A DNA stretch of 64,000 nt. Origin: Nitrospirota bacterium. GTDB taxonomy: Bacteria; Nitrospirota; UBA9217. The stretch is from the NCBI GenBank assembly GCA_035623825.1, contig DASPSR010000008.1, positions 1-64,000 of the forward strand, written 5' to 3'. Below, piece after piece: positions 1 through 64,000 of the stretch; positions within the stretch are counted from its first letter, which is position 1, and the number at the start of each line of letters is the position of its first letter. Below the pieces are notes generated by a model. That model did no database searches. It had not been told where the DNA came from and saw nothing but the letters and a program-made list of their open reading frames with translations. Position numbers and translations under genes: made by a program.

Positions 1-191
1 GCGTCGTGCTGCCCGCCTATGACTACTGCCTCAAGTGCTCGCACACGTTCAACCTGCTCGACGCGGCGGGTGCGATCAGCGTGACCGAGCGCACGGGCTA
101 CATCGCCCGCGTGCGGAAGCTGGCCCGCGCCTGCGCGCATGCGTACCTGGCCGAGCGGGAGGCGAAGGGGTTCCCGTTGCTGAAAAAGTAG
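1..191 (+). CDS. glyQ: glycine--tRNA ligase alpha subunit, C-terminal part (truncated by window start)
   Basis: [35 protein letters not shown] motif of the GlyQ C-terminus; lies directly before glyS. Confidence 0.95.
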
Positions 192-278
192 GGGGCGGGG
201 AAACAGGCGCCGGTCTTTCTCTCTCGCGCCCTGTGCACTCTCCGAGGAAAACAGAGTTTTGGATTGTTGGGGTGTCTT

Positions 279-2366
279 TTGGCAAAAGAATTCTTATTAG
301 AGGTTGGGACCGAAGAGATTCCGTCCCGGTTCATTTCTCCGGCTCTGGAGAAGATGAGGGAGCTCTTTGCCGCGCTCCTGGCCTCGGGCCGCATCACGAA
401 CGAGGCCGGCTCGATCCAGACTTTCGGAACGCCCCGCCGCCTCGTGCTCTTTGCGCCACAGCTCGCCGAGCGGCAGCAGGACATCTCGAAAGAAGTCGTC
501 GGCCCTCCGAAAAAAGTTGCCTTCGGCGCTGACGGCAGTCCCACGAAGGCGGCGACGGTCTTCGCTGATAAGAATGGGATTCCCGTCAGTGCGCTTGAGG
601 TCAAGTCCACGGACAAGGGCGAGTACATGGTCGCCCGCATCGATAAAAAAGGCGGCGATACCGCGGACTGGCTCAGTCAGGCGCTGCCGGGGTTCATCCT
701 TTCCATCCCGTTCCAGAAGACCATGCGCTGGATGGACAAGGACATCCGCTTCGCCCGGCCGATCCACTGGATACTTGCCCTCTGGGGCGGTTCTGTGGTA
801 AATTTTGAACTGAACGGCATCAGGAGCGGCAACCTTTCGCGCGGTCACCGGTTCATGAGCCCCGGGGCTTTCATAGTGAAGGACTTCAAGACCTACAGCA
901 CGCAGACAGAGCCGAACTCCGTTGTCATCGATCCCGAGGTCCGGAAGCAGAGGATCGTGAAGCAAGCCCGGGAACTGGCCCAGGCAAAGGGCGGCACGGT
1001 GCTCGATGACCCCGGGCTCGTGGAGGAAGTGGCGAACCTCGTGGAGTACCCGGTGGCGGTCATGGGCTCCTTCAGCAAGGAATATCTCAGAGTGCCGAAA
1101 GAGGTCCTGATCACGGCCATGCGGGAGCACCAGCGCTATTTCAGCGTGGCGGCTTCCGACGGCGATCTCCTTCCCTGTTTCATCACGATCAGCAACACCC
1201 GCGCCGAGGACATGGAAGTCGTGCGCGCCGGAAACGAGCGGGTGCTCGCGGCGCGGCTCTCGGACGCGGCCTACTTCTTCGATCACGACGTGAAGCAGCC
1301 GCTTGCCGACCGGGTCGAAGGGCTCAAGAAGGTCACCTACCAGGAAAAGCTCGGCACGGTCTATGACAAGATTGAGCGGGTGAAGGCGCTTTCGGCCTAT
1401 CTCGCCGGCCACCTGGACGCCGACAAAAACGTCTCGGAGAGGGCTGCCTATCTATGCAAGGCAGACCTGCTCACCGGCATAGTAGGCGAGTTCCCCAAGC
1501 TCCAGGGCGTGATGGGAAGGCAGTACGCCCTCATCTCGGGCGAGGACCCGCGCGTCGCGGAGGCCATCCTTGAACACTACCTGCCTCGTTATGCCGGCGA
1601 CAAGCTGCCGGCATCACCCGAAGGCGTGTGCGTCGGGATCGCGGACCGGATCGATTCGATCACGGGATGCTTTTCGGCGGGCCTTATCCCGAGCGGTTCC
1701 GAGGACCCCTACGGTCTGCGCCGTCAGTCCGTGGCCATCCTGAACATATTGATGGAACGGGGGCTTCGGCTCTCGCTCTCTGACTTGATCTCCACAGCGT
1801 GCAGGCAATACAGGCTCAAGAAGAAAGATGCCGCGACGGTCGGATCCGGAACGCTCGACTTCTTCCGTCAGCGGCTGGCGGGCATGCTCGCGTCGGAGGG
1901 GCTCCGCAGCGATATCGTGGACGCTGCGCTGTCCGTCGGATTTGACGATCCGCTCATCGGGAGGGAGAAGGTGCGGGCGCTCGATGCCCTGCGGACTTCG
2001 GAAGATTACCAGCCGCTGGTCACCGCTCTCAAGCGGGCGGGCAATATCCTTCCTAAAGAGTTCACGGGCACGGTCAAGAAGGGCCTCCTGAAGCAGGAGG
2101 CGGAGCAGGGCCTCTATGCCGCTTATATGGAGATCAGGGACCGGGTGATGGAAAAGACGTCGAAGCTCGACTTTCGGGGAGCGCTCGCCGATATCGCATC
2201 GCTCAGAAGGCACGTGGACGCTTTCTTCGACACGGTCATGGTCATGGACAAGGACGCCGAGGTGAAGAACAACCGTCTGGCGCTCCTCGCGGGCATCACC
2301 GGGCTCTTCTCGGGCATCGCGGACTTCTCGCGACTGGTGCTCGGCACGGAAGAATCAAAAAGCTGA
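279..2366 (+). CDS. glyS: glycine--tRNA ligase beta subunit
   Basis: LLEVGTEEIP, TPRRL, RFARPIHW, EFPKLQG, GSEDPYGLRR and NNRLALL motifs; TTG start at 279 preferred (ORF opens at 264). Confidence 0.96.
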   Translation: MAKEFLLEVGTEEIPSRFISPALEKMRELFAALLASGRITNEAGSIQTFGTPRRLVLFAPQLAERQQDISKEVVGPPKKVAFGADGSPTKAATVFADKNGIPVSALEVKSTDKGEYMVARIDKKGGDTADWLSQALPGFILSIPFQKTMRWMDKDIRFARPIHWILALWGGSVVNFELNGIRSGNLSRGHRFMSPGAFIVKDFKTYSTQTEPNSVVIDPEVRKQRIVKQARELAQAKGGTVLDDPGLVEEVANLVEYPVAVMGSFSKEYLRVPKEVLITAMREHQRYFSVAASDGDLLPCFITISNTRAEDMEVVRAGNERVLAARLSDAAYFFDHDVKQPLADRVEGLKKVTYQEKLGTVYDKIERVKALSAYLAGHLDADKNVSERAAYLCKADLLTGIVGEFPKLQGVMGRQYALISGEDPRVAEAILEHYLPRYAGDKLPASPEGVCVGIADRIDSITGCFSAGLIPSGSEDPYGLRRQSVAILNILMERGLRLSLSDLISTACRQYRLKKKDAATVGSGTLDFFRQRLAGMLASEGLRSDIVDAALSVGFDDPLIGREKVRALDALRTSEDYQPLVTALKRAGNILPKEFTGTVKKGLLKQEAEQGLYAAYMEIRDRVMEKTSKLDFRGALADIASLRRHVDAFFDTVMVMDKDAEVKNNRLALLAGITGLFSGIADFSRLVLGTEESKS

Positions 2367-2563
2367 TGGTCTCGAAGTACGAAGATACAAGGGAGACGGA
2401 GAAGCGCCAAATTACGCGTGACTGCCGGCTCTTTGCTGAGCCGCCATGTTGAATCCGGTTGTTGTCTGTCATCCTGTAATTCGGTCTCTTATTGTCCTTG
2501 TGTCCGAGTGTCTTTGCGGCTGAAAAAATTAAACGGGAAACTATTTCCAGGGAGGATAGTCAG

Positions 2564-5245
<2,682 letters not shown>

Positions 5246-5262
5246 TAATGAACGGGCAATCG

Positions 5263-5293
5263 ATAAGGCGGCGTAAGCCGCCTTTATTTTTTT
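5263..5293 (+). terminator. intrinsic terminator after ppdK
   Basis: AAGGCGGC-GTAA-GCCGCCTT hairpin followed by a T-rich tract. Confidence 0.85.
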
Positions 5294-5406
5294 ATTGAGG
5301 AAGCGTTTTTTAACCGCTGCGGGCGCGGGGGAATGTTTGATCGAGGCGGTATCCGCGGAGAACCCTGAACCGATTTCCCCCCCTTTGCGCACGTCCCAGG
5401 AAACCA

Positions 5407-6504
5407 ATGAGTTCGATTGACGAAAATTATATGCGCATGGCCCTGCGGCTGGCGGAGAAGGCCAGGGGCAGGACGAGCCCGAACCCGATGGTAGGAGCCG
5501 TCGTCGTGAAAGGCGGCAGGGTCATCAGCAGAGGCTATCACCGGAGGGCCGGCGAACCCCATGCCGAGGCCATTGCGCTCAAGAAAGCGGGAGCGGCGGC
5601 CAAAGGCGCCACGCTTTATGTCACGCTCGAGCCCTGCTCGCATACGAACAAGCGCACTCCGCCCTGTTCTCCGGTCGTCATAAAGAGCGGGGTGAAAAGA
5701 ATCGTGGTCGCGATGATCGATCCGAACCCCCACGTCTCAGGCGGCGGGGTCAAGGCCCTTCGGTCCGCTGGTATCGAGGTCGTGACGGGCGTGCTTGAAG
5801 CAGAGGCCAAGAAGCTGAACGAGATCTTCATCAAACATGTTACCGCCGGTATGCCCTTCGTCACGCTCAAGATCGCGCAAACCCTGGACGGCAAGATCGC
5901 GACTGCCTCCGGGGAGTCGAAGTGGATTACCGGGAAGGAAGCGCGGGAGGAGGGGCACCGGCTTCGCGACACCCATGATGCAATTCTCGTCGGCATCAAT
6001 ACCGTCCTGAAGGACGATCCGGCGCTGACCTGCAGGATCCCCGGCGGCCGTGATCCTATTCGCGTTATCGTCGATACCAGGCTGAGAACCCCGCTGAACG
6101 CGAAGGTGATCGCTCAGAGGTCGTCTGCAAAAACATACATCGCCACGCTCCCCGGACCGCCGAAGGAGAATTTCAGCAAGCTTCTGGCTGCCGGCGCCGA
6201 GATACTGATAGCCAGGGGCACGAGAGGCCATATCGACCTGAGGTCCCTCATGAAGATGCTCGTGAGATTCGGCGTCACCTCGGTGCTCATCGAAGGAGGC
6301 GCCGAGGTGAACGCTTCGGCCCTGAGATCCGGCATCGTCGACAAGGTCGTGATGTTCATCGCGCCCGCGATCATGACCGGCAGGGATTCGCTCTGCTCGA
6401 TAGGGGGCATATCGCCAAAGAAACTCGGCCACGCTATCAGGCTCGCGGATGTCACGTCGCGTTTTGTCGGCCGGGACCTGATGGTCGAGGGGTATATCAG
6501 GTAA
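5407..6504 (+). CDS. ribD: riboflavin biosynthesis deaminase/reductase RibD
   Basis: SPNPMVGAV, HAE, TLEPC..PPC zinc motifs; reductase motifs TLDGKIAT..SKWIT and LIEGG. Confidence 0.96.
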   Translation: MSSIDENYMRMALRLAEKARGRTSPNPMVGAVVVKGGRVISRGYHRRAGEPHAEAIALKKAGAAAKGATLYVTLEPCSHTNKRTPPCSPVVIKSGVKRIVVAMIDPNPHVSGGGVKALRSAGIEVVTGVLEAEAKKLNEIFIKHVTAGMPFVTLKIAQTLDGKIATASGESKWITGKEAREEGHRLRDTHDAILVGINTVLKDDPALTCRIPGGRDPIRVIVDTRLRTPLNAKVIAQRSSAKTYIATLPGPPKENFSKLLAAGAEILIARGTRGHIDLRSLMKMLVRFGVTSVLIEGGAEVNASALRSGIVDKVVMFIAPAIMTGRDSLCSIGGISPKKLGHAIRLADVTSRFVGRDLMVEGYIR

Positions 6505-6542
6505 CCACGGGCCCCTGTTATCCTTTCGGGAACAATATCCCC

Positions 6543-7220
6543 ATGCCTTTTTCCGCATCCGACATCAAAGAAGCCCTGAAGGGCGATGAGATCAGCCACG
6601 TGCTCCTTGACATGGACGGGACGCTGCTGGACAAATATTTCGACGATTATTTCTGGGAGCATCTCGTCCCGGAGAAGTACGCGGACCGGCACGGCATGAC
6701 GTTCGGGAAAGCAAAGGAGGATCTCCTCAAGAGATACAAGTCGCACGAGGAGACGCTGAACTGGACTGACATCGATTTCTGGTCAATGGAGCTCGGGCTC
6801 GACATCCTGGCGCTCAAGGAGCAGATACGGCACCTCATCGAGGTGCATCCCCATGTAGAGGATTTCCTTAAGATGATGATGTCCCGAAGGAAGAAGGTCT
6901 ACATCGCCACCAATGCCCACTATAAGGTGCTGGACATGAAGCTCAGGAAGACCGACCTTGGAAAATACCTGACCGGCTCCATCACTTCGGATCAGTTGGG
7001 CTCACCGAAGGAGAAGCTGGAGTTCTGGCAGCAGGCCGAGAGGCGGCTCGGGTTCCGAAGGGAGCATACCCTGTTCGTGGACGATACGCTGGCTGTCCTT
7101 GCCACGGCAAAAGGATACGGCATCAAGTACGTCCTCTACAAGGCTCTGGGCAATTCCAAGGTGAAACCCGGCACCTCTCGAGAGTTCCCGACGATCCTGG
7201 ATTTCAATGAGCTGATGTGA
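6543..7220 (+). CDS. HAD-superfamily phosphatase (YrfG/GMP-IMP nucleotidase-like)
   Basis: LLDMDGTLLD motif I, TNAH, PKE and FVDD motifs. Confidence 0.85.
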   Translation: MPFSASDIKEALKGDEISHVLLDMDGTLLDKYFDDYFWEHLVPEKYADRHGMTFGKAKEDLLKRYKSHEETLNWTDIDFWSMELGLDILALKEQIRHLIEVHPHVEDFLKMMMSRRKKVYIATNAHYKVLDMKLRKTDLGKYLTGSITSDQLGSPKEKLEFWQQAERRLGFRREHTLFVDDTLAVLATAKGYGIKYVLYKALGNSKVKPGTSREFPTILDFNELM

Positions 7221-7381
7221 ACAGCCGTTTGCCTTTCTTGCAACGAACGATTCTCCCCCTACCAGTAACTGTAAGCAAACATATTCTTTCCGGCCTCGCG
7301 GAGCATCCTCAGGAGATAAAATCTCGAGTCGGGTTATCATCAGGAACGAACTGGCGGCGGGAGAATCTCATTGCGACTTTT

Positions 7382-7783
7382 CTACATGCTGTGGATAAGA
7401 TACAGGAGCAGGAACAAGCCGATCACTATGACCGACATGGCGAGGAGCACGCTCAAAACGGGCGAAGGCACGTACGTATCATCATCGATCTGGCGCTCGA
7501 CCTTCTTATATCTGATGAATGCGAGCACTCCCATGAGCATGCCCAGCCCCACCAGGAGGATCCCGATGAGGGAGGAGTATCCCGGGGCGGGCGGCGTGGC
7601 CTGTTTTCCCATGTAATACGCCATCTGCTTCACGAAGAGCGAGAACTTCTCGACGACGAACCCGAATGCCATGACGGCAATGCTCGTTCTGATCCAGGCG
7701 AGGAATGTCCGCTCATTCGCCATATGGACGCGGCGGTTGTGGCCACCCTTCGATTCTTTTTCTTCTCGCGCTTCCGGCGCCAT
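7382..7783 (-). CDS. DUF202 (YidH-like) inner membrane protein
   Basis: HMANERTFLAWIRT signature followed by three hydrophobic helices. Confidence 0.9.
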   Translation of the reverse strand: MAPEAREEKESKGGHNRRVHMANERTFLAWIRTSIAVMAFGFVVEKFSLFVKQMAYYMGKQATPPAPGYSSLIGILLVGLGMLMGVLAFIRYKKVERQIDDDTYVPSPVLSVLLAMSVIVIGLFLLLYLIHSM

Positions 7784-7807
7784 GCGCTCCTCCCGCCCGG
7801 GGACCCG

Positions 7808-8395
7808 TTACCCTGACATGAATTTGAATATGCCGCTTCTGATCATTTTCACGGCAAAGGCTGCCAGGATCAACGACGCAACCTTGGCAAAGGCGCGGGA
7901 GCCGCTTAAGCCCATGAACCTGATGATCCTGTCCGCCTGCGCGAATATGACCCACGCGATGAACAGGTTGACGACAAGGGAAAGGATGACGGGAAGGTAG
8001 CCGTTCGTGCCGACCAGGACGAGGGCTGTCGTGAGCGTTCCCGGCCCCGCGATGAGCGGCGTGCCGAGCGGCACCACGCCGAATTCCGGACCCCGTTCCA
8101 GCTGCCTCTCGCCTGCCCGGACCACGTCGGTAATGGCGATGATCAAGAGCACGACGCCGCCGGCGATCATGAAATCCTCGACCAGTATGCCTAAGGCATG
8201 GAAGACCGCCCGTCCCACCAGGATAAAGCCCACCGCCACCAGAAACGCGGTGATGATGGACTGGCGCACGATCCTTGTCCGCTCCTCTTTCTCCATGCCT
8301 TCCGTCATGCCCACGTAGAGGGGCAGCGTCCCCGGCGCGTCCAACGCCACCATGATCGGGATGAAGCTCAGCAGAAATTGTTTCAGCAGTTCCAT
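7808..8395 (-). CDS. MarC family membrane protein
   Basis: Six TM segments; IAGGVVLL and VVPLGTPLIAGPG motifs. Confidence 0.9.
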   Translation of the reverse strand: MELLKQFLLSFIPIMVALDAPGTLPLYVGMTEGMEKEERTRIVRQSIITAFLVAVGFILVGRAVFHALGILVEDFMIAGGVVLLIIAITDVVRAGERQLERGPEFGVVPLGTPLIAGPGTLTTALVLVGTNGYLPVILSLVVNLFIAWVIFAQADRIIRFMGLSGSRAFAKVASLILAAFAVKMIRSGIFKFMSG

Positions 8396-8618
8396 AGTAT
8401 CCAGTCAGGGCAATCCGTTCCATGTGATGTGAACACGTCTTGCGGCCGTGCACACAGTATAGCCGATATTACATGACGTGTCCAGCTTCAGAAACCGCGC
8501 TGGCGCATTGCATGCTCCGTCGCCGCCCCGCAAAAAATTGAGATAGGGATATGCGTAACAGGCTTGCTCAGCTGATGATCATGCTTTCCGTTTTTAAAAG
8601 GAAAATGACTGCACGGCT

Positions 8619-8634
8619 CGGCACAGACTTTGCA
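8619..8634 (+). promoter_or_regulatory. candidate sigma54 (-24/-12) promoter
   Basis: CGGCACAGACTTTGCA = GG-N10-GC, close to the TGGCAC-N5-TTGCW consensus. Confidence 0.55.
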
Positions 8635-8685
8635 ATGATTTTCTTTCATTCACATGAAATTGCAATTATATATTTTTATCAAACC

Positions 8686-8715
8686 TTGACTAGAATGATT
8701 CTAATTTGCTATATT
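8686..8715 (+). promoter_or_regulatory. candidate sigma70 promoter with a palindrome in the spacer
   Basis: TTGACT-N18-TATATT with extended TGn; TAGAAT-G-ATTCTA palindrome at 8691-8703. Confidence 0.45.
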
Positions 8716-8961
8716 TGATTTAGTTTTTTAACGGCCATTTTCATCCACAGAGAAGGCAAAATAACAAAATAATGCAATTTCACCGATGATGGTCCCGGAG
8801 ATGTACAATCAGTTGCACCTTCTTTAATAATGAACGGTCATTTCTCAATGTAGGAAGTCCGGAAAAATAATGTTTATAAGTGAGGTATTAACGGAACAAT
8901 AGATATCACGTTCTTCGTTTCATCCAATCCCGAATCATTTTTAAGAAGTGTTTTCAATGAA

Positions 8962-9046
8962 GTCCCGAAAAAGCCAAACCCTCCGTGAGGAGGATGCGGA
9001 AAGCCGCGGGTCTTCTTAATTTGAAGATGGCCGAGCCGCCGAAGGA
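8962..9046 (+). ncRNA. cyclic di-GMP-I (GEMM) riboswitch
   Basis: GCCAAACCCTCC-GTGA-GGAGGATGCGG-AAAGCC-GCGGGTC...GATGGCCGAGCCGCCGA matches GEMM-I architecture: GNRA-capped P2, AAA internal loop, P3 and closing P1 (TCCCG/CG-AA-GGA). Confidence 0.85.
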
Positions 9047-9279
9047 TGCAATCGTTTGGCATGTTCGGCTATTTTTGTTTTGAAAGGAGGCGATGCCTAT
9101 AGATTTAGCAACTCTTTGCCAGAAAATGAAAAAAATTGAACAGAGGAACGGTGGAAAATGTTTCTTCAAAGATGCGAAAGGAGGTGCAGCATAATAATCA
9201 TTAAATTAAGGTGAGGCAGCAGAGGCTCTTGGGAAGTCAACAGTACCATGAGGGTTTTTCAGCAAGAACGGAGGGTAGT

Positions 9280-11520
9280 ATGATGGCGAGACGATTTATA
9301 AAATGCGTAACGGTCTTTGTTGCTGCGCTCGCTCTGGTTTGCGGGTTCGGTGTCAACTTTGCGAAGGCCTTCTATCAAAGCCCGCAAATCCCGCTCTACC
9401 AGATGACGCTGCGCGGCGTCGAGACTATCCCGGTGGCCGCACCGGATTCCCTTCCCGCACCGGTCACAGGGGTAACCCATTACTCGATCAACATAAATCA
9501 GTTTCAAGACAACCTCACCCCGAATTTGGGCCCGACGACCCTTTGGGGCTACGATCCCGTCGTCAAGCTCGTTCCTGGCACTACTCAGCATCATCTCGGC
9601 GGGATCATCGTTGGAAAGAAGGGAGTGCCGATACAGATAACTTTCACCAACAATCTGCCAGGCGTGAGTCCCATTCCGATCGACATTACCATTCCTGGGG
9701 CAAACCAGGATCAGGACCGCGCTGCCGTCCACTTTCACGGCGGCCATGTCCCCTGGATAAGCGACGGCGGCCCCTTTGACTGGTTCACGCATGACGGCAA
9801 ACATGGCCTTAGCTTCCTGAACAACGTGCTGAACCCGGGTGCGGCCCCTAATCAGGCCGAGTACTATTACCCCCTGGACCAGAGCGCCAGGTTCGGATGG
9901 TATCACGACCATGCATGGGGCATCACCCGTACGAATGCGTACGCAGGGGTGGCCTCCGGGCTGATCATCCGCGACGACTTTGAGAAGGGTTTGATCAGCA
10001 AGGGTCTGCCGAATTACATCGAGCTCGGCGGTAATGAAATCCCCCTCATTTTCCAGGATAAGATATTCGTGGGCTCGGATATCATGACTGCTGATCCTAC
10101 ATGGACCGGAGTTCAGTCCTCCGGAAGTCTCTGGTACGCACATACCTACGAAGCGAACCAGGCGGACGGCACCGGCCGGTGGGACCTCGGGCCAATCCTG
10201 ACGACTCCGCCGCCGGATCCGTCTGTCGTTGCCGAGTTCTTCGGCGATACAATGCTGGTTAACGGCACGGCTTACCCGACAGCAACTGTTCAGGCGCGCC
10301 GCTATCGTCTGCGCATCCTGAATGCCTGTAACGCCCGGTTCCTTAACCTCCAGCTCTATATCGCTGACAATAGTCCTGAGGGGATCACATTGGTAAATGG
10401 TGCTCCGACCAACAAGCCGTTTATTAACGCTGCAACCAAGGCTGCATCCTTCCTGCAGTTAGGCACTGAGGGCGGCTTCCTGGCCAAGCCGGTTACCGTC
10501 CCCTCGAACCAGCCGATGATTTTCTTGCCCGGTGCGATCGATCCGGTTACGGGACAGGCGAACCCATCGCTGATGTTGAAGTCGCTCCTTATGGCGCCTG
10601 CAGAGAGGACTGACGTCATCGTCGACTTCAGCAGTGTTGCGCCGGGAACAGCGGTAGTTCTCTACAGTGATGCGCCGGCACCGTTCCCGTCAGGAGACGA
10701 CCGGAACGACTACTTCCCGGGGTACAATGTTGGAAGCGGTCTTTTCGGGATCGGAAATCCGGTCAACGGGATTACGACCCCGGGCTATGGCCCCAATACC
10801 CGGGTCCTGATGAAGTTCATGGTTGTTGCGGCATCAGGCACTCCAGACAATACGCTCAGGATCACCCCGAAAACAGACCTGACAGCCGGCAATGATCCGC
10901 TTCTCGTCCCTGCCGGCTCAACAACTCCGCCTTGCGGTGTCTACAGGCGGTTCCTGACCCTGAACGAGTACTTTGACGAACACGGCAGGCTGATCCAGAT
11001 CCTCGGTGATTCCAATGCGCCCTATGGATCGCCCTATGTAGTAACAGCGAGTTTCTCACCAAACCCTCCGGGTGCAAATGTACCTGCAACTGAGGAGAAC
11101 GTGCGTTTTGGAACTGAGGAAGTGTGGGAGATCTACAACACAACCGGCGACGTTCATCCGATGCATTTCCACCTGGTGAATGTCCAGATCATCAACCGGC
11201 AGCTGTTTGACGAAAGCTCATTCCCGGGTGCAATCAACTTCACAGGTCCCGTCATCCCGCCGGATCCGAACGAGATAGGCTATAAAGAGACAGTTCGGAT
11301 GTATCCAGGTACGGTGACGAGGGTCGTTATGAAATTCAATGTTGCGCTCATCACAGACCCGACCGGGAAACCCATCACTACCAAGAATAGGAAAGGTCCG
11401 AACATTGTTCTTGGGATTGCGCCTCCCAGCCCGCGCACGGGCGGTAGCGAGTATGTGTGGCATTGCCACATTCTGGAGCATGAAGAGCATGATATGATGC
11501 ACGCCCTGGTTGTGTGGTAA
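9280..11520 (+). CDS. secreted multicopper oxidase (CotA/bilirubin oxidase-like)
   Basis: All four Cu motifs present: HFHGG, WYHDH, HPMHFH, HCHILEHEEHDMM; N-terminal signal peptide; RBS before ATG 9280. Confidence 0.92.
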   Translation: MMARRFIKCVTVFVAALALVCGFGVNFAKAFYQSPQIPLYQMTLRGVETIPVAAPDSLPAPVTGVTHYSININQFQDNLTPNLGPTTLWGYDPVVKLVPGTTQHHLGGIIVGKKGVPIQITFTNNLPGVSPIPIDITIPGANQDQDRAAVHFHGGHVPWISDGGPFDWFTHDGKHGLSFLNNVLNPGAAPNQAEYYYPLDQSARFGWYHDHAWGITRTNAYAGVASGLIIRDDFEKGLISKGLPNYIELGGNEIPLIFQDKIFVGSDIMTADPTWTGVQSSGSLWYAHTYEANQADGTGRWDLGPILTTPPPDPSVVAEFFGDTMLVNGTAYPTATVQARRYRLRILNACNARFLNLQLYIADNSPEGITLVNGAPTNKPFINAATKAASFLQLGTEGGFLAKPVTVPSNQPMIFLPGAIDPVTGQANPSLMLKSLLMAPAERTDVIVDFSSVAPGTAVVLYSDAPAPFPSGDDRNDYFPGYNVGSGLFGIGNPVNGITTPGYGPNTRVLMKFMVVAASGTPDNTLRITPKTDLTAGNDPLLVPAGSTTPPCGVYRRFLTLNEYFDEHGRLIQILGDSNAPYGSPYVVTASFSPNPPGANVPATEENVRFGTEEVWEIYNTTGDVHPMHFHLVNVQIINRQLFDESSFPGAINFTGPVIPPDPNEIGYKETVRMYPGTVTRVVMKFNVALITDPTGKPITTKNRKGPNIVLGIAPPSPRTGGSEYVWHCHILEHEEHDMMHALVVW

Positions 11521-11583
11521 CATCGCGGGCCGACGGCCCGGCAGCATCTTGTCGCCATGAACCATGTCATGCCATGCTGGTGC

Positions 11584-11619
11584 GAAAAGCCCCGCGGTTT
11601 TCGCGGGGCTTTTCTTTTC
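11584..11619 (+). terminator. intrinsic terminator after the multicopper oxidase (possibly bidirectional)
   Basis: GAAAAGCCCCGCG-GTTTT-CGCGGGGCTTTTC followed by TTTTC. Confidence 0.85.
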
Positions 11620-11827
11620 GTTTGCGGCTGCGGCAGAGCATGCCGTGATTTAAAAGACAGTCGCAAAAACCCCGAGATGTTCCGTCCTCCGCGCGAGGAG
11701 GGCAGAAGAGAAGAGCAGGAGAGGGGTCCATCGTTTTTTTGCACATGCAAGAGTTCACTGACTCCTCGTTTACAAAAGGCGTTATATAGGATTTTGAGTT
11801 CCGCGTTACTGCCGAGAGGTGATTTTC

Positions 11828-13507
11828 ATGAGAAAAGCACTGGGCATCGCATGTATCATTGTACTGGTGGCAGTTTCTTTCCTTGCCGGCAGATGGCACC
11901 AGAAGACGCATCTGGACGGCACTAGCAGCGCTCAGGCAGGCCGTAAGGTATTGTATTATGTGGACCCCATGAACCCGGGGTTCAGGTCGGACAAGCCCGG
12001 CGTTGCTCCCTGCGGCATGCCGTTGGAAGCGGTCTACGCTGGCGGTTCCACGGATCCTTCCCGGATGCCGCCCGGCACGGTGAACGTGACCACGGAGCAG
12101 CAGCAGTTGATAGGCGTGAAGGTGGCTACGGTCGAGAAGTCCTCCTGGAGCCACACCATCAGGGTAGTGGGGAGAGTTGTCCCCGATGAAACGCGCATTT
12201 ACCGGATCAATTCCGCCAGCGACGGCTGGGTAAAGACGGTTCTTCCCGTCACCGTCGGCAGCCTCGTCAGGAAGGACGAGATGATCGCGACGTTCTATTC
12301 GCCGGAGTTCTTCCCCGCGATCAAGGCCTATCTTTACGCCTTGCGCCAGCTTGATCGGTTCGAGGCAAGCGGGACGGAGACCCAGGGTCAGATCGACCTG
12401 ACCAATGCGAATATCGACAGCTACCGCATATCCCTCCTCAACCTGGGGATGAGCGAGCATCAGATAGAAGAAATGAAGAGCACCCGTCAAGGTGTAGACA
12501 ACATAGAGATCCGCGCGCCCGGGGCGGGCTTCATCACCGCGCGGAACATCTCGATCGGCCAGCGCTTCGAGAGGGGCGCCGAGCTGTATCGGATCGCGGA
12601 CCTCAGTCGCGTGTGGGTCCTTGCGGACGTCTTTGAGAATGAATCAGAGTATTTCCAGCCCGGCATAACAGCACGCGTGATCCTCCCCGACAAGAGACGG
12701 GAATTCCTCGCCAAAGTGAGCATGAGCCTGCCTCAATTCGATCCGGCATCCCGGACGATGAAGGTGCGCCTCGAGGTGGACAATCCCGGCTTCTTTCTGA
12801 GGCCGGACATGTTCGTGGATGTGGATCTGCCGGTCGCGCTTCCCAGCACCATATCCGTTCCGGTAGATGCGGTACGCTATTCGGGGCTTAAAACGACCGT
12901 CTTTATTGACCGCGGGCACGGGTTCTTCGAACCCCGGGAGGTGGAAACCGGGTGGCGCTTCGGGAACCGGGTCGAGATCGTAAGGGGGCTGATGCCCGGC
13001 GAGCGGATAGTAGTTTCGGGCAACTTTCTCATCGATTCTGAGAGCAGGATGAGGTCCGCAGCGGAAGGCATACGCGGAGTCGCCCAGAAAGACCCTGTCT
13101 GCGGCATGGATGTCGACGAGGTTGACGCCAGGGCCGCGGGAAGGGTGAGCGACTACGACGGAAGAAAATACTTTTTCTGCTCCGATGCCTGTAAGCGTCA
13201 ATTCGACAAGGATCCCGGGCATGTCTTGAAGAAGTCGCCCGCCATGGGAAGGCCCGGCACAATCACCGCTATGAAAACGTCGCCGGCCCTCGATGCTGGC
13301 GTGCAGCAAGACCCCGTGTGCGGCATGAAAGTCGAGAGGGATCAGGCCGAGGCTGCCGGAAGAACGAGCGCGTACCGCGGAAAGAACTACTATTTCTGCT
13401 CGGACGCATGCAAAGAGAAATTCGCTAAGGACCCTGGACGATACGCATCAAAACAAGAAGAAACTCACCTCGTCAATCATGCCGCCGGGGGGGGCAGCAA
13501 TGATTAA
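11828..13507 (+). CDS. cusB: CusB-like RND periplasmic adaptor with heavy-metal-binding domain and two C-terminal YHS domains
   Basis: YYVDPMNP..PCGMPL metal-binding motif, IADLSRVWV, LRPDMFV, GNFLIDSES; two DPVCGM..YFFCS/YYFCS..C..F..DP YHS repeats. Confidence 0.88.
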   Translation: MRKALGIACIIVLVAVSFLAGRWHQKTHLDGTSSAQAGRKVLYYVDPMNPGFRSDKPGVAPCGMPLEAVYAGGSTDPSRMPPGTVNVTTEQQQLIGVKVATVEKSSWSHTIRVVGRVVPDETRIYRINSASDGWVKTVLPVTVGSLVRKDEMIATFYSPEFFPAIKAYLYALRQLDRFEASGTETQGQIDLTNANIDSYRISLLNLGMSEHQIEEMKSTRQGVDNIEIRAPGAGFITARNISIGQRFERGAELYRIADLSRVWVLADVFENESEYFQPGITARVILPDKRREFLAKVSMSLPQFDPASRTMKVRLEVDNPGFFLRPDMFVDVDLPVALPSTISVPVDAVRYSGLKTTVFIDRGHGFFEPREVETGWRFGNRVEIVRGLMPGERIVVSGNFLIDSESRMRSAAEGIRGVAQKDPVCGMDVDEVDARAAGRVSDYDGRKYFFCSDACKRQFDKDPGHVLKKSPAMGRPGTITAMKTSPALDAGVQQDPVCGMKVERDQAEAAGRTSAYRGKNYYFCSDACKEKFAKDPGRYASKQEETHLVNHAAGGGSND

Positions 13508-16500
13508 CCGCATAATCGATTTTTCTGTCAAAAACAAGGTCGTCATCTTCGCTCTCGTCGCGGCCGCCTGCGTCGCGGGATGGTGGTCCATGAGGCATCT
13601 CTCCCTCGATGCCATCCCCGACCTCAGCGAGACGCAAGTCATCATATATTCCAAGTGGGACAGGAGCCCGGACATCGTCGAGGACCAGGTGACGTATCCG
13701 ATCGTGACTGCATTGCTCGGCGCTCCGCACGTTAAAGCGGTCCGGGGCTTGTCCGATTTCGGGTACTCCTATGTCTACGTCATCTTTGAGGATGGCACCG
13801 ACATCTACTGGGCCCGGTCGAGGACCCTGGAGTATCTTTCGGCAGTGCTGCAGCGCCTGCCGCAGGGCGTGACGACTGAAATAGGGCCTGATGCAACCGG
13901 CCTCGGATGGATCTATCAATATGCCCTTGTCGACGAATCAGGCAGGCACAGCCTTGCAGATCTCCGCTCCCTGCAGGACTGGTACCTGAGGTATCATCTG
14001 AAATCAGTGCCCGGCGTTTCGGAAGTGGCTCCCTTGGGCGGCTTTGTCCGTCAATATCAGGTGAATGTTGATCCCAACAGGCTGCAGGCCTACGGGATAC
14101 CGATCAGCCGGGTCGTCGAGGCGGTCCGCGCCGGGAACGCCGAGGCGGGAGGCAGGCTCATCGAGTTCGGCGGGACCGAGTACATGGTCCGCGGCAGAGG
14201 CTACGCGAAATCGGTCGAAGATTTCGGGAACGTCGTCGTCTCGGCAAGCGATACGGGCACCCCGATCTTCGTGAAGGACATCGGCGAGGTGTCCATCGGG
14301 CCGGACTACCGGAGAGGCGTGGCCGACCTCGATGGGCAGGGAGACGTCGTCTCGGGCATCGTTGTCATGCGCCAGGGCGAGAATGCCCTGGATGTCATCG
14401 ACCGCGTGAAGGCAAGGCTCAAAGAGGTGGAGCCCGGCCTGCCGGACGGCGTGAAGATCGTCCCCATCTACGACCGTTCCGATCTCATCCGCAGGGCGAT
14501 CGGCACGCTGAAGTCGACCCTCATCGAGGTGATCATCACCGTTTCGTTGGTGATCTTGATATTCCTGTGGCATCCCCCGAGCGCCATCATCCCCATCATC
14601 ACCATGCCGATTGCCGTTCTCATCTCCTTTATCCCGTTCAGGTCCATGGGCATCACCGCGAACATCATGTCGCTGGCAGGAATAGCGATTGCCGTCGGCG
14701 CCCTTGTCGATGCCTCGATCGTGGTCGTGGAGCAGACACACAAGCGCCTCGAGGAGTGGAAACAGTCAGGCGAGCAGGGAGACTACCGCGGGATCATCGT
14801 GGATGCGATCAAGCAGGTGGCCGGCCCCAGCTTCTTTGCGCTCCTGGTGATCGCTGTTTCATTCCTGCCGGTGCTGACGTTCGGAGCGGAGGAGGGCCGT
14901 CTCTTTAAGCCGCTCGCATACACAAAGACCCTTGCGATGGTCGTAGCCGCCTTCCTTACCATCACCTTCGACCCCGCGCTCCGGCTTCTCGTCACGAACC
15001 TCAAGAATTTCAATTTCAGGCCCCTGTGGCTCTGTAAGACTGCGAATGCCGTACTTGTCGGCACTATCCACCTTGAAGAGAAACATCCCCTCAGCAGCAT
15101 CCTGATCCGTCTCTACGGTCCCGTCGTCCGGTGGTCACTGCGCCGGAAGGGGGTGGTTCTTGCCATCGCCTTAGCCCTTGTCGTTGTCACGGTTCCTGTT
15201 TTCATGAAACTCGGCAGCGAGTTCATGCCGCCCCTCGACGAAGGAGCACTTTTCTACATGCCCACAACCATGCCGGGCATCTCGATAACGGAGGCCCAGA
15301 AACTGCTCCAGGTTACGGACCGCATCATGATGCGCTTCCCGGAGGTTGACCGCATATTGGGAAAAGCGGGAAGGGCGGACACGGCCACCGACCCGGCGCC
15401 GCTCTCGATGCTTGAGACGGTGATCGTCCTGAAGCCTCAATCTGAATGGCGCAGGATAGACACATGGTATGCATCGTGGGCGCCCGAATGGATGAAGCCG
15501 GTTTTCCGCCACCTGACGCCGGACCGCCTATCGCGCGAGGAACTTGTCAGGCAGATGAATGAGGCTTTGAAGTTGCCCGGCGTCTCCAATGCCTGGACGA
15601 TGCCCATCAAGGCGCGCATCGATATGCTTACGACCGGCATCAGGACTCCCGTCGGGATCAAGGTATCGGGGGCGGACCCTGCGGTCATCGAAGAACTGGG
15701 GGCGAAGATGGAAGCCTATCTGTCCTCGGTCAAAGGGACACGGAGTGTTTTTGCGGAGCGAACGGGCGGCGGATACTTCCTGGATATCGACTGGCGCAGA
15801 AGAGAGCTCGCCCGGTACGGCTTGAACGTCGAAGATGCCCAGAATGTGGTCGAGAACGCCATCGGGGGCGAGAACGTGACGACTACAATCGAGGGCCGTG
15901 AGCGCTACCCGGTGAACGTGAGATACCTGGCCGATTTCAGGCCCGATATCGGCGCCCTCGGGCGTGTCCTGGTTCCCGTAGCGGGCGGCCAGCGACAGAT
16001 CCCGCTCAGCGAGCTCGCGACCATCAATCCCGCGAGCGGTTCCTCAATGATCCGCGACGAGGACGGAATGCTGACCGGCTACGTCTATATCGACGTCGCC
16101 GACAGGGACCCCGGCAGCTACGTGGCGGAAGCCTCACGGCTCCTCAAGGAGAAGCTCAAGCTCCCGCCGGGATACGCAATCGCCTGGACAGGCCAGTATG
16201 AGGCCATGCAAAGGGTCCGGGAACGTCTCTCCGTCGTTTTGCCGCTGACGCTGTTCATGATCTTTCTGCTCCTCTATATGAACACGAGGTCCCTGAAGAA
16301 AACAATGATCATCGCCCTCGCGGTACCTTTTTCCGCCGTCGGTGCGATCTGGTTCCTCTACCTTCTCGGATACAATATGAGCATCGCCGTATGGGTCGGT
16401 CTTATAGCACTGCTTGGTGTCGACGCGGAGACTGGCATCTTCATGCTCCTTTATCTCGACATCGCCTACAATCAGGCGAGAAAAGAGGGCAGGATGCGGA

Positions 16501-16757
16501 ACCTTGCAGACTTGCGCGAGGCTATCATGAACGGGGCCGTCAGGCGACTCCGGCCAAAGTTCATGACCGTCGCCACGATGGCCATCGGGCTTATCCCGAT
16601 CATGTGGGCAACCGGGACCGGTTCCGACGTGATGAAGAGGATTGCCGCGCCCATGATCGGCGGCATCTTCACCTCGTTTCTCTTGGAACTGGTGATCTAC
16701 CCGGTGATTTACGAGGTGTGGAAATCGAATTTCGAAATGAAGAGTCAAAACATATGA
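13500..16757 (+). CDS. cusA: CusA/CzcA family heavy-metal efflux RND transporter (Cu/Ag type)
   Basis: DAIPDLSE, GPDATGLGW, EFMPPLDEG, APLSMLET, RIDMLTTG (the three Met Cu ligands), RLRPKFMT; start overlaps the cusB end. Confidence 0.93.
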   Translation: MINRIIDFSVKNKVVIFALVAAACVAGWWSMRHLSLDAIPDLSETQVIIYSKWDRSPDIVEDQVTYPIVTALLGAPHVKAVRGLSDFGYSYVYVIFEDGTDIYWARSRTLEYLSAVLQRLPQGVTTEIGPDATGLGWIYQYALVDESGRHSLADLRSLQDWYLRYHLKSVPGVSEVAPLGGFVRQYQVNVDPNRLQAYGIPISRVVEAVRAGNAEAGGRLIEFGGTEYMVRGRGYAKSVEDFGNVVVSASDTGTPIFVKDIGEVSIGPDYRRGVADLDGQGDVVSGIVVMRQGENALDVIDRVKARLKEVEPGLPDGVKIVPIYDRSDLIRRAIGTLKSTLIEVIITVSLVILIFLWHPPSAIIPIITMPIAVLISFIPFRSMGITANIMSLAGIAIAVGALVDASIVVVEQTHKRLEEWKQSGEQGDYRGIIVDAIKQVAGPSFFALLVIAVSFLPVLTFGAEEGRLFKPLAYTKTLAMVVAAFLTITFDPALRLLVTNLKNFNFRPLWLCKTANAVLVGTIHLEEKHPLSSILIRLYGPVVRWSLRRKGVVLAIALALVVVTVPVFMKLGSEFMPPLDEGALFYMPTTMPGISITEAQKLLQVTDRIMMRFPEVDRILGKAGRADTATDPAPLSMLETVIVLKPQSEWRRIDTWYASWAPEWMKPVFRHLTPDRLSREELVRQMNEALKLPGVSNAWTMPIKARIDMLTTGIRTPVGIKVSGADPAVIEELGAKMEAYLSSVKGTRSVFAERTGGGYFLDIDWRRRELARYGLNVEDAQNVVENAIGGENVTTTIEGRERYPVNVRYLADFRPDIGALGRVLVPVAGGQRQIPLSELATINPASGSSMIRDEDGMLTGYVYIDVADRDPGSYVAEASRLLKEKLKLPPGYAIAWTGQYEAMQRVRERLSVVLPLTLFMIFLLLYMNTRSLKKTMIIALAVPFSAVGAIWFLYLLGYNMSIAVWVGLIALLGVDAETGIFMLLYLDIAYNQARKEGRMRNLADLREAIMNGAVRRLRPKFMTVATMAIGLIPIMWATGTGSDVMKRIAAPMIGGIFTSFLLELVIYPVIYEVWKSNFEMKSQNI

Positions 16758-16887
16758 TGCGACGCTCTGGAAGGCGATAAGCGTCTCATGTGTTGCAGGG
16801 AATGAGCACGCGTGGCCATGAAAGTGAGTACTATGATCGCCGGTATCTGTTAAAGTGAAAACAACGCTTGCCGGGAAGGGAGAAAAG

Positions 16888-17724
16888 ATGGGTATCGAAT
16901 GGAAAGGGATGGTCAGAAAGCTGAGCGCGATCGCCTTGTTGGGCATTGTTCTGCTGCCCGCAGCCCGCTCGAGTGCCGAGGAATCGCCGGCGTTCAAGGA
17001 CCAAAAGGAGAAGATCAGCTACGGCATCGGGGTCGGCGTCGCACGTGACTTCGAGCGGCGGGGGGTCGAGCTCGATGTGGACACATTTATGAAAGGCCTG
17101 AGAGACGAACTTTCCGGCTCGAAGCTCCTCATGAACGAGAATGAGCTGGATTCAACGATGCATGCATACGAGCACGAGCTGAGACTGAAACAGCAAGAGC
17201 GGGAGAAGGCCGCAGCCGCGGAGAACAAGAAGACCGGCGAGGCCTTTCTCTCCGAGAACGCGAAGAAAGAGGGCGTCATAACCCTTCCCAGCGGATTGCA
17301 GTACAAGGTCCTTAAGGCGGGCAATGGCGATAAACCCACCGATGCAGATTCGGTGTTGATCAACTATCGCGGTACACTGATCGATGGGAAAGAGTTCGAC
17401 AGCTCCTATCGCGCTGGACAGCCGGCTGCGTTCACGGTCATCGGGGTTCTCCCGGGTTTGAGGGAGGCATTGAAGCTCATGAACACGGGCTCACGGTGGC
17501 AGATCTTCATCCCCTCCCAGCTCGGTTACGGAGAGAGGAGAGTGTACGAGGTCGGGCCGAATTCCACGCTTATCTTCGACGTGGAGATCGTGTCGCTCAA
17601 GAAGAGCGCTCCGTCCGGTGAAACTGACGAAGGCAAGACGTCTGCCGGGACGGAAGCCCAACCCAGTCCAGAAGGCAAGAAATCGCCGGCAGGGACCTCG
17701 CCCGACACCGGCGCGGCGCACTAG
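16888..17724 (+). CDS. FKBP-type peptidyl-prolyl isomerase (FkpA/Mip-like), exported
   Basis: Signal peptide, KISYGIG, LPSGLQYKVL, YRGTLIDGKEFDSS, PNSTLIFDVE; start uncertain (16855-16909). Confidence 0.9.
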   Translation: MGIEWKGMVRKLSAIALLGIVLLPAARSSAEESPAFKDQKEKISYGIGVGVARDFERRGVELDVDTFMKGLRDELSGSKLLMNENELDSTMHAYEHELRLKQQEREKAAAAENKKTGEAFLSENAKKEGVITLPSGLQYKVLKAGNGDKPTDADSVLINYRGTLIDGKEFDSSYRAGQPAAFTVIGVLPGLREALKLMNTGSRWQIFIPSQLGYGERRVYEVGPNSTLIFDVEIVSLKKSAPSGETDEGKTSAGTEAQPSPEGKKSPAGTSPDTGAAH

Positions 17725-17889
17725 CCGCGGCCATGAGCGCCGTGCATCCCATGCGGGGGACGAGGGCAGGGTAGATACCGCATCCATCAATTGTATGCGG
17801 GCAGAACAGGGGGGCTTGCGGTCGCCCAGATGATCCGCTCTGCCCGCAACAAGTGGCACGTTCCGAGTCGCTATACAGGGGAGGTCAAT

Positions 17890-18348
17890 ATGAGAAGTCG
17901 ACGTGCTTTAGCGGCTTTCTTAGCCACCCTTATTCTGGTCTCTCTGCTTGCATGCGGCAGTGGTCAAGGAGGAAACAATGCAAGCCCGGACGATCAGGTC
18001 CTCGCTGCAGGTGAAGGCCTGAGTTCAAAAATAAATTCGGAGAATCCACTGATCGGGACCTGGGTCAGCGGGGAATACAGCCTTACGTTTACCTCAGAAA
18101 ATACATATCTCATCGGTCTCAAGCCCGACGGTAGCCAGGTGGCTTGGGGAAACGTCACGATAAGCGGTAACGTGGTGATATTTTCCGAATCTGCTGTCGG
18201 CAATCCTTCCGGCCGGAAGGACGGCGGGCAGATCGTTGGCGGCACCTATACGTATACTATTTACGGCACTACACTGATCCTTAGCCCCGTTCTCGACTTG
18301 TGTCGAGATCGGGCAAATATCCTGTGTCTCCGTTATCAGAAGAGATAA
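17890..18348 (+). CDS. hypothetical lipoprotein (beta-rich, lipocalin-like LIGTW motif)
   Basis: RBS GGAGG, lipobox LLAC, NPLIGTW. Confidence 0.6.
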   Translation: MRSRRALAAFLATLILVSLLACGSGQGGNNASPDDQVLAAGEGLSSKINSENPLIGTWVSGEYSLTFTSENTYLIGLKPDGSQVAWGNVTISGNVVIFSESAVGNPSGRKDGGQIVGGTYTYTIYGTTLILSPVLDLCRDRANILCLRYQKR

Positions 18349-18405
18349 CACAGTAGGCAGTTATTGTCCTTTATGCTTCAAAGAGAACAATCTGGCCCTG
18401 TGAAG

Positions 18406-18430
18406 AAAGCGGCGGTTCGCCGCTTTTTTT
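18406..18430 (+). terminator. intrinsic terminator
   Basis: AAAGCGGCG-GTT-CGCCGCTTT followed by a T run. Confidence 0.75.
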
Positions 18431-18628
18431 GACATCCGACCCTCCTTTTATTTTTCCCCCCTCCTGCGTTCTCCCGCCCGTCCCGTTACGGAGACGCTGT
18501 TCTGATATGGAATTTGGATAGGAAATATGATATGATACGAAACTACACATGCGGACGTAACCCGCGGTAGCAGGGCACTGAATATCCCGGGAGGAAAGCA
18601 TGTGATGTTGGGGGGTTATAACGGGAAT

Positions 18629-18805
18629 ATGAGAAGAGAAACGTGGTTCTTTCTGTTCCTCTTAGGCGTTCTGTTTTTCAGCTGGCCCATCATGAGCATA
18701 TTCAAGGACAATCTGGTGATCTCCCTCTTCGTTGTCTGGCTTGTTTTCATCATCCTTATTTTCATAACCTCGATCTTCTCAGAGGGCGAGGACGGCGGAG
18801 GCTAA
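18629..18805 (+). CDS. small two-TM membrane protein, CbrX-like
   Basis: 58 codons, two hydrophobic helices, stop codon directly abutting the TTG start of the SLC5-kinase. Confidence 0.65.
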   Translation: MRRETWFFLFLLGVLFFSWPIMSIFKDNLVISLFVVWLVFIILIFITSIFSEGEDGGG

Positions 18806-21751
18806 TTGTTTTCTCCCTGGACATTGCTGTTCATCATACTGTGCTATCTTCTTCTCCTGTTCTTCGTTGCCTATTTCGCCGAACGGAAGGAACTGCAGGG
18901 GAAGAGCCTGGTGTCGAACCCGTATGTCTATTCGCTGTCCTTGGCCGTATACTGCACCTCGTGGACCTTCTACGGAAGCGTGGGGAAGGCGGCGAACGCG
19001 GGCCTGAGCTTCCTCACGATCTATGTGGGCCCCACGCTCATGGCCGCTCTCTGGTGGGTCGTTCTCAGAAAGATCGTCTATATCTCCAAAGAGAACAGGA
19101 TCACCACGATCTCGGACTTCGTCGCCTCCCGGTACGGCAAATCGCTCTCGCTTTCGGTGCTGGTGACGCTCGTGGCGGTAGTTGGCATTACCCCGTACCT
19201 CGGTCTCCAGCTCAAGGCCGTCATGACCGCATTCTCCATGCTTTCCGGAAGGCCTGAAGGAAGCCATTTCGCCGGCTGGTTCATCTCGCTGCTCTTAGGC
19301 GTTTTTGCAATCATGTTCGGTGCCCGCAGGCTCGATGCCTCGGAACGCCACGGCGGCCTGGTCTTCGCCGTGGCCTTCGAGTCGGCTATCAAGCTCGTGG
19401 CGTTCCTGGCGGTCGGGGTCTTCGTCACCTACGGCCTGTTCAACGGCTTCGGCGACATCTTCGGCAGGATACAGCAGGGGCCCTACGCCTCGCTCATGAA
19501 GATCGGCGGCGACTCGGGGGTGAGCTTCCTTGAATGGACATCGCTCACGTTCCTGTCCATGATGGCGATACTGTTCCTGCCCCGCCAGTTCCATGTCGCC
19601 GTCGTTGAGAATTATTCAGCGGATCATATCAAGAAGGCCATGTGGCTGTTCCCGCTCTACCTCTTCCTGATCAACATCTTCGTCCTCCCCATTGCCTACG
19701 GCGGCCTGCTCCTCGGTGATCTGCAGTCGCCTGCGGATTACTTTGTTCTCGGCATTCCAATGCAGTACGGGCACGCCCTCCTCACCCTGATCGTTTTCAT
19801 CGGCGGTTTCTCCGCGGCGACGGCCATGATCATCGTGGAGTCGCTCGCCTTGAGCACCATGGTGATGAACAGCTTCGTCATGCCGACGCTCTGGGACTTG
19901 AGCGCGATCAGGAACTTCCGTGCCGTCATGCTGAACATCAAGCGCATCGTCATCCTCGGCTGCGTGTTCCTCGGATACGCCTTCGCCGTGTACATCGGGG
20001 AATTCTACAGCCTCGTGGACATCGGCCTCAAATCATTCGAGGCGGTCACCATCTTCGCCCCGTCCATCCTGCTCGGGCTCTACTGGAAGGGCGGGAACAG
20101 AAAAGGGGCGGCCGCGGGCATCATAGCGGGATTTTCCGTCTGGATCTACACCCTGCTCATCCCGGCGCTCATGCGCGCGGGCATCATCGAACGGGAAGGC
20201 ATCATGCAAGCGGTCTTCAACTCCACGCTCCTGAACCCCACGGCGCTCTTCGGGCTCCAGGGTCTCGACCGCTGGAGCCATTCGCTCTTCTGGGGAATGC
20301 TCCTGAACCTGTTATGCTATGTGGGAGTCTCGCTCTTCACGAAACAGTCGGATGAAGAGACGCGGCAGGCGATCATCTTCGTGGAGTCCTACACGCCGTC
20401 GCATTTTCACCTGACCCACAGGCCCACGGCCATTTCCGAGATCGAGGGGATCCTGGGACAGTACATCGGCCCGGACGAAGCGCGGGAGGAGGTCGAGGGC
20501 TTTCTGGCCAGGAACGCGCTTAACCGGGAGTCGCTGTCGGAAGAGTGGCTTTTGAGGCTCCGGGACGAGGCTGAGCGCATACTCTCGGGCGCCCTCGGCC
20601 CCTCCATCAGCACCCTCATCTTCCAGGACCGGACGGTCCTGACGCACGACGAGTCGATTCGAGTCTCGAACTCCATCCAGCAGATATCGCGCAGCCTGCG
20701 TCTGTCCCGGCAGGAGCTCGCCGAGGCGAACCGCAAGCTCGCCATGCTCAAGGAGTTCAGCGAGAACATCATCGAGAGCCTTCCCCTGGGCGTGGCGACC
20801 CTGGATGAGACCTTGCGGGTGACCTACTGGAACAGCGGCATGGAGCTGATCACGGGAGTGGAGAAATCGGACGCCCTGGGCGGCGAAGCCGCGCGCCTGC
20901 TCACCTGCCTGGAACCGCGCCTCTTTACGTCGGACATGCGCGAGGGCGAGATCACGTGCAGGCGGAACTTCGATCCGCAGATCATCCTCAAGGGGCACCT
21001 GAGCAGGCTCACCGGCGCGCAGAAGGGGTATGTGCTCGTGCTCGAAGACATCACCGAAAAGAAAAAGATCGAGGAGGAGCTCTTCCGGGCGACCAAGCAC
21101 GCGAGCGTCGGCCGGCTCGCCGCGGGCGTGTCGCATGAGATCGGGAACCCGCTCGCCTCCATTTCCTCGCTGGTGCAGGAGCTGCTCTCGGAGGACATGT
21201 CCCCGTTCGTAAAAGGGTCCCTGTCCACCATCCATGAGCACGTGCACCGGATCGCCCGGATCGTGAGGAACTTAGGCGACTTCGCGCGGCTCTACCCCCG
21301 GCAGAAAGTGCCGACGAGCCTCCGGGAGATCCTTGACAACACGCTCAACCTCGTCCGGTATGACAAGAACTTCAGGAAGATCGACATCCGCACAGAGGTG
21401 TCCGATACCCCGCCGCTTAAGATCGATCCGGACCAGATCCAGCAGGTGTTCCTCAACCTCATCCTGAACGCGCGGGACGCCATGCCGGACGGAGGAAGGC
21501 TTGAAATATCGGTCAAACGGTCGGACGGCAATGTCGAGATGCTATTCGCGGACACGGGACCGGGCATCGACGCCGAGATCAAGGACAAGGTCTTTGATCC
21601 CTTCTTCACCACCAAGGGGCCGACCAAGGGCACGGGCCTGGGTCTTTCCATCTGCTACAGCATCATCAAGGACCACGGCGGCACAATCGAGATAGACTCG
21701 GAGAAGGGCAAGGGGACCCGGTTCATCATCAGGATGCCGGCAGGGGCATAG
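18806..21751 (+). CDS. sodium:solute symporter (SLC5)-PAS-histidine kinase fusion, CbrA/CrbS family
   Basis: YSLSLAVYCTSWTFYGSVG and LPRQFHVAVVEN transporter motifs; STAC-like region; PAS; HEIGNPL H-box; PFFTTK..GTGLGL. Confidence 0.92.
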   Translation: MFSPWTLLFIILCYLLLLFFVAYFAERKELQGKSLVSNPYVYSLSLAVYCTSWTFYGSVGKAANAGLSFLTIYVGPTLMAALWWVVLRKIVYISKENRITTISDFVASRYGKSLSLSVLVTLVAVVGITPYLGLQLKAVMTAFSMLSGRPEGSHFAGWFISLLLGVFAIMFGARRLDASERHGGLVFAVAFESAIKLVAFLAVGVFVTYGLFNGFGDIFGRIQQGPYASLMKIGGDSGVSFLEWTSLTFLSMMAILFLPRQFHVAVVENYSADHIKKAMWLFPLYLFLINIFVLPIAYGGLLLGDLQSPADYFVLGIPMQYGHALLTLIVFIGGFSAATAMIIVESLALSTMVMNSFVMPTLWDLSAIRNFRAVMLNIKRIVILGCVFLGYAFAVYIGEFYSLVDIGLKSFEAVTIFAPSILLGLYWKGGNRKGAAAGIIAGFSVWIYTLLIPALMRAGIIEREGIMQAVFNSTLLNPTALFGLQGLDRWSHSLFWGMLLNLLCYVGVSLFTKQSDEETRQAIIFVESYTPSHFHLTHRPTAISEIEGILGQYIGPDEAREEVEGFLARNALNRESLSEEWLLRLRDEAERILSGALGPSISTLIFQDRTVLTHDESIRVSNSIQQISRSLRLSRQELAEANRKLAMLKEFSENIIESLPLGVATLDETLRVTYWNSGMELITGVEKSDALGGEAARLLTCLEPRLFTSDMREGEITCRRNFDPQIILKGHLSRLTGAQKGYVLVLEDITEKKKIEEELFRATKHASVGRLAAGVSHEIGNPLASISSLVQELLSEDMSPFVKGSLSTIHEHVHRIARIVRNLGDFARLYPRQKVPTSLREILDNTLNLVRYDKNFRKIDIRTEVSDTPPLKIDPDQIQQVFLNLILNARDAMPDGGRLEISVKRSDGNVEMLFADTGPGIDAEIKDKVFDPFFTTKGPTKGTGLGLSICYSIIKDHGGTIEIDSEKGKGTRFIIRMPAGA

Positions 21752-21859
21752 AGGCTGAGCTTTCATTATCGCCCGGTACGCTTCTTTTTTTTGCGCGGCA
21801 GACAGCCGCGAATCCCGTTCCGCAGTTTTAGCGGGCGCTTTTTTTAGATCGGGGAGCGC

Positions 21860-23209
21860 ATGTCGAAGAACATTTTGATCGTTGAGGACGAGGAGACGCT
21901 GCGGGAATCCATCAAACGGATCTTCACCAAAGAGGGATTCGCCGTCGATGCCGCGGAGTCCGCGGAAAAGGGCCTCGGCCTGCTCGAAGCGAATGTCTAT
22001 GACGTGATCGTCTCGGACATCATCCTGCCGGGAATGGACGGCATCGAGATGCTCGCAAGGGTGCGCGAGCAGATCCCCGACCAGATCTTCATCATTGTCA
22101 CGGCCTACGCGTCGCTCGACACCTCGGTGAAGGCGCTCCGGGCCGGAGCATATGATTACATCATGAAGCCGATCATCCACGAGGAGATCAAGCAGATCGT
22201 CCGGAACGCCCTCCGCCAGAAGAGCCTCCAGACGGAGAACACGCTCCTCAAGCGGGAGATCGGCCGGAGCTATGATTTCAGCAGCATCATCGGCGAGAGC
22301 GCGTCGCTCAAGAGACTCCTCGACGAGGTCATGAAGATCGCCGACACGAAGAGCAACGTGCTTCTCCTCGGCGAGACGGGGACGGGCAAGGAGCTCTTTG
22401 CCAGGGTCATCCACCACAACAGCGGCCGGCGGGAGATGCCGTTCGTGCCGATCAATTGTTCTGCGATCCCCGAGAACCTGCTCGAGACCGAGCTGTTCGG
22501 CCATGTGCGGGGAGCCTTTACCGGGGCGATCGCGACCAAGAAGGGCATTCTCGAGGAGGCGGAGGGCGGCACCGTGTTCCTCGACGAGATCGGCGACATG
22601 AGCCTGTCGCTCCAGGCGAAGCTCTTAAGGGTCATCGAGGACCAGGTGATCAGGCCCGTGGGAAGCACCAAGGGCACGAAGGTCGACATCCGCTTCATCA
22701 CCGCGACCAACAAGGACCTCTTGGCGGCGCTTAGGGAAAGCACGTTCCGCGAGGACCTCTACTACCGCATCAACGTGATATCGCTTCACATTCCCCCGCT
22801 CCGGGAGCGGAAAGAGGACATCGCCGCGCTGGTGCGGCACTATCTGGTCAAATACTCGCACGAGATGGGCAAACCGGCCAAGGACGTCTCTCCGGAGGCC
22901 ATGGAGATCATGATGTATTACGGGTGGGCGGGAAACGTCCGCGAACTCCAGAACGTGACTGAGCGAGCCATTCTCGTCTCCGAGGGCGACCTCATCAAAC
23001 CGGAGCATCTGCCCGTGGGGATGAAAGCGGGAGCTCCGGTGCAGTCCAGGGTGTTCGACCAGAGGCTCTCGATCGAGGACTACACCAAGACGTTCATCCA
23101 GAGGTATCAGGGCGAATGCAATGAGCAGCAGCTTGCCGATCTCTTGGGGATAACCAGGAAATCCCTCTGGGAGAAGCGGAAGAAGTGGGGGATCCCGAAG
23201 GAGAGGTAG
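21860..23209 (+). CDS. sigma54-dependent response regulator (NtrC/CbrB family)
   Basis: Receiver domain, GETGTGKE, GAFTGA, FLDEIG, C-terminal HTH. Confidence 0.94.
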   Translation: MSKNILIVEDEETLRESIKRIFTKEGFAVDAAESAEKGLGLLEANVYDVIVSDIILPGMDGIEMLARVREQIPDQIFIIVTAYASLDTSVKALRAGAYDYIMKPIIHEEIKQIVRNALRQKSLQTENTLLKREIGRSYDFSSIIGESASLKRLLDEVMKIADTKSNVLLLGETGTGKELFARVIHHNSGRREMPFVPINCSAIPENLLETELFGHVRGAFTGAIATKKGILEEAEGGTVFLDEIGDMSLSLQAKLLRVIEDQVIRPVGSTKGTKVDIRFITATNKDLLAALRESTFREDLYYRINVISLHIPPLRERKEDIAALVRHYLVKYSHEMGKPAKDVSPEAMEIMMYYGWAGNVRELQNVTERAILVSEGDLIKPEHLPVGMKAGAPVQSRVFDQRLSIEDYTKTFIQRYQGECNEQQLADLLGITRKSLWEKRKKWGIPKER

Positions 23210-23308
23210 TCCGGGGATTGGAAGCGGGACGTTGGAAAGAGTAAGCGGTACATCATTCAAACATGTCGTTGCACCGCGCCTTCATGGTGCGGACCCTGAT
23301 TATTGATC

Positions 23309-24883
23309 ATGTCGCTCAAGAAAAAAATAGCCATCAGCTTTTTCATCAGCGCCTTCATCATCGCGGGCCTCGCAGCGTTCGAATACGTCAATTTTATCGA
23401 ACTCAAAAAAGAGGTCCGCTATCTGGAGGTGACCGATACGATCAACCGCAAGTCGCTCCAGCTCCGGAGGTATGAGAAGAATTATTTCCTCTACAGCCCG
23501 CAAAAGGCGAGCGAGGAGTCCGCGGCCGTTCATGCCTACCTCGGCGAGCTTAAAGCCCTGCTGGCGCAGAACCCCGACATAGACAGGGCTGACAAGCTCG
23601 CGCTCAGGAGCAGCGTCGCCGAATTCGAGCGCCGGTTCAACTCCATTGAGGCCTCGGCCCGGGACCTCACGGGCATCTTCGAGAAGACCAGGGCGTCCCG
23701 CAGAAAGGACGAGAAGTTTCTCGCGCTCGTGGAGGCGACCTTCCTTGAGCGGCCGGCGCAGTCCGCCGAGTTCCTGGAAAAAGTGTTTTTCCTGCCCAGC
23801 GGGCACGCGCTCGTTACCGGCCTTCGGGCGCTCGATGCCGACATCACGGCGCTCCGGAAGACCGGCGAAGACATCCTGGTCATCTCAAAGGACCTCGACA
23901 AGGTGGCCCGGGAAAAAGCGGAGACGGTGATCCGTGTTTCGCAGATGGCCATTCTGATCTTCTTCCCGCTGTTCTTCATCGTCGGGATCGGGATGCTGTT
24001 TTTCATCAGCACGAACGTGGTGAGGAGGCTGATGCTCCTCATCAGCGTCGTCGAAAAAACGGGTCAGGGCTCGTATCCCCACCTCCCAGTTCCGCTCTCC
24101 GAAGGACAGACCCGTGACGAGGTGGGGGTCCTGATCGACAAGTTCAACCAGATGGAGGACCAGCTTGCCCTCCATGAGGAAGAGCTCGAGCGGAAGAACA
24201 GGGAACTGATGCAGACCAAGAAGCTTGCCGCCATCGGCACCCTGGCGTCGGGCGTTGCCCACGAGCTCAATAACCCGCTGAACAACATCTACCTCTCCGC
24301 CCAGGTGCTTGCCAGAGAGGCCGGCGAAGGCTGTTCCCGCGAAGTGAAAGAGGCTGTGGGCGACATCGTCGGCCAGACCGAGCGGGTGAAACGGATCGTG
24401 AGCGATCTTCTGGAATTCGCGCGCGGGAGGGAGCTGCAGTTCAGGGATGTGGAGCTGAAGAGCCTGATCACGGATTCGTACCGGCATCTCGGCAGTTCGA
24501 GGAACCTGGAAAAGGTGCGGTTCTCGCTGGATGCCGATTCTTCAGAGACCCTCATGCTCGCGGACCAGGGCCAGCTCGAGCAGGTCTTCGCCAACCTGTT
24601 CGCGAACGCCGTCGACGCGATGGGGGGCGCCGGAGACCTGCGCGTCAGGGTAAGGGGCGGTGCGCGGTCGGTCGTTATCACCGTATCGGACACGGGGAGG
24701 GGAATTTCCCGTGAATCCGTCGAGAAGATCTTCGAGCCGTTCTTCACCACCAAGGACAAGGGGACGGGCCTGGGACTGGCAATCGTGTATAATATCATCA
24801 AGAAACACAACGGCAACATCACGGTAGGGAGCGAAGAGGGCAGAGGGACGACGTTTACGGTTACGCTGCCAACAGGAAGATAA
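23309..24883 (+). CDS. membrane sensor histidine kinase (HAMP)
   Basis: Two TMs, [13 protein letters not shown] periplasmic motif, HELNNPL, PFFTTK.GTGLGL. Confidence 0.92.
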
Positions 24884-24939
24884 AGGCCCGATCCGGAGGG
24901 TCCTCCCGGGAAGCCGCGCCGATTGAAGGAAAGGGACTC

Positions 24940-26271
24940 ATGGCGTTTAAGGTACTGATAGCCGAAGACGAAGAAATAACGCTCAAGCATCTCAACAACG
25001 CCCTTCAGAGGGAAGGCTACGTGACGGTCGCAACGCAGAACGGGCAGGACGCGTTCCAGAAGATCGAGGGCGACCACTTCGACCTGCTCATCGCCGACAT
25101 CAAGATGCCGGGCCTTACGGGCATCGAACTTCTCGAGAAGATCAAAGAGCGACAGCTCGAGACAGAGGTGATCATCATAACCGGGTTCGGCAGCATCGAC
25201 TCGGTGGTGGACGCAATGAAGAAGGGAGCCTACGACTATGTCACCAAACCCTTCAACCTCGACGAGCTTGTCCTCAAGGTGCGGAAGATCCGCGAACAGG
25301 GAATCCTGAAAAAAGAGAACATCGCGCTGAAGGCCTATGCGGGTCTGGACCGGAAGGTCTCGATCATCGCCAAGAGCGAGAGCATGAACAACATCCTGAG
25401 CGTCATCGAAGGCATGAAGGATTCGGACTGCAACGTGCTCCTGACCGGGGAGACAGGCGTCGGCAAGAGCCTTCTGGCGAAGATCGTACACTTCACAAGC
25501 AGGCGGCAGGCCATGCCCTTCCTCTCCATCAACTGCGCGACGCTGACCGAGGAACTCCTCGCGAGCGAACTCTTCGGGCACGAGAAGGGCGCGTTCACCG
25601 GCGCCGTCAAGACCAAACAGGGACTCGTTGAGATCGCGGACACAGGCACGCTGTTCTTGGACGAGATCGCGGAGATGGCGCCGAACCTCCAGGCGAAACT
25701 GCTGAAGGTGATCGAGGATGGCGAGTTCTACCGCGTGGGAGGGATCAAGCCCATCAAGGTCGACGTCCGGTTCATCGCAGCGACGAACCAGAACGTGCGG
25801 TCCGTCATCGCCGAAGGCAGGTTCCGGGAAGACCTGTACTACCGGCTGAACATCATGGAGATCTTCACCCCGCCGCTCCGCGACCGGAGGGAGGACATAA
25901 CGCCGCTGTGCACCTATTTTCTCGAGAAGCATCTCCCGAAATCCCGCAAGAAGGTCACCGGCTTCACCAAGGAAGCGATGGACGTCCTCATGCACTACAG
26001 CTATCCGGGGAACGTGCGCGAGCTCGAGAACATCGTCGAACGGGCGATCATCCTCGAGAAGGGAAACCTTATCACGCCCGAGAGCCTGCCGCAGACCATC
26101 AAGATGTACCAGATCGAGACCCTGGAGCCTGACAACGTCAAGACCATCGAGGAACTGAACAAGGAGTATGCCGAGAAGGTGCTTGACATGCTCGGCGGCA
26201 ACAGGTCCAGGGCCGCAGAGGTGCTCGGCATCTCGAGGACGAGCCTGTGGAGGATATTGAAGGAGGAGTGA
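24940..26271 (+). CDS. sigma54-dependent response regulator (NtrC family)
   Basis: Receiver domain, [14 protein letters not shown], Fis-type [22 protein letters not shown]. Confidence 0.94.
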
Positions 26272-26437
26272 CTTTCTTTTAGTCGCGGCCCTTCCCTCCT
26301 ACTCCGCGTCCAGTCGCAGGGCGCGGGCTTTGCGTGCGCATGACTCCTGCCGGTCATTTGGCCATCAATCTGACTAAGAAAACGCCCGGTCGACCCGGCG
26401 GTCCATTCAACCGCAGCGTCGGCCGGGGCCCACAAGA

Positions 26438-28291
26438 ATGGAAAAGACCCTTTTCGAAAAAATACGATCTCACCTCATCCCGTTAATCGTCCTGTCCGGC
26501 ATTACGATCACTGTATATGCCGGCTGTCTCCACCACGATTTTCTATCGAATTGGGATGACAGGTCGTATGTCGTTGAAAACGAAACGGTACGCGGTATCA
26601 CGTGGGGACACGTGAAGGAAGCGTTCACTCACTTCTACATCGGGAATTATGCCCCGCTCCACATCGTCTCCTATATGCTTGATTACGACCTGTGGGGCCT
26701 GCGCCCCAGCGGTTTCATACTTACCAATGTGTTTGTCCATGCCATGAACGGAATCTTATTCTATGCGCTGCTCTTTCGCATGGACCGGCGCAGGGCGCTC
26801 GGCTTTGTTGCCGCCTTCATTTTCCTGCTCCATCCGGCACAGGTTGAATCTGTCGCCTGGATATCCGAGCGGAAGAACCTGCTCGCCATGTTCTTCTTCC
26901 TCTCGTCGTTTCACTTCTACATCTCCTATCGGGCAGCGGAAAGGCCCAGGAGCGCGCTCTTCTACTGCTCTTCCGTTCTTGCGTTCGTCCTTGCCCTCCT
27001 GTCGAAACCGGTAGCGATCATACTGCCCCTGGTCCTTTTCCTCTATGACCTTTGCTATCTGGAAAAGTCCGGCCGGAAATCATGGATAGCCAATAAGATA
27101 CCGTTTGTGCTCGCTTCCGGTGCGGCGCTCATCATAGCGCTTAAGAGCCAGATGCCCGAATATGAGGGCGGGCGGATCTCCTACTCCATTGAAGGTCCTC
27201 TCGGCGTTTTTTTTACCATGCTGACCGTTCTTGTACGTTATTTCAAGATCATCTTCTGGCCAACGGAACTCTCCCCCCTGTACATGCCCCCGATGAAGGT
27301 AAGAATTGACGCCTCAGTCGCGGGTTCCCTTTTGTTTGCCGTCCTGCTCGTTGTTCTCGGATATTACCTCTGTCGAAAAAGAAAAAAGCTCTTTTTCTGG
27401 TATGCGCTTGTTTTCGCCGGGCTCCTGCCGGTTTCCCAGATCGTGTCCATAGTCACGCTGATGAACGATCGCTACCTGTATTTCCCCATGCTGGGGGCAG
27501 CGGCATCGTACGGGATGTTGGCGCTGCCTTCAGCCGGCCAGACCTATGATCTTCGAAGAAAGAGCATAGCTCTCATCCTTGTTCTTCTCTTGATACCGCT
27601 CCCCTGGCTCTCATGGCAGAGAACGTCTGTCTGGAGCAACGACACGTCGTTATGGACTGACGCAACGCGCAAAACGCCGGGCTCCCCGCTTGTCTGGAAC
27701 GGACTGGGCATGGCTTACGTAGACAGAGGGCTGCCTGACGAAGCCGCCTCTGCCTTTTTGAAGGCATTGGCCATAGACCCGGATTATATGCTGGCTCTCA
27801 ATAATATTGGCGCCCTTTACAACGCCAGAGGGAAAATATCGGAAGCGCGGCCTTTTTTGCTGAAGGTCAAGGGATTATTCCCGGAGGATGTGAACGGACT
27901 GATGAACCTCGGGATCAATTACTCCCTTTCCCATGAGTTCCCGGATGCCGAACAGACATTCAAGCGGGTTTTGGAGTTGCATCCGCAATTCCCCCCGGCC
28001 CTGATGTTTCTGGGCGATGCGTATCTCGGGATGAGGCGAATGGAATTAGCCGGGAAGTATTATAAGGAAGCGATCGAGTCGGGAGGCAGCACGGCGTACC
28101 TGGAATACCGCCTTGCTGATACAGAGGCCCAGAGCGCCCATCCGCGAGAGGCCTTAGAGCACCTGGAGTCAGCCTTTAAAATGGGATACGATGATTTCGG
28201 GAATGTCTCAAAAGACACGGCCCTCGGCCCTCTCCGGGGGCGCGCCGACTTCCAGATGCTCCTCCGCAAGTATTTTGGCAGTAGGCCGTAA
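26438..28291 (+). CDS. TMTC-like GT-C fold membrane glycosyltransferase with C-terminal TPRs
   Basis: NWDD, HPAQVESVAWISERK, LLSK and DRYLY motifs, multiple TMs, TPR repeats. Confidence 0.8.
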   Translation: MEKTLFEKIRSHLIPLIVLSGITITVYAGCLHHDFLSNWDDRSYVVENETVRGITWGHVKEAFTHFYIGNYAPLHIVSYMLDYDLWGLRPSGFILTNVFVHAMNGILFYALLFRMDRRRALGFVAAFIFLLHPAQVESVAWISERKNLLAMFFFLSSFHFYISYRAAERPRSALFYCSSVLAFVLALLSKPVAIILPLVLFLYDLCYLEKSGRKSWIANKIPFVLASGAALIIALKSQMPEYEGGRISYSIEGPLGVFFTMLTVLVRYFKIIFWPTELSPLYMPPMKVRIDASVAGSLLFAVLLVVLGYYLCRKRKKLFFWYALVFAGLLPVSQIVSIVTLMNDRYLYFPMLGAAASYGMLALPSAGQTYDLRRKSIALILVLLLIPLPWLSWQRTSVWSNDTSLWTDATRKTPGSPLVWNGLGMAYVDRGLPDEAASAFLKALAIDPDYMLALNNIGALYNARGKISEARPFLLKVKGLFPEDVNGLMNLGINYSLSHEFPDAEQTFKRVLELHPQFPPALMFLGDAYLGMRRMELAGKYYKEAIESGGSTAYLEYRLADTEAQSAHPREALEHLESAFKMGYDDFGNVSKDTALGPLRGRADFQMLLRKYFGSRP

Positions 28292-28402
28292 GGATGGTTC
28301 CCAGATCCGCTGACAGCGGCGACGGCTTCCCCGTTTGTGCGGATCAGCGCCGGCTTCGAGCGTCATAAGAACGTTAGATGACGTCTTCAAGGTGTTAGGC
28401 AC

Positions 28403-29515
28403 ATGACCCTGTCGAAGAAGAAAGTAAACGATGAGTTGGCCGCCCTGGCGGCCGACGTCGCCCGCCTTTCGAAACTGCTCACGAAAGAGCGGGAAAGCAT
28501 CCCTGCGGCTTACCTGAAAGATACGGGGCTCAGGAAGGCATACCTGTCATATTACCTGCCCTCGAACCTTCCGAAGATCCACCTCCCGCTCAATGAGCTT
28601 TCCCTCCACCCGAAGAGCATGCTGGCAAAAGAACGTCTCAGGATCCTCGACGTAGGCTCGGGCCCCGGTTCCGCCATGCTGGGCGCGATGAAGTTCTTTG
28701 CACGGCTCGAGAACCCCCCTTTTCTCGAATTCACGGCCATTGATCATGTCGCCGAGAACCTCAAAGATGCGGTGGCACTTTACGCGTCATACCGCGAGCG
28801 CTGTGGTCTCGATGCCTCCCTGCATGCGGTGAAAACAAGCATCGAAAAGGCAGAGCCGCACCTTATCGGGCACTACGACCTGATCATCCTTTCGAACGTC
28901 CTGAATGAATTGTTCCACCGAGATGAGGAAAGGACCGCAAAGCGGGCCGGCATCCTGCATCACATCATGAGACGTTTTCTCGCCGATGACGGGAGCTTGA
29001 TTGTCATAGAACCGGCGCTTCATGACACCTCGCGCGAGATGCTCCTGGTCAGGGACAGCCTTGTAACCCAAGGCTTCCGGGTCTATTCACCCTGTCTCAT
29101 GAACGAGGGCTGTCCCGCTCTTGTAAACCCGAAGGACTGGTGCCACGAGGATATGCCGTGGGAGCCGCCGGCCGTGATCAGGGAGATAGACGATCGTGCC
29201 GGGCTCAGGAAGGATTCTCTCAAGTTCTCCTATCTGGTTGTGAGAAAAGACGGACTTTCCCTGGCCGATGTTTACGGGGCCCATGCGTTTCGGATCGTGA
29301 GTGAGCCGCTGGTCTCAAAGGGCAAGATCGAGTTCTATATCTGCGGCAAGGGAGGCCGGCGGCTGGTCACCAGGCTCGACAAGGACACGTCCCCGGCGAA
29401 TGACGCATATAGAGCCCTCGAAAGGGGGGATATCGTACGTTTTCAAGAACTGAGGGACGAGGGGAAGAGATACAGAGTAGGGAAGGATACTGTGGTGAAC
29501 GCTAAAAAAGCTTGA
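28403..29515 (+). CDS. Rsm22/METTL17-like SAM-dependent methyltransferase
   Basis: AYLSYYLP, ILDVGSGPG, NVLNEL, VIEPA, PC-x5-CP..WCH, KFSYLV. Confidence 0.8.
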   Translation: MTLSKKKVNDELAALAADVARLSKLLTKERESIPAAYLKDTGLRKAYLSYYLPSNLPKIHLPLNELSLHPKSMLAKERLRILDVGSGPGSAMLGAMKFFARLENPPFLEFTAIDHVAENLKDAVALYASYRERCGLDASLHAVKTSIEKAEPHLIGHYDLIILSNVLNELFHRDEERTAKRAGILHHIMRRFLADDGSLIVIEPALHDTSREMLLVRDSLVTQGFRVYSPCLMNEGCPALVNPKDWCHEDMPWEPPAVIREIDDRAGLRKDSLKFSYLVVRKDGLSLADVYGAHAFRIVSEPLVSKGKIEFYICGKGGRRLVTRLDKDTSPANDAYRALERGDIVRFQELRDEGKRYRVGKDTVVNAKKA

Positions 29516-29547
29516 TTCTTTCCGGTAAAGGGTTATTATCTTCCGTC

Positions 29548-30075
29548 ATGAGCAGGTATCGACCACCGCAAAAACCGGGATCAAAGTACATCACGCCTGA
29601 AGGGAAGAAGCGCCTGAACGACGAGTTCGAGCACCTCTGGAGGACCAAGCGCCCTGAAGTGACTGCCGCTCTCGCCGCCGCGGCCGCAGAGGGCGACCGG
29701 TCCGAGAATGCGGAGTACATCTATCGCAAGAAGCAGCTCCGCGAGATCGATGCCCGCATCCACCATCTGAAAGAACGCCTGGAGCACATCATCGTCGTCG
29801 ACAACAAGCCCGATGACGAGTCCATGGTCTATTTCGGTGCATGGGTACGGCTTAAGAATCAGGAGGGGAGCATCAGCGAGTACCGCATCGTCGGGCCTGA
29901 TGAGTTCGACCACGCCAATGGCCTGATCAGCATGGACTCGCCCATGGCACAGGCACTGATGAAGAAGTCCGAAGGGGACGAGGTGGTGGTCAAGCGTCCG
30001 AAGGGCGATGCCGTGTTCACGATCCTCTGCGTGCAGTACAGGCCGTTCGACGCCGATGGCGGCAGGGAGCTCTGA
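29548..30075 (+). CDS. greB: transcription elongation factor GreB
   Basis: YITPEG, RPEVT, GDRSENAEY, KKQLREIDARI, IVGPDE, ISMDSPMA. Confidence 0.93.
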   Translation: MSRYRPPQKPGSKYITPEGKKRLNDEFEHLWRTKRPEVTAALAAAAAEGDRSENAEYIYRKKQLREIDARIHHLKERLEHIIVVDNKPDDESMVYFGAWVRLKNQEGSISEYRIVGPDEFDHANGLISMDSPMAQALMKKSEGDEVVVKRPKGDAVFTILCVQYRPFDADGGREL

Positions 30076-30082
30076 ATCTGAT

Positions 30083-30694
30083 TCAGAGCATCGCGAGCAC
30101 GCACATCATGGCGATGGACCAGATGATGTCCGTGGGCAGCTGCATGGTGCACGTGGAATCGAACATGAGGTCAGCGCGCGCCGGGAACTCCTCATCCTCC
30201 GTCCAGAGCGTCAGTATGGCCGGTAACCTAGGAAAGGGATAGAGCCTCACGGCTGCATCTCCGAACTTCATCTGCTCTCCGCCGAGTTTCGCTCCTCTCC
30301 CGAGAAATCCTTCCCGGTCTTTCCTGTATTTCTCCGCCATCCTGTCGAGCGGCAGGACATGTGATCCCCTGGTGAAGATCTCTCCGCCCTTGACATCCTG
30401 AAGTCTTACCAGCCTGCCGGTAAAGGCGATATCCCTCGCGCTCACCAGGTACCAGAGGACCGAGAGATCAAAGAAATAGCGGAGCCTCTTAAGAAGCACC
30501 TCGCTCCCCGGCGCAGTGCTGGTGATCTTCCTGGCCTGTGACGCAACGAGAACATCCATGCCGAGAGATTTCACGATGTAGTGCCGCGCCGCGCGGTCAT
30601 AGGATACAGCCGCTGCCCTGCACACGCCGTCCGGCTCCAATGTCGCCAGAATCTCCCACGCCTTATCCTCTCCGGGGTTGTTCGTTTCCGCCAT
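30083..30694 (-). CDS. DUF3786 family protein
   Basis: YPFPRLP..LW..DEEFPARADLMFD motif. Confidence 0.8.
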   Translation of the reverse strand: MAETNNPGEDKAWEILATLEPDGVCRAAAVSYDRAARHYIVKSLGMDVLVASQARKITSTAPGSEVLLKRLRYFFDLSVLWYLVSARDIAFTGRLVRLQDVKGGEIFTRGSHVLPLDRMAEKYRKDREGFLGRGAKLGGEQMKFGDAAVRLYPFPRLPAILTLWTEDEEFPARADLMFDSTCTMQLPTDIIWSIAMMCVLAML

Positions 30695-30862
30695 GGCTAC
30701 CTTCAAAAAGGACCTTTTCGCCGCTGATATTCACAGATAGACCAGATTTATAAAGGCTGAAGAACAACGAGTCAAATATTTTCCGCGTTCAATAGCATCT
30801 TTTCAGTCGTCATAGTTCTTTTTTCCATAGTATCAGATAAGTTTGATTTTTAAAAGCATAAT

Positions 30863-30883
30863 CGTGTTCCAAATTTAAACACG
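30863..30883. promoter_or_regulatory. candidate enhancer (UAS 1) for a sigma54 activator
   Basis: CGTGTT-CCAAATTTA-AACACG dyad; core TGTTCCAAATTTAAACA is nearly repeated at 31020. Confidence 0.6.
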
Positions 30884-31018
30884 CATAATCTACCCATCTT
30901 TAATGCCACATTTCTGAATAAAACAGGTGCGATGAATGAATCCGACGCTGAAAACTAAGGATTTCCTCGAAATTTGCCATACTTGATGTTGGCCTTTATC
31001 CTCGCATGGTGTTCACCA

Positions 31019-31037
31019 GTGTTCAAATATGAAACAT
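31019..31037. promoter_or_regulatory. candidate enhancer (UAS 2) for a sigma54 activator
   Basis: TGTTCAAATATGAAACA, the same 17-bp TGTT..AAACA dyad as UAS 1. Confidence 0.6.
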
Positions 31038-31090
31038 CGCCTGCTCCCTCTATTTTGATATTTTCTTATTAAAAACAATATGTTATTTCT

Positions 31091-31106
31091 TGGCATTCAC
31101 GTTGCT
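31091..31106 (+). promoter_or_regulatory. sigma54 (-24/-12) promoter of the USP-TauE operon
   Basis: TGGCATTCACGTTGCT, near consensus; IHF-like AAACAATATGTTA at 31073-31085. Confidence 0.8.
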
Positions 31107-31147
31107 ATATAAGTGGCACAGAAGCAAATCATATGAGGAGGTCTGTA

Positions 31148-31648
31148 ATGGGGAAGAGACAGCTTTTATTCGTCACGTATCGTGATGAAAATATCGAGGA
31201 AGGCGTTTCCTACGCCGTCGAGCTCGCCAAGGCGATGTATGAGGATATCACGCTCCTGTTGGTGCAGAAAAGGAGCAAGCTCATGGAAAAGCTTGGGACC
31301 CTGATGACAGCAGTGAGCTTTGCCGAGGCCGATGAACATGATACGGCACGGCAGATCATGGCCGGAGTCACTCATAAAGTGCACGGGAACTATGAGAAGA
31401 AGCTCGCGGAAGTCATCAAGAAATGTCACGGGGAAGGCATCCAGGTGAATGTCCATAGCACGGACCTGGACGCTGTTACCGGCATCCGCACATTTCTGAA
31501 GGCGCACGCGGGGATAGACAAGGTCGTTTTAAGCCCGGCGGTGACCGAGGCAGGGAACGTCACCACCAGAGACCTGAACCGTCTCGTGCGGACGGCGTCC
31601 CGCCCCATCGTTACCATGACCAGGCAGACGTGCGCCGTTGCCGGATAA
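31148..31648 (+). CDS. hypothetical protein with degenerate universal stress protein-like fold
   Basis: RBS GAGGAGG; YAVELAKAM..ITLLLV N-terminus and SRPIVTM C-terminus resemble USP. Confidence 0.6.
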   Translation: MGKRQLLFVTYRDENIEEGVSYAVELAKAMYEDITLLLVQKRSKLMEKLGTLMTAVSFAEADEHDTARQIMAGVTHKVHGNYEKKLAEVIKKCHGEGIQVNVHSTDLDAVTGIRTFLKAHAGIDKVVLSPAVTEAGNVTTRDLNRLVRTASRPIVTMTRQTCAVAG

Positions 31649-31729
31649 TGATCGGCATCGCTTGAACACAAGTTTTACTGGAAAGTCTTAGCTTGCAGTT
31701 TACTTTACTATATGAACAGGAGATGAAAA

Positions 31730-32656
31730 ATGTACCTATATCTACCGGTAGCACTGACCAGCATCAATATCCTCATACCACTTGGACTGGGACTGGCCGT
31801 GGGATTGCTCTCCGGCCTCTTCGGCGTGGGCGGCGGCTTTCTGATGACGCCTCTGCTCATCATGTTCGGCATCCCGTCAACGGTCGCCGCGGCGACTGAC
31901 TCGAACCAGATCGTGGCTGCATCCACTTCTGGCACCTATGCGCACTGGAAGGTCGGGAACGTGGACTTCAAGATGGGGCTGTACCTCCTCGCAGGCGGGT
32001 TTCTCGGCGGGGTCGTGGGCGTCCAGGCGATCAAGCTGCTGCACGCCATGGGCAACGCCGATTTCGTGATCAAGATGACCTATGTGCTCATGCTCGGCAT
32101 CGTGGGCACCTACATGTTCATCGAGAGCCTCCAGAGCATGAAGAAGAAAAAGGGCCCCGCCGTTGAAGAAGTGAAGGAAAAAAAGGAATCGGCAGTGGGA
32201 AAGTTCCTCAAGGCCCTGCCGCTCCAGACCCATTTTGAAAAGTCAGGGATCACCCATTCGGTCCTGGTCCCGATCGTCCTCGGCGGCTTCGTGGGCGTGC
32301 TCGCGGCGATCATGGGCGTGGGCGGCGGTTTCCTGATGGTGCCGATCATGGTCTACATGCTCAGGATGCCCATGCACGTCGTTGTCGGCACGAGCCTGTT
32401 CCAGATCCTGTTTACCTGCATCGAGGTCACGTTCCTTCAGGCCTATACCAACCACAGCGTGGATTTCATCCTGGCGGTCCTGCTGCTCCTGGGTTCCACG
32501 ATCGGCGCCCAGGTGGGAGCGGTTTTCGGCAGGAAACTCAAGGCGGACCAGCTCAAGATCCTCCTCGCGGGCATCGTGCTGGCCGTAACCGTCAAAATCG
32601 TATTCGAGCTGACGCTCACACCGTCGCTACTGATTTCACAGGCAGGAGGACACTAA
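31730..32656 (+). CDS. TauE/SafE family (sulfite exporter-like) permease
   Basis: Duplicated GLFGVGGGFL / IMGVGGGFL motifs, VVGTSLFQ. Confidence 0.92.
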   Translation: MYLYLPVALTSINILIPLGLGLAVGLLSGLFGVGGGFLMTPLLIMFGIPSTVAAATDSNQIVAASTSGTYAHWKVGNVDFKMGLYLLAGGFLGGVVGVQAIKLLHAMGNADFVIKMTYVLMLGIVGTYMFIESLQSMKKKKGPAVEEVKEKKESAVGKFLKALPLQTHFEKSGITHSVLVPIVLGGFVGVLAAIMGVGGGFLMVPIMVYMLRMPMHVVVGTSLFQILFTCIEVTFLQAYTNHSVDFILAVLLLLGSTIGAQVGAVFGRKLKADQLKILLAGIVLAVTVKIVFELTLTPSLLISQAGGH

Positions 32657-32659
32657 TCC

Positions 32660-33466
32660 ATGAAAACGTTCAACGTGAAACGAACAAGGTTCAATGTGAA
32701 GGGATTCCTCGCTGTCGCCTTCTTGCTGGTCAATTTAGGAGCCGCGGGCACGGCATCTGCCATGCTCACGGCCAAGGCGAACCATGACCACATCAGCATC
32801 GACTTCTTCTATCACGGCAGCACCGTAAGCATCAAGGGAGAAGCCGACCCGGGCGTCGACCTGGTCATTAAAGTGACCGACCGCGCGGGCCATCACGTCA
32901 TGAAACAAAAAGGAAAGGTTGGCGGGCTTCTGTGGATGAACGTGGGAATGCTCAATTTCGAGCGCACGCCGAACTTCTACGCCGTCCATAGCACGAGAAA
33001 GCTCGAGGACATCTTAAGCCCGGACGAGATGGAGAAATACACCCTCGGGTATCCCGCCCTGGAAAAGCAGGTTGAGGTTACGCCGGCCGTGAACGAGGAA
33101 GAGAAGGCCAAGTGGTTTGCCGAGTTCGTAAAATACAAGGAAGCCTCAAAGGTCTATGCCTCTTCATACGGGAACATCACGACGACGGACACGAAGGACG
33201 GGCACATGGAATATTATATCCTGACGGACTGGCCCTACCAGGCGTCGCCCGGCGATTATCTCGTTACGGTCTATGCGGTCAAGAACGGCAAGGTCGTGGA
33301 ACAGGCCGAATCAAAGGTGAACGTCGAACAGGTCGGCACGGTCAAGACGCTGGCGACCATGGCCAAGAACAATGCAGCTTTCTACGGCATCCTTTCGATC
33401 GGGATCGCCTTGGGTGCTGGCTTCGGCGTGGGCATGGTGTTCAGGAAGGGCGGAGGTTCCCATTGA
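32660..33466 (+). CDS. TIGR02186-like exported protein with C-terminal TM anchor
   Basis: Signal peptide, IDFFYHG, KGKVGGLLWMN, C-terminal TM; typical partner of TauE. Confidence 0.8.
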   Translation: MKTFNVKRTRFNVKGFLAVAFLLVNLGAAGTASAMLTAKANHDHISIDFFYHGSTVSIKGEADPGVDLVIKVTDRAGHHVMKQKGKVGGLLWMNVGMLNFERTPNFYAVHSTRKLEDILSPDEMEKYTLGYPALEKQVEVTPAVNEEEKAKWFAEFVKYKEASKVYASSYGNITTTDTKDGHMEYYILTDWPYQASPGDYLVTVYAVKNGKVVEQAESKVNVEQVGTVKTLATMAKNNAAFYGILSIGIALGAGFGVGMVFRKGGGSH

Positions 33467-34329
33467 TGTTCAGCTCGATTGTAGTGGGATATGACGAGTC
33501 GCCGTCGAGCAGGGCGGCGCTCAAAGAAGCTACCCTCTGGATAAAGAACCACGGGGGACAGCTCTTCCTCGTTCACGCGGTCTACTTCGACCAGGAGGAG
33601 TTCACGACTCTGCCTTCCCAGAGGGAGAAGCGATTCGAGATCGGGACGAAAATATGTCTGGAGGCGAAGAAGAGCCTCCGCGATGAGTACGGCCTGAACG
33701 GCAGCATCGAGTCGCTCATGTGCGAGGGCGAGCCGCACGACGTGATCGTGGACATCGCCCGGGGGAAGGATGCAGACCTTATTGCTCTCGGCACCTACGG
33801 CAGGAAAGGGCTCAAGCGGCTGCTCATGGGCAGCGTGACGTCGCAAGTCATCCTGAATTCACCCTGCGATGTGCTCGTGGTCAAAAAGCCGTGCTCCCAG
33901 TGCAGCGGGAGCTACCATTCCCTGCTGGTCCCCTTCGACGGGTCCGAGATGAGCAAAAAGGCGCTGACCCGCGCCTGCGAATTGTCGAAGGTTGACGGCG
34001 CTGAGATCTCGGTCCTGTACGTGATACCCCGGTACGAGGAGATGATGGATTTCTTCAAGACCGAGAACATTAAGAAGAGTCTCTACCAGGAGGCGGAGAA
34101 GATAGTCGAGGGAGCGAAGAGGCTCGCGGCGGGGCTGGGAGTCCCGATCAAGGCGGTTGTGCAGGAAGGCCATGCCGGGGACAAGGTCGTGGAGATCGCC
34201 GACACGATTAGGCATGATCTCATCGTCGTGGGCACCCACGGATGGCGGGGCGTCAACAAGGCGATCATGGGGAGCACGGTGGAGCGAATCATTGCCTATG
34301 CCTCCTGCCCCACGCTGATCGCGAGGTAG
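33466..34329 (+). CDS. tandem universal stress protein
   Basis: Two USP domains (IVVGYDES..GTYGRKG..MGSVT; LVPFDGS..GTHG..MGSTV); TGATG overlap with the upstream gene. Confidence 0.9.
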   Translation: MFSSIVVGYDESPSSRAALKEATLWIKNHGGQLFLVHAVYFDQEEFTTLPSQREKRFEIGTKICLEAKKSLRDEYGLNGSIESLMCEGEPHDVIVDIARGKDADLIALGTYGRKGLKRLLMGSVTSQVILNSPCDVLVVKKPCSQCSGSYHSLLVPFDGSEMSKKALTRACELSKVDGAEISVLYVIPRYEEMMDFFKTENIKKSLYQEAEKIVEGAKRLAAGLGVPIKAVVQEGHAGDKVVEIADTIRHDLIVVGTHGWRGVNKAIMGSTVERIIAYASCPTLIAR

Positions 34330-34432
34330 ACGGCGCCTGGCGGCCCGGACGGTCCTTGACGAGGCGAGATGGCGGTTCGATGAACTGCGGTATCAGAAAA
34401 TCATGGCATCATGAGAAGGAGCGTGATATATT

Positions 34433-34855
34433 ATGAGAGGTTTTAGAAAGGTTCTTATCGCACTGAACGGATCCAAACAGGTCCTGGAACAGGGCATCAG
34501 GCTTGCCAAGGACGAAAAGACATGGATCACGGTCGTGAAGGTTGTCCGGCCCTTTGACGGAGAACTCAACCTGACGGGCATCAAGAACCTGGGCGATGTC
34601 CTGGACGACGGGGCCGCCGAGGCCGTTTCCGTTATCAATGAGGTAGCCGACGCCGAGGGCGCAATGGTCAAGACGCGGCTGGAATCGGGCGACGTGCCGG
34701 ACAGGATCGTGGAGGTCGCGGCTGAAGAAAAGTGCGATCTCATCATCATGGGGTCGAAGAAGAAGAAAGGCATCCTGAGCAGGCTCTTCGGCGATCATGT
34801 CGTGGAGAAGGTGATCGACCGCGCGCCCTGCCCGGTATACGTTGTCGGAGTATAG
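34433..34855 (+). CDS. universal stress protein
   Basis: DLIIMGS...LFG..V.KVI.RAPCPVYVV. Confidence 0.9.
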   Translation: MRGFRKVLIALNGSKQVLEQGIRLAKDEKTWITVVKVVRPFDGELNLTGIKNLGDVLDDGAAEAVSVINEVADAEGAMVKTRLESGDVPDRIVEVAAEEKCDLIIMGSKKKKGILSRLFGDHVVEKVIDRAPCPVYVVGV

Positions 34856-34998
34856 AGAAAAAGGGGTTTGAGTACGGCGCGACCACGGCTCTGCGCGGTC
34901 GCAGCGGGGGATTTCCGGCACGGCGCATCCGTCCGGCATCATGATGATGCAGCAGCCTGAAGCGCTTTGCCCGCAGAGCGGCTAAAAAAGGAGCAAGT

Positions 34999-35187
34999 AT
35001 GTTCGAAGGCTTGGCACAGCCAATGCACCTTATCCTGATACTGCTCATCGTTTTGATCTTCTTCGGCCCGGGGAAGCTCCCGGAGCTCGGCGAGGGCCTC
35101 GGCAAGAGCATCAAGGCGTTCAAGAAGGCGATGAAAGAGGGGCCGGACGCCCCGGCAATAGAAAAGAAAGAGGATAAGAAAGCTTAA
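34999..35187 (+). CDS. tatA: twin-arginine translocase TatA/TatE subunit
   Basis: N-terminal TM, FGPGKLPELG.GLGKSIKAFK amphipathic helix. Confidence 0.92.
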   Translation: MFEGLAQPMHLILILLIVLIFFGPGKLPELGEGLGKSIKAFKKAMKEGPDAPAIEKKEDKKA

Positions 35188-35374
35188 TCCGCGCGGGCGG
35201 GACGTTCAAAGAAGCAGCGGATGAAGAAACAGCGGCCTTAAGGGACAAGCGAACGATTGCGTGATCCTGGCAGCTTACATTCGACGGATCATTGATTCGG
35301 ACGGGCAATGCCACACGCCGAAATAGACCTCGCCAACAGCATCTACCGATTTCTCGACACGCCGGACAGATTTC

Positions 35375-35403
35375 TTTACAAAAACGATTAACCACCGTAT
35401 TAT
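35375..35403 (+). promoter_or_regulatory. candidate sigma70 promoter
   Basis: TTTACA-N17-TATTAT, 33 bp upstream of ATG 35437. Confidence 0.55.
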
Positions 35404-35436
35404 TATATAGTGAGGCAAGGTCAAGGGGCTATTTCC

Positions 35437-37089
35437 ATGATCAGGGATAAATTCAATAGACTGCTCCGTCTGGGGGTCCTCTCCGAGGTGGATCTGGACT
35501 CGATGGAGCGGGAAACGACAGCCACGGGGATAGCGGTCGAGGAGCTGATGATCCGGCAAGGGATCCCGAAACACGAGGTCCTCTTCTGCCTTTCGGAATA
35601 TTACGGCTATCCGTTCGTTGAGTTCGATGAGGACGTGGCCGCATCCTATTATCTGGTCATGCGGCTCGACCTGGAGCACCAGAAGAGCGCCCTGTGGTTT
35701 CCTCTCTCCGTGCGAGAGAAAAAAGCCGAGGTCATCGCCTGCCGTCCCGACGACGAGCGTGTGATCGAAGACATCAAGAAAACGCTCGGAGTGGAGCAGA
35801 TCGACTTCCGCGTGTCGCTTCCGACCGACCTCATCCGCATCATCGAGCATAATTTTGACGTGAACCGCAATTTCCTGATCTCCGGGGGCCGGACGCCGCT
35901 CGCGCGTGTGAGGACGTTCCTCGCCTACCAGCGGTCGACCTACGCGCATTACCGCACGCACTTCGCCAAAGGGCGGACGGGTCTCGCCTTCATACGGACC
36001 GGCGTCTCCTTCATCGTCATCGCCCTTCTGTTTTTGCGCGTCCTGGGGGCCGGGTTCTACGCGCTCCTGGAAGCACCGCTCTTCGTTGCAGGCGTCATCA
36101 TGGTCTACGACGGGATCAAATGGTATCTGCCCGCCCGGAAGGTCGCGGGCAGGCCGGTTGACGCCGCCTGCACGGATCCGACATGGGGCACCTGCGTGCT
36201 GAGCGCGGATGTGAGGGACGGCCGCCCGGTCATCACGCGGACAAAAGAGATTAAGGGGGCGGGGGAGCACAGGGCCGACTGGGAGAATCTCTCGCCCGTG
36301 ATGCGGAGAAGGTTCCTGGCCAGCGACCGGACCGATATGGCCGAGGAGCGGACGTCGCTTGCTGGTCACCGGACGAAGCTCGCCCGGGCGCGGACGGGAC
36401 TCGCCTTTACCAGGACCGGCATTGCCTTCACCGGTCTCGGCATAGCGCTGATGCGGCAGTTTGAAGCGAGCCGGTGGTCGGCGTGGTCGGTCTTGGATGT
36501 CGCGCTGATCGTCGCGGGCATTCTCATGTCCGCCGAGGGCTTTTACTGGTATTTCGGCGGGCGCAGGTCCGGGATCGAGGGCTTCCGGTCCGTCATGGCG
36601 GGACTCAACAGGGAAACGATCTGGGACCTCGTGTTTCCGCCTGGCCACAAGCGATCGGGGCCAGGCAAGGACAGGCCGGGTCCGCCGGTCACCGCGAACC
36701 AGAAGCCGGGCATCTGGGCCACGACAGGCCACGCCCTGGAACGGACGGTGCTTGCCGACCGCCGCGGCGTCATGGCAAGGCTCCGAACCGTCATGGCGGT
36801 GGCTCGGACGGGGATGGCGTACATCAGGACGGGTATGAGCATTACGTCCGTCGGCGCGGGACTGATGGCCTATTTCGGCGTCGCCTCGCCGGGCTGGACC
36901 GTCTTCAATGCCCTGCTGATCATAGGCGGGCTTCTCCTGGTCGCGGACGGGTACCGCTGGATGCTTCCCGCCGAGCGCATGAGGAAGGAGTACCCGTACT
37001 GCTACGGGGATATGGAGATAACGATTCCCGATTACGGAAGACCGAACTCTGAATGGGGAACGGTCGTTTTTAACCAATATGACGCATGA
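35437..37089 (+). CDS. MshEN/T2SSE_N-fold domain fused to three DUF202 repeats
   Basis: N-terminal GspE-N-like region (LLRLGVLS..LSEYYGYPFV..WFPL..EVIACRP); three RTG(L/M)A(F/Y)xRTG units, each followed by two TMs. Confidence 0.75.
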   Translation: MIRDKFNRLLRLGVLSEVDLDSMERETTATGIAVEELMIRQGIPKHEVLFCLSEYYGYPFVEFDEDVAASYYLVMRLDLEHQKSALWFPLSVREKKAEVIACRPDDERVIEDIKKTLGVEQIDFRVSLPTDLIRIIEHNFDVNRNFLISGGRTPLARVRTFLAYQRSTYAHYRTHFAKGRTGLAFIRTGVSFIVIALLFLRVLGAGFYALLEAPLFVAGVIMVYDGIKWYLPARKVAGRPVDAACTDPTWGTCVLSADVRDGRPVITRTKEIKGAGEHRADWENLSPVMRRRFLASDRTDMAEERTSLAGHRTKLARARTGLAFTRTGIAFTGLGIALMRQFEASRWSAWSVLDVALIVAGILMSAEGFYWYFGGRRSGIEGFRSVMAGLNRETIWDLVFPPGHKRSGPGKDRPGPPVTANQKPGIWATTGHALERTVLADRRGVMARLRTVMAVARTGMAYIRTGMSITSVGAGLMAYFGVASPGWTVFNALLIIGGLLLVADGYRWMLPAERMRKEYPYCYGDMEITIPDYGRPNSEWGTVVFNQYDA

Positions 37090-38317
37090 ACTGAAAAACG
37101 ATGACCTTTTGGACGCAGCCGTGCAGCAGGGCGTGGAATTTTCCCTTCTGGTCGAAGGGGGGCTCTTAAGCCCTGCCGCTCTCGAAGAAGCGGCAAGCAG
37201 GGCCCAGGCGAGAGGCATCGCTCTCGAAAGGGTGCTGCACAGGGAATACGGCATAGCCAAGCAGGACCTGCTCAAGGCGCTTTCCGGATACTATAAATGC
37301 GCTTCCATCGAATATGACGAAAGGTTGCCGATCCCGCCGGAACTCTTGAATCTCAGCCCCGACTCGCTCTCGACGTACCAATGGATGCCCGTCATGAAGG
37401 ACAAATCCGGCACGGTGGTCATCGCCGCGAGGAATCCCGAAAGCCAGGCGATGCGGTCGGACGTAAAAAGATTGATTGCGGCTGACAGGTTCGAGTTCCG
37501 CGTTTCGCTCGACCCTGACATCCAGTGGTACATCCAGGATTTTCTCCATGCGAAGGTGGGGCTCCTGATCGGAACTGAGCGGACGGGTCTGGCCTTCTGG
37601 CGGAACACGATGGCCCAGTGGCGCACGAGGATGGCCTGCTACCGGACCGATCTTGCGAAAGCAAGGACCGGCCTTGCCTTCATGCGGTGGGGGTTGGGCA
37701 TGATCGCGCTCTCGAACGCGCTCCTGCAATCGAAGAGCACGAGCAGCAATCCATACCTGTATTTTTCGGTGCTCATCGCGGGCATCGTCATTTCCTTTTA
37801 CGGTCTTCCCCAGTATCTGAACGTCCGGAAATCCCGGCTCACTCCTCCTGGCAACCAGACGCTGGTCGAGGTCACGGCGGCAACGATCCAATTCCTCGAA
37901 AATTATCATTTCATCGAGGGTACGGGTACGAGCCGGGAGACGCAGGGAACGATGCTTGCGCGGATGGGCGATTATCTTGCCGACCATAGCACCTATCTCA
38001 GCCCGACCCCGTCGAGCAAGACGCGCACCATGTTCGCCCGTGAGCGGAACGTATTGGCGGCCCAGCGGACGATCGCGGCCTGCTATCGCACCATCTATGC
38101 CCGGGCAAGGACCGGGCTCGCGTTCATCCGGACCGGAATCTCCTTCACGAGCATCGGCATAGGCATTTTGAGTTATTTCGGGTTCGGCCTGCTCACCTCG
38201 TTCAATATCTTGCTCATCGCAGCGGGGCTTCTGATGCTCGCGGACGGCGCGCTCTGGTACTGGCCCGTCAGAAAGGAGCAAGCGGAAATTCCGAGGGGCA
38301 TTGCTTATCCCGAGTGA
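37079..38317 (+). CDS. MshEN/T2SSE_N-fold domain fused to two DUF202 repeats
   Basis: LLVEGGLLS..LLKALSGYY..WMPV..VVIAARNP N-terminus; two RTGLAFxR units with TM pairs; overlaps the previous gene. Confidence 0.75.
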   Translation: MTHELKNDDLLDAAVQQGVEFSLLVEGGLLSPAALEEAASRAQARGIALERVLHREYGIAKQDLLKALSGYYKCASIEYDERLPIPPELLNLSPDSLSTYQWMPVMKDKSGTVVIAARNPESQAMRSDVKRLIAADRFEFRVSLDPDIQWYIQDFLHAKVGLLIGTERTGLAFWRNTMAQWRTRMACYRTDLAKARTGLAFMRWGLGMIALSNALLQSKSTSSNPYLYFSVLIAGIVISFYGLPQYLNVRKSRLTPPGNQTLVEVTAATIQFLENYHFIEGTGTSRETQGTMLARMGDYLADHSTYLSPTPSSKTRTMFARERNVLAAQRTIAACYRTIYARARTGLAFIRTGISFTSIGIGILSYFGFGLLTSFNILLIAAGLLMLADGALWYWPVRKEQAEIPRGIAYPE

Positions 38318-38463
38318 CGGGGCTCAGGGTGCGGTCCCCTGCCGAATGGGGGCTGATGTCCGCGTGAAGAGGGAATCGATACACAATCGCCCGCTGTCAT
38401 CTGTCGACCGCGAACGCCGCGTGAATCGCAGGACGGGGGCGTAATGGACTATATCCAATCAAG

Positions 38464-39903
38464 ATGAAGATCGAAAAGAAAATCATCGTTACGAACGCGA
38501 TCAACGCCGGATTGATCATCCTGATCGGCCTCTTTGCGCTTCAGAACATGAACCATGTTCTTACCAAGCTCAGGTTCGTGGAGATCGCCGACGATTTGAA
38601 CGCTTCGTTTCTGGAAATGAGGCTTTCGGAGAAGAATTATTTTCTGTACAAGGACAAGACGGCGCTTCCCGCCATCCAAAGCAACATAGAAAGGACAGCA
38701 GCAACGATCAGGGGCGTACGCGAGGATATCATCCGCGCAATCGGCGAAAGCGAACTCGCGAAGCTGACGGGCCACCTCCAGTCCTATTCGTATGTCGTCG
38801 ACGAAGCCGCGAGGGGAAATCCGAGCGACACGGAGCTTGAATCGCGGCTCCGGACCGAGGGGAAGGCGCTGAAGGAATTTTCAGAATCCATCACGAACCT
38901 TGAACGGAAGCGCGTCAACGACATCATCGCGAGTTCGAAGTACATTCTGATCTTCTCCTTCTGGGTGATCCTCGCTTTCGCGCTGCTGATAAGCCATTTT
39001 ATTTCGCAGAAGATCGTGCGGTCGCTCCGGGAAATCGAGAAGCTGGCGAAATCGATCTCCGGGGGCAATTTCCACAGGATAGAAGGGTTCCAGTCGAACG
39101 ATGAGCTCGGATCGGTCATCACGGCCATCAACTCCATGTCCGAAGAGCTCGGCCACCGCGAAGAGCAGCTCATCCAGTCCAAGAAGCTCGCATCGCTCGG
39201 CATCCTCACGGCAGGGGTGGCCCATGAGCTCACTAACCCCTTGAACAACATCTCGATGATCGCCCAGACCTATGCGGAACTGTACGACAAGCTGAGCGGC
39301 AGTGAGCGTGTAGAGTTCATGAGCAAGGTCGAGGAGGAGACGGAGCGGATTCGGAAGATCGTCAAGAACCTCCTCGATTTTTCCAAACCGAAGGACGCTC
39401 ATCCGAAGGAAGCGGACATCAACGCGGTCATCCAGAAGACGCTTACCCTGATGCAGAACATGATCGACGTCTCAAACGTCGAAACGACGGTCAATCTCTA
39501 TAGCGCATTGCCGCATGTATATGTCGATGAGCATCAGATGCAGCAGGTGCTCGTGAACCTCATCACCAACGCGGTCCAGGCCATGTCGGCGGGAGGCAGG
39601 ATCGTCATATCGTCGAGGCTCGGGAAAGGCGGGGAATCCGTCGAGGTCGGAGTGGCGGACACGGGCAAAGGCATCCCGCCCGAGTTCCTGCCGCATATCT
39701 TTGACCCCTTTTTCAGTACCAAGGGCGACGGGGGCACCGGCCTTGGGCTGTCGGTCAGTTACGGGATCATCAAGAACCATAAAGGAGACATCCGGGTGGA
39801 AAGCAAAGTGGGGGTCGGGACGACCTTCACCATCGAGCTGCCGAGGTACAATCAAACAATAGAGGAGAAGATCGATGAACAGTCACAGGATCATGGTCAT
39901 TGA
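38464..39903 (+). CDS. membrane sensor histidine kinase (HAMP)
   Basis: LEMRLSEKNYFLY, HELTNPL, PFFSTK..GTGLGL. Confidence 0.92.
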   Translation: MKIEKKIIVTNAINAGLIILIGLFALQNMNHVLTKLRFVEIADDLNASFLEMRLSEKNYFLYKDKTALPAIQSNIERTAATIRGVREDIIRAIGESELAKLTGHLQSYSYVVDEAARGNPSDTELESRLRTEGKALKEFSESITNLERKRVNDIIASSKYILIFSFWVILAFALLISHFISQKIVRSLREIEKLAKSISGGNFHRIEGFQSNDELGSVITAINSMSEELGHREEQLIQSKKLASLGILTAGVAHELTNPLNNISMIAQTYAELYDKLSGSERVEFMSKVEEETERIRKIVKNLLDFSKPKDAHPKEADINAVIQKTLTLMQNMIDVSNVETTVNLYSALPHVYVDEHQMQQVLVNLITNAVQAMSAGGRIVISSRLGKGGESVEVGVADTGKGIPPEFLPHIFDPFFSTKGDGGTGLGLSVSYGIIKNHKGDIRVESKVGVGTTFTIELPRYNQTIEEKIDEQSQDHGH

Positions 39904-40243
39904 CGACGAAAAGATCGTGGGCGACATGGCAAAGCTGTCGCTCGGGCAGGAAGGCTACATTGTCGAGACCTTCCTCAATGCCGAGCCGGCGCTGGCGAGG
40001 CTCAAAGAGGAGAAATTCAATGTCGTCGTCACCGACTACAAGATGAAGGGCATAGACGGCATGGAGGTCCTGCGGACGGTGAAGAAGCTGTACCCCGAGA
40101 CCAAGGTCATCATGATCACTGCCTTCGCCAACCTCGATGCGGCCATCGAGGCCCTTCGGGGTGACGTGCACGACTTTTTCCCCAAGCCCGTAAAGATCAA
40201 GGAGCTGAAGGAATCCATACGGCGCGCGCTGAGCAAGCCCTAG
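39875..40243 (+). CDS. single-domain response regulator (receiver only)
   Basis: VIDDE, TDYKM, MITAF and PKP receiver motifs; no output domain. Confidence 0.92.
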   Translation: MNSHRIMVIDDEKIVGDMAKLSLGQEGYIVETFLNAEPALARLKEEKFNVVVTDYKMKGIDGMEVLRTVKKLYPETKVIMITAFANLDAAIEALRGDVHDFFPKPVKIKELKESIRRALSKP

Positions 40244-40353
40244 CGCCCGATCAGCCCAGAGCGGTGCGCGGACGCTGGGCGGTCCGGCATGAATGCATGC
40301 GGGACGCCTTGGTGCAAAGACGTCTCACCCGCTCCGGTGAATAGGATCAGAAC

Positions 40354-42936
40354 ATGAAAAGCGGTTTTTTGCAATCTTTCCTGGCTTCGATGGCCAACGT
40401 GTCGGCCTTCAGGAAGTATCCTGCGGACGCCGAGCAGTTCAGGGCCGTGTTCGACCGCTTCAAGAAAGTGCTCGACAGCAACAACCGGGCGCTCGAAACG
40501 ATCACGGACATGGGCGAGAAGCTGGGCGGGGACTACCTGTTCGACATCATGTATATCAGGAAGGCCTACTCCGAGCTCAAGGGCGACCTCGAGCGCTCCA
40601 TCCGGAATTTCGACGAGCTCACGCACCGCCGGTATGTGCGCCTCCACGACGTGTTCGCACGCATTGACTCCCTGATCCAGCAGATGGTCTCCGATGCACA
40701 GCCGTCCTTACAGGAGCCGCTCCTGTTTTTTGAGGATATCCCCTGGGGGATGGTGCGGGAGGTCGGCGGCAAGAACGCCCATCTCTCGGAGGTCAAGAAC
40801 CGGCTGACCCTGTCTGTTCCCGACGCTTTCGTCCTGACGACCGCGGCCTATGATGAATTCATGCGCGCAAACGGGCTCGAAGAGCGCGTGGCGCGCATCG
40901 CACGGGACCCCCTCTCCGCTGCCACCGCGCTCCAGGAACTGCAGGAGCTCGTCATGCACGGGTCTGTCCCTCCCCCCCTCGGCCGGGCAATCGGGAAGGC
41001 GGTGCAGAAGATCAAGAGCCGTAACGGCGATTGCTATCTCGCGGTACGGAGCAGCGCCGAGGAAGAAGACAGCGGCCGTTCATTCGCAGGGCAGTTTAAG
41101 ACCATCCTGAACGTCCCGCTCGATATCGAGGCGCTGGAGCGGGCGTATCGGGAGGTCATCGCGAGCCTCTTTTCTGAAAAAGCCGTGGCCTATGAGCGTC
41201 AGATGGGGTACGAGCCGGGGAACCTGAAAATGGCGGCAGGGTGCATGGTCATGGTGGATGCGGTGTCGAGCGGTGTCATGTATTCCACGGCGCCCGATGG
41301 CGACAGGGACGCCCTCATCATCAGCGCCGCATGGGGACTGGGAGAGGCCGTAGTCGAGGGGAAGACCGATGCCGACCTCTACAGGGTCAGGAAGGGTCAG
41401 CCCCATGATCTCTTAAGCTCGGTGATCGGGAAGAAATCCCTCATGATCTCTGGTTTGGACGGGGGCGGAGTGGCCGAGGCCGAAACTCCTGATGACCTTC
41501 GCGGAAAACCATGCCTGACCGCAGTGCAGGCGGCGGAGCTCGCATCTTCGGCTATCAAGATCGAGAAGTACTTCGGGAGCCCCCGGGATATCGAATGGGC
41601 GATCGGCAAGGACGGGACGATCTTCATTCTCCAGGCGCGCCCGCTCACCATCGCCCGGGAGGACCAGGGCGAGGTACCTGTGGAGCATCCGGCCCCTGAA
41701 TCAGGGACAGCGTACCCGGTTCTGATAAGGAACCGTGGCAGCGTGGTGCAAAAAGGGGCGGGCGCGGGGAAGGTCTTTTTGGTACGGACAAAGGACGATC
41801 TGGATGATTTCCCGAAGGGGGCAGTGCTCGTTGCGAAGCACGACTCATCGCTGTACGTCCGGGTCATGCCGTTCGTGGCCGCGATCATCACCGAAACCGG
41901 AACGCAGACCAGCCATATGGCGGCTCTCTGCAGGGAACTCAGGGTCCCGGCGATCGTGAACGCAGCCGGTGTCACGGAGATCCTGAAACCGGGACAGGAC
42001 ATCACCCTCGTCGCAGGAGACGATGGCACATCGGCCCTCTATGAGGGGATCATCAGGGATCTCATTGCCGGGGCCGGGCAGGGCAAAGCGGGGATGGAGG
42101 ATGTCCATGAATACCGCAGGAAGCGGTACATCCTGCGGTACATCTCCCCCCTTAACCTTGTGGACCCGCTGATGGAGGAGTTCACTCCGGAGGGGTGCCG
42201 GACCCTGCACGACATCCTGAGGTTCATACACGAAAAATCCGTCGCGGAGCTTGTGGACAGCGCGCGCGAGGGGAACGTCAAATTCAGGAAACAGGGGACG
42301 CTCATCCCGTTGGAACTTCCAGTGCCCGCCGGCATCGTGGTGATGGACATGGGCGGCGGTCTGGATATCGGGGGAGACGGCAGGCGGGCGACATTCGAAG
42401 AGATCACGTCAGTCCCTTTCCGGGCGATCATCAGGGGCATGCTGCATCCCGGGGCCTGGCACTCGGAGCCGGTCGCCCTGAAAGCCCATGATCTTCTTTC
42501 GAGCATGATGCGGATGCCGGACATCGACAGCGGGAACCCTGCCGGATACAATCTGGCGGTCATATCCCGCGAGTATGTGAACCTGAGCATAAGGTTCGGG
42601 TACCACTTCAATATGATCGACTGCTACTGCGGCGAGAAAGCGAAGAACAACCACATTTACTTCCGTTTCCTGGGCGGCGCGACGGACATGGTAAAGCGTT
42701 CGAGGAGGCTGGAGCTCATAGCGAGAATCTTGCGGGAGTACGGCTTCAATATCAGGATAAAGGGGGACCTCCTCATCGCCCGCCTCGCGGGCCTTAACCC
42801 GGAAGAGATGGAGAAGGTGCTCGACCAGGCGGGAAGGCTGATATCCTATATGCGGCAGCTGGATGCCGTGATGCACGATGATGCGGCCATCGAGCGGCAT
42901 GCGAAGAATTTTTTAGCAGGCGTATACACGTATTGA
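40354..42936 (+). CDS. PEP-synthase/PPDK-like ATP-grasp plus phospho-His protein lacking the pyruvate-binding barrel
   Basis: VGGKNAHL, AVRSSA.EED..SFAGQF, WGLGEAVV, DIEWA..ILQARP, TSHMAALCRE; C-terminal RFGYHF/FRFLGG domain. Confidence 0.85.
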   Translation: MKSGFLQSFLASMANVSAFRKYPADAEQFRAVFDRFKKVLDSNNRALETITDMGEKLGGDYLFDIMYIRKAYSELKGDLERSIRNFDELTHRRYVRLHDVFARIDSLIQQMVSDAQPSLQEPLLFFEDIPWGMVREVGGKNAHLSEVKNRLTLSVPDAFVLTTAAYDEFMRANGLEERVARIARDPLSAATALQELQELVMHGSVPPPLGRAIGKAVQKIKSRNGDCYLAVRSSAEEEDSGRSFAGQFKTILNVPLDIEALERAYREVIASLFSEKAVAYERQMGYEPGNLKMAAGCMVMVDAVSSGVMYSTAPDGDRDALIISAAWGLGEAVVEGKTDADLYRVRKGQPHDLLSSVIGKKSLMISGLDGGGVAEAETPDDLRGKPCLTAVQAAELASSAIKIEKYFGSPRDIEWAIGKDGTIFILQARPLTIAREDQGEVPVEHPAPESGTAYPVLIRNRGSVVQKGAGAGKVFLVRTKDDLDDFPKGAVLVAKHDSSLYVRVMPFVAAIITETGTQTSHMAALCRELRVPAIVNAAGVTEILKPGQDITLVAGDDGTSALYEGIIRDLIAGAGQGKAGMEDVHEYRRKRYILRYISPLNLVDPLMEEFTPEGCRTLHDILRFIHEKSVAELVDSAREGNVKFRKQGTLIPLELPVPAGIVVMDMGGGLDIGGDGRRATFEEITSVPFRAIIRGMLHPGAWHSEPVALKAHDLLSSMMRMPDIDSGNPAGYNLAVISREYVNLSIRFGYHFNMIDCYCGEKAKNNHIYFRFLGGATDMVKRSRRLELIARILREYGFNIRIKGDLLIARLAGLNPEEMEKVLDQAGRLISYMRQLDAVMHDDAAIERHAKNFLAGVYTY

Positions 42937-42938
42937 CG

Positions 42939-43997
42939 ATGCCAGAGAAAACTACCGACAAGAAGACTATAACCCTTACGAGGTCATTCCTGGCCGTTCT
43001 CCTGCTCGCGACCTTTGCGTTCGGGGCGTTCATCGGCAGGGGCACAGGGATGCTCGGGGGCATGTATGAGACGAGCAGCGAAGAACGGACGGCCGATACG
43101 GGCGGCTCGTTCAGGTTCATACGGTCCTCTTCGGTGCACGGCAGTCCCGGCGGAACGCGCGCTTTCCAGGATCTGAAGCCGTTCCGCTATAAGGTCGATG
43201 CGCTCATCCAACGCAAGGTGAGCTCGGGCGATGCGTCGACTGTATCCGTTTTTTTCCGCGACCTGGTCGGCGGACACCGCTTCGGCATACGGGAGCAGGA
43301 GGCCATTGCTCCTGAAAGCCTTCTGAAACTCCCCCTGATGATCGCCTACTTTAAATGGGCGGAGTCAGACCCCCGCGTTCTTCGGAGAAAGGTCACCTAT
43401 GCCGGCAGCGATGACAGGTCGGAACAGCAGAGCGTGCACGCCGCCAAGCCTCTCGAGAGGGGCAGGTCCTATTCCATCGACGATCTGATCCTCAGGATGA
43501 TCGCGTATAACGACGGCGATGCCCATGCGCTTCTGATGGCCAACCTGCCGCCGGGCCATCTCGACAGGGTCTATAAGGATGTTTACGCAAACTACGACCC
43601 GGCAAAAAAGGACGAGGTAGTGACGCTCACCGCATACGCTTCGTTCTTCCGCGTGCTGTACAACGCTTCCTATTTGAACAAGAACATGTCCGAGAAGGCC
43701 CTCCGCTATCTCTCACGGTCTGCGTTCAGGGACGGTGTCGTCGCGGGCATTCCCTCGAACGTCGACTGTGCGATAAAGTTCGGCGAGCGGACAGTGCAGG
43801 CCGAAGCGGGCGGCGAAAGCGGAGAACGGGCAGTGAAGCAGCTCCATGAGTTCGGGATCATTTACTACCCAAACCGCCCCTTTCTTATCGGGGTCATGGC
43901 GCGCGGCGAGGACCCCGGAAAGCTGGCGAATATCATGCGTGAAATCACCTCCCTTATATACGAAGAGGTGGACCGGCAACTGAGGACGTCAGGGTAG
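42939..43997 (+). CDS. class A beta-lactamase-fold serine hydrolase, degenerate
   Basis: N-terminal TM; SLLK (SxxK); NDG in place of SDN; KFG; HEFGIIY. Confidence 0.75.
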   Translation: MPEKTTDKKTITLTRSFLAVLLLATFAFGAFIGRGTGMLGGMYETSSEERTADTGGSFRFIRSSSVHGSPGGTRAFQDLKPFRYKVDALIQRKVSSGDASTVSVFFRDLVGGHRFGIREQEAIAPESLLKLPLMIAYFKWAESDPRVLRRKVTYAGSDDRSEQQSVHAAKPLERGRSYSIDDLILRMIAYNDGDAHALLMANLPPGHLDRVYKDVYANYDPAKKDEVVTLTAYASFFRVLYNASYLNKNMSEKALRYLSRSAFRDGVVAGIPSNVDCAIKFGERTVQAEAGGESGERAVKQLHEFGIIYYPNRPFLIGVMARGEDPGKLANIMREITSLIYEEVDRQLRTSG

Positions 43998-44332
43998 CGA
44001 ATGCACGATTCAGCTTGATTTTACGGTTTTGATAGAGTTATCATATGAGGACAAAATCCAGCATGCCAGCGATTACCATAGAATAGCGAACCCAAGGAAA
44101 GCTGGGCTGTAATCTTTAAACGGCATGGCTCTCAATTTTGAACCGAAAGATACATTGCATGAATATCCGCTGCAGGCCCTGACCCTTCTTACGGATTCCC
44201 CGACGGGTTCCAGCTTGAGAAGCTCATCCCGGAAAAATCAATACATCAGGCTTGTGAGGTCGGGCAGGGAGACTGGGCACGCGTCAATCCCTTGCCGCCA
44301 AGCGAGCACGCTTTAAAGGGCAGAACCATGTC

Positions 44333-45574
44333 GTGCGCCAGGAGATCATTTCTAAAATGAATAACGCGTCCCCTTCCTTTTTTAGGAAGCATAGAAAAAT
44401 AAACATTTGCTTATTCTTGATGATCGGCATTGTGGGTTTCGTGCTCGTAAACGTGAAGGTGAACATTACCCGCAATTACGAGGGCATATTCCTGTTGAAA
44501 GGAAAGGACGGTGCCTTCCTGGAAGTGAAGGATGACCTCTTCCTTGGCGAAGAAGACCGGTATATCGCCGGGATCGATCTTGAGCGGGAAAAGCGTTTTT
44601 TGAACAGCCTGTTTGATGCCCACGCCGACTCTACGACAAATGGGCCCTCGTTGTATTATGAATGGAACAAGAAATGGGGCGAAGGCTTCGTCCGCAACTA
44701 TCTACCCGGCGGGAAGCAGCTTCTCACCGCGTTCAGCAGATTCATCGACGACGGCGGCAAGGTAGTCCTCGGAGTATTCGTAGGCGGCGGATTGCCTGCG
44801 AACATTCGAGACGACGACATAGTGAAAATGAACGAGACCGGGATGGCTTATTACGACGGTGTGCGATGGTACCACATCTGGTGCAACGTCAACGAGCTGA
44901 TCGCGAACTCCCGGAATGAAAGCATATTCCCGTCCGAGTGGAAGTATTTAGGAAGCCGCGTGCTCCATCATAACCCCGAGGATTTGTTCTTGGAGAGCAG
45001 TCATGAAATAATGATCGACGGGGTGCCTCTGAACATGATCCGGACTGCTATTTTCAAGGCCGGTGAAATGTACTTTGTCCTTACGATCAAGATAACCAAC
45101 GTGGGCAGCAGGGCCGCAACCTATTACTATCTTTACGGGGACGAGCCGTGGCTGGGTAACTACGGAACGTCGGGAGGTAACATCGGCTGGTCTTCGGATG
45201 GCGTATCTCAAGAGCTGTTCCAATATAAAGGAAGGATCAACACGAAGAAGCTGCATTACGCCGGATTGTGGGACTATGGGAACGATGTGATCGGCGAAGG
45301 GCATGAATTCACCCGCACCGCTAACTTCATCGAGTGGTTTGGGAATATTAGGCCGGACGTCTTTTTTTCCAATGGACCCTATGATTTTCCGCAAATCAAC
45401 GAAAAGCGAGTGCCCCTCTCCAGCAATATGAGATTCCTGGCGGTCCAGTGGGGGCCGCGGACGCTGAAACCGGGGCAGTCAGAAACATATACCCTGGCGA
45501 TCGGCATGGCGGGACATGACCCGAAAAGCGGGTTCCCGGTGAAGCCCAAGATAGATCTGAAAAATTTCCCGTAA
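44333..45574 (+). CDS. hypothetical membrane-anchored periplasmic protein
   Basis: 413-aa ORF, N-terminal TM, aromatic/Gly-rich beta-type domain; start may be ATG 44357. Confidence 0.7.
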   Translation: MRQEIISKMNNASPSFFRKHRKINICLFLMIGIVGFVLVNVKVNITRNYEGIFLLKGKDGAFLEVKDDLFLGEEDRYIAGIDLEREKRFLNSLFDAHADSTTNGPSLYYEWNKKWGEGFVRNYLPGGKQLLTAFSRFIDDGGKVVLGVFVGGGLPANIRDDDIVKMNETGMAYYDGVRWYHIWCNVNELIANSRNESIFPSEWKYLGSRVLHHNPEDLFLESSHEIMIDGVPLNMIRTAIFKAGEMYFVLTIKITNVGSRAATYYYLYGDEPWLGNYGTSGGNIGWSSDGVSQELFQYKGRINTKKLHYAGLWDYGNDVIGEGHEFTRTANFIEWFGNIRPDVFFSNGPYDFPQINEKRVPLSSNMRFLAVQWGPRTLKPGQSETYTLAIGMAGHDPKSGFPVKPKIDLKNFP

Positions 45575-45739
45575 GACATCTTCTTATCCCGAAAATATGT
45601 CCTCTATGGCCATAAGAGCGGAACGATGCCCACCCCCCTTTTCACCTGTTCCCCGGAACGGACGCAACGTGCGCTTTTCACGATTCTGCGTCGAAATGAA
45701 GCTTAACAGCCGGCTGCATCTGAAGTCAGGCGCTGTGCC

Positions 45740-47542
45740 ATGAGAACCTTTCTCGCCTCCATATCGGAGTCCCTTGCAGCGAAACTCATTATCGCCCTCC
45801 TGTCGCTCGTCATAATCGGCGGGGGCATATCATGGTATGCGCTGATCCACGCAGGCAAGGAAAACCTCATAAACGAAGCCGTTAAAGACGCCGCCTCGTA
45901 CTCCGATCTCGTTACAAAGAGCGTACGCCACAGCATGCTCACGTTCAACCGGAAGGCGATCCAGCAGACGGTGGACGACCTCAGATCGACAAGGGACGTG
46001 AAAGGGATCAAGCTGTTCAACGGCAAAGGAAGGATTTTCGTCTCGTCAAAGCACGAGGAAATCGGGCATCAGGTGGACAGGACCGCTTCCGTCTGCCAGG
46101 GCTGCCATTCCGACCCCGAACGGCCTTCTGAAACGATGACCCAGCAGAGGCAATGGGTCACCTACCGGGGCAGAGAAGGATACAATATCCTGACGTTCAT
46201 TGACCCGATCTACAACGAACCCTCCTGCGCTCAGGCCGCCTGCCATGTCCATTCCCCGAATCAACGGGTACTCGGCGTCCTCGAAACCGATTTCTCGCTC
46301 GCCGCAGTCGACAGAAACATACAAAGACAAACGGTAAACACGACGGTTTACGCTCTTATCTTCATGTGCATCATCTCCGTCGTCCTCTATGTGATCCTCA
46401 GGAAGTTCGTGCTGAAGCCCGTGTCAACACTCTCGAACGCCATGGGCAAGGTCGCGCATGGCGATCTCGGCCGCACCGTGACTGTCACTTCAGGGGACGA
46501 GATCGGTCTGCTTGCCCGCACCTTCAATGAAATGACCCAGGAGCTCAAAACGGCAAGGAAAAAGATGGAAGATTGGACGGAGAGCCTCGAACGGGAAGTG
46601 GCAAAGAAAACGGACGCATTGAAGAAATCCCAGGACAAATTGATCCAGGCGGAGAAGTTCGCGGCGCTCGGAAGGCTTGTCGCCGATGTTTCCCACGAGA
46701 TACGGAACCCCCTCACCGCCATCGGAGGATTTGCGCGCAGGCTCCATAGGGGAGCCAGCGGTGAAAAAGAGAAGGAGCGCGCGGAGATCATCGTCTCCGA
46801 AGTCGGCCGGCTCGAGAAGATCCTGCGCGATGTGCTCACATTCACCCAGGATGTGCGGTCCCGGCTTGAAAAGCACCGCCTGGAGCAGATCGTGTATGAC
46901 GTGGCAAACATGCATGAACATGCATGCAGCGAGCAATCTATAAGCGTGGAGGTAATGATAGATCGGGACCTTCCTCCTGTTCTGATAGACAAGGACCAGA
47001 TCAGGCAGGCGCTCTCCAATCTGTTCACCAATGCACTGGACGCGATGACGCATGGCGGCACATTGAAAATAACCGCGGGCAGTGAAGACATAAACGATGT
47101 GCAGTATGTTTTCCTGAGAGTATCAGATACCGGGCAGGGGATCGATGAGGATAAGCTGCCGCTGATCTTCGATCCCTTCGTCACCACGAAGCAGATAGGT
47201 CACGGTACCGGCCTCGGCCTTTCAGTGACGAAAAAGATCATAGAAGAGCATGGCGGCTTTATCAAGGCAGAGAGCACGAGGGGGGAAGGCTCGGTCTTCA
47301 GCCTGTATTTCCCACGGCAGAGCGACGAGGAATCACGGGAAATAAAGTGCTGGGAATACATGAAATGCGGCAGGGATAGGGATGCAACGACGAAGTGCCC
47401 CGCCTATCCGAACTTCGGGAGGGTCTGCTGGGCGGTGGCGGGCACGTTCTGCGAAGGCAAAGTACAGGGGACCTTCGCGCAGAAATATGAGGATTGCGGA
47501 AAGTGTGATTTCTATAAAATGGCGAGAAAAAGGAGAGAGTAG
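45740..47542 (+). CDS. sensor histidine kinase with periplasmic c-type heme motifs and a C-terminal Cys-rich (two-CW) domain
   Basis: CQGCH and CAQAACH between TMs; HAMP; HEIRNPL; C-terminal CW..C..CPAY..CW..C..CxxC. Confidence 0.88.
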   Translation: MRTFLASISESLAAKLIIALLSLVIIGGGISWYALIHAGKENLINEAVKDAASYSDLVTKSVRHSMLTFNRKAIQQTVDDLRSTRDVKGIKLFNGKGRIFVSSKHEEIGHQVDRTASVCQGCHSDPERPSETMTQQRQWVTYRGREGYNILTFIDPIYNEPSCAQAACHVHSPNQRVLGVLETDFSLAAVDRNIQRQTVNTTVYALIFMCIISVVLYVILRKFVLKPVSTLSNAMGKVAHGDLGRTVTVTSGDEIGLLARTFNEMTQELKTARKKMEDWTESLEREVAKKTDALKKSQDKLIQAEKFAALGRLVADVSHEIRNPLTAIGGFARRLHRGASGEKEKERAEIIVSEVGRLEKILRDVLTFTQDVRSRLEKHRLEQIVYDVANMHEHACSEQSISVEVMIDRDLPPVLIDKDQIRQALSNLFTNALDAMTHGGTLKITAGSEDINDVQYVFLRVSDTGQGIDEDKLPLIFDPFVTTKQIGHGTGLGLSVTKKIIEEHGGFIKAESTRGEGSVFSLYFPRQSDEESREIKCWEYMKCGRDRDATTKCPAYPNFGRVCWAVAGTFCEGKVQGTFAQKYEDCGKCDFYKMARKRRE

Positions 47543-47999
47543 ATCCCGCGACGATGTAAGGACGAAAACGGCCAAAGGCGCGGAGGTGCGAGGCGTCGCG
47601 AGGTTTAAGAAAGTAAAGGCGCTAAGGGTCTTAGTTACTTTTCGTATCTATGAGTTCCATTCGCGAATTACTTTTCGTTACATCGGTGTTTGAAAACCTG
47701 CTTTCACGCCATATTGTTCATGATGTCGCAAAAAAAAATTTCGGCTAACCGTGTAAATATAATATCCAAATGTTATATAAATCGTAATTTTGCCTTCCAC
47801 TTTATCCCCAGATCCATACCGTTTCCAAAACTACACATAGCAATAGAAACTTTTTGATTTCATTGTAATTTCAGGTTCGTTGTCACATTCTCCCGTTATG
47901 GAGCTGTTAACGCGCACCAAGGAAGCTCCTGCCCGAATTTGCACGAAACGCCCTACCGTGTCTAATCTGAGTGCCGGACGTCCTCTTTTTTCCAAAAAG

Positions 48000-48015
48000 T
48001 GGTATTTAATTTGCT
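48000..48015 (+). promoter_or_regulatory. candidate sigma54 promoter of the acetate cluster
   Basis: TGGTATTTAATTTGCT = GG-N10-GC with TTGCT, 48 bp upstream of ATG 48064. Confidence 0.6.
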
Positions 48016-48063
48016 TAATTTTGAGGCATGCGATCAGCCATAACGCCCGGCAGCGGAAGCAAC

Positions 48064-49965
48064 ATGATCCTCGAAGACGTGGTGGCCTTTTTGAGGAAGG
48101 TGCCGCCGTTCCAGTTCCTCGAAGAAGCCGACCTGTTGGCCGTTGCCAGGAACCTGTACATGGAGTTCTACCCCAAGGACATGGTCATCCTGGAACAGGA
48201 CGGCCCGCCGAGCGACTCTCTCAGGATCATAAAAAAAGGCGGCGTGAAGGTCTACATGGTATCAGAAGACGGCGGCGAGGTGGTGATCGATTACCGCGGC
48301 GAAGGCGATACCTTCGGCTTCCTGTCGCTCGTGGGCAAGGACCGCGTACGGGCGAACATCACGGCTGTTGACGACACGCTCTGCTACCTCCTCGGGAAGG
48401 AGATGCTCCTCAAGCTCCTGGATTCGAACCTTTCGTTTACCGAGTATTTTCTGAAATCGCACATCACGAAGTACATCGACCGGACCTACCGCGAGATGCA
48501 GGACAAGAGCATATTCTACGGCGGGAGCGACCGCCTCCTGTTCACGACCCGCGTGGGGGACATGGCCATCAAGGAGATCGTCTCCGTCCAGGAGGAGACA
48601 TCGATCCGCGAAGCGGCCCAGATCATGTCCGAGAACAGGATCAGCTCGCTCATCGTCATGGACCGGAACAATCTTCCCGCCGGCATCCTGACGGACCGTG
48701 ACCTCCGCGAAAAGGTGGTCGCGAAGGGACGGGACACGCAGGAGCCGATCAAGAACATCATGAGCACCACGCTCATCAGGGTGGACGCCCGGGACTACTG
48801 CTTCGAGGCCGTGCTCAAGATGCTCAAGTACAATATCCACCATATCCTCGTGATCAAGGACGGGGACCTCGCTGGCGTGATCACGAACCATGATCTGATG
48901 CTGCTCCAGGGGACTTCGCCCCTCTCGCTCACGAAGGACATCGAGAGCCAGCAGACGATCGAGGGGCTTATCCCCGTCTCGAAGAAGATCAACGGCATCG
49001 TCGGACTCCTCCTCAAGGAGGGCGCGAAGGCGAGCAATATAGCCAAGGTCATCACCGAGATCAACGACCGGCTCGTGCGGAAGATCATGGAGTTCGCCGA
49101 GCGGAGGTTCGGAAACCCCCCGGTGCCCTACTGCTGGATCGTGTTCGGCAGCGAGGGGCGCAAGGAGCAGACCTTCAAGACAGACCAGGACAACGCCATC
49201 ATCTACGCCGACCCCGAAACGGACGAGATGGCCGAGACGGCGGCGAAATACTTTTCCGCCTTCGCCGAGTTCGTTCGGGACGGCCTCATCAGGTGCGGAT
49301 TCCCGCTCTGCCCGGCCGACTACATGGCGAGCAACCCCAAGTGGTGCCAGCCGCTCAAGGTGTGGAAAAGGTACTTCTCCGCCTGGGTGTCCGAGCCGAA
49401 GCCGGAAGCGATGCTGAACGCCGTGACGTTCTTCGATTTCAGGCCCATGTGCGGCGACGCGGAGCTCTCCGATGCGCTCCGAGGCCATCTGAAAGAGATC
49501 CTGAAGGACGAGAAGATCTTTCTCGGGTTCCTCGCGAACATGGCGATCAAGAACTCGCCTCCCATCGGGTTCCTGAAGTCCTTCGTCGTGGAGAAGGGCG
49601 GCGAGCACAAGGATGAGCTCAACCTGAAGGTGAAAGGCATTGCCCCGCTCGTGGACATCATACGCCTCTTCGCGCTCGAGAAGGGGGTCCGTGAGACCTC
49701 CACCCTCGAGCGGATCGAGACGCTCCGCGACAAGCACACGATCGTGACCGAATACGGCGATGATTTCGAGCACGCCTTCGAGTTCATCATGCTCCTTCGG
49801 ATTCATCACCAGTACGAGCAGATCAGCTCGGGCCATGCGCCCGACAATTTCATCAACCCGAACCGGTTGAGCAATCTCGAGAAGCGGTCGATCAAGGAGG
49901 CCTTTCAGCTCGTTTCGAAGGTCCAGGCTCTGATCATCGAGCGGTACAAGTCGCTGATCTGGTGA
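48064..49965 (+). CDS. cNMP-binding/CBS/DUF294 putative nucleotidyltransferase
   Basis: N-terminal cNMP domain, CBS pair (GILTDRDLR), GSEGRKEQ..TDQDNA NTase motif, FFDFR. Confidence 0.9.
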   Translation: MILEDVVAFLRKVPPFQFLEEADLLAVARNLYMEFYPKDMVILEQDGPPSDSLRIIKKGGVKVYMVSEDGGEVVIDYRGEGDTFGFLSLVGKDRVRANITAVDDTLCYLLGKEMLLKLLDSNLSFTEYFLKSHITKYIDRTYREMQDKSIFYGGSDRLLFTTRVGDMAIKEIVSVQEETSIREAAQIMSENRISSLIVMDRNNLPAGILTDRDLREKVVAKGRDTQEPIKNIMSTTLIRVDARDYCFEAVLKMLKYNIHHILVIKDGDLAGVITNHDLMLLQGTSPLSLTKDIESQQTIEGLIPVSKKINGIVGLLLKEGAKASNIAKVITEINDRLVRKIMEFAERRFGNPPVPYCWIVFGSEGRKEQTFKTDQDNAIIYADPETDEMAETAAKYFSAFAEFVRDGLIRCGFPLCPADYMASNPKWCQPLKVWKRYFSAWVSEPKPEAMLNAVTFFDFRPMCGDAELSDALRGHLKEILKDEKIFLGFLANMAIKNSPPIGFLKSFVVEKGGEHKDELNLKVKGIAPLVDIIRLFALEKGVRETSTLERIETLRDKHTIVTEYGDDFEHAFEFIMLLRIHHQYEQISSGHAPDNFINPNRLSNLEKRSIKEAFQLVSKVQALIIERYKSLIW

Positions 49966-49972
49966 GGGTGCT

Positions 49973-50674
49973 GTGGGGCTGCTCAGGGGGATTTATAGGT
50001 CGCGGCACGGGATCGACCCGAAAACGCCGATGCTCGATGTCCCGTACGTCGTGCTGGACACGGAGCTTACCGGTCTCGACGAGAAAAAAGACTCGATCAT
50101 ATCCGTGGGCGCTGTGCGCATGCGCGGCGGGAAGATCAGCTTGGGCGATACATTCTACCGCCTCGCAAGCCCGAACACGGAGCTCTCGAAGCAGAGCGTG
50201 GTGATCCACGAGATCATGCCGTCGGACGTCGTCGAGAAGCCGGCCATCGATGCCGTCCTCAAGGAGCTTCTGGGTTATTGCGGGAATGATGTCCTTGTCG
50301 GTCATTTCATTTCGATCGACCTCGGTTTCATCAACCGCGAGATGAAGCGGATCTACGGAACGGGGATCAGGAACGCCGCGCTCGACACCTTCAGCATCCA
50401 CGAATGGCTCCGGAAGCGCGCCATGACCAGTGACTGTCCCGAGATGCCGCCTGCGCGGTTCCGGCTATTTGATATCGTCAAGTGCTACGGCATCCCGGTC
50501 AACGGCGCACATAATGCTCTGATGGATGCTTATACCACGGCCCAGTTGTTCCAGCGGTTTCTCCCGCTGCTCATCGAGGCGGGAGCGAAGGACATTGGGG
50601 ACCTGCTCAAAATAGGGATACCATTCAAAGGGGGTGATCAGTTCGGCCTATCGGGGGAGTTCAGCAACTTTTAG
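49973..50674 (+). CDS. DEDDh 3'-5' exonuclease (DnaQ-like)
   Basis: LDTELTG, GH...D, HNALMDA. Confidence 0.88.
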   Translation: MGLLRGIYRSRHGIDPKTPMLDVPYVVLDTELTGLDEKKDSIISVGAVRMRGGKISLGDTFYRLASPNTELSKQSVVIHEIMPSDVVEKPAIDAVLKELLGYCGNDVLVGHFISIDLGFINREMKRIYGTGIRNAALDTFSIHEWLRKRAMTSDCPEMPPARFRLFDIVKCYGIPVNGAHNALMDAYTTAQLFQRFLPLLIEAGAKDIGDLLKIGIPFKGGDQFGLSGEFSNF

Positions 50675-50705
50675 GATCAAACAATAACCTTAAGGAGGAT
50701 GAACC

Positions 50706-51017
50706 ATGACCAAAATGAAGAAGGAAGACATCTTGAATGACGCCGATTTCAAGGACCTCTCGGGTCAGAAGAACACGATATCGATCATTCTGACGATACT
50801 TGAACTGGTGATCTATTTCGGTTTCGTCGGTCTGATCGCCTATAACAAGCCGTTCCTGGCGCAGAAGCTCTCCGAAGGCGGCGCCGCCACGATCGGGATC
50901 CCCATCGCCGTCGGCACGATTGTCCTGTCGTGGGTGCTGACCGGCATCTATATCTGGTGGGCGAATGCGAAGTATGACGTGCTCGTCAAAAAAGTCAAAG
51001 AGAAGATAGGAGGATAA
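50706..51017 (+). CDS. yjcH: DUF485 membrane protein (YjcH-like)
   Basis: Two TMs, [10 protein letters not shown] motif; directly upstream of actP. Confidence 0.85.
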
Positions 51018-51019
51018 CC

Positions 51020-52801
51020 ATGCATCAGACGGTCATAGGACAGGCAAATCCGGTCGCAATAGGCTTCTTCGTTCTGTTCGTTATCACCACGCTCGTCATC
51101 ACCTACTGGGCGGCAAAACGGACGAGGACCACAAAGGACTTTTACGCAGCGGGGAGAAGCATCACGGGATTCCAGAACGGGCTCGCGCTCGCGGGCGACT
51201 ACATGAGCGCGGCATCGTTCTTGGGCATTGCCGGCCTCGTGTCCACGAAAGGCTACGACGGCCTCATCTACTCCGTGGGCTGGCTCGTGGGATGGCCGAT
51301 CATCATGTTCCTGATATCCGAACCTCTCCGCAACCTGGGGAAATACACTTTTGCCGATGTCGTTGCCTACCGGCTCCAGCAGCGTCCAATCCGCGCGGCG
51401 GCGGCGGCGGGCTCGATCGTCGTCGTGCTCACCTATCTCATCGCGCAGATGGTGGGCGCAGGCACGCTGATCAAGCTCATGTTCGGCCTTCCCTTTGAGC
51501 TCGCCATCGTGATAACAGGCGGACTCATGATTTCATATGTGCTCTTCGGCGGCATGATCGCCACCACCTGGGTCCAGATCATCAAGGCGGTCCTGCTCCT
51601 GGGCGGCGCCACGCTCCTCGTGATCCTGACCCTCGGCCAGTTCGGGTTCAGCTACGGAGCGCTCTTCAGCCAGGCGGAAAAACTGTACACGAATAAGTTC
51701 CTCGAGCCGGGCGGTCTCGTCACGAGTCCCGTAGACGCGTTTTCGCTGGGGCTTGCCCTCATGTTCGGCACGGCCGGCCTTCCCCATATCCTCATGCGGT
51801 TCTACACGGTGCCTGACGCGAAAGAGGCGCGCAAGTCGGTGTTCTACGCTACCGGCTTCATCGGCTACTTCTACATCCTGACCGTGACCATCGGCTTCGG
51901 CGCTGCCGTGCTGGTGGGCCAGAAGGTCATCATGGGCATCGACAAGGGCGGCAACATGGCCGGCCCGCTGCTTGCCGAGGTGCTGGGCGGGAACGTGTTC
52001 CTCGGCTTCCTGTCAGCCGTCGCGTTCGCGACGATCCTTGCCGTGGTGTCCGGCCTGACGCTCGCCGGCGCATCAGCGCTGTCCCACGACCTCTACGTCG
52101 GCGTGATCCGGCGAGGAGTGGCCGCAGAGAAGGAAGAAGTGAAGGTCGCGAAGATCGCCACCGTCGGCCTGGGCATCACCGCGATCCTCTTGGGCATCCT
52201 GTTCAAGGGGCAGAACGTCGCGTTCCTGGTCGGCTTGACATTCGCGATCGCCGCAAGCGCGAACTTCCCCGCCTTGCTCATGTCCATCGTGTGGAAGAAG
52301 TTCACGACCGCCGGCGCGGTGATGAGCATCTATACGGGCCTCATCGTGGCGGTCGTGCTCCTCATCCTGAGCCCCACGGTATGGATCGACATTGTGAAAA
52401 AGGATGAAAAGGCGGCGATTGAGAAATCGGTGGCCGATCTCAAGGCCGCGTCAGCCGCCATCGACACGCAGGTCGCCGATATGCAGAAACAGATGGTCAG
52501 CGCCGACGCCATCGCAGCGATGAAAAAGAAGCAAAAGGCGGCAGCCGAGACGAAGAATGCCGAAATCCAGGCCGCCGTGGCCGGGAAGGCAAAGGAAAAG
52601 GAAGTGTTAACGACCAAGATGAAGGAAGCAAGCGCCAAGATGCCGCAGGCGATATTCCCCTTGAAGAACCCCGGCATCTACTCCATGGCGGCCGCGTTCC
52701 TGGTCGGCATTCTCATTTCCCTCCTGGCGCCGAACAAGGAAGCGCAGGAAAAATTCGCCGATGAGAAGGTCAGGGAGTATATCGGCATCGGCGCAGAGTA
52801 G
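51020..52801 (+). CDS. actP: cation/acetate symporter ActP
   Basis: [47 protein letters not shown]. Confidence 0.93.
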
Positions 52802-52858
52802 GAATCGCCATCGGTCGAGGGAGCGGGGGACGCGGCGTTATTTGCGTACCCCTGCCTC

Positions 52859-52887
52859 TTGACAATTCGCCCTCTTTCCCGTAGAGT
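52859..52887 (+). promoter_or_regulatory. candidate sigma70 promoter for acs
   Basis: TTGACA-N17-TAGAGT. Confidence 0.6.
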
Positions 52888-52975
52888 TCCGCGTGAGAGA
52901 GGGCATCAGCACTCTTCCGCTGCTTGAAGCAGCGGAACCCATACTTAATTGGAGCAGCGAGAAGGAGGACGAGGA

Positions 52976-54952
52976 ATGGCAAAGGAAAGCTTCGAAGTCC
53001 TGTCGACGGAAAAAAGGATATTTCCTCCGTCAAAGGAATTCAGCCAGAAAGCGTATATCAAGAGCATGAAGGAATACGAGCAGCTTTACAAACGGTCGGT
53101 CGACAGCCCCGAGAAGTTCTGGGCAGAGATGGCGGAACAGAACCTCACATGGTATAAAAAGTGGGACAAGGTTCTCGAGTACGATTTTAACAAGCCCTAC
53201 ATCAGGTATTTCAGCGGCGGCAAGCTGAACGCCTCAGTGAACTGCCTGGACCGTTTCATCAAAACACCAACGCGAAACAAGGCCGCGCTCATCTGGGAGG
53301 CGGACAGCGGCGTGTACAAGACCTATACGTACCAGCAGCTCTATACCGAGGTGAACCGGTTCGCGAACGTGCTGAAGAAGAAGGGCATCAAGAAGGGTGA
53401 CCGGGTCACGATCTACCTGCCCATGATCCCGGAGCTCCCCATCGCCATGCTCGCCTGCGCCCGGATCGGCGCGATCCACAGCGTGGTGTTCGGCGGGTTC
53501 TCCTCGAAATCGCTGAGGGACCGGATCCAGGACTGCAATTCCCAGATGCTCATCACCGCCGACGAAGGTCTCCGCGGCGGACGGTTCGTGCCGCTGAAAT
53601 CGAACGCCGACGAGGCGCTTCTCGAATGCCCCTCGGTGAAGGGCGTCGTTGTCGTGTGCCGGGCAGGAACCGGAAAGATAAACATGGAGCCCTCGCGGGA
53701 CGTGTGGTGGCACGAGGAGATGGCCGCCAAGGACATAACCAACTACTGCGAGCCCGAGAAGATGGATGCGGAGGACCCGCTCTTCATCCTCTACACCTCC
53801 GGCTCGACGGGCAAGCCCAAGGGCGTGCTCCACACCACGGGCGGCTACATGCTCTTCACAAACCTCACGTTCAAGTGGATCTTCGACTATCACGACGAGG
53901 ACATCCATTTCTGCACCGCGGACATCGGCTGGGTGACGGGGCACAGCTATATCCTCTACGGACCGCTCTCGGCAGGTGCCACCTCCCTCATGTTCGAGGG
54001 TATTCCCACCTATCCGGACCCGGGCAGGTTCTGGGACATCGTGGACAAGCACGGGGTGAACATCTTCTACACGGCTCCCACGGCGATCCGCGCGCTCATG
54101 AAAGAGGGCGAGGCCTGGGTAAAGAAGCACGACCTGTCGTCGCTCCGGGTGCTCGGCACCGTCGGTGAACCGATCAACCCCGAAGCGTGGATGTGGTATC
54201 ATACGAACGTCGGAAAGGAGAAGCTGCCGATAGTCGATACCTGGTGGCAGACCGAGACGGGGGGCATCCTCATCACGCCGCTGCCCGGCGCCATGACCAC
54301 CAAACCGGGTTCGGCAACGAGGCCTTTCCCGGGCGTCGTGCCGAAGGTCGTGAAGGAGAACGGCGCGCCCGCCGGCGTGAACGAGGGCGGATACCTGGTG
54401 ATCGAAAAGCCCTGGCCCGGCATGCTCCGCGGGACCTACGGCGATCCCGAGAACAAGCGGATCAAGGAGGTATACTTCACCAGGTTCCCCGGCGTGTATT
54501 TCACCGGCGACGGCGCGCGCGTCGACGAGGACGGCGATTACTGGCTCATGGGCCGCGTCGATGACGTCATCAACGTTTCCGGCCACCGGCTCGGGACGGC
54601 CGAAGTGGAATCGGCCCTCGTCAGCCATGAAGCTGTGGCGGAGGCGGCCGTGGTCGGCTACCCCCACGAGATCAAGGGCGAGGGCATTTATGTGTATGTG
54701 ACCCTCAAAGAGGGCTTCAAATCGAGCGATGACCTGAAGAAGACCCTCGTGGGACACGTGCGCTCGGTGATCGGCCCGATCGCGTCGCCCGACAAGCTCC
54801 AGTTCGCTCCCGGCCTGCCGAAGACCAGAAGCGGCAAGATCATGAGGCGCATCCTGCGGAAGATCGCCCACAACCAGCTGGAAGACTTAGGGGATACGTC
54901 GACGCTTGCCGATCCGACCGTTGTGGACTCGCTCGTAAAAGGGAGGGTCTGA
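52976..54952 (+). CDS. acs: acetyl-CoA synthetase
   Basis: [45 protein letters not shown]; RBS AGGAGG. Confidence 0.97.
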
Positions 54953-55013
54953 CCGCCGCAGAATCGTGTACCTTACTGCCTGCGCCCATGCCCTCGGACG
55001 CAGGAATTTAAGG

Positions 55014-55042
55014 TTGACAGGAGACGATGGCGAAAATATAAT
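55014..55042 (+). promoter_or_regulatory. perfect-consensus sigma70 promoter
   Basis: TTGACA-N17-TATAAT. Confidence 0.85.
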
Positions 55043-55121
55043 TGTACAGAGAACGTCACCCGGGGTGAGGCGATCACGATCCCGTCCCGGCTGACAGGAG
55101 GGCGCACAGAAAAACATTCAT

Positions 55122-55164
55122 GCCCATTTGTAGTTTCACAGGCTGCAAATGGGCTTTTTCTTTT
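55122..55164 (+). terminator. intrinsic terminator within the leader of the DsbA-like gene
   Basis: GCCCATTTGTAG...CTGCAAATGGGC 12-bp stem followed by TTTTTCTTTT. Confidence 0.85.
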
Positions 55165-55225
55165 CCCGCCGGAATCCGGCCGTCTAAAAGCGGAGCGGAA
55201 CGCCGGAACCAGAAGGAGGCCTCTC

Positions 55226-55816
55226 ATGAAAAGGCTTACTCTTGTCATGGTGCTCTTCTTTTTCGCCGTCTCTGCATCAGCCGAGGAGAAGCGGTACACG
55301 GTGCCTCTCGGAGACTCGCCGACCAGCGGTCCGCAGGATGCGCCGGTCACTATCATAGAGTTCCTCGATTTCCAATGACCGCACTGCGTGGCGGCCGGTC
55401 CGACCGTCAAGAAGATCATGGACACGTACAAGGGAAAGATACGGCTCGCGATCAAGAATTATCCGTACATATATCGTGACTACTCCTACCTGGCGGCCGA
55501 GGCGTCGCTCGCGGCGCGGGACCAGGGCAAATACTGGGAGATGCACGACCTCCTGCTCAAGAGGTCTCCGAAACTCGACCGCATGAGCCTCATCGGGTAC
55601 GCGAAGGAGCTTGGGCTCGATGTAAAGGAGTTCACCGATTCTATCGACAGCGAAAGGCATGCGCAGGACATCGAACGTGACGTACAACTCGCTACAGGAA
55701 TGGACATTTACAATACACCCACGTTTTTCATCAACGGCCTCAAGGTCATAGGAGATCGGCCGTTCGCCGATTTTAAGAAGATCATCGACCAGGAGTTGAA
55801 AAATGCCAAACAATAG
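55226..55816 (+). CDS. exported DsbA/thioredoxin-like selenoprotein (UxxC; in-frame TGA at 55376-55378)
   Basis: RBS AGGAGG, signal peptide, GPQDAPVTIIEFLDFQ-TGA-PHC continuing in frame to AARDQGKYWEMHD and TPTFFING; SECIS-like hairpin at 55390-55408. Confidence 0.85.
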
Positions 55817-56882
55817 GCCTATCCACCGGCTCGTCTTAATGCTGTGTTTTACACTTTCGATCGCCCTCTGCTCCTCATATGCCTTTGCCGGGGATCTTGA
55901 GCCGTTCAAGGCCGTTCCCGTGCCGGAAGGGAACCTCCAGACGCCGGAGAAGATAGAACTGGGGAAAAAGCTGTTCTTCGACCGCCGGCTTTCGGGAGAC
56001 GGGACCATGAACTGCGCGACCTGCCACGATCCGGAACAGGCGTTCACGGACGGGCTCGAGATATCTCTCAGCTATCCCACGACGAGAAACTGGCGCAACT
56101 CGCCCACGCTCATGAACGTGGCGTTCCAGAAGTACCTGTTCCACGACGGCCGGGCGCGGACCCTCGAGGAGCAGGCGCTCTTCCCGATGATGTCGGCATT
56201 CGAGATGAACAGGAACCTCGATTTCGTCGAAGAGGTGATCAGATCCGTGCCGGAGTACGTTGACGCGTTCCAGAAGGTCTTCGGCGGCGAGGTCACGCGC
56301 GAGCGCATGGCCATGGCGATCGCCGCGTTCGAAAGGACGCTCGTTTCCCGGAACACGCCGCTCGACCGGTTCCTCAAGGGAGACCAGAAGGCGCTCTCGG
56401 AGGACGCGAAAAAAGGCCTGGCCCTGTTCAAGGGGAAGGGCAAATGCACCGAATGCCACTACGGCGTGAGCCTGTCCGACGACATGTTCCATGCACTGAA
56501 TGTACCGGAGGACCCGGAACACCAGAGCGATCCGCGGATAGCCACCACAAGGAGGTTCGTGGCCAAGGTCTATCATTTTGATGAGTATCGCACGCTCGCG
56601 GAGGACCCGGGCAGGTACCTGATCACCAAGGACAAGAAGGACTGGAAGGCGTTTCGGACCCCCACGCTGCTTGAGATATCACGGACCGCTCCGTTCATGC
56701 ATAACGGCATCTTCCCGTCGCTCGATGACGTCATCGATTTCTTCGACAAGGGAGGAGGGCAGGGGAATACAGCGCTCAAGCCTTTGGGGCTGAGCGCCAG
56801 GGAGAAGCAGTATTTGAAGACGTTCCTCATCGAGGCGCTGACCGGCGAGCCGTTCGTCATAGAGTACCCGAAAGTGCCGTAG
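55803..56882 (+). CDS. di-heme cytochrome c peroxidase/MauG family protein
   Basis: LGKKLFFDRRLS, CATCH, RNSPT, CTECH, FRTPTL..TAPFMHNG; signal peptide. Confidence 0.9.
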   Translation: MPNNRPIHRLVLMLCFTLSIALCSSYAFAGDLEPFKAVPVPEGNLQTPEKIELGKKLFFDRRLSGDGTMNCATCHDPEQAFTDGLEISLSYPTTRNWRNSPTLMNVAFQKYLFHDGRARTLEEQALFPMMSAFEMNRNLDFVEEVIRSVPEYVDAFQKVFGGEVTRERMAMAIAAFERTLVSRNTPLDRFLKGDQKALSEDAKKGLALFKGKGKCTECHYGVSLSDDMFHALNVPEDPEHQSDPRIATTRRFVAKVYHFDEYRTLAEDPGRYLITKDKKDWKAFRTPTLLEISRTAPFMHNGIFPSLDDVIDFFDKGGGQGNTALKPLGLSAREKQYLKTFLIEALTGEPFVIEYPKVP

Positions 56883-56956
56883 CCGGGAAACGATGTCCCG
56901 AGGACGTAGATTTTTCTGTCCCTTATCCTGCCCAAAGAAAAGAGGGGGGAGATCAG

Positions 56957-57718
56957 GTGAAAGTTGCCATCGAGGATATCATCAGGGAAAAACCGCATCT
57001 CACGGACCCGTTCAGATTCTATCAAAAGGCCGTGAAATTCACGGAGTCGGTCAGGGGACTCCGGCTCCCTGCGCGACTGGAGATGCATTCCTATCCGCGT
57101 GAATCCGTCGACAGGGTATTCGAGATATTCTCCGCCATCTTTGAGTTCCCGGAGGGGACCCTCGCGCCGCTGAAACAGGCAATGGGGCTAAATGAGATTG
57201 ACTTGACGCGTCTGCCCCTAGGCGAGATCCCTGCGTTCTCGCTCCCCTATCCCGAGGACGACCTGACAATGCTCCTGTTCCTCATCGGCAAGCCGTACTT
57301 TCTCGGCCTGCGGGAAGCGGTCAGCCTGGACAAGCGGGTATGGGAGGAGGGGAGATGCCCGGTGTGCAGCGCGCAGCCGTCGATAGCATGGATCGAGGGG
57401 GAGGGCCGGCGTCAGATCTCCTGTTCATTCTGCGGTACCGTGGGATATCATGAACGGATCGGTTGCATGATCTGTCAGAACAGTGAGGGGCCGAAACAGA
57501 ATGTTTTCGTCTTCCAGGGCGAATCGGCGTTCAGGCTCAATACGTGCGATGCATGCCGGTCGTATGTAAAGACCATTGATGCCGGCATGCTTTCACGCAT
57601 AGGCCCCGAGGTGGCCGACCTTATGAGCCTTCCTCTTGATATCGTGGTGCAGGAAAAAGGGTTCGAGCGTCGCTCACCGAACCCGATAGGCATGAGGAAA
57701 ATATCGACTCACGGCTAG
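56957..57718 (+). CDS. fdhE: formate dehydrogenase accessory protein FdhE-like
   Basis: CPVC, CSFC, CMIC and CDAC.SYVK motifs; LPLD. Confidence 0.8.
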   Translation: MKVAIEDIIREKPHLTDPFRFYQKAVKFTESVRGLRLPARLEMHSYPRESVDRVFEIFSAIFEFPEGTLAPLKQAMGLNEIDLTRLPLGEIPAFSLPYPEDDLTMLLFLIGKPYFLGLREAVSLDKRVWEEGRCPVCSAQPSIAWIEGEGRRQISCSFCGTVGYHERIGCMICQNSEGPKQNVFVFQGESAFRLNTCDACRSYVKTIDAGMLSRIGPEVADLMSLPLDIVVQEKGFERRSPNPIGMRKISTHG

Positions 57719-57851
57719 AACATGCCTCAACATGCCCACAGGGATCGTCCTACGGCCGCCTCCTCCCGTTCACCCGCTAACTCCGGCTAGAGAAACGTCT
57801 CCCGCATTCTTTCTGACCTTAAAAAGTCGCGGCAGGTCAAGGACAAGGTTG

Positions 57852-58298
57852 CTACTTCATGATCTGGTCGATCCACTGCACCAGATCGATTTTTTCCTTG
57901 GGGGCGCCGTCCATGCGCGCGATCTGCGTTCCGTTCTTGAAGACGACAAAGGTGGGCGTGGCCTTCACCATAAAACGCTGAGACAGGCCCGGTTCCGCGT
58001 CCACGTCGACCCTGACCACCTTCAAGCGGCCGGCCTTCCAGGACGCAAGGTCGTTCACGACCGGCTCGACCATACGGCAGTAGCCGCACCACTTGGCCCA
58101 GAATTCCAGAAGCACGAATTCCGGCCACTCGAAGATCTCGCGCTCGAAGGTCGCCGCCGTTGCATTGACGGGCGCCCTGGGGAACTCGAGGGCTTTCTTG
58201 CATTGTCCGCAGGCCGGGTGGCCCTCTAATTTCTCCGGGGGGACCCGGTTGAGCGTCTTGCACGAACTGCAGCGGATGATGATCGACCTGTCCGGCAT
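57852..58298 (-). CDS. trxC: thioredoxin 2 (TrxC-like) with N-terminal zinc finger
   Basis: CSSC..NRVP..CGQC, WCGYC active site; RBS GAGGAG. Confidence 0.85.
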   Translation of the reverse strand: MPDRSIIIRCSSCKTLNRVPPEKLEGHPACGQCKKALEFPRAPVNATAATFEREIFEWPEFVLLEFWAKWCGYCRMVEPVVNDLASWKAGRLKVVRVDVDAEPGLSQRFMVKATPTFVVFKNGTQIARMDGAPKEKIDLVQWIDQIMK

Positions 58299-58403
58299 AT
58301 GCACTCCTCATTTATTATATCATGCCCTCCCGGACATGACGGCGGCGGCCTGCGGACAGGCCTTCTGACTGGCCTCCGGGCCTTTTTCGGTATAAAATAA
58401 AAC

Positions 58404-59498
58404 ATGGATCCGGCATTGCAGAAAAACAGCATACACATAGACGGCTCATACGGCGAGGGCGGGGGGCAGATCCTTCGGACCTCACTTGCGCTGTCGTGCG
58501 TGCTCGGAAGGCCCGTCGAGATCATCAACATCCGCAGGACGCGCAGGAAGCCGGGACTCCAGCCGCAGCATCTTACCGCGGTCAAAGCTGCAGCGACGAT
58601 CAGTCGCGCCCGCGTGGAGGGGGCGGCGCTTTCCTCCACCGCGCTTCGCTTCTCGCCGGGCGCAACCCGCGGAGGCGACTATTTTTTCGACGTGTCCGAA
58701 ACAAAAGGGAGCGCCGGGAGCAGTTCCCTGGTTCTTCAGACGGTCCTGCTTCCGCTCTGTTTTGCCGAAGGTCCCTCCACCGTCACGGTGACCGGAGGCA
58801 CGCACGTGCCCTTGAGCCCGACGTTCCACTATCTGGAGAGGGTATTTCTGCCGACGCTTTCCCGTATCGGCGTCATCGCTGACATCGGCATCGAACAGTG
58901 GGGCTGGTATCCTCGTGGCGGCGGGAAGATCGCTGCAAAGATCGGTGCGAAAAGCGTCCTCAAACCGGTCGAGATCCCGGCGAGGGGAAAGCTGGTCCGC
59001 GTCACCGGGGTCTCGGCAGTCGCAAATCTGCCGAACGACATAGCCGTGCGGCAGCGGAACCAGGCGCTCCATGCGCTCAGCGAGAGAGGCATTGATGCGG
59101 CCGTCGATGTTGTTTCCGCGCCTTCGCCGGGCAAAGGCACGCTCTTCTTTCTGCTCGCGGAGTTTGAAAACATCGCTGCCGGATTTGACGCCCTCGGGGC
59201 GATCGGCAAGCGCGCCGAGGAAGTGGCGGACGAGGCGTGTCATGCGCTGTTTCAATACATGGACGCGGACGGCGCCCTCGATCCGCACCTTGCGGACCAG
59301 TTTATCCCTTACGCTGCGTTCTGTGACGGCACCTCAGAATTCACCACGACCCGCATCACGGGGCATTTGCTCACGAACATCTGGGTGGTAAAGCAGTTCA
59401 TGGTCATGGACACAACGGTTGAAGGCAAGGAAGGCGGGCCGGGCAAAATCACTGTCCGGGGGCACGGGGCGAGGGACCGGGGTAAGGAGTCACCCTGA
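58404..59498 (+). CDS. rtcA: RNA 3'-terminal phosphate cyclase
   Basis: DGSYGEGGGQILR, PGLQPQH, GGTHV, GWYPRGGG, HLADQ, HLLTN. Confidence 0.93.
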   Translation: MDPALQKNSIHIDGSYGEGGGQILRTSLALSCVLGRPVEIINIRRTRRKPGLQPQHLTAVKAAATISRARVEGAALSSTALRFSPGATRGGDYFFDVSETKGSAGSSSLVLQTVLLPLCFAEGPSTVTVTGGTHVPLSPTFHYLERVFLPTLSRIGVIADIGIEQWGWYPRGGGKIAAKIGAKSVLKPVEIPARGKLVRVTGVSAVANLPNDIAVRQRNQALHALSERGIDAAVDVVSAPSPGKGTLFFLLAEFENIAAGFDALGAIGKRAEEVADEACHALFQYMDADGALDPHLADQFIPYAAFCDGTSEFTTTRITGHLLTNIWVVKQFMVMDTTVEGKEGGPGKITVRGHGARDRGKESP

Positions 59499-59608
59499 TA
59501 CGAGAGACAAGGGGCGAAAAAAAGCGACGATCATGGATGGTGGATGAGAGCTCCCCGGGTATGGTATATTGTAAACGTAAAATGGATCTTGTGGCCAAGG
59601 AGGATTTT

Positions 59609-59905
59609 ATGAAACCCGTTCTGACGTACATTGTGCTGGCGCTTGTTGCGATCTCGCTTGCCGGGTGCCTCTATACCAACGTCATTGTCCCTTACGGGAC
59701 AGAGCTCAACAAGACGGAGCTGGGCCATAAAAAGGGAACGGCTTCCACGTACTCCGTGGTGTGGCTCTTTGCCTGGGGCGATGCGGGGGCCGCTGCCGCG
59801 GCGAAGAACGGAGGTATCACAACGCTGACGCACATGGACCGTGAATTGCATGCCGTTCTGTTCGGCATTTACACGCGGCAGACCACGATCGTCTACGGCG
59901 ACTGA
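59609..59905 (+). CDS. TRL-like family small lipoprotein
   Basis: Lipobox LAGC, KKGTAS..LFAWGDAG..AAKNGGIT....D...TIVYGD. Confidence 0.8.
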   Translation: MKPVLTYIVLALVAISLAGCLYTNVIVPYGTELNKTELGHKKGTASTYSVVWLFAWGDAGAAAAAKNGGITTLTHMDRELHAVLFGIYTRQTTIVYGD

Positions 59906-59917
59906 CAGGAGCCCACT

Positions 59918-60253
59918 ATGCGTGCGATCGATCGAATGTCCGTCGTCATCGCTCTGTCCCTGCTCCTGGCGGGATGCGCTGGCGGCGTGTTGTTCCACAG
60001 CGGAATATATTCCCATACGGTGGAGCCGCTCACCTTCAACCGCAATCCGACCGACGTGGAGGGGAGCATGCAGCCGGCAAAAGGCGACATCAGGGAAATA
60101 CAGTACTATGTCAGCGTTCAATGGGGAACGAACGGGATCGGCGATGTCGCCAGGAAGAACGGGATCACTACCGTCTATTACGCCGATCTTGAAAGGCTGC
60201 GAGTACTATTCGGCATATGGCAGCAGGACATCGTGCACGTCTATGGGAGATAG
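59918..60253 (+). CDS. TRL-like family small lipoprotein (paralog)
   Basis: Lipobox LAGC, WG..GIG.VARKNGITTVYYAD..VHVYG. Confidence 0.75.
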   Translation: MRAIDRMSVVIALSLLLAGCAGGVLFHSGIYSHTVEPLTFNRNPTDVEGSMQPAKGDIREIQYYVSVQWGTNGIGDVARKNGITTVYYADLERLRVLFGIWQQDIVHVYGR

Positions 60254-60414
60254 CCCGCCATGACCGTTAGATTCCCGCTGCATCCCGTACTGAAAGTCCA
60301 GCGATAAAATGCATACCTTTGTCCGATGCATGTCCCGTGAGCGGGTGGTAAAATAGAGGCAGGGATGAGGAAAGATGCACTCAAGAAACATAACGTTCCC
60401 TGAAGGAGGCATAT

Positions 60415-60855
60415 ATGCCGATACGTGTATCTGAAGCAATGTGGGAAGGGGATCTGATGAAGGGCAAGGGGAAGATGAGGCTTGGCAGCGGCGCATTCGA
60501 GGGCAGTTATTCCTTCGGGTCCCGTTTCGAGCAGGCGCGAGGCACCAACCCGGAAGAGCTGATCGGAGCGGCGCACGCAGGCTGTTTCAGCATGGCGCTC
60601 TCGATGATGCTGGGCCAGGCAGGATACAAGGTCGAGCAAATCCACACCACTGCGAAGGTGCATATAGATAAGGTCGCCGAGGGATTCAAGATCACGACCA
60701 TCGAACTGGAGACCGTGGGTCAGGTGCCGGGAATCGACGAGCGGACATTCAAGGAGAAGGCAGAGGAGGCCAAGAAGGGATGCCCCGTCTCCATGGCGCT
60801 GACCGGCGTCGATATCAGGCTTACGGCCAGGCTTAAGAAGCTGGCTGCGGCGTGA
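60415..60855 (+). CDS. osmC: OsmC family peroxiredoxin
   Basis: SRFE..GTNPEELIGAAHAGCFSMAL, AKKGCPVS. Confidence 0.93.
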   Translation: MPIRVSEAMWEGDLMKGKGKMRLGSGAFEGSYSFGSRFEQARGTNPEELIGAAHAGCFSMALSMMLGQAGYKVEQIHTTAKVHIDKVAEGFKITTIELETVGQVPGIDERTFKEKAEEAKKGCPVSMALTGVDIRLTARLKKLAAA

Positions 60856-60912
60856 GGGCGGATCCGGACGTTCGCCCTCTTTTCATCATCCGCTGTATAT
60901 TCACGGACTTTG

Positions 60913-62016
60913 TTACCGCCAGTTTCTTGTGTCGGTGTGACAGCCCGAAGACGTATTCGTGCAGGTAGTTCCGTTATAGTTCAGCCAGCTATTGGTCGAT
61001 GCCGAGGCAGTCGCCGAGGAGATCACGTGCGAACGCAGGTCGGGAAAATGGAATGGCGCGTTCGAAAGCTTGATCGTGTCATGGCAGGAAATGCAGGTAA
61101 TGCCCTGTTGTACGGCATGAAAGTAATGTTGCCCGGAAAAATAGCCGTTATACAGCGTGTTGCCATAAATATGGCATAAGAAACACTGTGTCGTGTCGCT
61201 GTAATTATAACTGCTCCCATTATACCAGTCCGGCGTCGCGGACGGGTCCGATGTCCAGGTGCTCGACGAGGTGACCTGAGTAAAAATATCCGGGGGAATC
61301 GTACGGATGCTCTGGGCCCTCGGGCCGCCGTGGCAGCTCACGTTTGCGCATGTCGCGCCGGTCCCTGTCCCGAATGACCCTATCCCTGTTTCCGCGTTAT
61401 AGGCAGAATCAAAAATGACCTCGACAATCCCGTCCAAATGCTGATCGCATGTCCGGTTATGGCAGGTCTCGCACGTGACGCCGGAGAGCGCCATGTGCTT
61501 GGCATGTTTGCCAGGAAGGTTCGGGTAGACGTTCCCTGCTGGCGCTAAACCGTCAGGCGGTATCCCATGGCAGGTGCCGCAGCTTGGTGAGGTCGGGATC
61601 GTCGGATGGCACTTCGTGCAGGAGGGGCCGCTTTCCGGAACGCCCGTGAGGTTGGCGCCGTGGCAGTACATGTTTGCACAGCCGGTCGTACCGTTCGCCA
61701 GTGCGAAAGTGCCATGGTTGGAGCAGGCGTCTCCCATCCACCCGGCCGGGTGGATGTTCGTGACTCCTCCCATGTGGCAGCTGGTGCAGGAGACACCGGA
61801 TATCCCGCCGGCAAAATCGGGTCCATGGCAGCCTGAACAAGAATTGAGGTTTGATTCGGCTGCGTCCATATGGGCCGCAGGAAGCCAGTTGGCCGCGTGG
61901 CTGCCCGTGTCCGGATTGAACGGTGATTGCGTGTTCGGGTCGCTGCAGCCGATGAGCAGCGCCGCCAGCACTGGAAGACCAAAGGACAGCAACTTCGCCG
62001 TTCTTATTTGTGGCAT
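60913..62016 (-). CDS. multiheme c-type cytochrome lipoprotein (about 10 heme motifs), ExtD-like
   Basis: Lipobox LIGC; 7 CXXCH, 2 CX4CH and 1 CX6CH motifs. Confidence 0.88.
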   Translation of the reverse strand: MPQIRTAKLLSFGLPVLAALLIGCSDPNTQSPFNPDTGSHAANWLPAAHMDAAESNLNSCSGCHGPDFAGGISGVSCTSCHMGGVTNIHPAGWMGDACSNHGTFALANGTTGCANMYCHGANLTGVPESGPSCTKCHPTIPTSPSCGTCHGIPPDGLAPAGNVYPNLPGKHAKHMALSGVTCETCHNRTCDQHLDGIVEVIFDSAYNAETGIGSFGTGTGATCANVSCHGGPRAQSIRTIPPDIFTQVTSSSTWTSDPSATPDWYNGSSYNYSDTTQCFLCHIYGNTLYNGYFSGQHYFHAVQQGITCISCHDTIKLSNAPFHFPDLRSHVISSATASASTNSWLNYNGTTCTNTSSGCHTDTRNWR

Positions 62017-62453
62017 TCCTTGCACCTCTCGTTGTTCTGGCGGCCGTGGCAGGGGAAACAGGACGCCGGATTGATCCTGCCATCGATCTGGTGCTGCGTG
62101 AGGTAATCGCCCCGGTGGGGCAGAGCCCGATCGGGAGAATCCTTGTACTTATCGCTCGGCTTGACCTCTTCGTTGTTCGCGTGGCAGTCGGCGCAGAAGG
62201 CTTCCGCGTGGCAGATATCGCAGGCCTGTCTCTGCTGGTCCGCGTAGAACTTGTGACGCGTGATGAAGTCCGGGGTGTGGTTCATCGCCGCGCGCCAGTC
62301 TGTGTGACAGTCAGCGCAGATGGGCATGGCCTCCACTTCCACCGGATGTTTTTTCGCGATGCTCGCGGTCTGGACGCAGGCGGCGAACAGCGTCGCCGCG
62401 AGCGCCGCCATCAGAATGCCGAGAGTAAGTAGTTTGGACGGGATGCTCTTCAT
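62004..62453 (-). CDS. pentaheme c-type cytochrome lipoprotein, ExtC-like
   Basis: Lipobox FAAC; CADCH, CDICH, CADCH, CFPCH, CKECH. Confidence 0.9.
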   Translation of the reverse strand: MKSIPSKLLTLGILMAALAATLFAACVQTASIAKKHPVEVEAMPICADCHTDWRAAMNHTPDFITRHKFYADQQRQACDICHAEAFCADCHANNEEVKPSDKYKDSPDRALPHRGDYLTQHQIDGRINPASCFPCHGRQNNERCKECHK

Positions 62454-63757
62454 TGATTGTTTCCTCCCTTTGCGCCGGTCCTGACGTCAAAGTTGTAGAC
62501 GAACTTCAGGAGTCCTGTGACATTCCTATTGTAGAAGGGGTCCTTTTCGTACTCGACATCGGCGGCCAGACGCGCCTTGGCCGACAGGGCATATCCGCCG
62601 GCAAGCGATGCGGAGTACGCGTTCTTAACGCCGTTGATCTCCACGTCGTACGAAACGGTCAAAAGGTCGATTGCTATGTCGATCGTGTCGAATTTCTTGG
62701 ACCCATAGAGCCGGTATTCATCATACTTCAGCGTATCCGTCTGGCCGTCCATCCGGTGGACGGAAAGGCCGGCTGCGACGTTGTGCGCACCGGCATAGGT
62801 AATCCTCCCACCGTAGTAGCTTGCATCGCCGGCTATGTCATAACTGTATCTTTTGTAGTCCGCCGAGAGTATCGCCTTCCCGAGACTGAACGATACTTCC
62901 TCGCCGATGCTGGAGACCGTTTCCTGGGGGTTGATTATGGCCGGGTCGAGCTTGAAGGCGGTTGTGGTAGCGGCGGTGAAATAATCCTTGTAGCTGACGT
63001 ATGTGTATATCGTGCGGAAGGTTACGATGCTGAAGGGGCCGAGCGTCAGGCAGTAATTATGCTGCGCCCAGTCAGAGGTGATCGCGTTGTAGAGCGACGT
63101 GCCCGCGAGTTCGACCTTGTCAACGGGCCGTAACCAGAGATCAAGCCCTTCTTCTTTCCTGAAGTCGGTGCCGCTGTTCTTCTCCAGGAGATAGGTAAAT
63201 CCGACCCGGTACAGACCGTAGATCCCCTGGCTGATCCGGCCGCCGTAGAGGGAACCATCTGAGCGGGTAGCGGAACCAGGCGGAACCGGGCCTCCGCCGG
63301 TCGCGTTGACGATCGTCCCCTGCGGCGACACGGGGTGGCCGCCGAAAGCGGCGACAGTGAACCCGCCCATGAAGTCCGTCCGCCCGTAAGCCCCGTCAAT
63401 GATCTCCGATGACGTGCCTTCGTTCACATACAGTCTCCCGAGATTCAGGAACGTATTCCCCGTGTCCCGTTTCAAGCTCAAATACGCGTATTGGAGATCG
63501 CTCGATGACTTCACGCCAAAGGTTTCATCTTGAAAATCGTACCGGTACCAGCCGCCGAAATGGATTGAGATGCTCGGTGAGCCGAGGTCCTCGGCTTTGA
63601 AGTTCAAGTATTCATAGAACGGCAGTTGTCGCGTCGAATCTGACGTTTCCCGCGAGAACAGATAGCTGTTTGACTGACCGGAGAATTCGACGGCGGAGGC
63701 AACGGATGAAAAGAACAGTACGAGCAGCACCGATAGAGACGGGCGAACAATTCTCAT
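62450..63757 (-). CDS. outer-membrane beta-barrel porin, ExtB-like
   Basis: Signal peptide, alternating aromatic beta strands, terminal FVYNF; overlaps the pentaheme cytochrome gene. Confidence 0.8.
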   Translation of the reverse strand: MRIVRPSLSVLLVLFFSSVASAVEFSGQSNSYLFSRETSDSTRQLPFYEYLNFKAEDLGSPSISIHFGGWYRYDFQDETFGVKSSSDLQYAYLSLKRDTGNTFLNLGRLYVNEGTSSEIIDGAYGRTDFMGGFTVAAFGGHPVSPQGTIVNATGGGPVPPGSATRSDGSLYGGRISQGIYGLYRVGFTYLLEKNSGTDFRKEEGLDLWLRPVDKVELAGTSLYNAITSDWAQHNYCLTLGPFSIVTFRTIYTYVSYKDYFTAATTTAFKLDPAIINPQETVSSIGEEVSFSLGKAILSADYKRYSYDIAGDASYYGGRITYAGAHNVAAGLSVHRMDGQTDTLKYDEYRLYGSKKFDTIDIAIDLLTVSYDVEINGVKNAYSASLAGGYALSAKARLAADVEYEKDPFYNRNVTGLLKFVYNFDVRTGAKGGNNQ

Positions 63758-64000
63758 GTCCACGCTCCCTGACAAAAAATGCAACCAAATAAAGTGGCTC
63801 ATGATAGCGTAGGGGGGGAAGTTTTGTCAATCAGAATTCCAGTGACCTGAATCACATGGGTGATTCCGGAGAAATGCATGATAAGGATGCTACAAGGAAT
63901 CGAGCACGCGCGTCACGCGGTGGAGTTCCTTCCAGCGCCGGTACCGTCGCTCTGCCCCGGGGTTCTCCTCGCCGTTCACCGTTTCACCCAGGGATGTGAT

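Follow-up and report, generated by a model that had tools for sequence, protein, structure and literature searches.

DUF202 proteins are widespread in bacteria, and to our knowledge none of them has been assigned a function; among their relatives only the polyphosphate pore of the eukaryotic VTC complex has been characterised. According to PMC9911596, VTC is a 3:1:1 pentamer of Vtc1, Vtc3 and Vtc4, in which each subunit has three transmembrane (TM) helices, the five TM1 helices form the pore and the residues K24 and R31 of Vtc1 line it. The SPX-VTC-DUF202 architecture is named in PMC12388464. For the E. coli DUF202 protein YidH a positive result in a D-alanine cross-feeding screen and no export in a direct assay are reported in PMC10299036.

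The window analysed here (the complete stretch of 64,000 nucleotides) encodes two adjacent proteins, A and B, which combine an MshEN-like N-terminal domain with extended DUF202 units (Table 1). The DUF202 kinship, the conserved 3+2 pairing of the units and the complex prediction together indicate a probable pseudo-pentameric pore. We propose that A and B form at 1:1 stoichiometry a regulated pseudo-pentameric, Arg-lined anion pore which is controlled by the adjacent histidine kinase (HK) and response regulator (RR). The chances of this complete reading appear to us about evenly balanced.

Table 1. Features of the A-B locus and its surroundings. Positions are nucleotides of the window; ranges in the last column are residues of the respective protein.
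Feature	Position	Strand	Remarks
Gene A	35437..37089	+	550 aa; MshEN-like N-domain and three extended DUF202 units; AF2 pLDDT 81.7, pTM 0.70
A N-domain, aa 1-145	35437..35871	+	MshEN/GSPII fold without c-di-GMP motif; Pfam MshEN 56-141
Unit A1	35887..36183	+	Arg-heptad helix continuous with TM1 152-203, TM2 209-237; contacts B2 in complex model
Unit A2	36304..36600	+	Helix 287-341, TM2 349-390; no B contact in complex model
Unit A3	36718..37014	+	Helix 431-480, TM2 485-518; contacts B1 in complex model
Gene B	37079..38317	+	412 aa; MshEN-like N-domain and two extended DUF202 units; AF2 pLDDT 75.0, pTM 0.52
B N-domain, aa 1-160	37079..37558	+	MshEN-like; Pfam MshEN 81-157
Unit B1	37577..37873	+	Helix 166-217, TM2 225-251; contacts A3 in complex model
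Unit B2	38021..38314	+	Helix 313-367, TM2 373-402; contacts A1 in complex model
Sigma-70-like promoter-like site TTTACA-17-TATTAT	35375..35403	+	10/12 matches, 34 nt before ATG
Sensor histidine kinase (HAMP-HisKA-HATPase)	38464..39903	+	Pfam; co-conserved downstream of B
Single-domain response regulator, 122 aa	39875..40243	+	Pfam; co-conserved
PpsA-like ATP-grasp and phospho-His swivel protein, 860 aa	40354..42936	+	Pfam PPDK_N 136-440, PEP-utilizers 486-557
Upstream block: hyp171, TauE, Alph_Pro_TM, tandem Usp, Usp	31133..34855	+	Pfam; linked in Nitrospirota only
Canonical single-unit DUF202 protein (YidH type)	7382..7783	-	Three hydrophobic segments

The initial annotation described two overlapping paralogous genes with an N-terminal MshEN-like domain and without an ATPase, and the open reading frames and Pfam matches confirm this. 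The two genes overlap by 11 nt on the same strand; for A, whose open reading frame is 35410/35437..37089, the start at 35437 was chosen by where full-length homologues begin. Both families for which a profile search had been suggested, DUF202 (PF02656) and MshEN (PF05157), are matched in both proteins. DUF202 is found in three stretches of A (E 2.2e-18, 66.9 bits) and in two of B (E 3e-8, 34.4 bits), at a cut-off of 23.4 bits, and MshEN once in each (E 1.4e-8 in A, 2.9e-8 in B). No ATPase family is among the Pfam matches of A or B. This includes the T2SSE ATPase domain, the hallmark of GspE and PilB; the NCBIfam model TIGR02538 reaches 16.5 bits at a cut-off of 675.65. Among 8000 candidates scored, 992 homologues of A were found at E<=1e-3, and the two-gene layout is repeated in 110 distinct loci, so that chance falls far short of explaining the whole feature. 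The sigma-70-like promoter postulated for the pair is present as a promoter-like site and is the sole such site in 34800-40500, but shuffled sequences contain 1.7 +/- 1.4 sites; the count is not above chance and only the position is suggestive.

Each unit consists of about 30 residues of RTxLAxx heptads, which run into TM1 and are followed by TM2. In the AF2 models of A and B heptads and TM1 form one unbroken helix in every unit, which bears out the earlier description of two TMs after a long helix. The five RTG[LM]A[FY]xR[TW]G cores, three in A and two in B, begin at nt 35974, 36391, 36805, 37664 and 38108, 3 nt to the right of the approximate positions given before. Scored singly against DUF202 in a genome scan, the five units reach 31.4, 30.0, 29.6, 27.6 and 23.3 bits, the last being just below the cut-off. 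Their alignment has gaps only in the TM1-TM2 loop.

Among 546 distinct units heptad position 'a' is Arg in 80/100/100/99/100/96% and position 'e' is Ala in 99/98/91/95/85% of the sequences, with Leu or Met at 'd' and Thr at 'b'. The glycines G39 and G69 are conserved in 100% and G76 in 98%. Positions 41, 44 and 48 of TM1, which lie on the a/e stripe, are Gly, Ala or Ser in 91/84/64%, and position 51, also in TM1, is Arg in 54%. Such small TM1 residues could equally mean tight helix packing instead of a pore. Across loci each of the five unit positions keeps its own position-specific signature.

Kinship to the VTC pore, as claimed initially, is real at the family level. The canonical DUF202 protein of the window aligns to Vtc1 exactly at K24 and R31, with an E-value of only 0.75-1.1. 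Via this protein and Pfam coordinates the two Vtc1 residues fall on the Arg heptad positions 23 and 30 of the units, which are Arg in 99% and 100% of the 546 sequences. The Pfam coordinates were used for the register instead of the unit HMM, which slipped by one heptad on the canonical protein; such a slip in the Vtc1 mapping would still place Arg on Arg. A search of the PDB sequences with the unit profile gave no VTC chain and just two chance-level matches (E 1.6 and 1.7). The whole-chain Foldseek search with A found MshEN-type structures first, then low-probability ABC-exporter-like ones and no VTC chain. As a multidomain query of three units is ill suited to finding a single VTC subunit, this outcome is uninformative and does not count as a negative.

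The 110 distinct loci belong to Nitrospirota and Desulfobacterota. They comprise 100 intact 3+2 pairs, three frameshifted 3+2 pairs, three loci of the type 3+3+2 and four which are cut by contig ends. The expectation that homologous pairs always total five units thus stands for 103 of the 106 informative loci and fails for the three 3+3+2 loci. In the intact pairs the A and B genes overlap or almost touch (median gap between ORF calls -41 nt). All loci were collected with A-type queries, so that solitary B genes would be under-sampled. Single-chain proteins with five such two-TM units exist as well (P0216 and P0273). P0221, P0249, P0246 and P0245 are unrelated coiled-coil or heptad-only proteins.

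A and B could also form separate homo-oligomers or larger rings (2A+2B), with the sum of five being incidental. This would suit the three A-A'-B loci, which by one extra three-unit gene reach eight units, and the representative P0133, which has an A-type N-domain and two units only, as well as the finding that no fused A-B chain is among the best 150 of 2795 representative matches. However, P0133 looks like the product of a deletion between the repeat cores A1 and A2, the A-A'-B loci could provide one B with a choice of two A partners, and the large majority of intact, closely spaced 3+2 pairs argues against an incidental sum, as does the predicted complex, in which B is joined in register at either end of A. 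We consider such a different assembly quite improbable.

In the complex prediction A and B reach a score of 0.68, while the best of three controls reaches 0.00. Of 80 solved complexes 58 attain that mark, and of 110 mismatched pairs 2; these counts apply only roughly here, since the alignments supplied were our own. Between runs at least 79% of the contacts agree, and the partner's pLDDT is at least 58; the pLDDT of the complex model is only 58-66. Contacts are predicted between helix A1 (152-202) and B2 (312-365) and between helix A3 (432-478) and B1 (165-215), and no A residue between 203 and 431, a range that includes A2, is among the predicted contacts with B. As we read the listed residues, the two A/B junctions would be formed alike, unit n packing by its g/a/d/e face against the a/b/e/f face of unit n+1. 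The predicted interface is consistent with a closed five-unit ring, and the 1:1 pseudo-pentamer of the initial annotation is in so far supported by the model. Since VTC, a member of the same Pfam family, has been solved as a pentamer, this pass may partly reflect likeness to it.

In the proposed pore one A and one B would associate, and the units would close in the order A1-A2-A3-B1-B2 into a pseudo-five-fold helical barrel. The ~50-residue helix of each unit, made up of about 30 cytoplasmic heptad residues and TM1, would form the inner ring and TM2 the outer ring. Arg at 'a' and Ala at 'e' would face the axis. In the cytoplasmic stalk Arg would thereby be stacked in as many as six rings of five, and the a/e stripe would continue through TM1 as Gly/Ala/Ser. 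The barrel might serve as a conduit for an anion or a linear polyanion across the cytoplasmic membrane under the control of the adjacent HK and single-domain RR. Heterodimer, ring closure and the lining of the lumen are predicted by the model; anion conduction and the regulation by the RR are what we infer. Five Arg per ring would repel each other without bound counter-ions.

The two MshEN-like domains would be placed at the cytoplasmic tips of the stalk helices A1 and B1, most likely as protein-binding gates. In a Foldseek comparison the N-domain of A matches 5htl_B (E 1.6e-4, TMt 0.72, 134 columns), and in the search with the whole chain A the fold of its ~135-140 N-terminal residues also matches 8pdk, 2d28 and 7lko. 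MshEN domains bind c-di-GMP by two tandem 24-residue motifs of the form RLGxx(L/V/I)(L/V/I)xxG(L/V/I)(L/V/I)xxxxLxxxLxxQ (PMC5013675). Neither in strict nor in relaxed form is this motif found in any of the 59 A and 44 B orthologues; as a control, it is present in three of six further MshEN proteins from the same genome. The NCBIfam c-di-GMP_motif model gives 20.9 bits for B, below the cut-off of 38, and no match for A. Gating by the MshEN-like domains had been proposed initially; in the form of c-di-GMP-type gating it is rejected by the lack of the motif in these orthologues.

More likely the pore is controlled by the HK and the single-domain RR, which were absent from the initial annotation. 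Where a locus extends 2.2 kb or more downstream, B is followed by HK and RR in 38 of 45 cases from Nitrospirota and in 14 of 19 from other taxa; their RRs are 59-95% (Nitrospirota) and 62-80% (others) identical to that of the window. The order A-B-HK-RR is conserved in both phyla, and a fusion of receiver and DUF202 exists. Pfam detects both domains in all seven scanned proteins in which Arg heptads and a single DUF202 unit are followed by a C-terminal receiver; an eighth candidate, P0318, is matched only by the unit HMM. The RR beside B is its own genome's best match to the DUF202-fused receiver (E 3.8e-25, next receiver 7.1e-18), and the match is reciprocal. The putative link from the RR to the pore rests on gene order and one fusion family.

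The same gene order would also fit a membrane-anchored signalling device of the HK-RR pair, with A and B as co-sensor or output and with an Arg ladder that serves to bind an anionic ligand or lipid heads, without any transport. Besides the tight linkage in both phyla and the receiver fusions, it may be put forward for this device that the N-domain family serves ligand or partner binding and that a stripe of small residues in TM1 is also typical of tight helix packing. However, the sole family member of known function uses its DUF202 helix as pore lining, and five distinct conserved units with a predicted ring-closing interface along whole helices exceed the needs of an anchor. Moreover, the polar/small stripe extends over all of TM1, where position 51 is once more Arg in about half of the units. 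A device without transport seems to us unlikely, though it deserves attention.

Further neighbours of the putative pore are less widely linked. Upstream of the pair, Nitrospirota loci have a Usp gene in 25 of 44 cases and TauE together with Alph_Pro_TM in 21 of 44; both were found in none of 19 loci from other taxa. Where there is enough room downstream, the PpsA-like gene is present in 25 of 29 Nitrospirota loci and in none of six others. To NCBIfam the PpsA-like protein matches only positions 7-466 of 798 of PEP synthase, far below the cut-offs, and its N- and C-terminal parts, the latter of ~300 residues, are unmatched. In one run of a peat metatranscriptome a fraction of 0.26 of the sampled words was present. 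Short contigs identical to the window map to A (35961-36189 and 36290-36578), to Usp (34610-34883) and to hyp171 (31211-31431), and contigs with 90-99% likeness extend over portions of A, B, HK/RR and the PpsA-like gene; regions without contigs carry no meaning. Since RNA libraries can contain DNA, this is only a hint of expression of the A-B region.

As to the substrate, the initial annotation had favoured polyphosphate, i.e. a ring which moves polyP across the cytoplasmic membrane as a bacterial counterpart of the VTC pore. Such a channel would agree with the Pfam family common with the VTC membrane domain and the Arg at the K24/R31 pore positions, and a stalk of 30 Arg would fit a long linear polyanion. 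Ppx-GppA is encoded in five of five carrier genomes tested and a putative ATP-dependent phosphotransferase, the PpsA-like protein, is co-located in most Nitrospirota loci. However, Ppx-GppA acts on (p)ppGpp too, so that its presence is not specific for polyP, and the PpsA-like gene is unlinked outside Nitrospirota. PPK1 and PPK2 were each found in none of five carrier genomes, all 100% complete, nor in the window's genome (89.65% complete). PPK1 occurs in just one of five carriers from other taxa, and the VTC polymerase domain PF09359 in none of five genomes (G000, G013, G095, G042 and G343, four of them 100% complete). These counts speak against polyP as the substrate, and we regard a polyphosphate channel as improbable; a small inorganic oxyanion is the more likely substrate.

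In a bolder variant a machine independent of PPK would produce and export a linear phospho-polyanion (polyP or similar); the A-B ring would be its translocation half, the PpsA-like enzyme would supply the polymer in Nitrospirota and HK-RR would act as the switch. We think it very improbable. If true, it would be a bacterial analogue of the coupled synthesis and translocation by VTC in anaerobes without PPK1, PPK2 and VTC polymerase.

The A-B system offers a bacterial way into DUF202 function, and some carriers have complete genome sequences. Because five non-identical units are fixed as 3+2, each ring position is separately mutable. The predicted stalk presents 30 Arg, and the physiological trigger should become apparent from the dedicated kinase/regulator pair. 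Confirmation of the ring would establish five as the working number of DUF202 units as separate chains (VTC), as two chains (A/B) and as one chain (P0216), and would make A/B a new class of anion conduits under regulation in anaerobes that reduce sulfate or disproportionate sulfur.

The CorA pentamers consist of five subunits with two TMs each, a long cytoplasmic stalk helix which leads into the pore-lining TM1 and a cytoplasmic regulatory domain. CorA is a homopentamer and conducts cations; its likeness to A/B is in architecture only, no sequence relation being seen. The N-domains of MshE, PilB/PilF and GspE/XpsE have the same Pfam MshEN match and fold as those of A/B, which differ by having no ATPase behind the domain and no c-di-GMP motif. 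YidH-type DUF202 proteins have the family and an ERTxLAxxRT-type motif at the start of TM1 in common with A/B, in contrast to which they comprise one unit with three hydrophobic segments, no N-domain and only two to three basic heptad positions. The receiver-fused relatives (for example P0307, P0358, P0361 and P0305) have the same extended unit, with 94-108 bits against the unit HMM, and their C-terminal REC is the closest relative of the RR encoded beside B. They differ from A/B by one unit per chain with ~11 heptads, by regulation in cis and by lacking MshEN; presumably they form homo-oligomers. With VTC, A/B share the DUF202 family, five units and basic residues seven apart; an inner ring of TM1 helices and a pore lined by these residues are known from VTC and predicted for A/B. 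While VTC is built from five separate chains, A/B carry tandem repeats, 3+2, in two chains, and their units have two TMs each instead of the three of the Vtc/YidH type. Unlike VTC, A/B comprise no SPX or TTM polymerase domain by Pfam, and they possess a basic ladder of five to six Arg per unit in the predicted cytoplasmic stalk, MshEN-like N-domains and a linked two-component pair.

Genes A and B overlap by 11 nt, and Pfam assigns an MshEN domain to both proteins (A, residues 56-141, E 1.4e-8; B, residues 81-157, E 2.9e-8) as well as DUF202 stretches, with 66.9 bits in A against a cut-off of 23.4 and 34.4 bits in B. No ATPase family was matched by Pfam in either protein. The gene structure given in the initial annotation, two overlapping genes with MshEN but without ATPase and with 3 + 2 DUF202 units, is thus confirmed by Pfam, the open reading frames and the positions of the five cores. 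As shuffled sequence yields 1.7 promoter-like sites on average, only its position favours the site upstream of A.

Features of the A/B region and of one further DUF202 gene (positions in nt unless marked aa)
Feature	Position	Strand/location	Description
Gene A	35437..37089	+	550 aa; MshEN and three DUF202 stretches (Pfam)
Gene B	37079..38317	+	412 aa; MshEN and two DUF202 stretches (Pfam)
Cores RTG[LM]A[FY]xR[TW]G, n=5	starts 35974, 36391, 36805, 37664, 38108		
Promoter-like TTTACA-17-TATTAT	35375-35403	5' of A	sole site of its kind in 5.7 kb searched
Heptad-TM1 helices, A	152-203, 287-341, 431-480 (aa)		AF2
Heptad-TM1 helices, B	166-217, 313-367 (aa)		AF2
PpsA-like protein	40354..42936	+	860 aa; ATP-grasp and phospho-His swivel
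hyp171	31133..31648	+	171 aa; no Pfam or NCBIfam match
Canonical single-unit DUF202 (YidH-type)	7382..7783	-	133 aa; three hydrophobic segments

The five units of the window align with gaps confined to the TM1-TM2 loop. Conservation was calculated from 546 distinct units gathered from all loci, in which the heptad reads R(a) T(b) x L/M(d) A(e) x x. The arginine in position a occurs in six consecutive heptads in 80, 100, 100, 99, 100 and 96% of the units, the alanine in position e in 99, 98, 91, 95 and 85%. According to the AF2 models (A: pLDDT 81.7, pTM 0.70; B: pLDDT 75.0, pTM 0.52) heptads and TM1 form a single unbroken helix of about 50 residues in every unit, after which a short loop leads into the return helix TM2. 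Two TM helices per unit place every Arg helix on the same membrane side, as had been claimed from the sequence. TM1 carries on the a/e stripe with small residues (Gly/Ala/Ser in 91, 84 and 64% at positions 41, 44 and 48), and position 51 is again Arg in 54% of the units.

A and B are a real and strongly conserved system. Of the 130 loci surveyed, 50 came from 401 sampled genomes of the window's phylum and 80 from an all-species genome scan (labelled Nitrospirota, Thermodesulfovibrionales, Dissulfurispiraceae, Candidatus Sulfobium, Desulfovibrionaceae, Solidesulfovibrio, Syntrophobacteraceae, Desulfobacterales and Desulfobulbus), and removal of 20 duplicates left 110 distinct loci. In 100 of them an intact 3-unit gene stands immediately before a 2-unit gene, and in four a contig end truncates the pair (L072, L083, L099, L120). 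The expectation that the units always total five holds for these 100 loci and for three with a frameshift (L023, L041, L104), but not for three of the arrangement A-A'-B (3+3+2; L037, L038, L103), where an extra 3-unit paralogue of 568-569 aa lies between A and B and differs from A mainly in the first ~50 residues. Neither 2+2, 3+3, 4+1 nor a lone gene was seen among the 110 distinct loci, all of which were found via A-type queries. One genome contains two separate 3+2 pairs (L039, L040). The position-specific signatures of the five units are retained across genomes, which indicates five distinct, orthologously conserved unit positions. On one 24.8-kb contig the same A-B pair occurs at both ends in opposite orientation (L063, L064), most probably an artefact of palindromic assembly.

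When 1.84 billion representatives were searched with the unit profile, 2795 proteins matched (E<=1e-3). A-type and B-type proteins are among the best 150 of these, and no fused A-B chain is found among the same 150. Five 2-TM units on one chain were found in two clusters only, P0216 (476 aa) and P0273 (487 aa). Both come from short Logan contigs and have short basic motifs of two heptads; five units per polypeptide therefore exist in nature, though rarely. A third architecture lacks MshEN and combines a very long RTxLAxx heptad run with one 2-TM DUF202 unit (P0146 with 16 heptad pattern matches, P0148, P0154, P0183 and relatives). The search for such long-heptad proteins gave 852 matches (E<=1e-3), with source names including Desulfomonilaceae, Acidobacteriota, Thermoleophilia and Actinobacteria, and some bear the precomputed Pfam label PF28019.1. 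In P0133 (399 aa) an A-type N-domain is followed by two units only, the A1 heptads being joined to the TM part of A2, so that either part of the gene was deleted between repeat cores or the assembly collapsed here.

The initial annotation proposed that a heterodimer supplies five units to a ring, and the predicted A:B interface has the contact map of such a ring. For the complex prediction A 145-550 and B 160-412 were used, each with its own alignment. The complex scored 0.68 (runs 0.65, 0.73, 0.68) against 0.00 for the best control; among solved complexes 58 of 80 attain this mark and among mismatched pairs 2 of 110, counts that are approximate here owing to the use of own alignments. The runs have at least 79% of contacts in common, with a partner pLDDT of at least 58. 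Passing this test may partly reflect likeness, since a pentamer of the same family is already solved. In the model helix A1 (152-202) contacts B2 (312-365) and helix A3 (432-478) contacts B1 (165-215), both over the full length, and no A residue between 203 and 431 is in the interface list. The predicted contacts are those of a ring closed in the order A1-A2-A3-B1-B2, where A2 would have intrachain neighbours only. The g/a/d/e face of A3 and B2 probably packs on the a/b/e/f face of B1 and A1. The likeness of the two junctions would give both the same handedness, and as Arg (a) and Ala (e) are common to both packing faces, these residues would point to the axis.

In 38 of 45 Nitrospirota loci and 14 of 19 loci of other taxa, all extending 2.2 kb or more downstream, the genes after B encode a histidine kinase with HAMP domain and a single-domain response regulator of 122 aa; in four further loci of each group the regulator is present without the kinase. 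Identity to the regulator of the window is 59-95% in Nitrospirota and 62-80% elsewhere, well above that of A itself. The third architecture includes proteins of ~350-400 aa in which ~11 Arg heptads and a single DUF202 unit precede a receiver domain at the C-terminus (P0307, P0358, P0361, P0305, P0303, P0347, P0359, P0318). Pfam finds both receiver and DUF202 in 7 of 7 scanned, and the eighth, P0318, matched the unit HMM only. These proteins are response regulators with a membrane pore unit as output, and the fusion links control by a phospho-receiver with the pore unit. The regulator beside B is the genome's best match to the fused receiver (E 3.8e-25 vs 7.1e-18 for the next), and it may bind the MshEN-like domains.

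The N-terminal ~135-140 residues of A match MshE with c-di-GMP in Foldseek (5htl_B, E 1.6e-4, TMt 0.72), and also PilF GSPII-B, XpsE-N and PilB-N. The c-di-GMP receptor is defined by two 24-residue motifs (PMC5013675). In strict or relaxed form the motif was found in none of 59 A and none of 44 B orthologues, and in 3 of 6 other MshEN proteins of the genome, which indicates that A and B retained the fold and lost the nucleotide site, comparable to partner-binding members of the MshEN family. As the N-domain runs directly into the distal tip of the stalk helix A1 or B1 in the AF2 models, its predicted position would be suited to capping the pore mouth.

Other neighbours are linked to the pair in Nitrospirota only: the PpsA-like gene in 25 of 29 loci (0 of 6 elsewhere), Usp in 25 of 44 and TauE with Alph_Pro_TM in 21 of 44 (each 0 of 19 elsewhere); in many loci of this phylum hyp171 is co-conserved with TauE and Alph_Pro_TM on the upstream side of the pair. 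In one peat metatranscriptome run, short contigs match parts of A, Usp and hyp171 exactly and others match B and neighbours almost exactly, which is only a hint of expression, as DNA carry-over is possible.

Barring an unknown synthase, polyphosphate, the cargo proposed initially, is not supported. In the genomes considered (G000, G013, G095, G042, G343, G184), PPK1 and PPK2 are absent from that of the window (89.65% complete) and from 5 of 5 carrier genomes of 100% completeness; the VTC polymerase domain is found in 0 of 5 genomes (G000, G013, G095, G042, G343; four of them 100% complete) and Ppx-GppA in 5 of 5 tested. Among carriers of other taxa 1 of 5 has PPK1. These anaerobes may lack canonical polyphosphate synthesis. 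Of PEP synthase the PpsA-like protein has only the ATP-grasp and phospho-His domains, without the PEP/pyruvate barrel, and for ~130 residues at its N-terminus and ~300 at its C-terminus no family was matched, which leaves room, at low probability, for the making and export of a phospho-polyanion. Since the named carriers all belong to sulfate-reducing or sulfur-disproportionating lineages, a sulfur or phosphorus oxyanion is a reasonable guess.

Most likely A and B form a two-component-regulated, pseudo-pentameric, arginine-lined anion pore of 3+2 DUF202 units, a reading to which we give even odds. No bacterial DUF202 fusion appears among the DUF202 literature titles listed, and DUF202 together with MshEN gave no literature match. 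PMC5013675 mentions MshEN fused with ATPase, glycosyltransferase and further domains and, supplements apart, does not contain the word "transmembrane". Among the YidH papers found, the sole functional study was negative in the direct assay (PMC10299036). A cluster "DUF202/MshEN domain-containing protein" exists in automatic annotation, so the architecture is catalogued and not interpreted.

The characterised DUF202 system is VTC, for which an SPX-VTC-DUF202 architecture is named (PMC12388464). It is a 3:1:1 pentamer of Vtc1, Vtc3 and Vtc4, each subunit contributing three TM helices; the channel is made by the five TM1 helices and lined by Vtc1 K24 and R31 and their Vtc3/Vtc4 counterparts, R31 lying at the narrowest point (PMC9911596). 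The YidH-type protein of the window (PF02656, 77.4 bits), the sole DUF202 gene of the genome besides A and B, aligns weakly with the Vtc1 chains 9umg, 8i6v and 7ytj at the ANERTFL motif (E 0.75-1.1), its two Arg there coinciding with K24 and R31. In Pfam coordinates these are unit positions 23 and 30; the small unit HMM shifts by one heptad, with Arg still on Arg. VTC chains were neither found by the extended-unit profile in PDB sequences nor listed in the fold search, and the kinship is one of family level only. In contrast to the three TM helices of a VTC subunit, each unit of A and B has two. A and B are related to the VTC channel and most likely work like it, yet are not a VTC system.

Follow-up and report, generated by a model that had tools for sequence, protein, structure and literature searches.

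What is the role of a di-haem protein of the bCcP/MauG fold that lacks both the bridging Trp and the distal ligand of its second haem, and whose gene overlaps that of a selenocysteine-containing DsbA-like protein? This question is raised by a gene cluster near the end of the 64,000-nt stretch of Nitrospirota DNA that we analysed (the window). Members of the bCcP/MauG family are described as being split by the ligands of the E haem: proteins with a His/Met haem detoxify peroxide, and those with a His/Tyr haem use peroxide as an oxidant. Both branches are described as having a highly conserved inter-haem Trp. A large, conserved natural clade without Met or Tyr, most members of which also lack the bridging Trp, would be a third type.

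A di-haem protein encoded together with a predicted selenocysteine-containing DsbA-like protein

The ORF at 55803..56882 (+ strand) is open throughout and encodes a protein of 359 amino acids with a Sec-type signal peptide. It was recognised by the Pfam model CCP_MauG (PF03150; E 8.8e-53, 179.4 bits against a cut-off of 25.6) and harbours two CXXCH motifs, one per domain: C71-A-T-C-H75 (CATCH; 56013..56027, +) for attachment of haem 1, the peroxidatic haem, and C215-T-E-C-H219 (CTECH; 56445..56459, +) for haem 2. Neither motif varied among the 121 close homologues, and the invariance of the C215-H219 motif indicates that haem 2 is retained in the clade. In an AF2 model, which contains no haem, the mean pLDDT was 95. 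When this model was searched with Foldseek, the best matches were bCcPs, MbnH and MauG, and the two-domain di-haem peroxidase fold was present (TM 0.74-0.76 to 4aam, 2c1v and 6e1c). The best whole-length PDB matches were canonical bCcPs (E 5.6e-50), and the C-terminal half matched MbnH best (6e1c, 8.2e-11). Among the NCBIfam models, TTQ_mauG (TIGR03791) matched best with 241 bits against a cut-off of 443.85, and TIGR04039, the MbnH family, gave 200.1 against 362.85. The same genome encodes a canonical Trp/Met CcP at another locus, which argues against the di-haem protein being the housekeeping peroxidase.

Residues Q124, E134 and N99 align with Q104, E114 and N79 of P. aeruginosa CcP (1eb7) and, like both CXXCH motifs, were invariant in the 160 clade sequences. 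The residues predicted to form the peroxidatic site of haem 1 are thus kept in the clade. Asn99, the counterpart of N79, is a candidate residue of the Ca2+ site between the haems, a site that also has backbone ligands.

Directly upstream, the ORF at 55226..55816 (+) reads through a single TGA (55376-55378) and encodes a predicted Sec-containing DsbA-like periplasmic oxidoreductase of 196 amino acids, with a signal peptide and the motif U51-P-H-C54, which mirrors the CPHC motif of oxidising DsbA proteins. The Pfam models Thioredoxin_4 (5e-28) and DSBA (1.4e-17) recognised this protein, and NF041057 scored 86.6 against a cut-off of 190. In all 131 single-HSP homologues, the in-frame stop at this site was TGA; one Cys form was seen among the 120 matches listed, and two further full-length entries have W there. 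The fold of 55376-55440 was not better than that of shuffled sequences when a SECIS element was sought (z 0.87). Neither SelA nor SelB was found in the assembly, which is 89.65% complete, and SelB scored over the cut-off in five of five complete relatives.

The end of the DsbA-like gene overlaps the start of the di-haem gene, as the initial annotation had stated, and the overlap is 14 nt long. Conservation of the DsbA(U)-CcP-fdhE neighbourhood had been proposed there as a check: the Sec-DsbA gene was found upstream of the di-haem gene in all 134 loci with at least 700 nt of upstream flank. Selenoproteins of the UxxC DsbA-like and DsbG-like types are known from computational surveys (PMC1794560; review PMC13188914), in the cited parts of which neither a function nor a di-haem partner is given, and the upstream protein resembles them in its Thioredoxin_4/DSBA fold with UxxC. 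The fixed partnership gives this selenocysteine DsbA family of 'function unknown' a concrete partner.

DsbB was not found in the genome, but a VKOR homologue was present, and a general DsbA oxidase therefore already exists there. The idea that the di-haem protein replaces DsbB was for this reason not compelling.

Loss of the inter-haem Trp and of the haem-2 ligand

From the motif FHDGRA, present in place of FWDGRA, and from a Phe 14 residues after the His of the PFMH motif, it had been proposed that both the bridging Trp and the distal Met/Tyr ligand are missing. Our alignments agree with both readings. His114 (codon 56142..56144, +) falls on chain residue W94 of 1eb7 in an ungapped HMMER alignment. 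PFMH300 is present, and the residue at H+14 is Phe314 (codon 56742..56744, +), at the distal ligand position of haem 2. Its counterpart in 1eb7, 2c1u and 4aal is the Met that ends '..vaim' or '..vkim', and in MbnH 6e1c it is the Tyr of '..vidiy'.

Across 160 clade loci, position 114 was His in 130, Tyr in 11, Trp in 10, Phe in 3, and Gln, Arg and Ser in 2 each. Position 314 was Phe in 132, Leu in 10, Val in 6, Ile in 4 and Met in 1 (153 together), and Tyr in the other 7. A His/Met E haem as in canonical bCcPs would thus be available to one of the 160 members, and a His/Tyr E haem of the MauG type to seven. Within the 121 close homologues, no member had Trp at position 114 and 120 had Phe or Leu at position 314, whereas in relatives outside the clade the equivalent positions were Trp in 114 of 131 and Tyr in 122 of 131 sequences. 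Ranked by entropy, positions 114 and 314 were at percentiles 64 and 60 within the clade, compared to 17 and 10 in the relatives. These alignments indicate that the loss of both residues is not due to chance and is a trait of the clade. The proposal of a distinct, non-canonical subfamily is well supported by this conservation.

We also searched for a substitute ligand. No His, Met, Lys, Cys or Tyr was conserved in the clade members without Tyr314 and absent from those with it; the only residues conserved in the former and not in the latter were Q46 and G213, neither of which is of a ligand type. As a separate observation, Lys255 was invariant (160/160) and lies within a clade-specific insertion, which makes it a candidate alternative ligand of haem 2.

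Origin and distribution of the clade

When relatives at 30-46% identity were inspected, 120 of 149 alignments were of the Trp/Tyr type. As the nearest outside relatives are mostly of this type, the clade descends from the MauG/MbnH type and not from the His/Met CcPs. This refines the initial annotation: the lost ligand is Tyr, not Met. Trp and Tyr disappeared independently of each other, and more than once. Seven clade members keep the Tyr and still have the Sec-DsbA gene, so loss of the ligand is no precondition for the pairing. Basal members with Tyr already have this gene, and the pairing is thus older than the ligand loss.

Members of the clade occurred in 82 of the 301 Nitrospirota genomes sampled, and records of Desulfobulbaceae contained them as well. 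A metagenome scan with a Tyr-keeping sister protein (P0124) returned mainly members of the main clade at 59-67% identity, which were used as extra loci. A search of the literature outside subscription journals found no paper on the DsbA/di-haem pairing or on a bCcP without Met/Tyr.

Comparison with known di-haem proteins

MbnH (6e1c; TIGR04039, 'MauG-like protein associated with microbial copper homeostasis') resembles the di-haem protein in fold (Foldseek E 3e-20), in length and in the motif PYMH...(L)(D/E)(D/E)VIDxx, and is the best PDB match to the haem-2 domain. In both cases the gene lies beside that of a presumed protein partner. The partner of MbnH is MbnP, however, and not a seleno-DsbA, the TIGR04039 score stays far below its cut-off (200 against 363), and Phe314 and His stand in place of the Tyr of MbnH and of the inter-haem Trp, respectively. 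MauG (3l4m, TIGR03791), the best NCBIfam match, shares the di-haem bCcP/MauG fold and the conserved distal Gln/Glu region, but the di-haem protein lacks both the His/Tyr haem and the Trp described as supporting bis-Fe(IV) in MauG, and no mau genes were found near the di-haem gene in the window.

The canonical bCcPs of P. aeruginosa (1eb7) and P. pantotrophus (2c1u) and MacA of Geobacter (4aal) are the best matches over the whole length in sequence (5.6e-50) and in fold (Foldseek 5.5e-24), and the di-haem protein shares their conserved N-terminal peroxidatic domain. They differ in that the di-haem protein has no Met at the position of M275 and no W94, has Tyr91 in place of H71, and groups within the His/Tyr-type relatives. 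BthA of Burkholderia (6nx0; PMC6405878) is a distant homologue (E 2.8e-15) and, like the di-haem protein, a natural family member without the inter-haem Trp (Ser257), whose physiological function is described as unknown. In contrast to the di-haem protein, in which the Tyr is lost and Asn99 is kept, BthA is reported to keep His/Tyr, to form bis-Fe(IV) and to have no Ca site.

Linkage to formate dehydrogenase genes

An FdhE-like formate dehydrogenase accessory protein of 253 amino acids with four CXXC motifs is encoded downstream of the di-haem gene (56957..57718, +), where an fdhE gene had been noted. It was recognised by FdhE_C (PF24860; 2.1e-11, 44.3 against a cut-off of 27), and scored 60.1 against a cut-off of 187.65 with TIGR01562; no other FdhE homologue was found in the assembly. 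In 59 of the 126 loci with at least 900 nt downstream, fdhE was located 3′ of the pair. Upstream, genes of an FDH-N were present in 70 of 98 loci (FdnH in 70, FdnG in 68, FdnI or NrfD in 70), and at least one FDH gene was adjacent in 75 of the 88 loci with both flanks. These FDHs are of the membrane-bound FdnGHI or FdnGH-NrfD type, and their FdnG also has an in-frame stop. FdhD and MobB are encoded nearby.

In the remaining 28 of 98 loci, FDH genes were not adjacent. This is also the case in the window, where acs and actP are located upstream instead. In a complete relative genome, the DsbA/di-haem/fdhE trio is located far from the FDH genes, and the trio is carried by genomes of the Thermodesulfovibrio type. 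The initial annotation had suggested a possible link to a periplasmic Mo/W enzyme, and the frequencies of FDH-N and fdhE genes support such a tie.

A conserved Cys pair in FdnG

Two Cys residues were invariant in 62 of 62 FdnG sequences (61 from the loci and one from the genome studied here). Their positions match those of C845 and C872 of D. vulgaris FdhA (6sdv/6sdr) exactly in the alignment, and the enzyme of D. gigas, like that of D. vulgaris, has this pair too. In D. vulgaris, the C845-C872 disulfide is described as allosteric, controlling activity and O2 stability, and FdhAB activity as dependent on its reduction (PMC13397495; bioRxiv 10.1101/2024.01.10.571421; Oliveira et al. 2024, as cited in PMC13397495). 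What closes or opens this disulfide in vivo is not named in the cited passages. FdnG, with its putative disulfide, differs from this enzyme in being part of a membrane-bound complex.

We then compared FdnG orthologues in genomes with and without the di-haem gene, using the 301-genome sample of the phylum. From 74 di-haem-positive genomes, 40 were picked to span 61-77% identity; 65 orthologues were compared in all. Each of the 40 orthologues from genomes that carry the di-haem gene had both Cys residues, as did 16 of 25 from genomes in which it was not found; the latter 16 include all seven genomes of one family. The association gives a Fisher p of 6e-5, a test that ignores phylogeny. Paralogous FDHs had the pair in none of 15 cases. 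The comparison includes two same-genus contrasts.

Both the link of the FdnG Cys pair to the di-haem gene and the ligand analysis are new. As the DsbA/di-haem pair is usually tied to FDH genes, it may control the protective redox switch of the FDH. The link makes the pair a candidate in-vivo writer or eraser of a D. vulgaris-type allosteric disulfide, which bears on making CO2-reducing formate dehydrogenases oxygen-tolerant.

A possible haem/selenol relay and its alternatives

We tentatively favour a peroxide-responsive haem/selenol relay that sets the redox switch of the FDH, a reading that is possible but falls somewhat short of probable. The sequence features, the fold, the gene linkage and the Cys-pair correlation are observed; from these we infer how the haems are ligated, that the protein reacts with peroxide, which way electrons flow and that FdnG is the target. 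A periplasmic enzyme with two haems, from the His/Tyr branch that includes MauG and MbnH, would have become the dedicated redox partner of the U-P-H-C protein, after which selection on the inter-haem Trp and the haem-2 Tyr would have ceased. Haem 1, with its peroxidatic pocket kept (Gln124, Glu134 and the Ca-site Asn99), would react with H2O2, and the oxidising equivalents would leave via a five-coordinate or loosely ligated haem 2 to the Sec/Cys pair of the DsbA-like protein, yielding a selenenylsulfide. The oxidised seleno-DsbA would then close the conserved Cys pair on the surface of FdnG, the periplasmic Sec-formate dehydrogenase, putting the enzyme into a protected resting state when oxidant appears. 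Of the two functions initially suggested, a Sec-thiol/haem redox relay or a maturase, the relay, acting on the FdnG Cys pair, is thus the one we prefer, and the maturase seems less apt.

A bolder variant, which we regard as a long shot, is that the selenolate of the partner's Sec51 transiently occupies the empty distal position of haem 2. Such a His/selenocysteinate-ligated c-type haem could make and break Se-S and S-S bonds by inner-sphere chemistry, for which the Cys-ligated haems of SoxAX and TsdA, with their inner-sphere bond chemistry, are an analogue. If true, it would be the first natural selenolate-ligated haem, and it would explain why Tyr and Trp are dispensable, why the Sec partner is near-universal and why the two genes always occur together.

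The same couple might also run reductively or as a pure electron transfer chain. In that case, a low-potential di-haem cytochrome fed by the periplasmic cytochrome pool would reduce the Se-S bond of the seleno-DsbA, which would reopen, and so activate, the FdnG disulfide or repair an oxidised active-site Sec, and peroxide would not be a substrate. The linkage evidence fits this equally well, the described need of FdhAB for C845-C872 reduction comes with no physiological reductant in the cited FDH passages, and loss of Met/Tyr is expected to shift the potential of haem 2, judging from the contrast described between His-Met and His-Tyr haems. Nevertheless, we consider it rather unlikely. The invariant Gln124 and Glu134 would be needless in a pure electron carrier, and the neighbourhood has no conserved donor cytochrome. 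In addition, U-P-H-C resembles the CPHC of oxidising DsbA proteins.

Unlike the relay, a general periplasmic system would not be specific for FDH: the pair would drive disulfide formation in exported proteins with peroxide, or act as a seleno-DsbA-dependent peroxide scavenger, and its proximity to FDH genes would reflect a shared micro-oxic need. The loci without adjacent FDH genes (28/98, and the window), the lack of a detected DsbB in the genome and the 16 of 25 genomes with the Cys pair but not the DsbA/di-haem pair are in line with this. We judge it unlikely, however, as fdhE travels with the pair even far from the FDH, loss of the FdnG Cys residues was seen only where the pair was not found (9/25 against 0/40), and the VKOR homologue and the canonical CcP already cover the general roles.

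Membership of the MauG/MbnH branch, members of which are described as acting on adjacently encoded proteins, would suit a protein modifier that uses H2O2 to introduce a cross-link or an oxidised residue in the seleno-DsbA or the FDH. This appears quite improbable, since the Tyr, and in most members also the Trp, has been lost, and both residues are described as tied to MauG-type bis-Fe(IV), although BthA is reported to work without the Trp; moreover, the NCBIfam scores are far under the MauG and MbnH cut-offs. Finally, an ordinary cytochrome c peroxidase in which a recruited residue ligates haem 2 and nothing is truly missing would agree with the whole-length PDB matches and with Lys255, Lys276 and Tyr91 being invariant or nearly so in the clade, but is highly improbable given that no candidate ligand separates the members with and without Tyr, that the helix bearing Met/Tyr aligns ungapped and offers Phe, that a canonical CcP exists in the same genome and that the Sec-DsbA gene is linked in 134 of 134 loci.

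Loss of the inter-haem tryptophan and of the canonical haem-2 ligand

The gene at 55803–56882 (+) is an open frame for a 359-residue protein with a Sec-type signal peptide, a match to Pfam CCP_MauG (8.8e-53) and two CXXCH motifs (C71–H75 and C215–H219). Its AlphaFold2 model, made from a 123-row alignment and without haem, reached a mean pLDDT of 95 and a pTM of 0.89. Foldseek placed the model among di-haem peroxidases, MbnH and MauG (top 4aam, E 5.5e-24; 6e1c, 3e-20). Two antisense ORFs of 256 and 233 aa (55277–56047 (−) and 55875–56576 (−)) overlap this gene and the DsbA-like gene upstream, and a comparable antisense ORF forms one cluster over 39 loci (cluster 3). They are most likely the shadow of a conserved sense frame in GC-rich DNA.

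The HMMER alignment of the N-terminal domain to P. aeruginosa CcP (1eb7) is gap-free and places His114 on W94, Gln124 on Q104, Glu134 on E114, Asn99 on N79 and Tyr91 on H71. Within the C-terminal domain, the PFMH histidine (His300) falls on H261 and Phe314, 14 residues further, on M275. Functional roles are known for these P. aeruginosa residues. The best match of the C-terminal half is MbnH (6e1c, 8.2e-11), in which '...LEEVIDIY' lies over '...LDDVIDFF', so that Phe314 stands in place of Tyr. Thus, the two absences claimed in the initial annotation, that of the bridging Trp and that of Met or Tyr at the distal position, both held. A 2025 paper describes the E haem as His-Met ligated in canonical bCcPs and His-Tyr ligated in MauG-type enzymes, and reports strong conservation of both the Ca site and the Trp between the haems, BthA being exceptional. 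BthA carries Ser257 at the Trp position (PMC6405878), showing that this Trp can be dispensable.

Both positions deviate throughout the clade of close homologues. In the query and its 120 best homologues (73–94% identity) we found H97 F9 L5 S4 Y3 Q2 C1 at position 114 and F115 L5 Y1 at position 314. Over 160 clade loci, 80 from species genomes and 80 from metagenomes, the counts were H130 Y11 W10 F3 Q2 R2 S2 and F132 L10 V6 I4 M1 Y7, respectively. Among 50%-cluster representatives at 30–46% identity, in contrast, 120 of 149 alignments showed Trp/Tyr, which bears out the proposed non-canonical subfamily. Conservation is likewise inverted: positional entropy ranks at the 64th (114) and 60th (314) percentile within the clade, whereas among the relatives it ranks at the 17th and 10th. 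All 160 clade sequences share Q124, E134, N99, Y91 and K255 as well as the two haem motifs. Among these sequences we found no H, M, K, C or Y residue that is kept in the non-Tyr members yet absent from the Tyr members. We read this pattern as suggesting that the peroxidatic site at haem 1 is retained, and that haem 2 is retained as well, with the Trp bridge and the canonical sixth ligand of this haem released from selection. Haem 2 may be five-coordinate, water-ligated or ligated by, for example, Lys255.

In a FastTree analysis of the 160 clade sequences, a Tyr-keeping sister (P0124) and 18 hand-picked outgroups, the clade was recovered as a single group (support 0.946) with Tyr retained in its basal lineages. 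Inside the clade, parsimony counted at least three changes at position 314 and at least two at position 114; with hand-picked outgroups the ancestral states are only indicative. The sequences suggest that the clade descends from the His/Tyr branch. A second di-haem CcP in the same genome (407-aa ORF, contig C42, L082 1180–2403) looks canonical, as its inter-haem motif contains Trp and Met occupies H+14 of PYFH; the organism therefore has both types.

Gene linkage to a seleno-DsbA-like protein

Immediately upstream, 55226–55816 (+) encodes a DsbA/Thioredoxin_4 protein with the active site U-P-H-C, one TGA being read through, and its last 14 nt overlap the start of the di-haem gene. The coupling to a selenoprotein gene put forward in the initial annotation extends across the clade: every one of the 134 loci with 700 nt or more of upstream sequence has, ahead of the di-haem gene, a DsbA-like gene whose first active-site codon is an in-frame stop, and this stop is TGA in 131/131 full-length alignments. 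Public gene calls mostly cut the gene short. Database entries cover only about 70% of the protein in 117 of the best 120 hits, apparently beginning after the TGA; the full-length entries among these hits read W (two) or C (one) at the Sec site. The public records P0274 and P0276 read 'FQWPHC', where W is evidently the Sec codon translated by the gene caller with a TGA=W code.

No significant SECIS fold was detected at this TGA in the window. The assembly (89.65% complete) yielded no SelA (TIGR00474), SelB (TIGR00475) or SelB-wing_3, and the best GTPase match examined was LepA. Even so, the DsbA-like gene and fdnG of this genome each have an in-frame TGA. Because SelB scored over the cut-off in 5/5 complete relatives carrying the gene pair, the selA and selB genes probably lie in the unassembled part. 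Surveys have described UxxC selenoproteins of the DsbA-like and DsbG-like types, without a function. DsbB was not found in the genome; the only DsbB/VKOR-type match was a VKOR domain (32.5 bits) in a 361-aa open frame on contig C16 (L163), possibly a VKOR-thioredoxin fusion.

Formate dehydrogenase neighbourhood

As the initial annotation stated, an FdhE-like ORF (56957–57718) follows the di-haem gene. The conservation of DsbA(U)-CcP-fdhE, which it had proposed to check, is complete for DsbA(U) (134/134) and partial for fdhE, found downstream in 59 of the 126 loci with sufficient flank. Among the 98 loci whose upstream flank reaches 3 kb or more, we found FdnH with its FDH-N transmembrane domain in 70, FdnG in 68, FdnI in 39, NrfD in 31 and acs in 14. 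Taking the 88 loci with both flanks, 75 had fdnH, fdhE or both, and Desulfocapsa-type loci carry FdhD and MobB on the opposite strand. In the genome studied here, fdnG(TGA)-fdnH-fdnI lies on a different contig, without the gene pair, and the window contains the sole FdhE homologue found. In a complete relative genome, too, the dsbA(U)-ccp-fdhE trio and the FDH lie far apart.

A cysteine pair in FdnG as candidate target

Two Cys are invariant in 62/62 FdnG sequences (61 from loci with the gene pair and that of the genome studied here). In a hand-counted HMMER alignment their positions match residues 845 and 872 of the D. vulgaris FdhA chain (6sdv/6sdr) exactly. The most economical reading is that the gene pair would form a periplasmic relay onto the FdnG Cys pair. 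Peroxide would react at haem 1, oxidising equivalents would exit through haem 2 and reach the DsbA-like protein at its Sec/Cys pair, and this protein would then set the Cys pair of FdnG. A serious rival is that the relay runs in the reverse, reductive direction. Papers on the D. vulgaris enzyme present C845–C872 as an allosteric surface disulfide whose reduction activates the enzyme and whose presence keeps its O2 stability (PMC13397495; bioRxiv 10.1101/2024.01.10.571421; PMC13066108).

An even sample of 301 Nitrospirota genomes contained the di-haem clade in 82 and FdnG-piece matches at E 1e-40 or better in 120. Both Cys were present in 40/40 FdnG orthologues (at least 59% identity) from 40 of the 74 genomes with both, which we picked to span 61–77% identity. 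Orthologues were also taken from the full set of 25 genomes in which no di-haem gene was found, some of them incomplete; 16 of these orthologues had both Cys and nine had lost one or both (Fisher p 6e-5, which ignores relatedness and the incompleteness of some 'not found' genomes). Two contrasts lie within genera, g79 (genomes G181 vs G178) and g73 (G263 vs G157). Paralogous FDHs (42–53% identity) had neither Cys (0/15). The association is one-way, as the Cys pair also exists without the gene pair, for example in the enzymes of D. vulgaris and D. gigas and throughout one family (f26; L186, L188–L193). In f26, 7/7 genomes have a both-Cys FdnG orthologue but gave no member of the di-haem clade, and the Cys pair may be served by something else. 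A second serious rival to the relay onto FdnG is a general role that is not FDH-specific.

In the literature searched, outside subscription journals, we found no paper on a bCcP/MauG member with neither the Met nor the Tyr ligand, nor on a di-haem protein paired with a seleno-DsbA. The analysis of the ligand and the Trp is new here, as are the suggested His/Tyr-branch descent, the conservation flip and the correlation with the FdnG Cys pair.

Other genes downstream of fdhE

Convergent to fdhE lies a thioredoxin-2-type gene with an N-terminal zinc ribbon (57852–58304 (−)), with homologues at the equivalent place in 7/80 genome loci; a cytoplasmic redox link is possible. Downstream of the trio, 58404–59498 (+), 59537–60253 (+) and 60415–60855 (+) comprise RtcA (RNA 3'-phosphate cyclase), two tandem TRL-like small exported proteins and an OsmC-like peroxiredoxin, of which RtcA and TRL recur in few close relatives only. 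The 370-aa ORF at 60913–62025 (−), with many CXXCH and CXXXCH-like motifs and a weak, below cut-off match to Cytochrome_C7 (1.2e-4), is probably an exported multihaem cytochrome.
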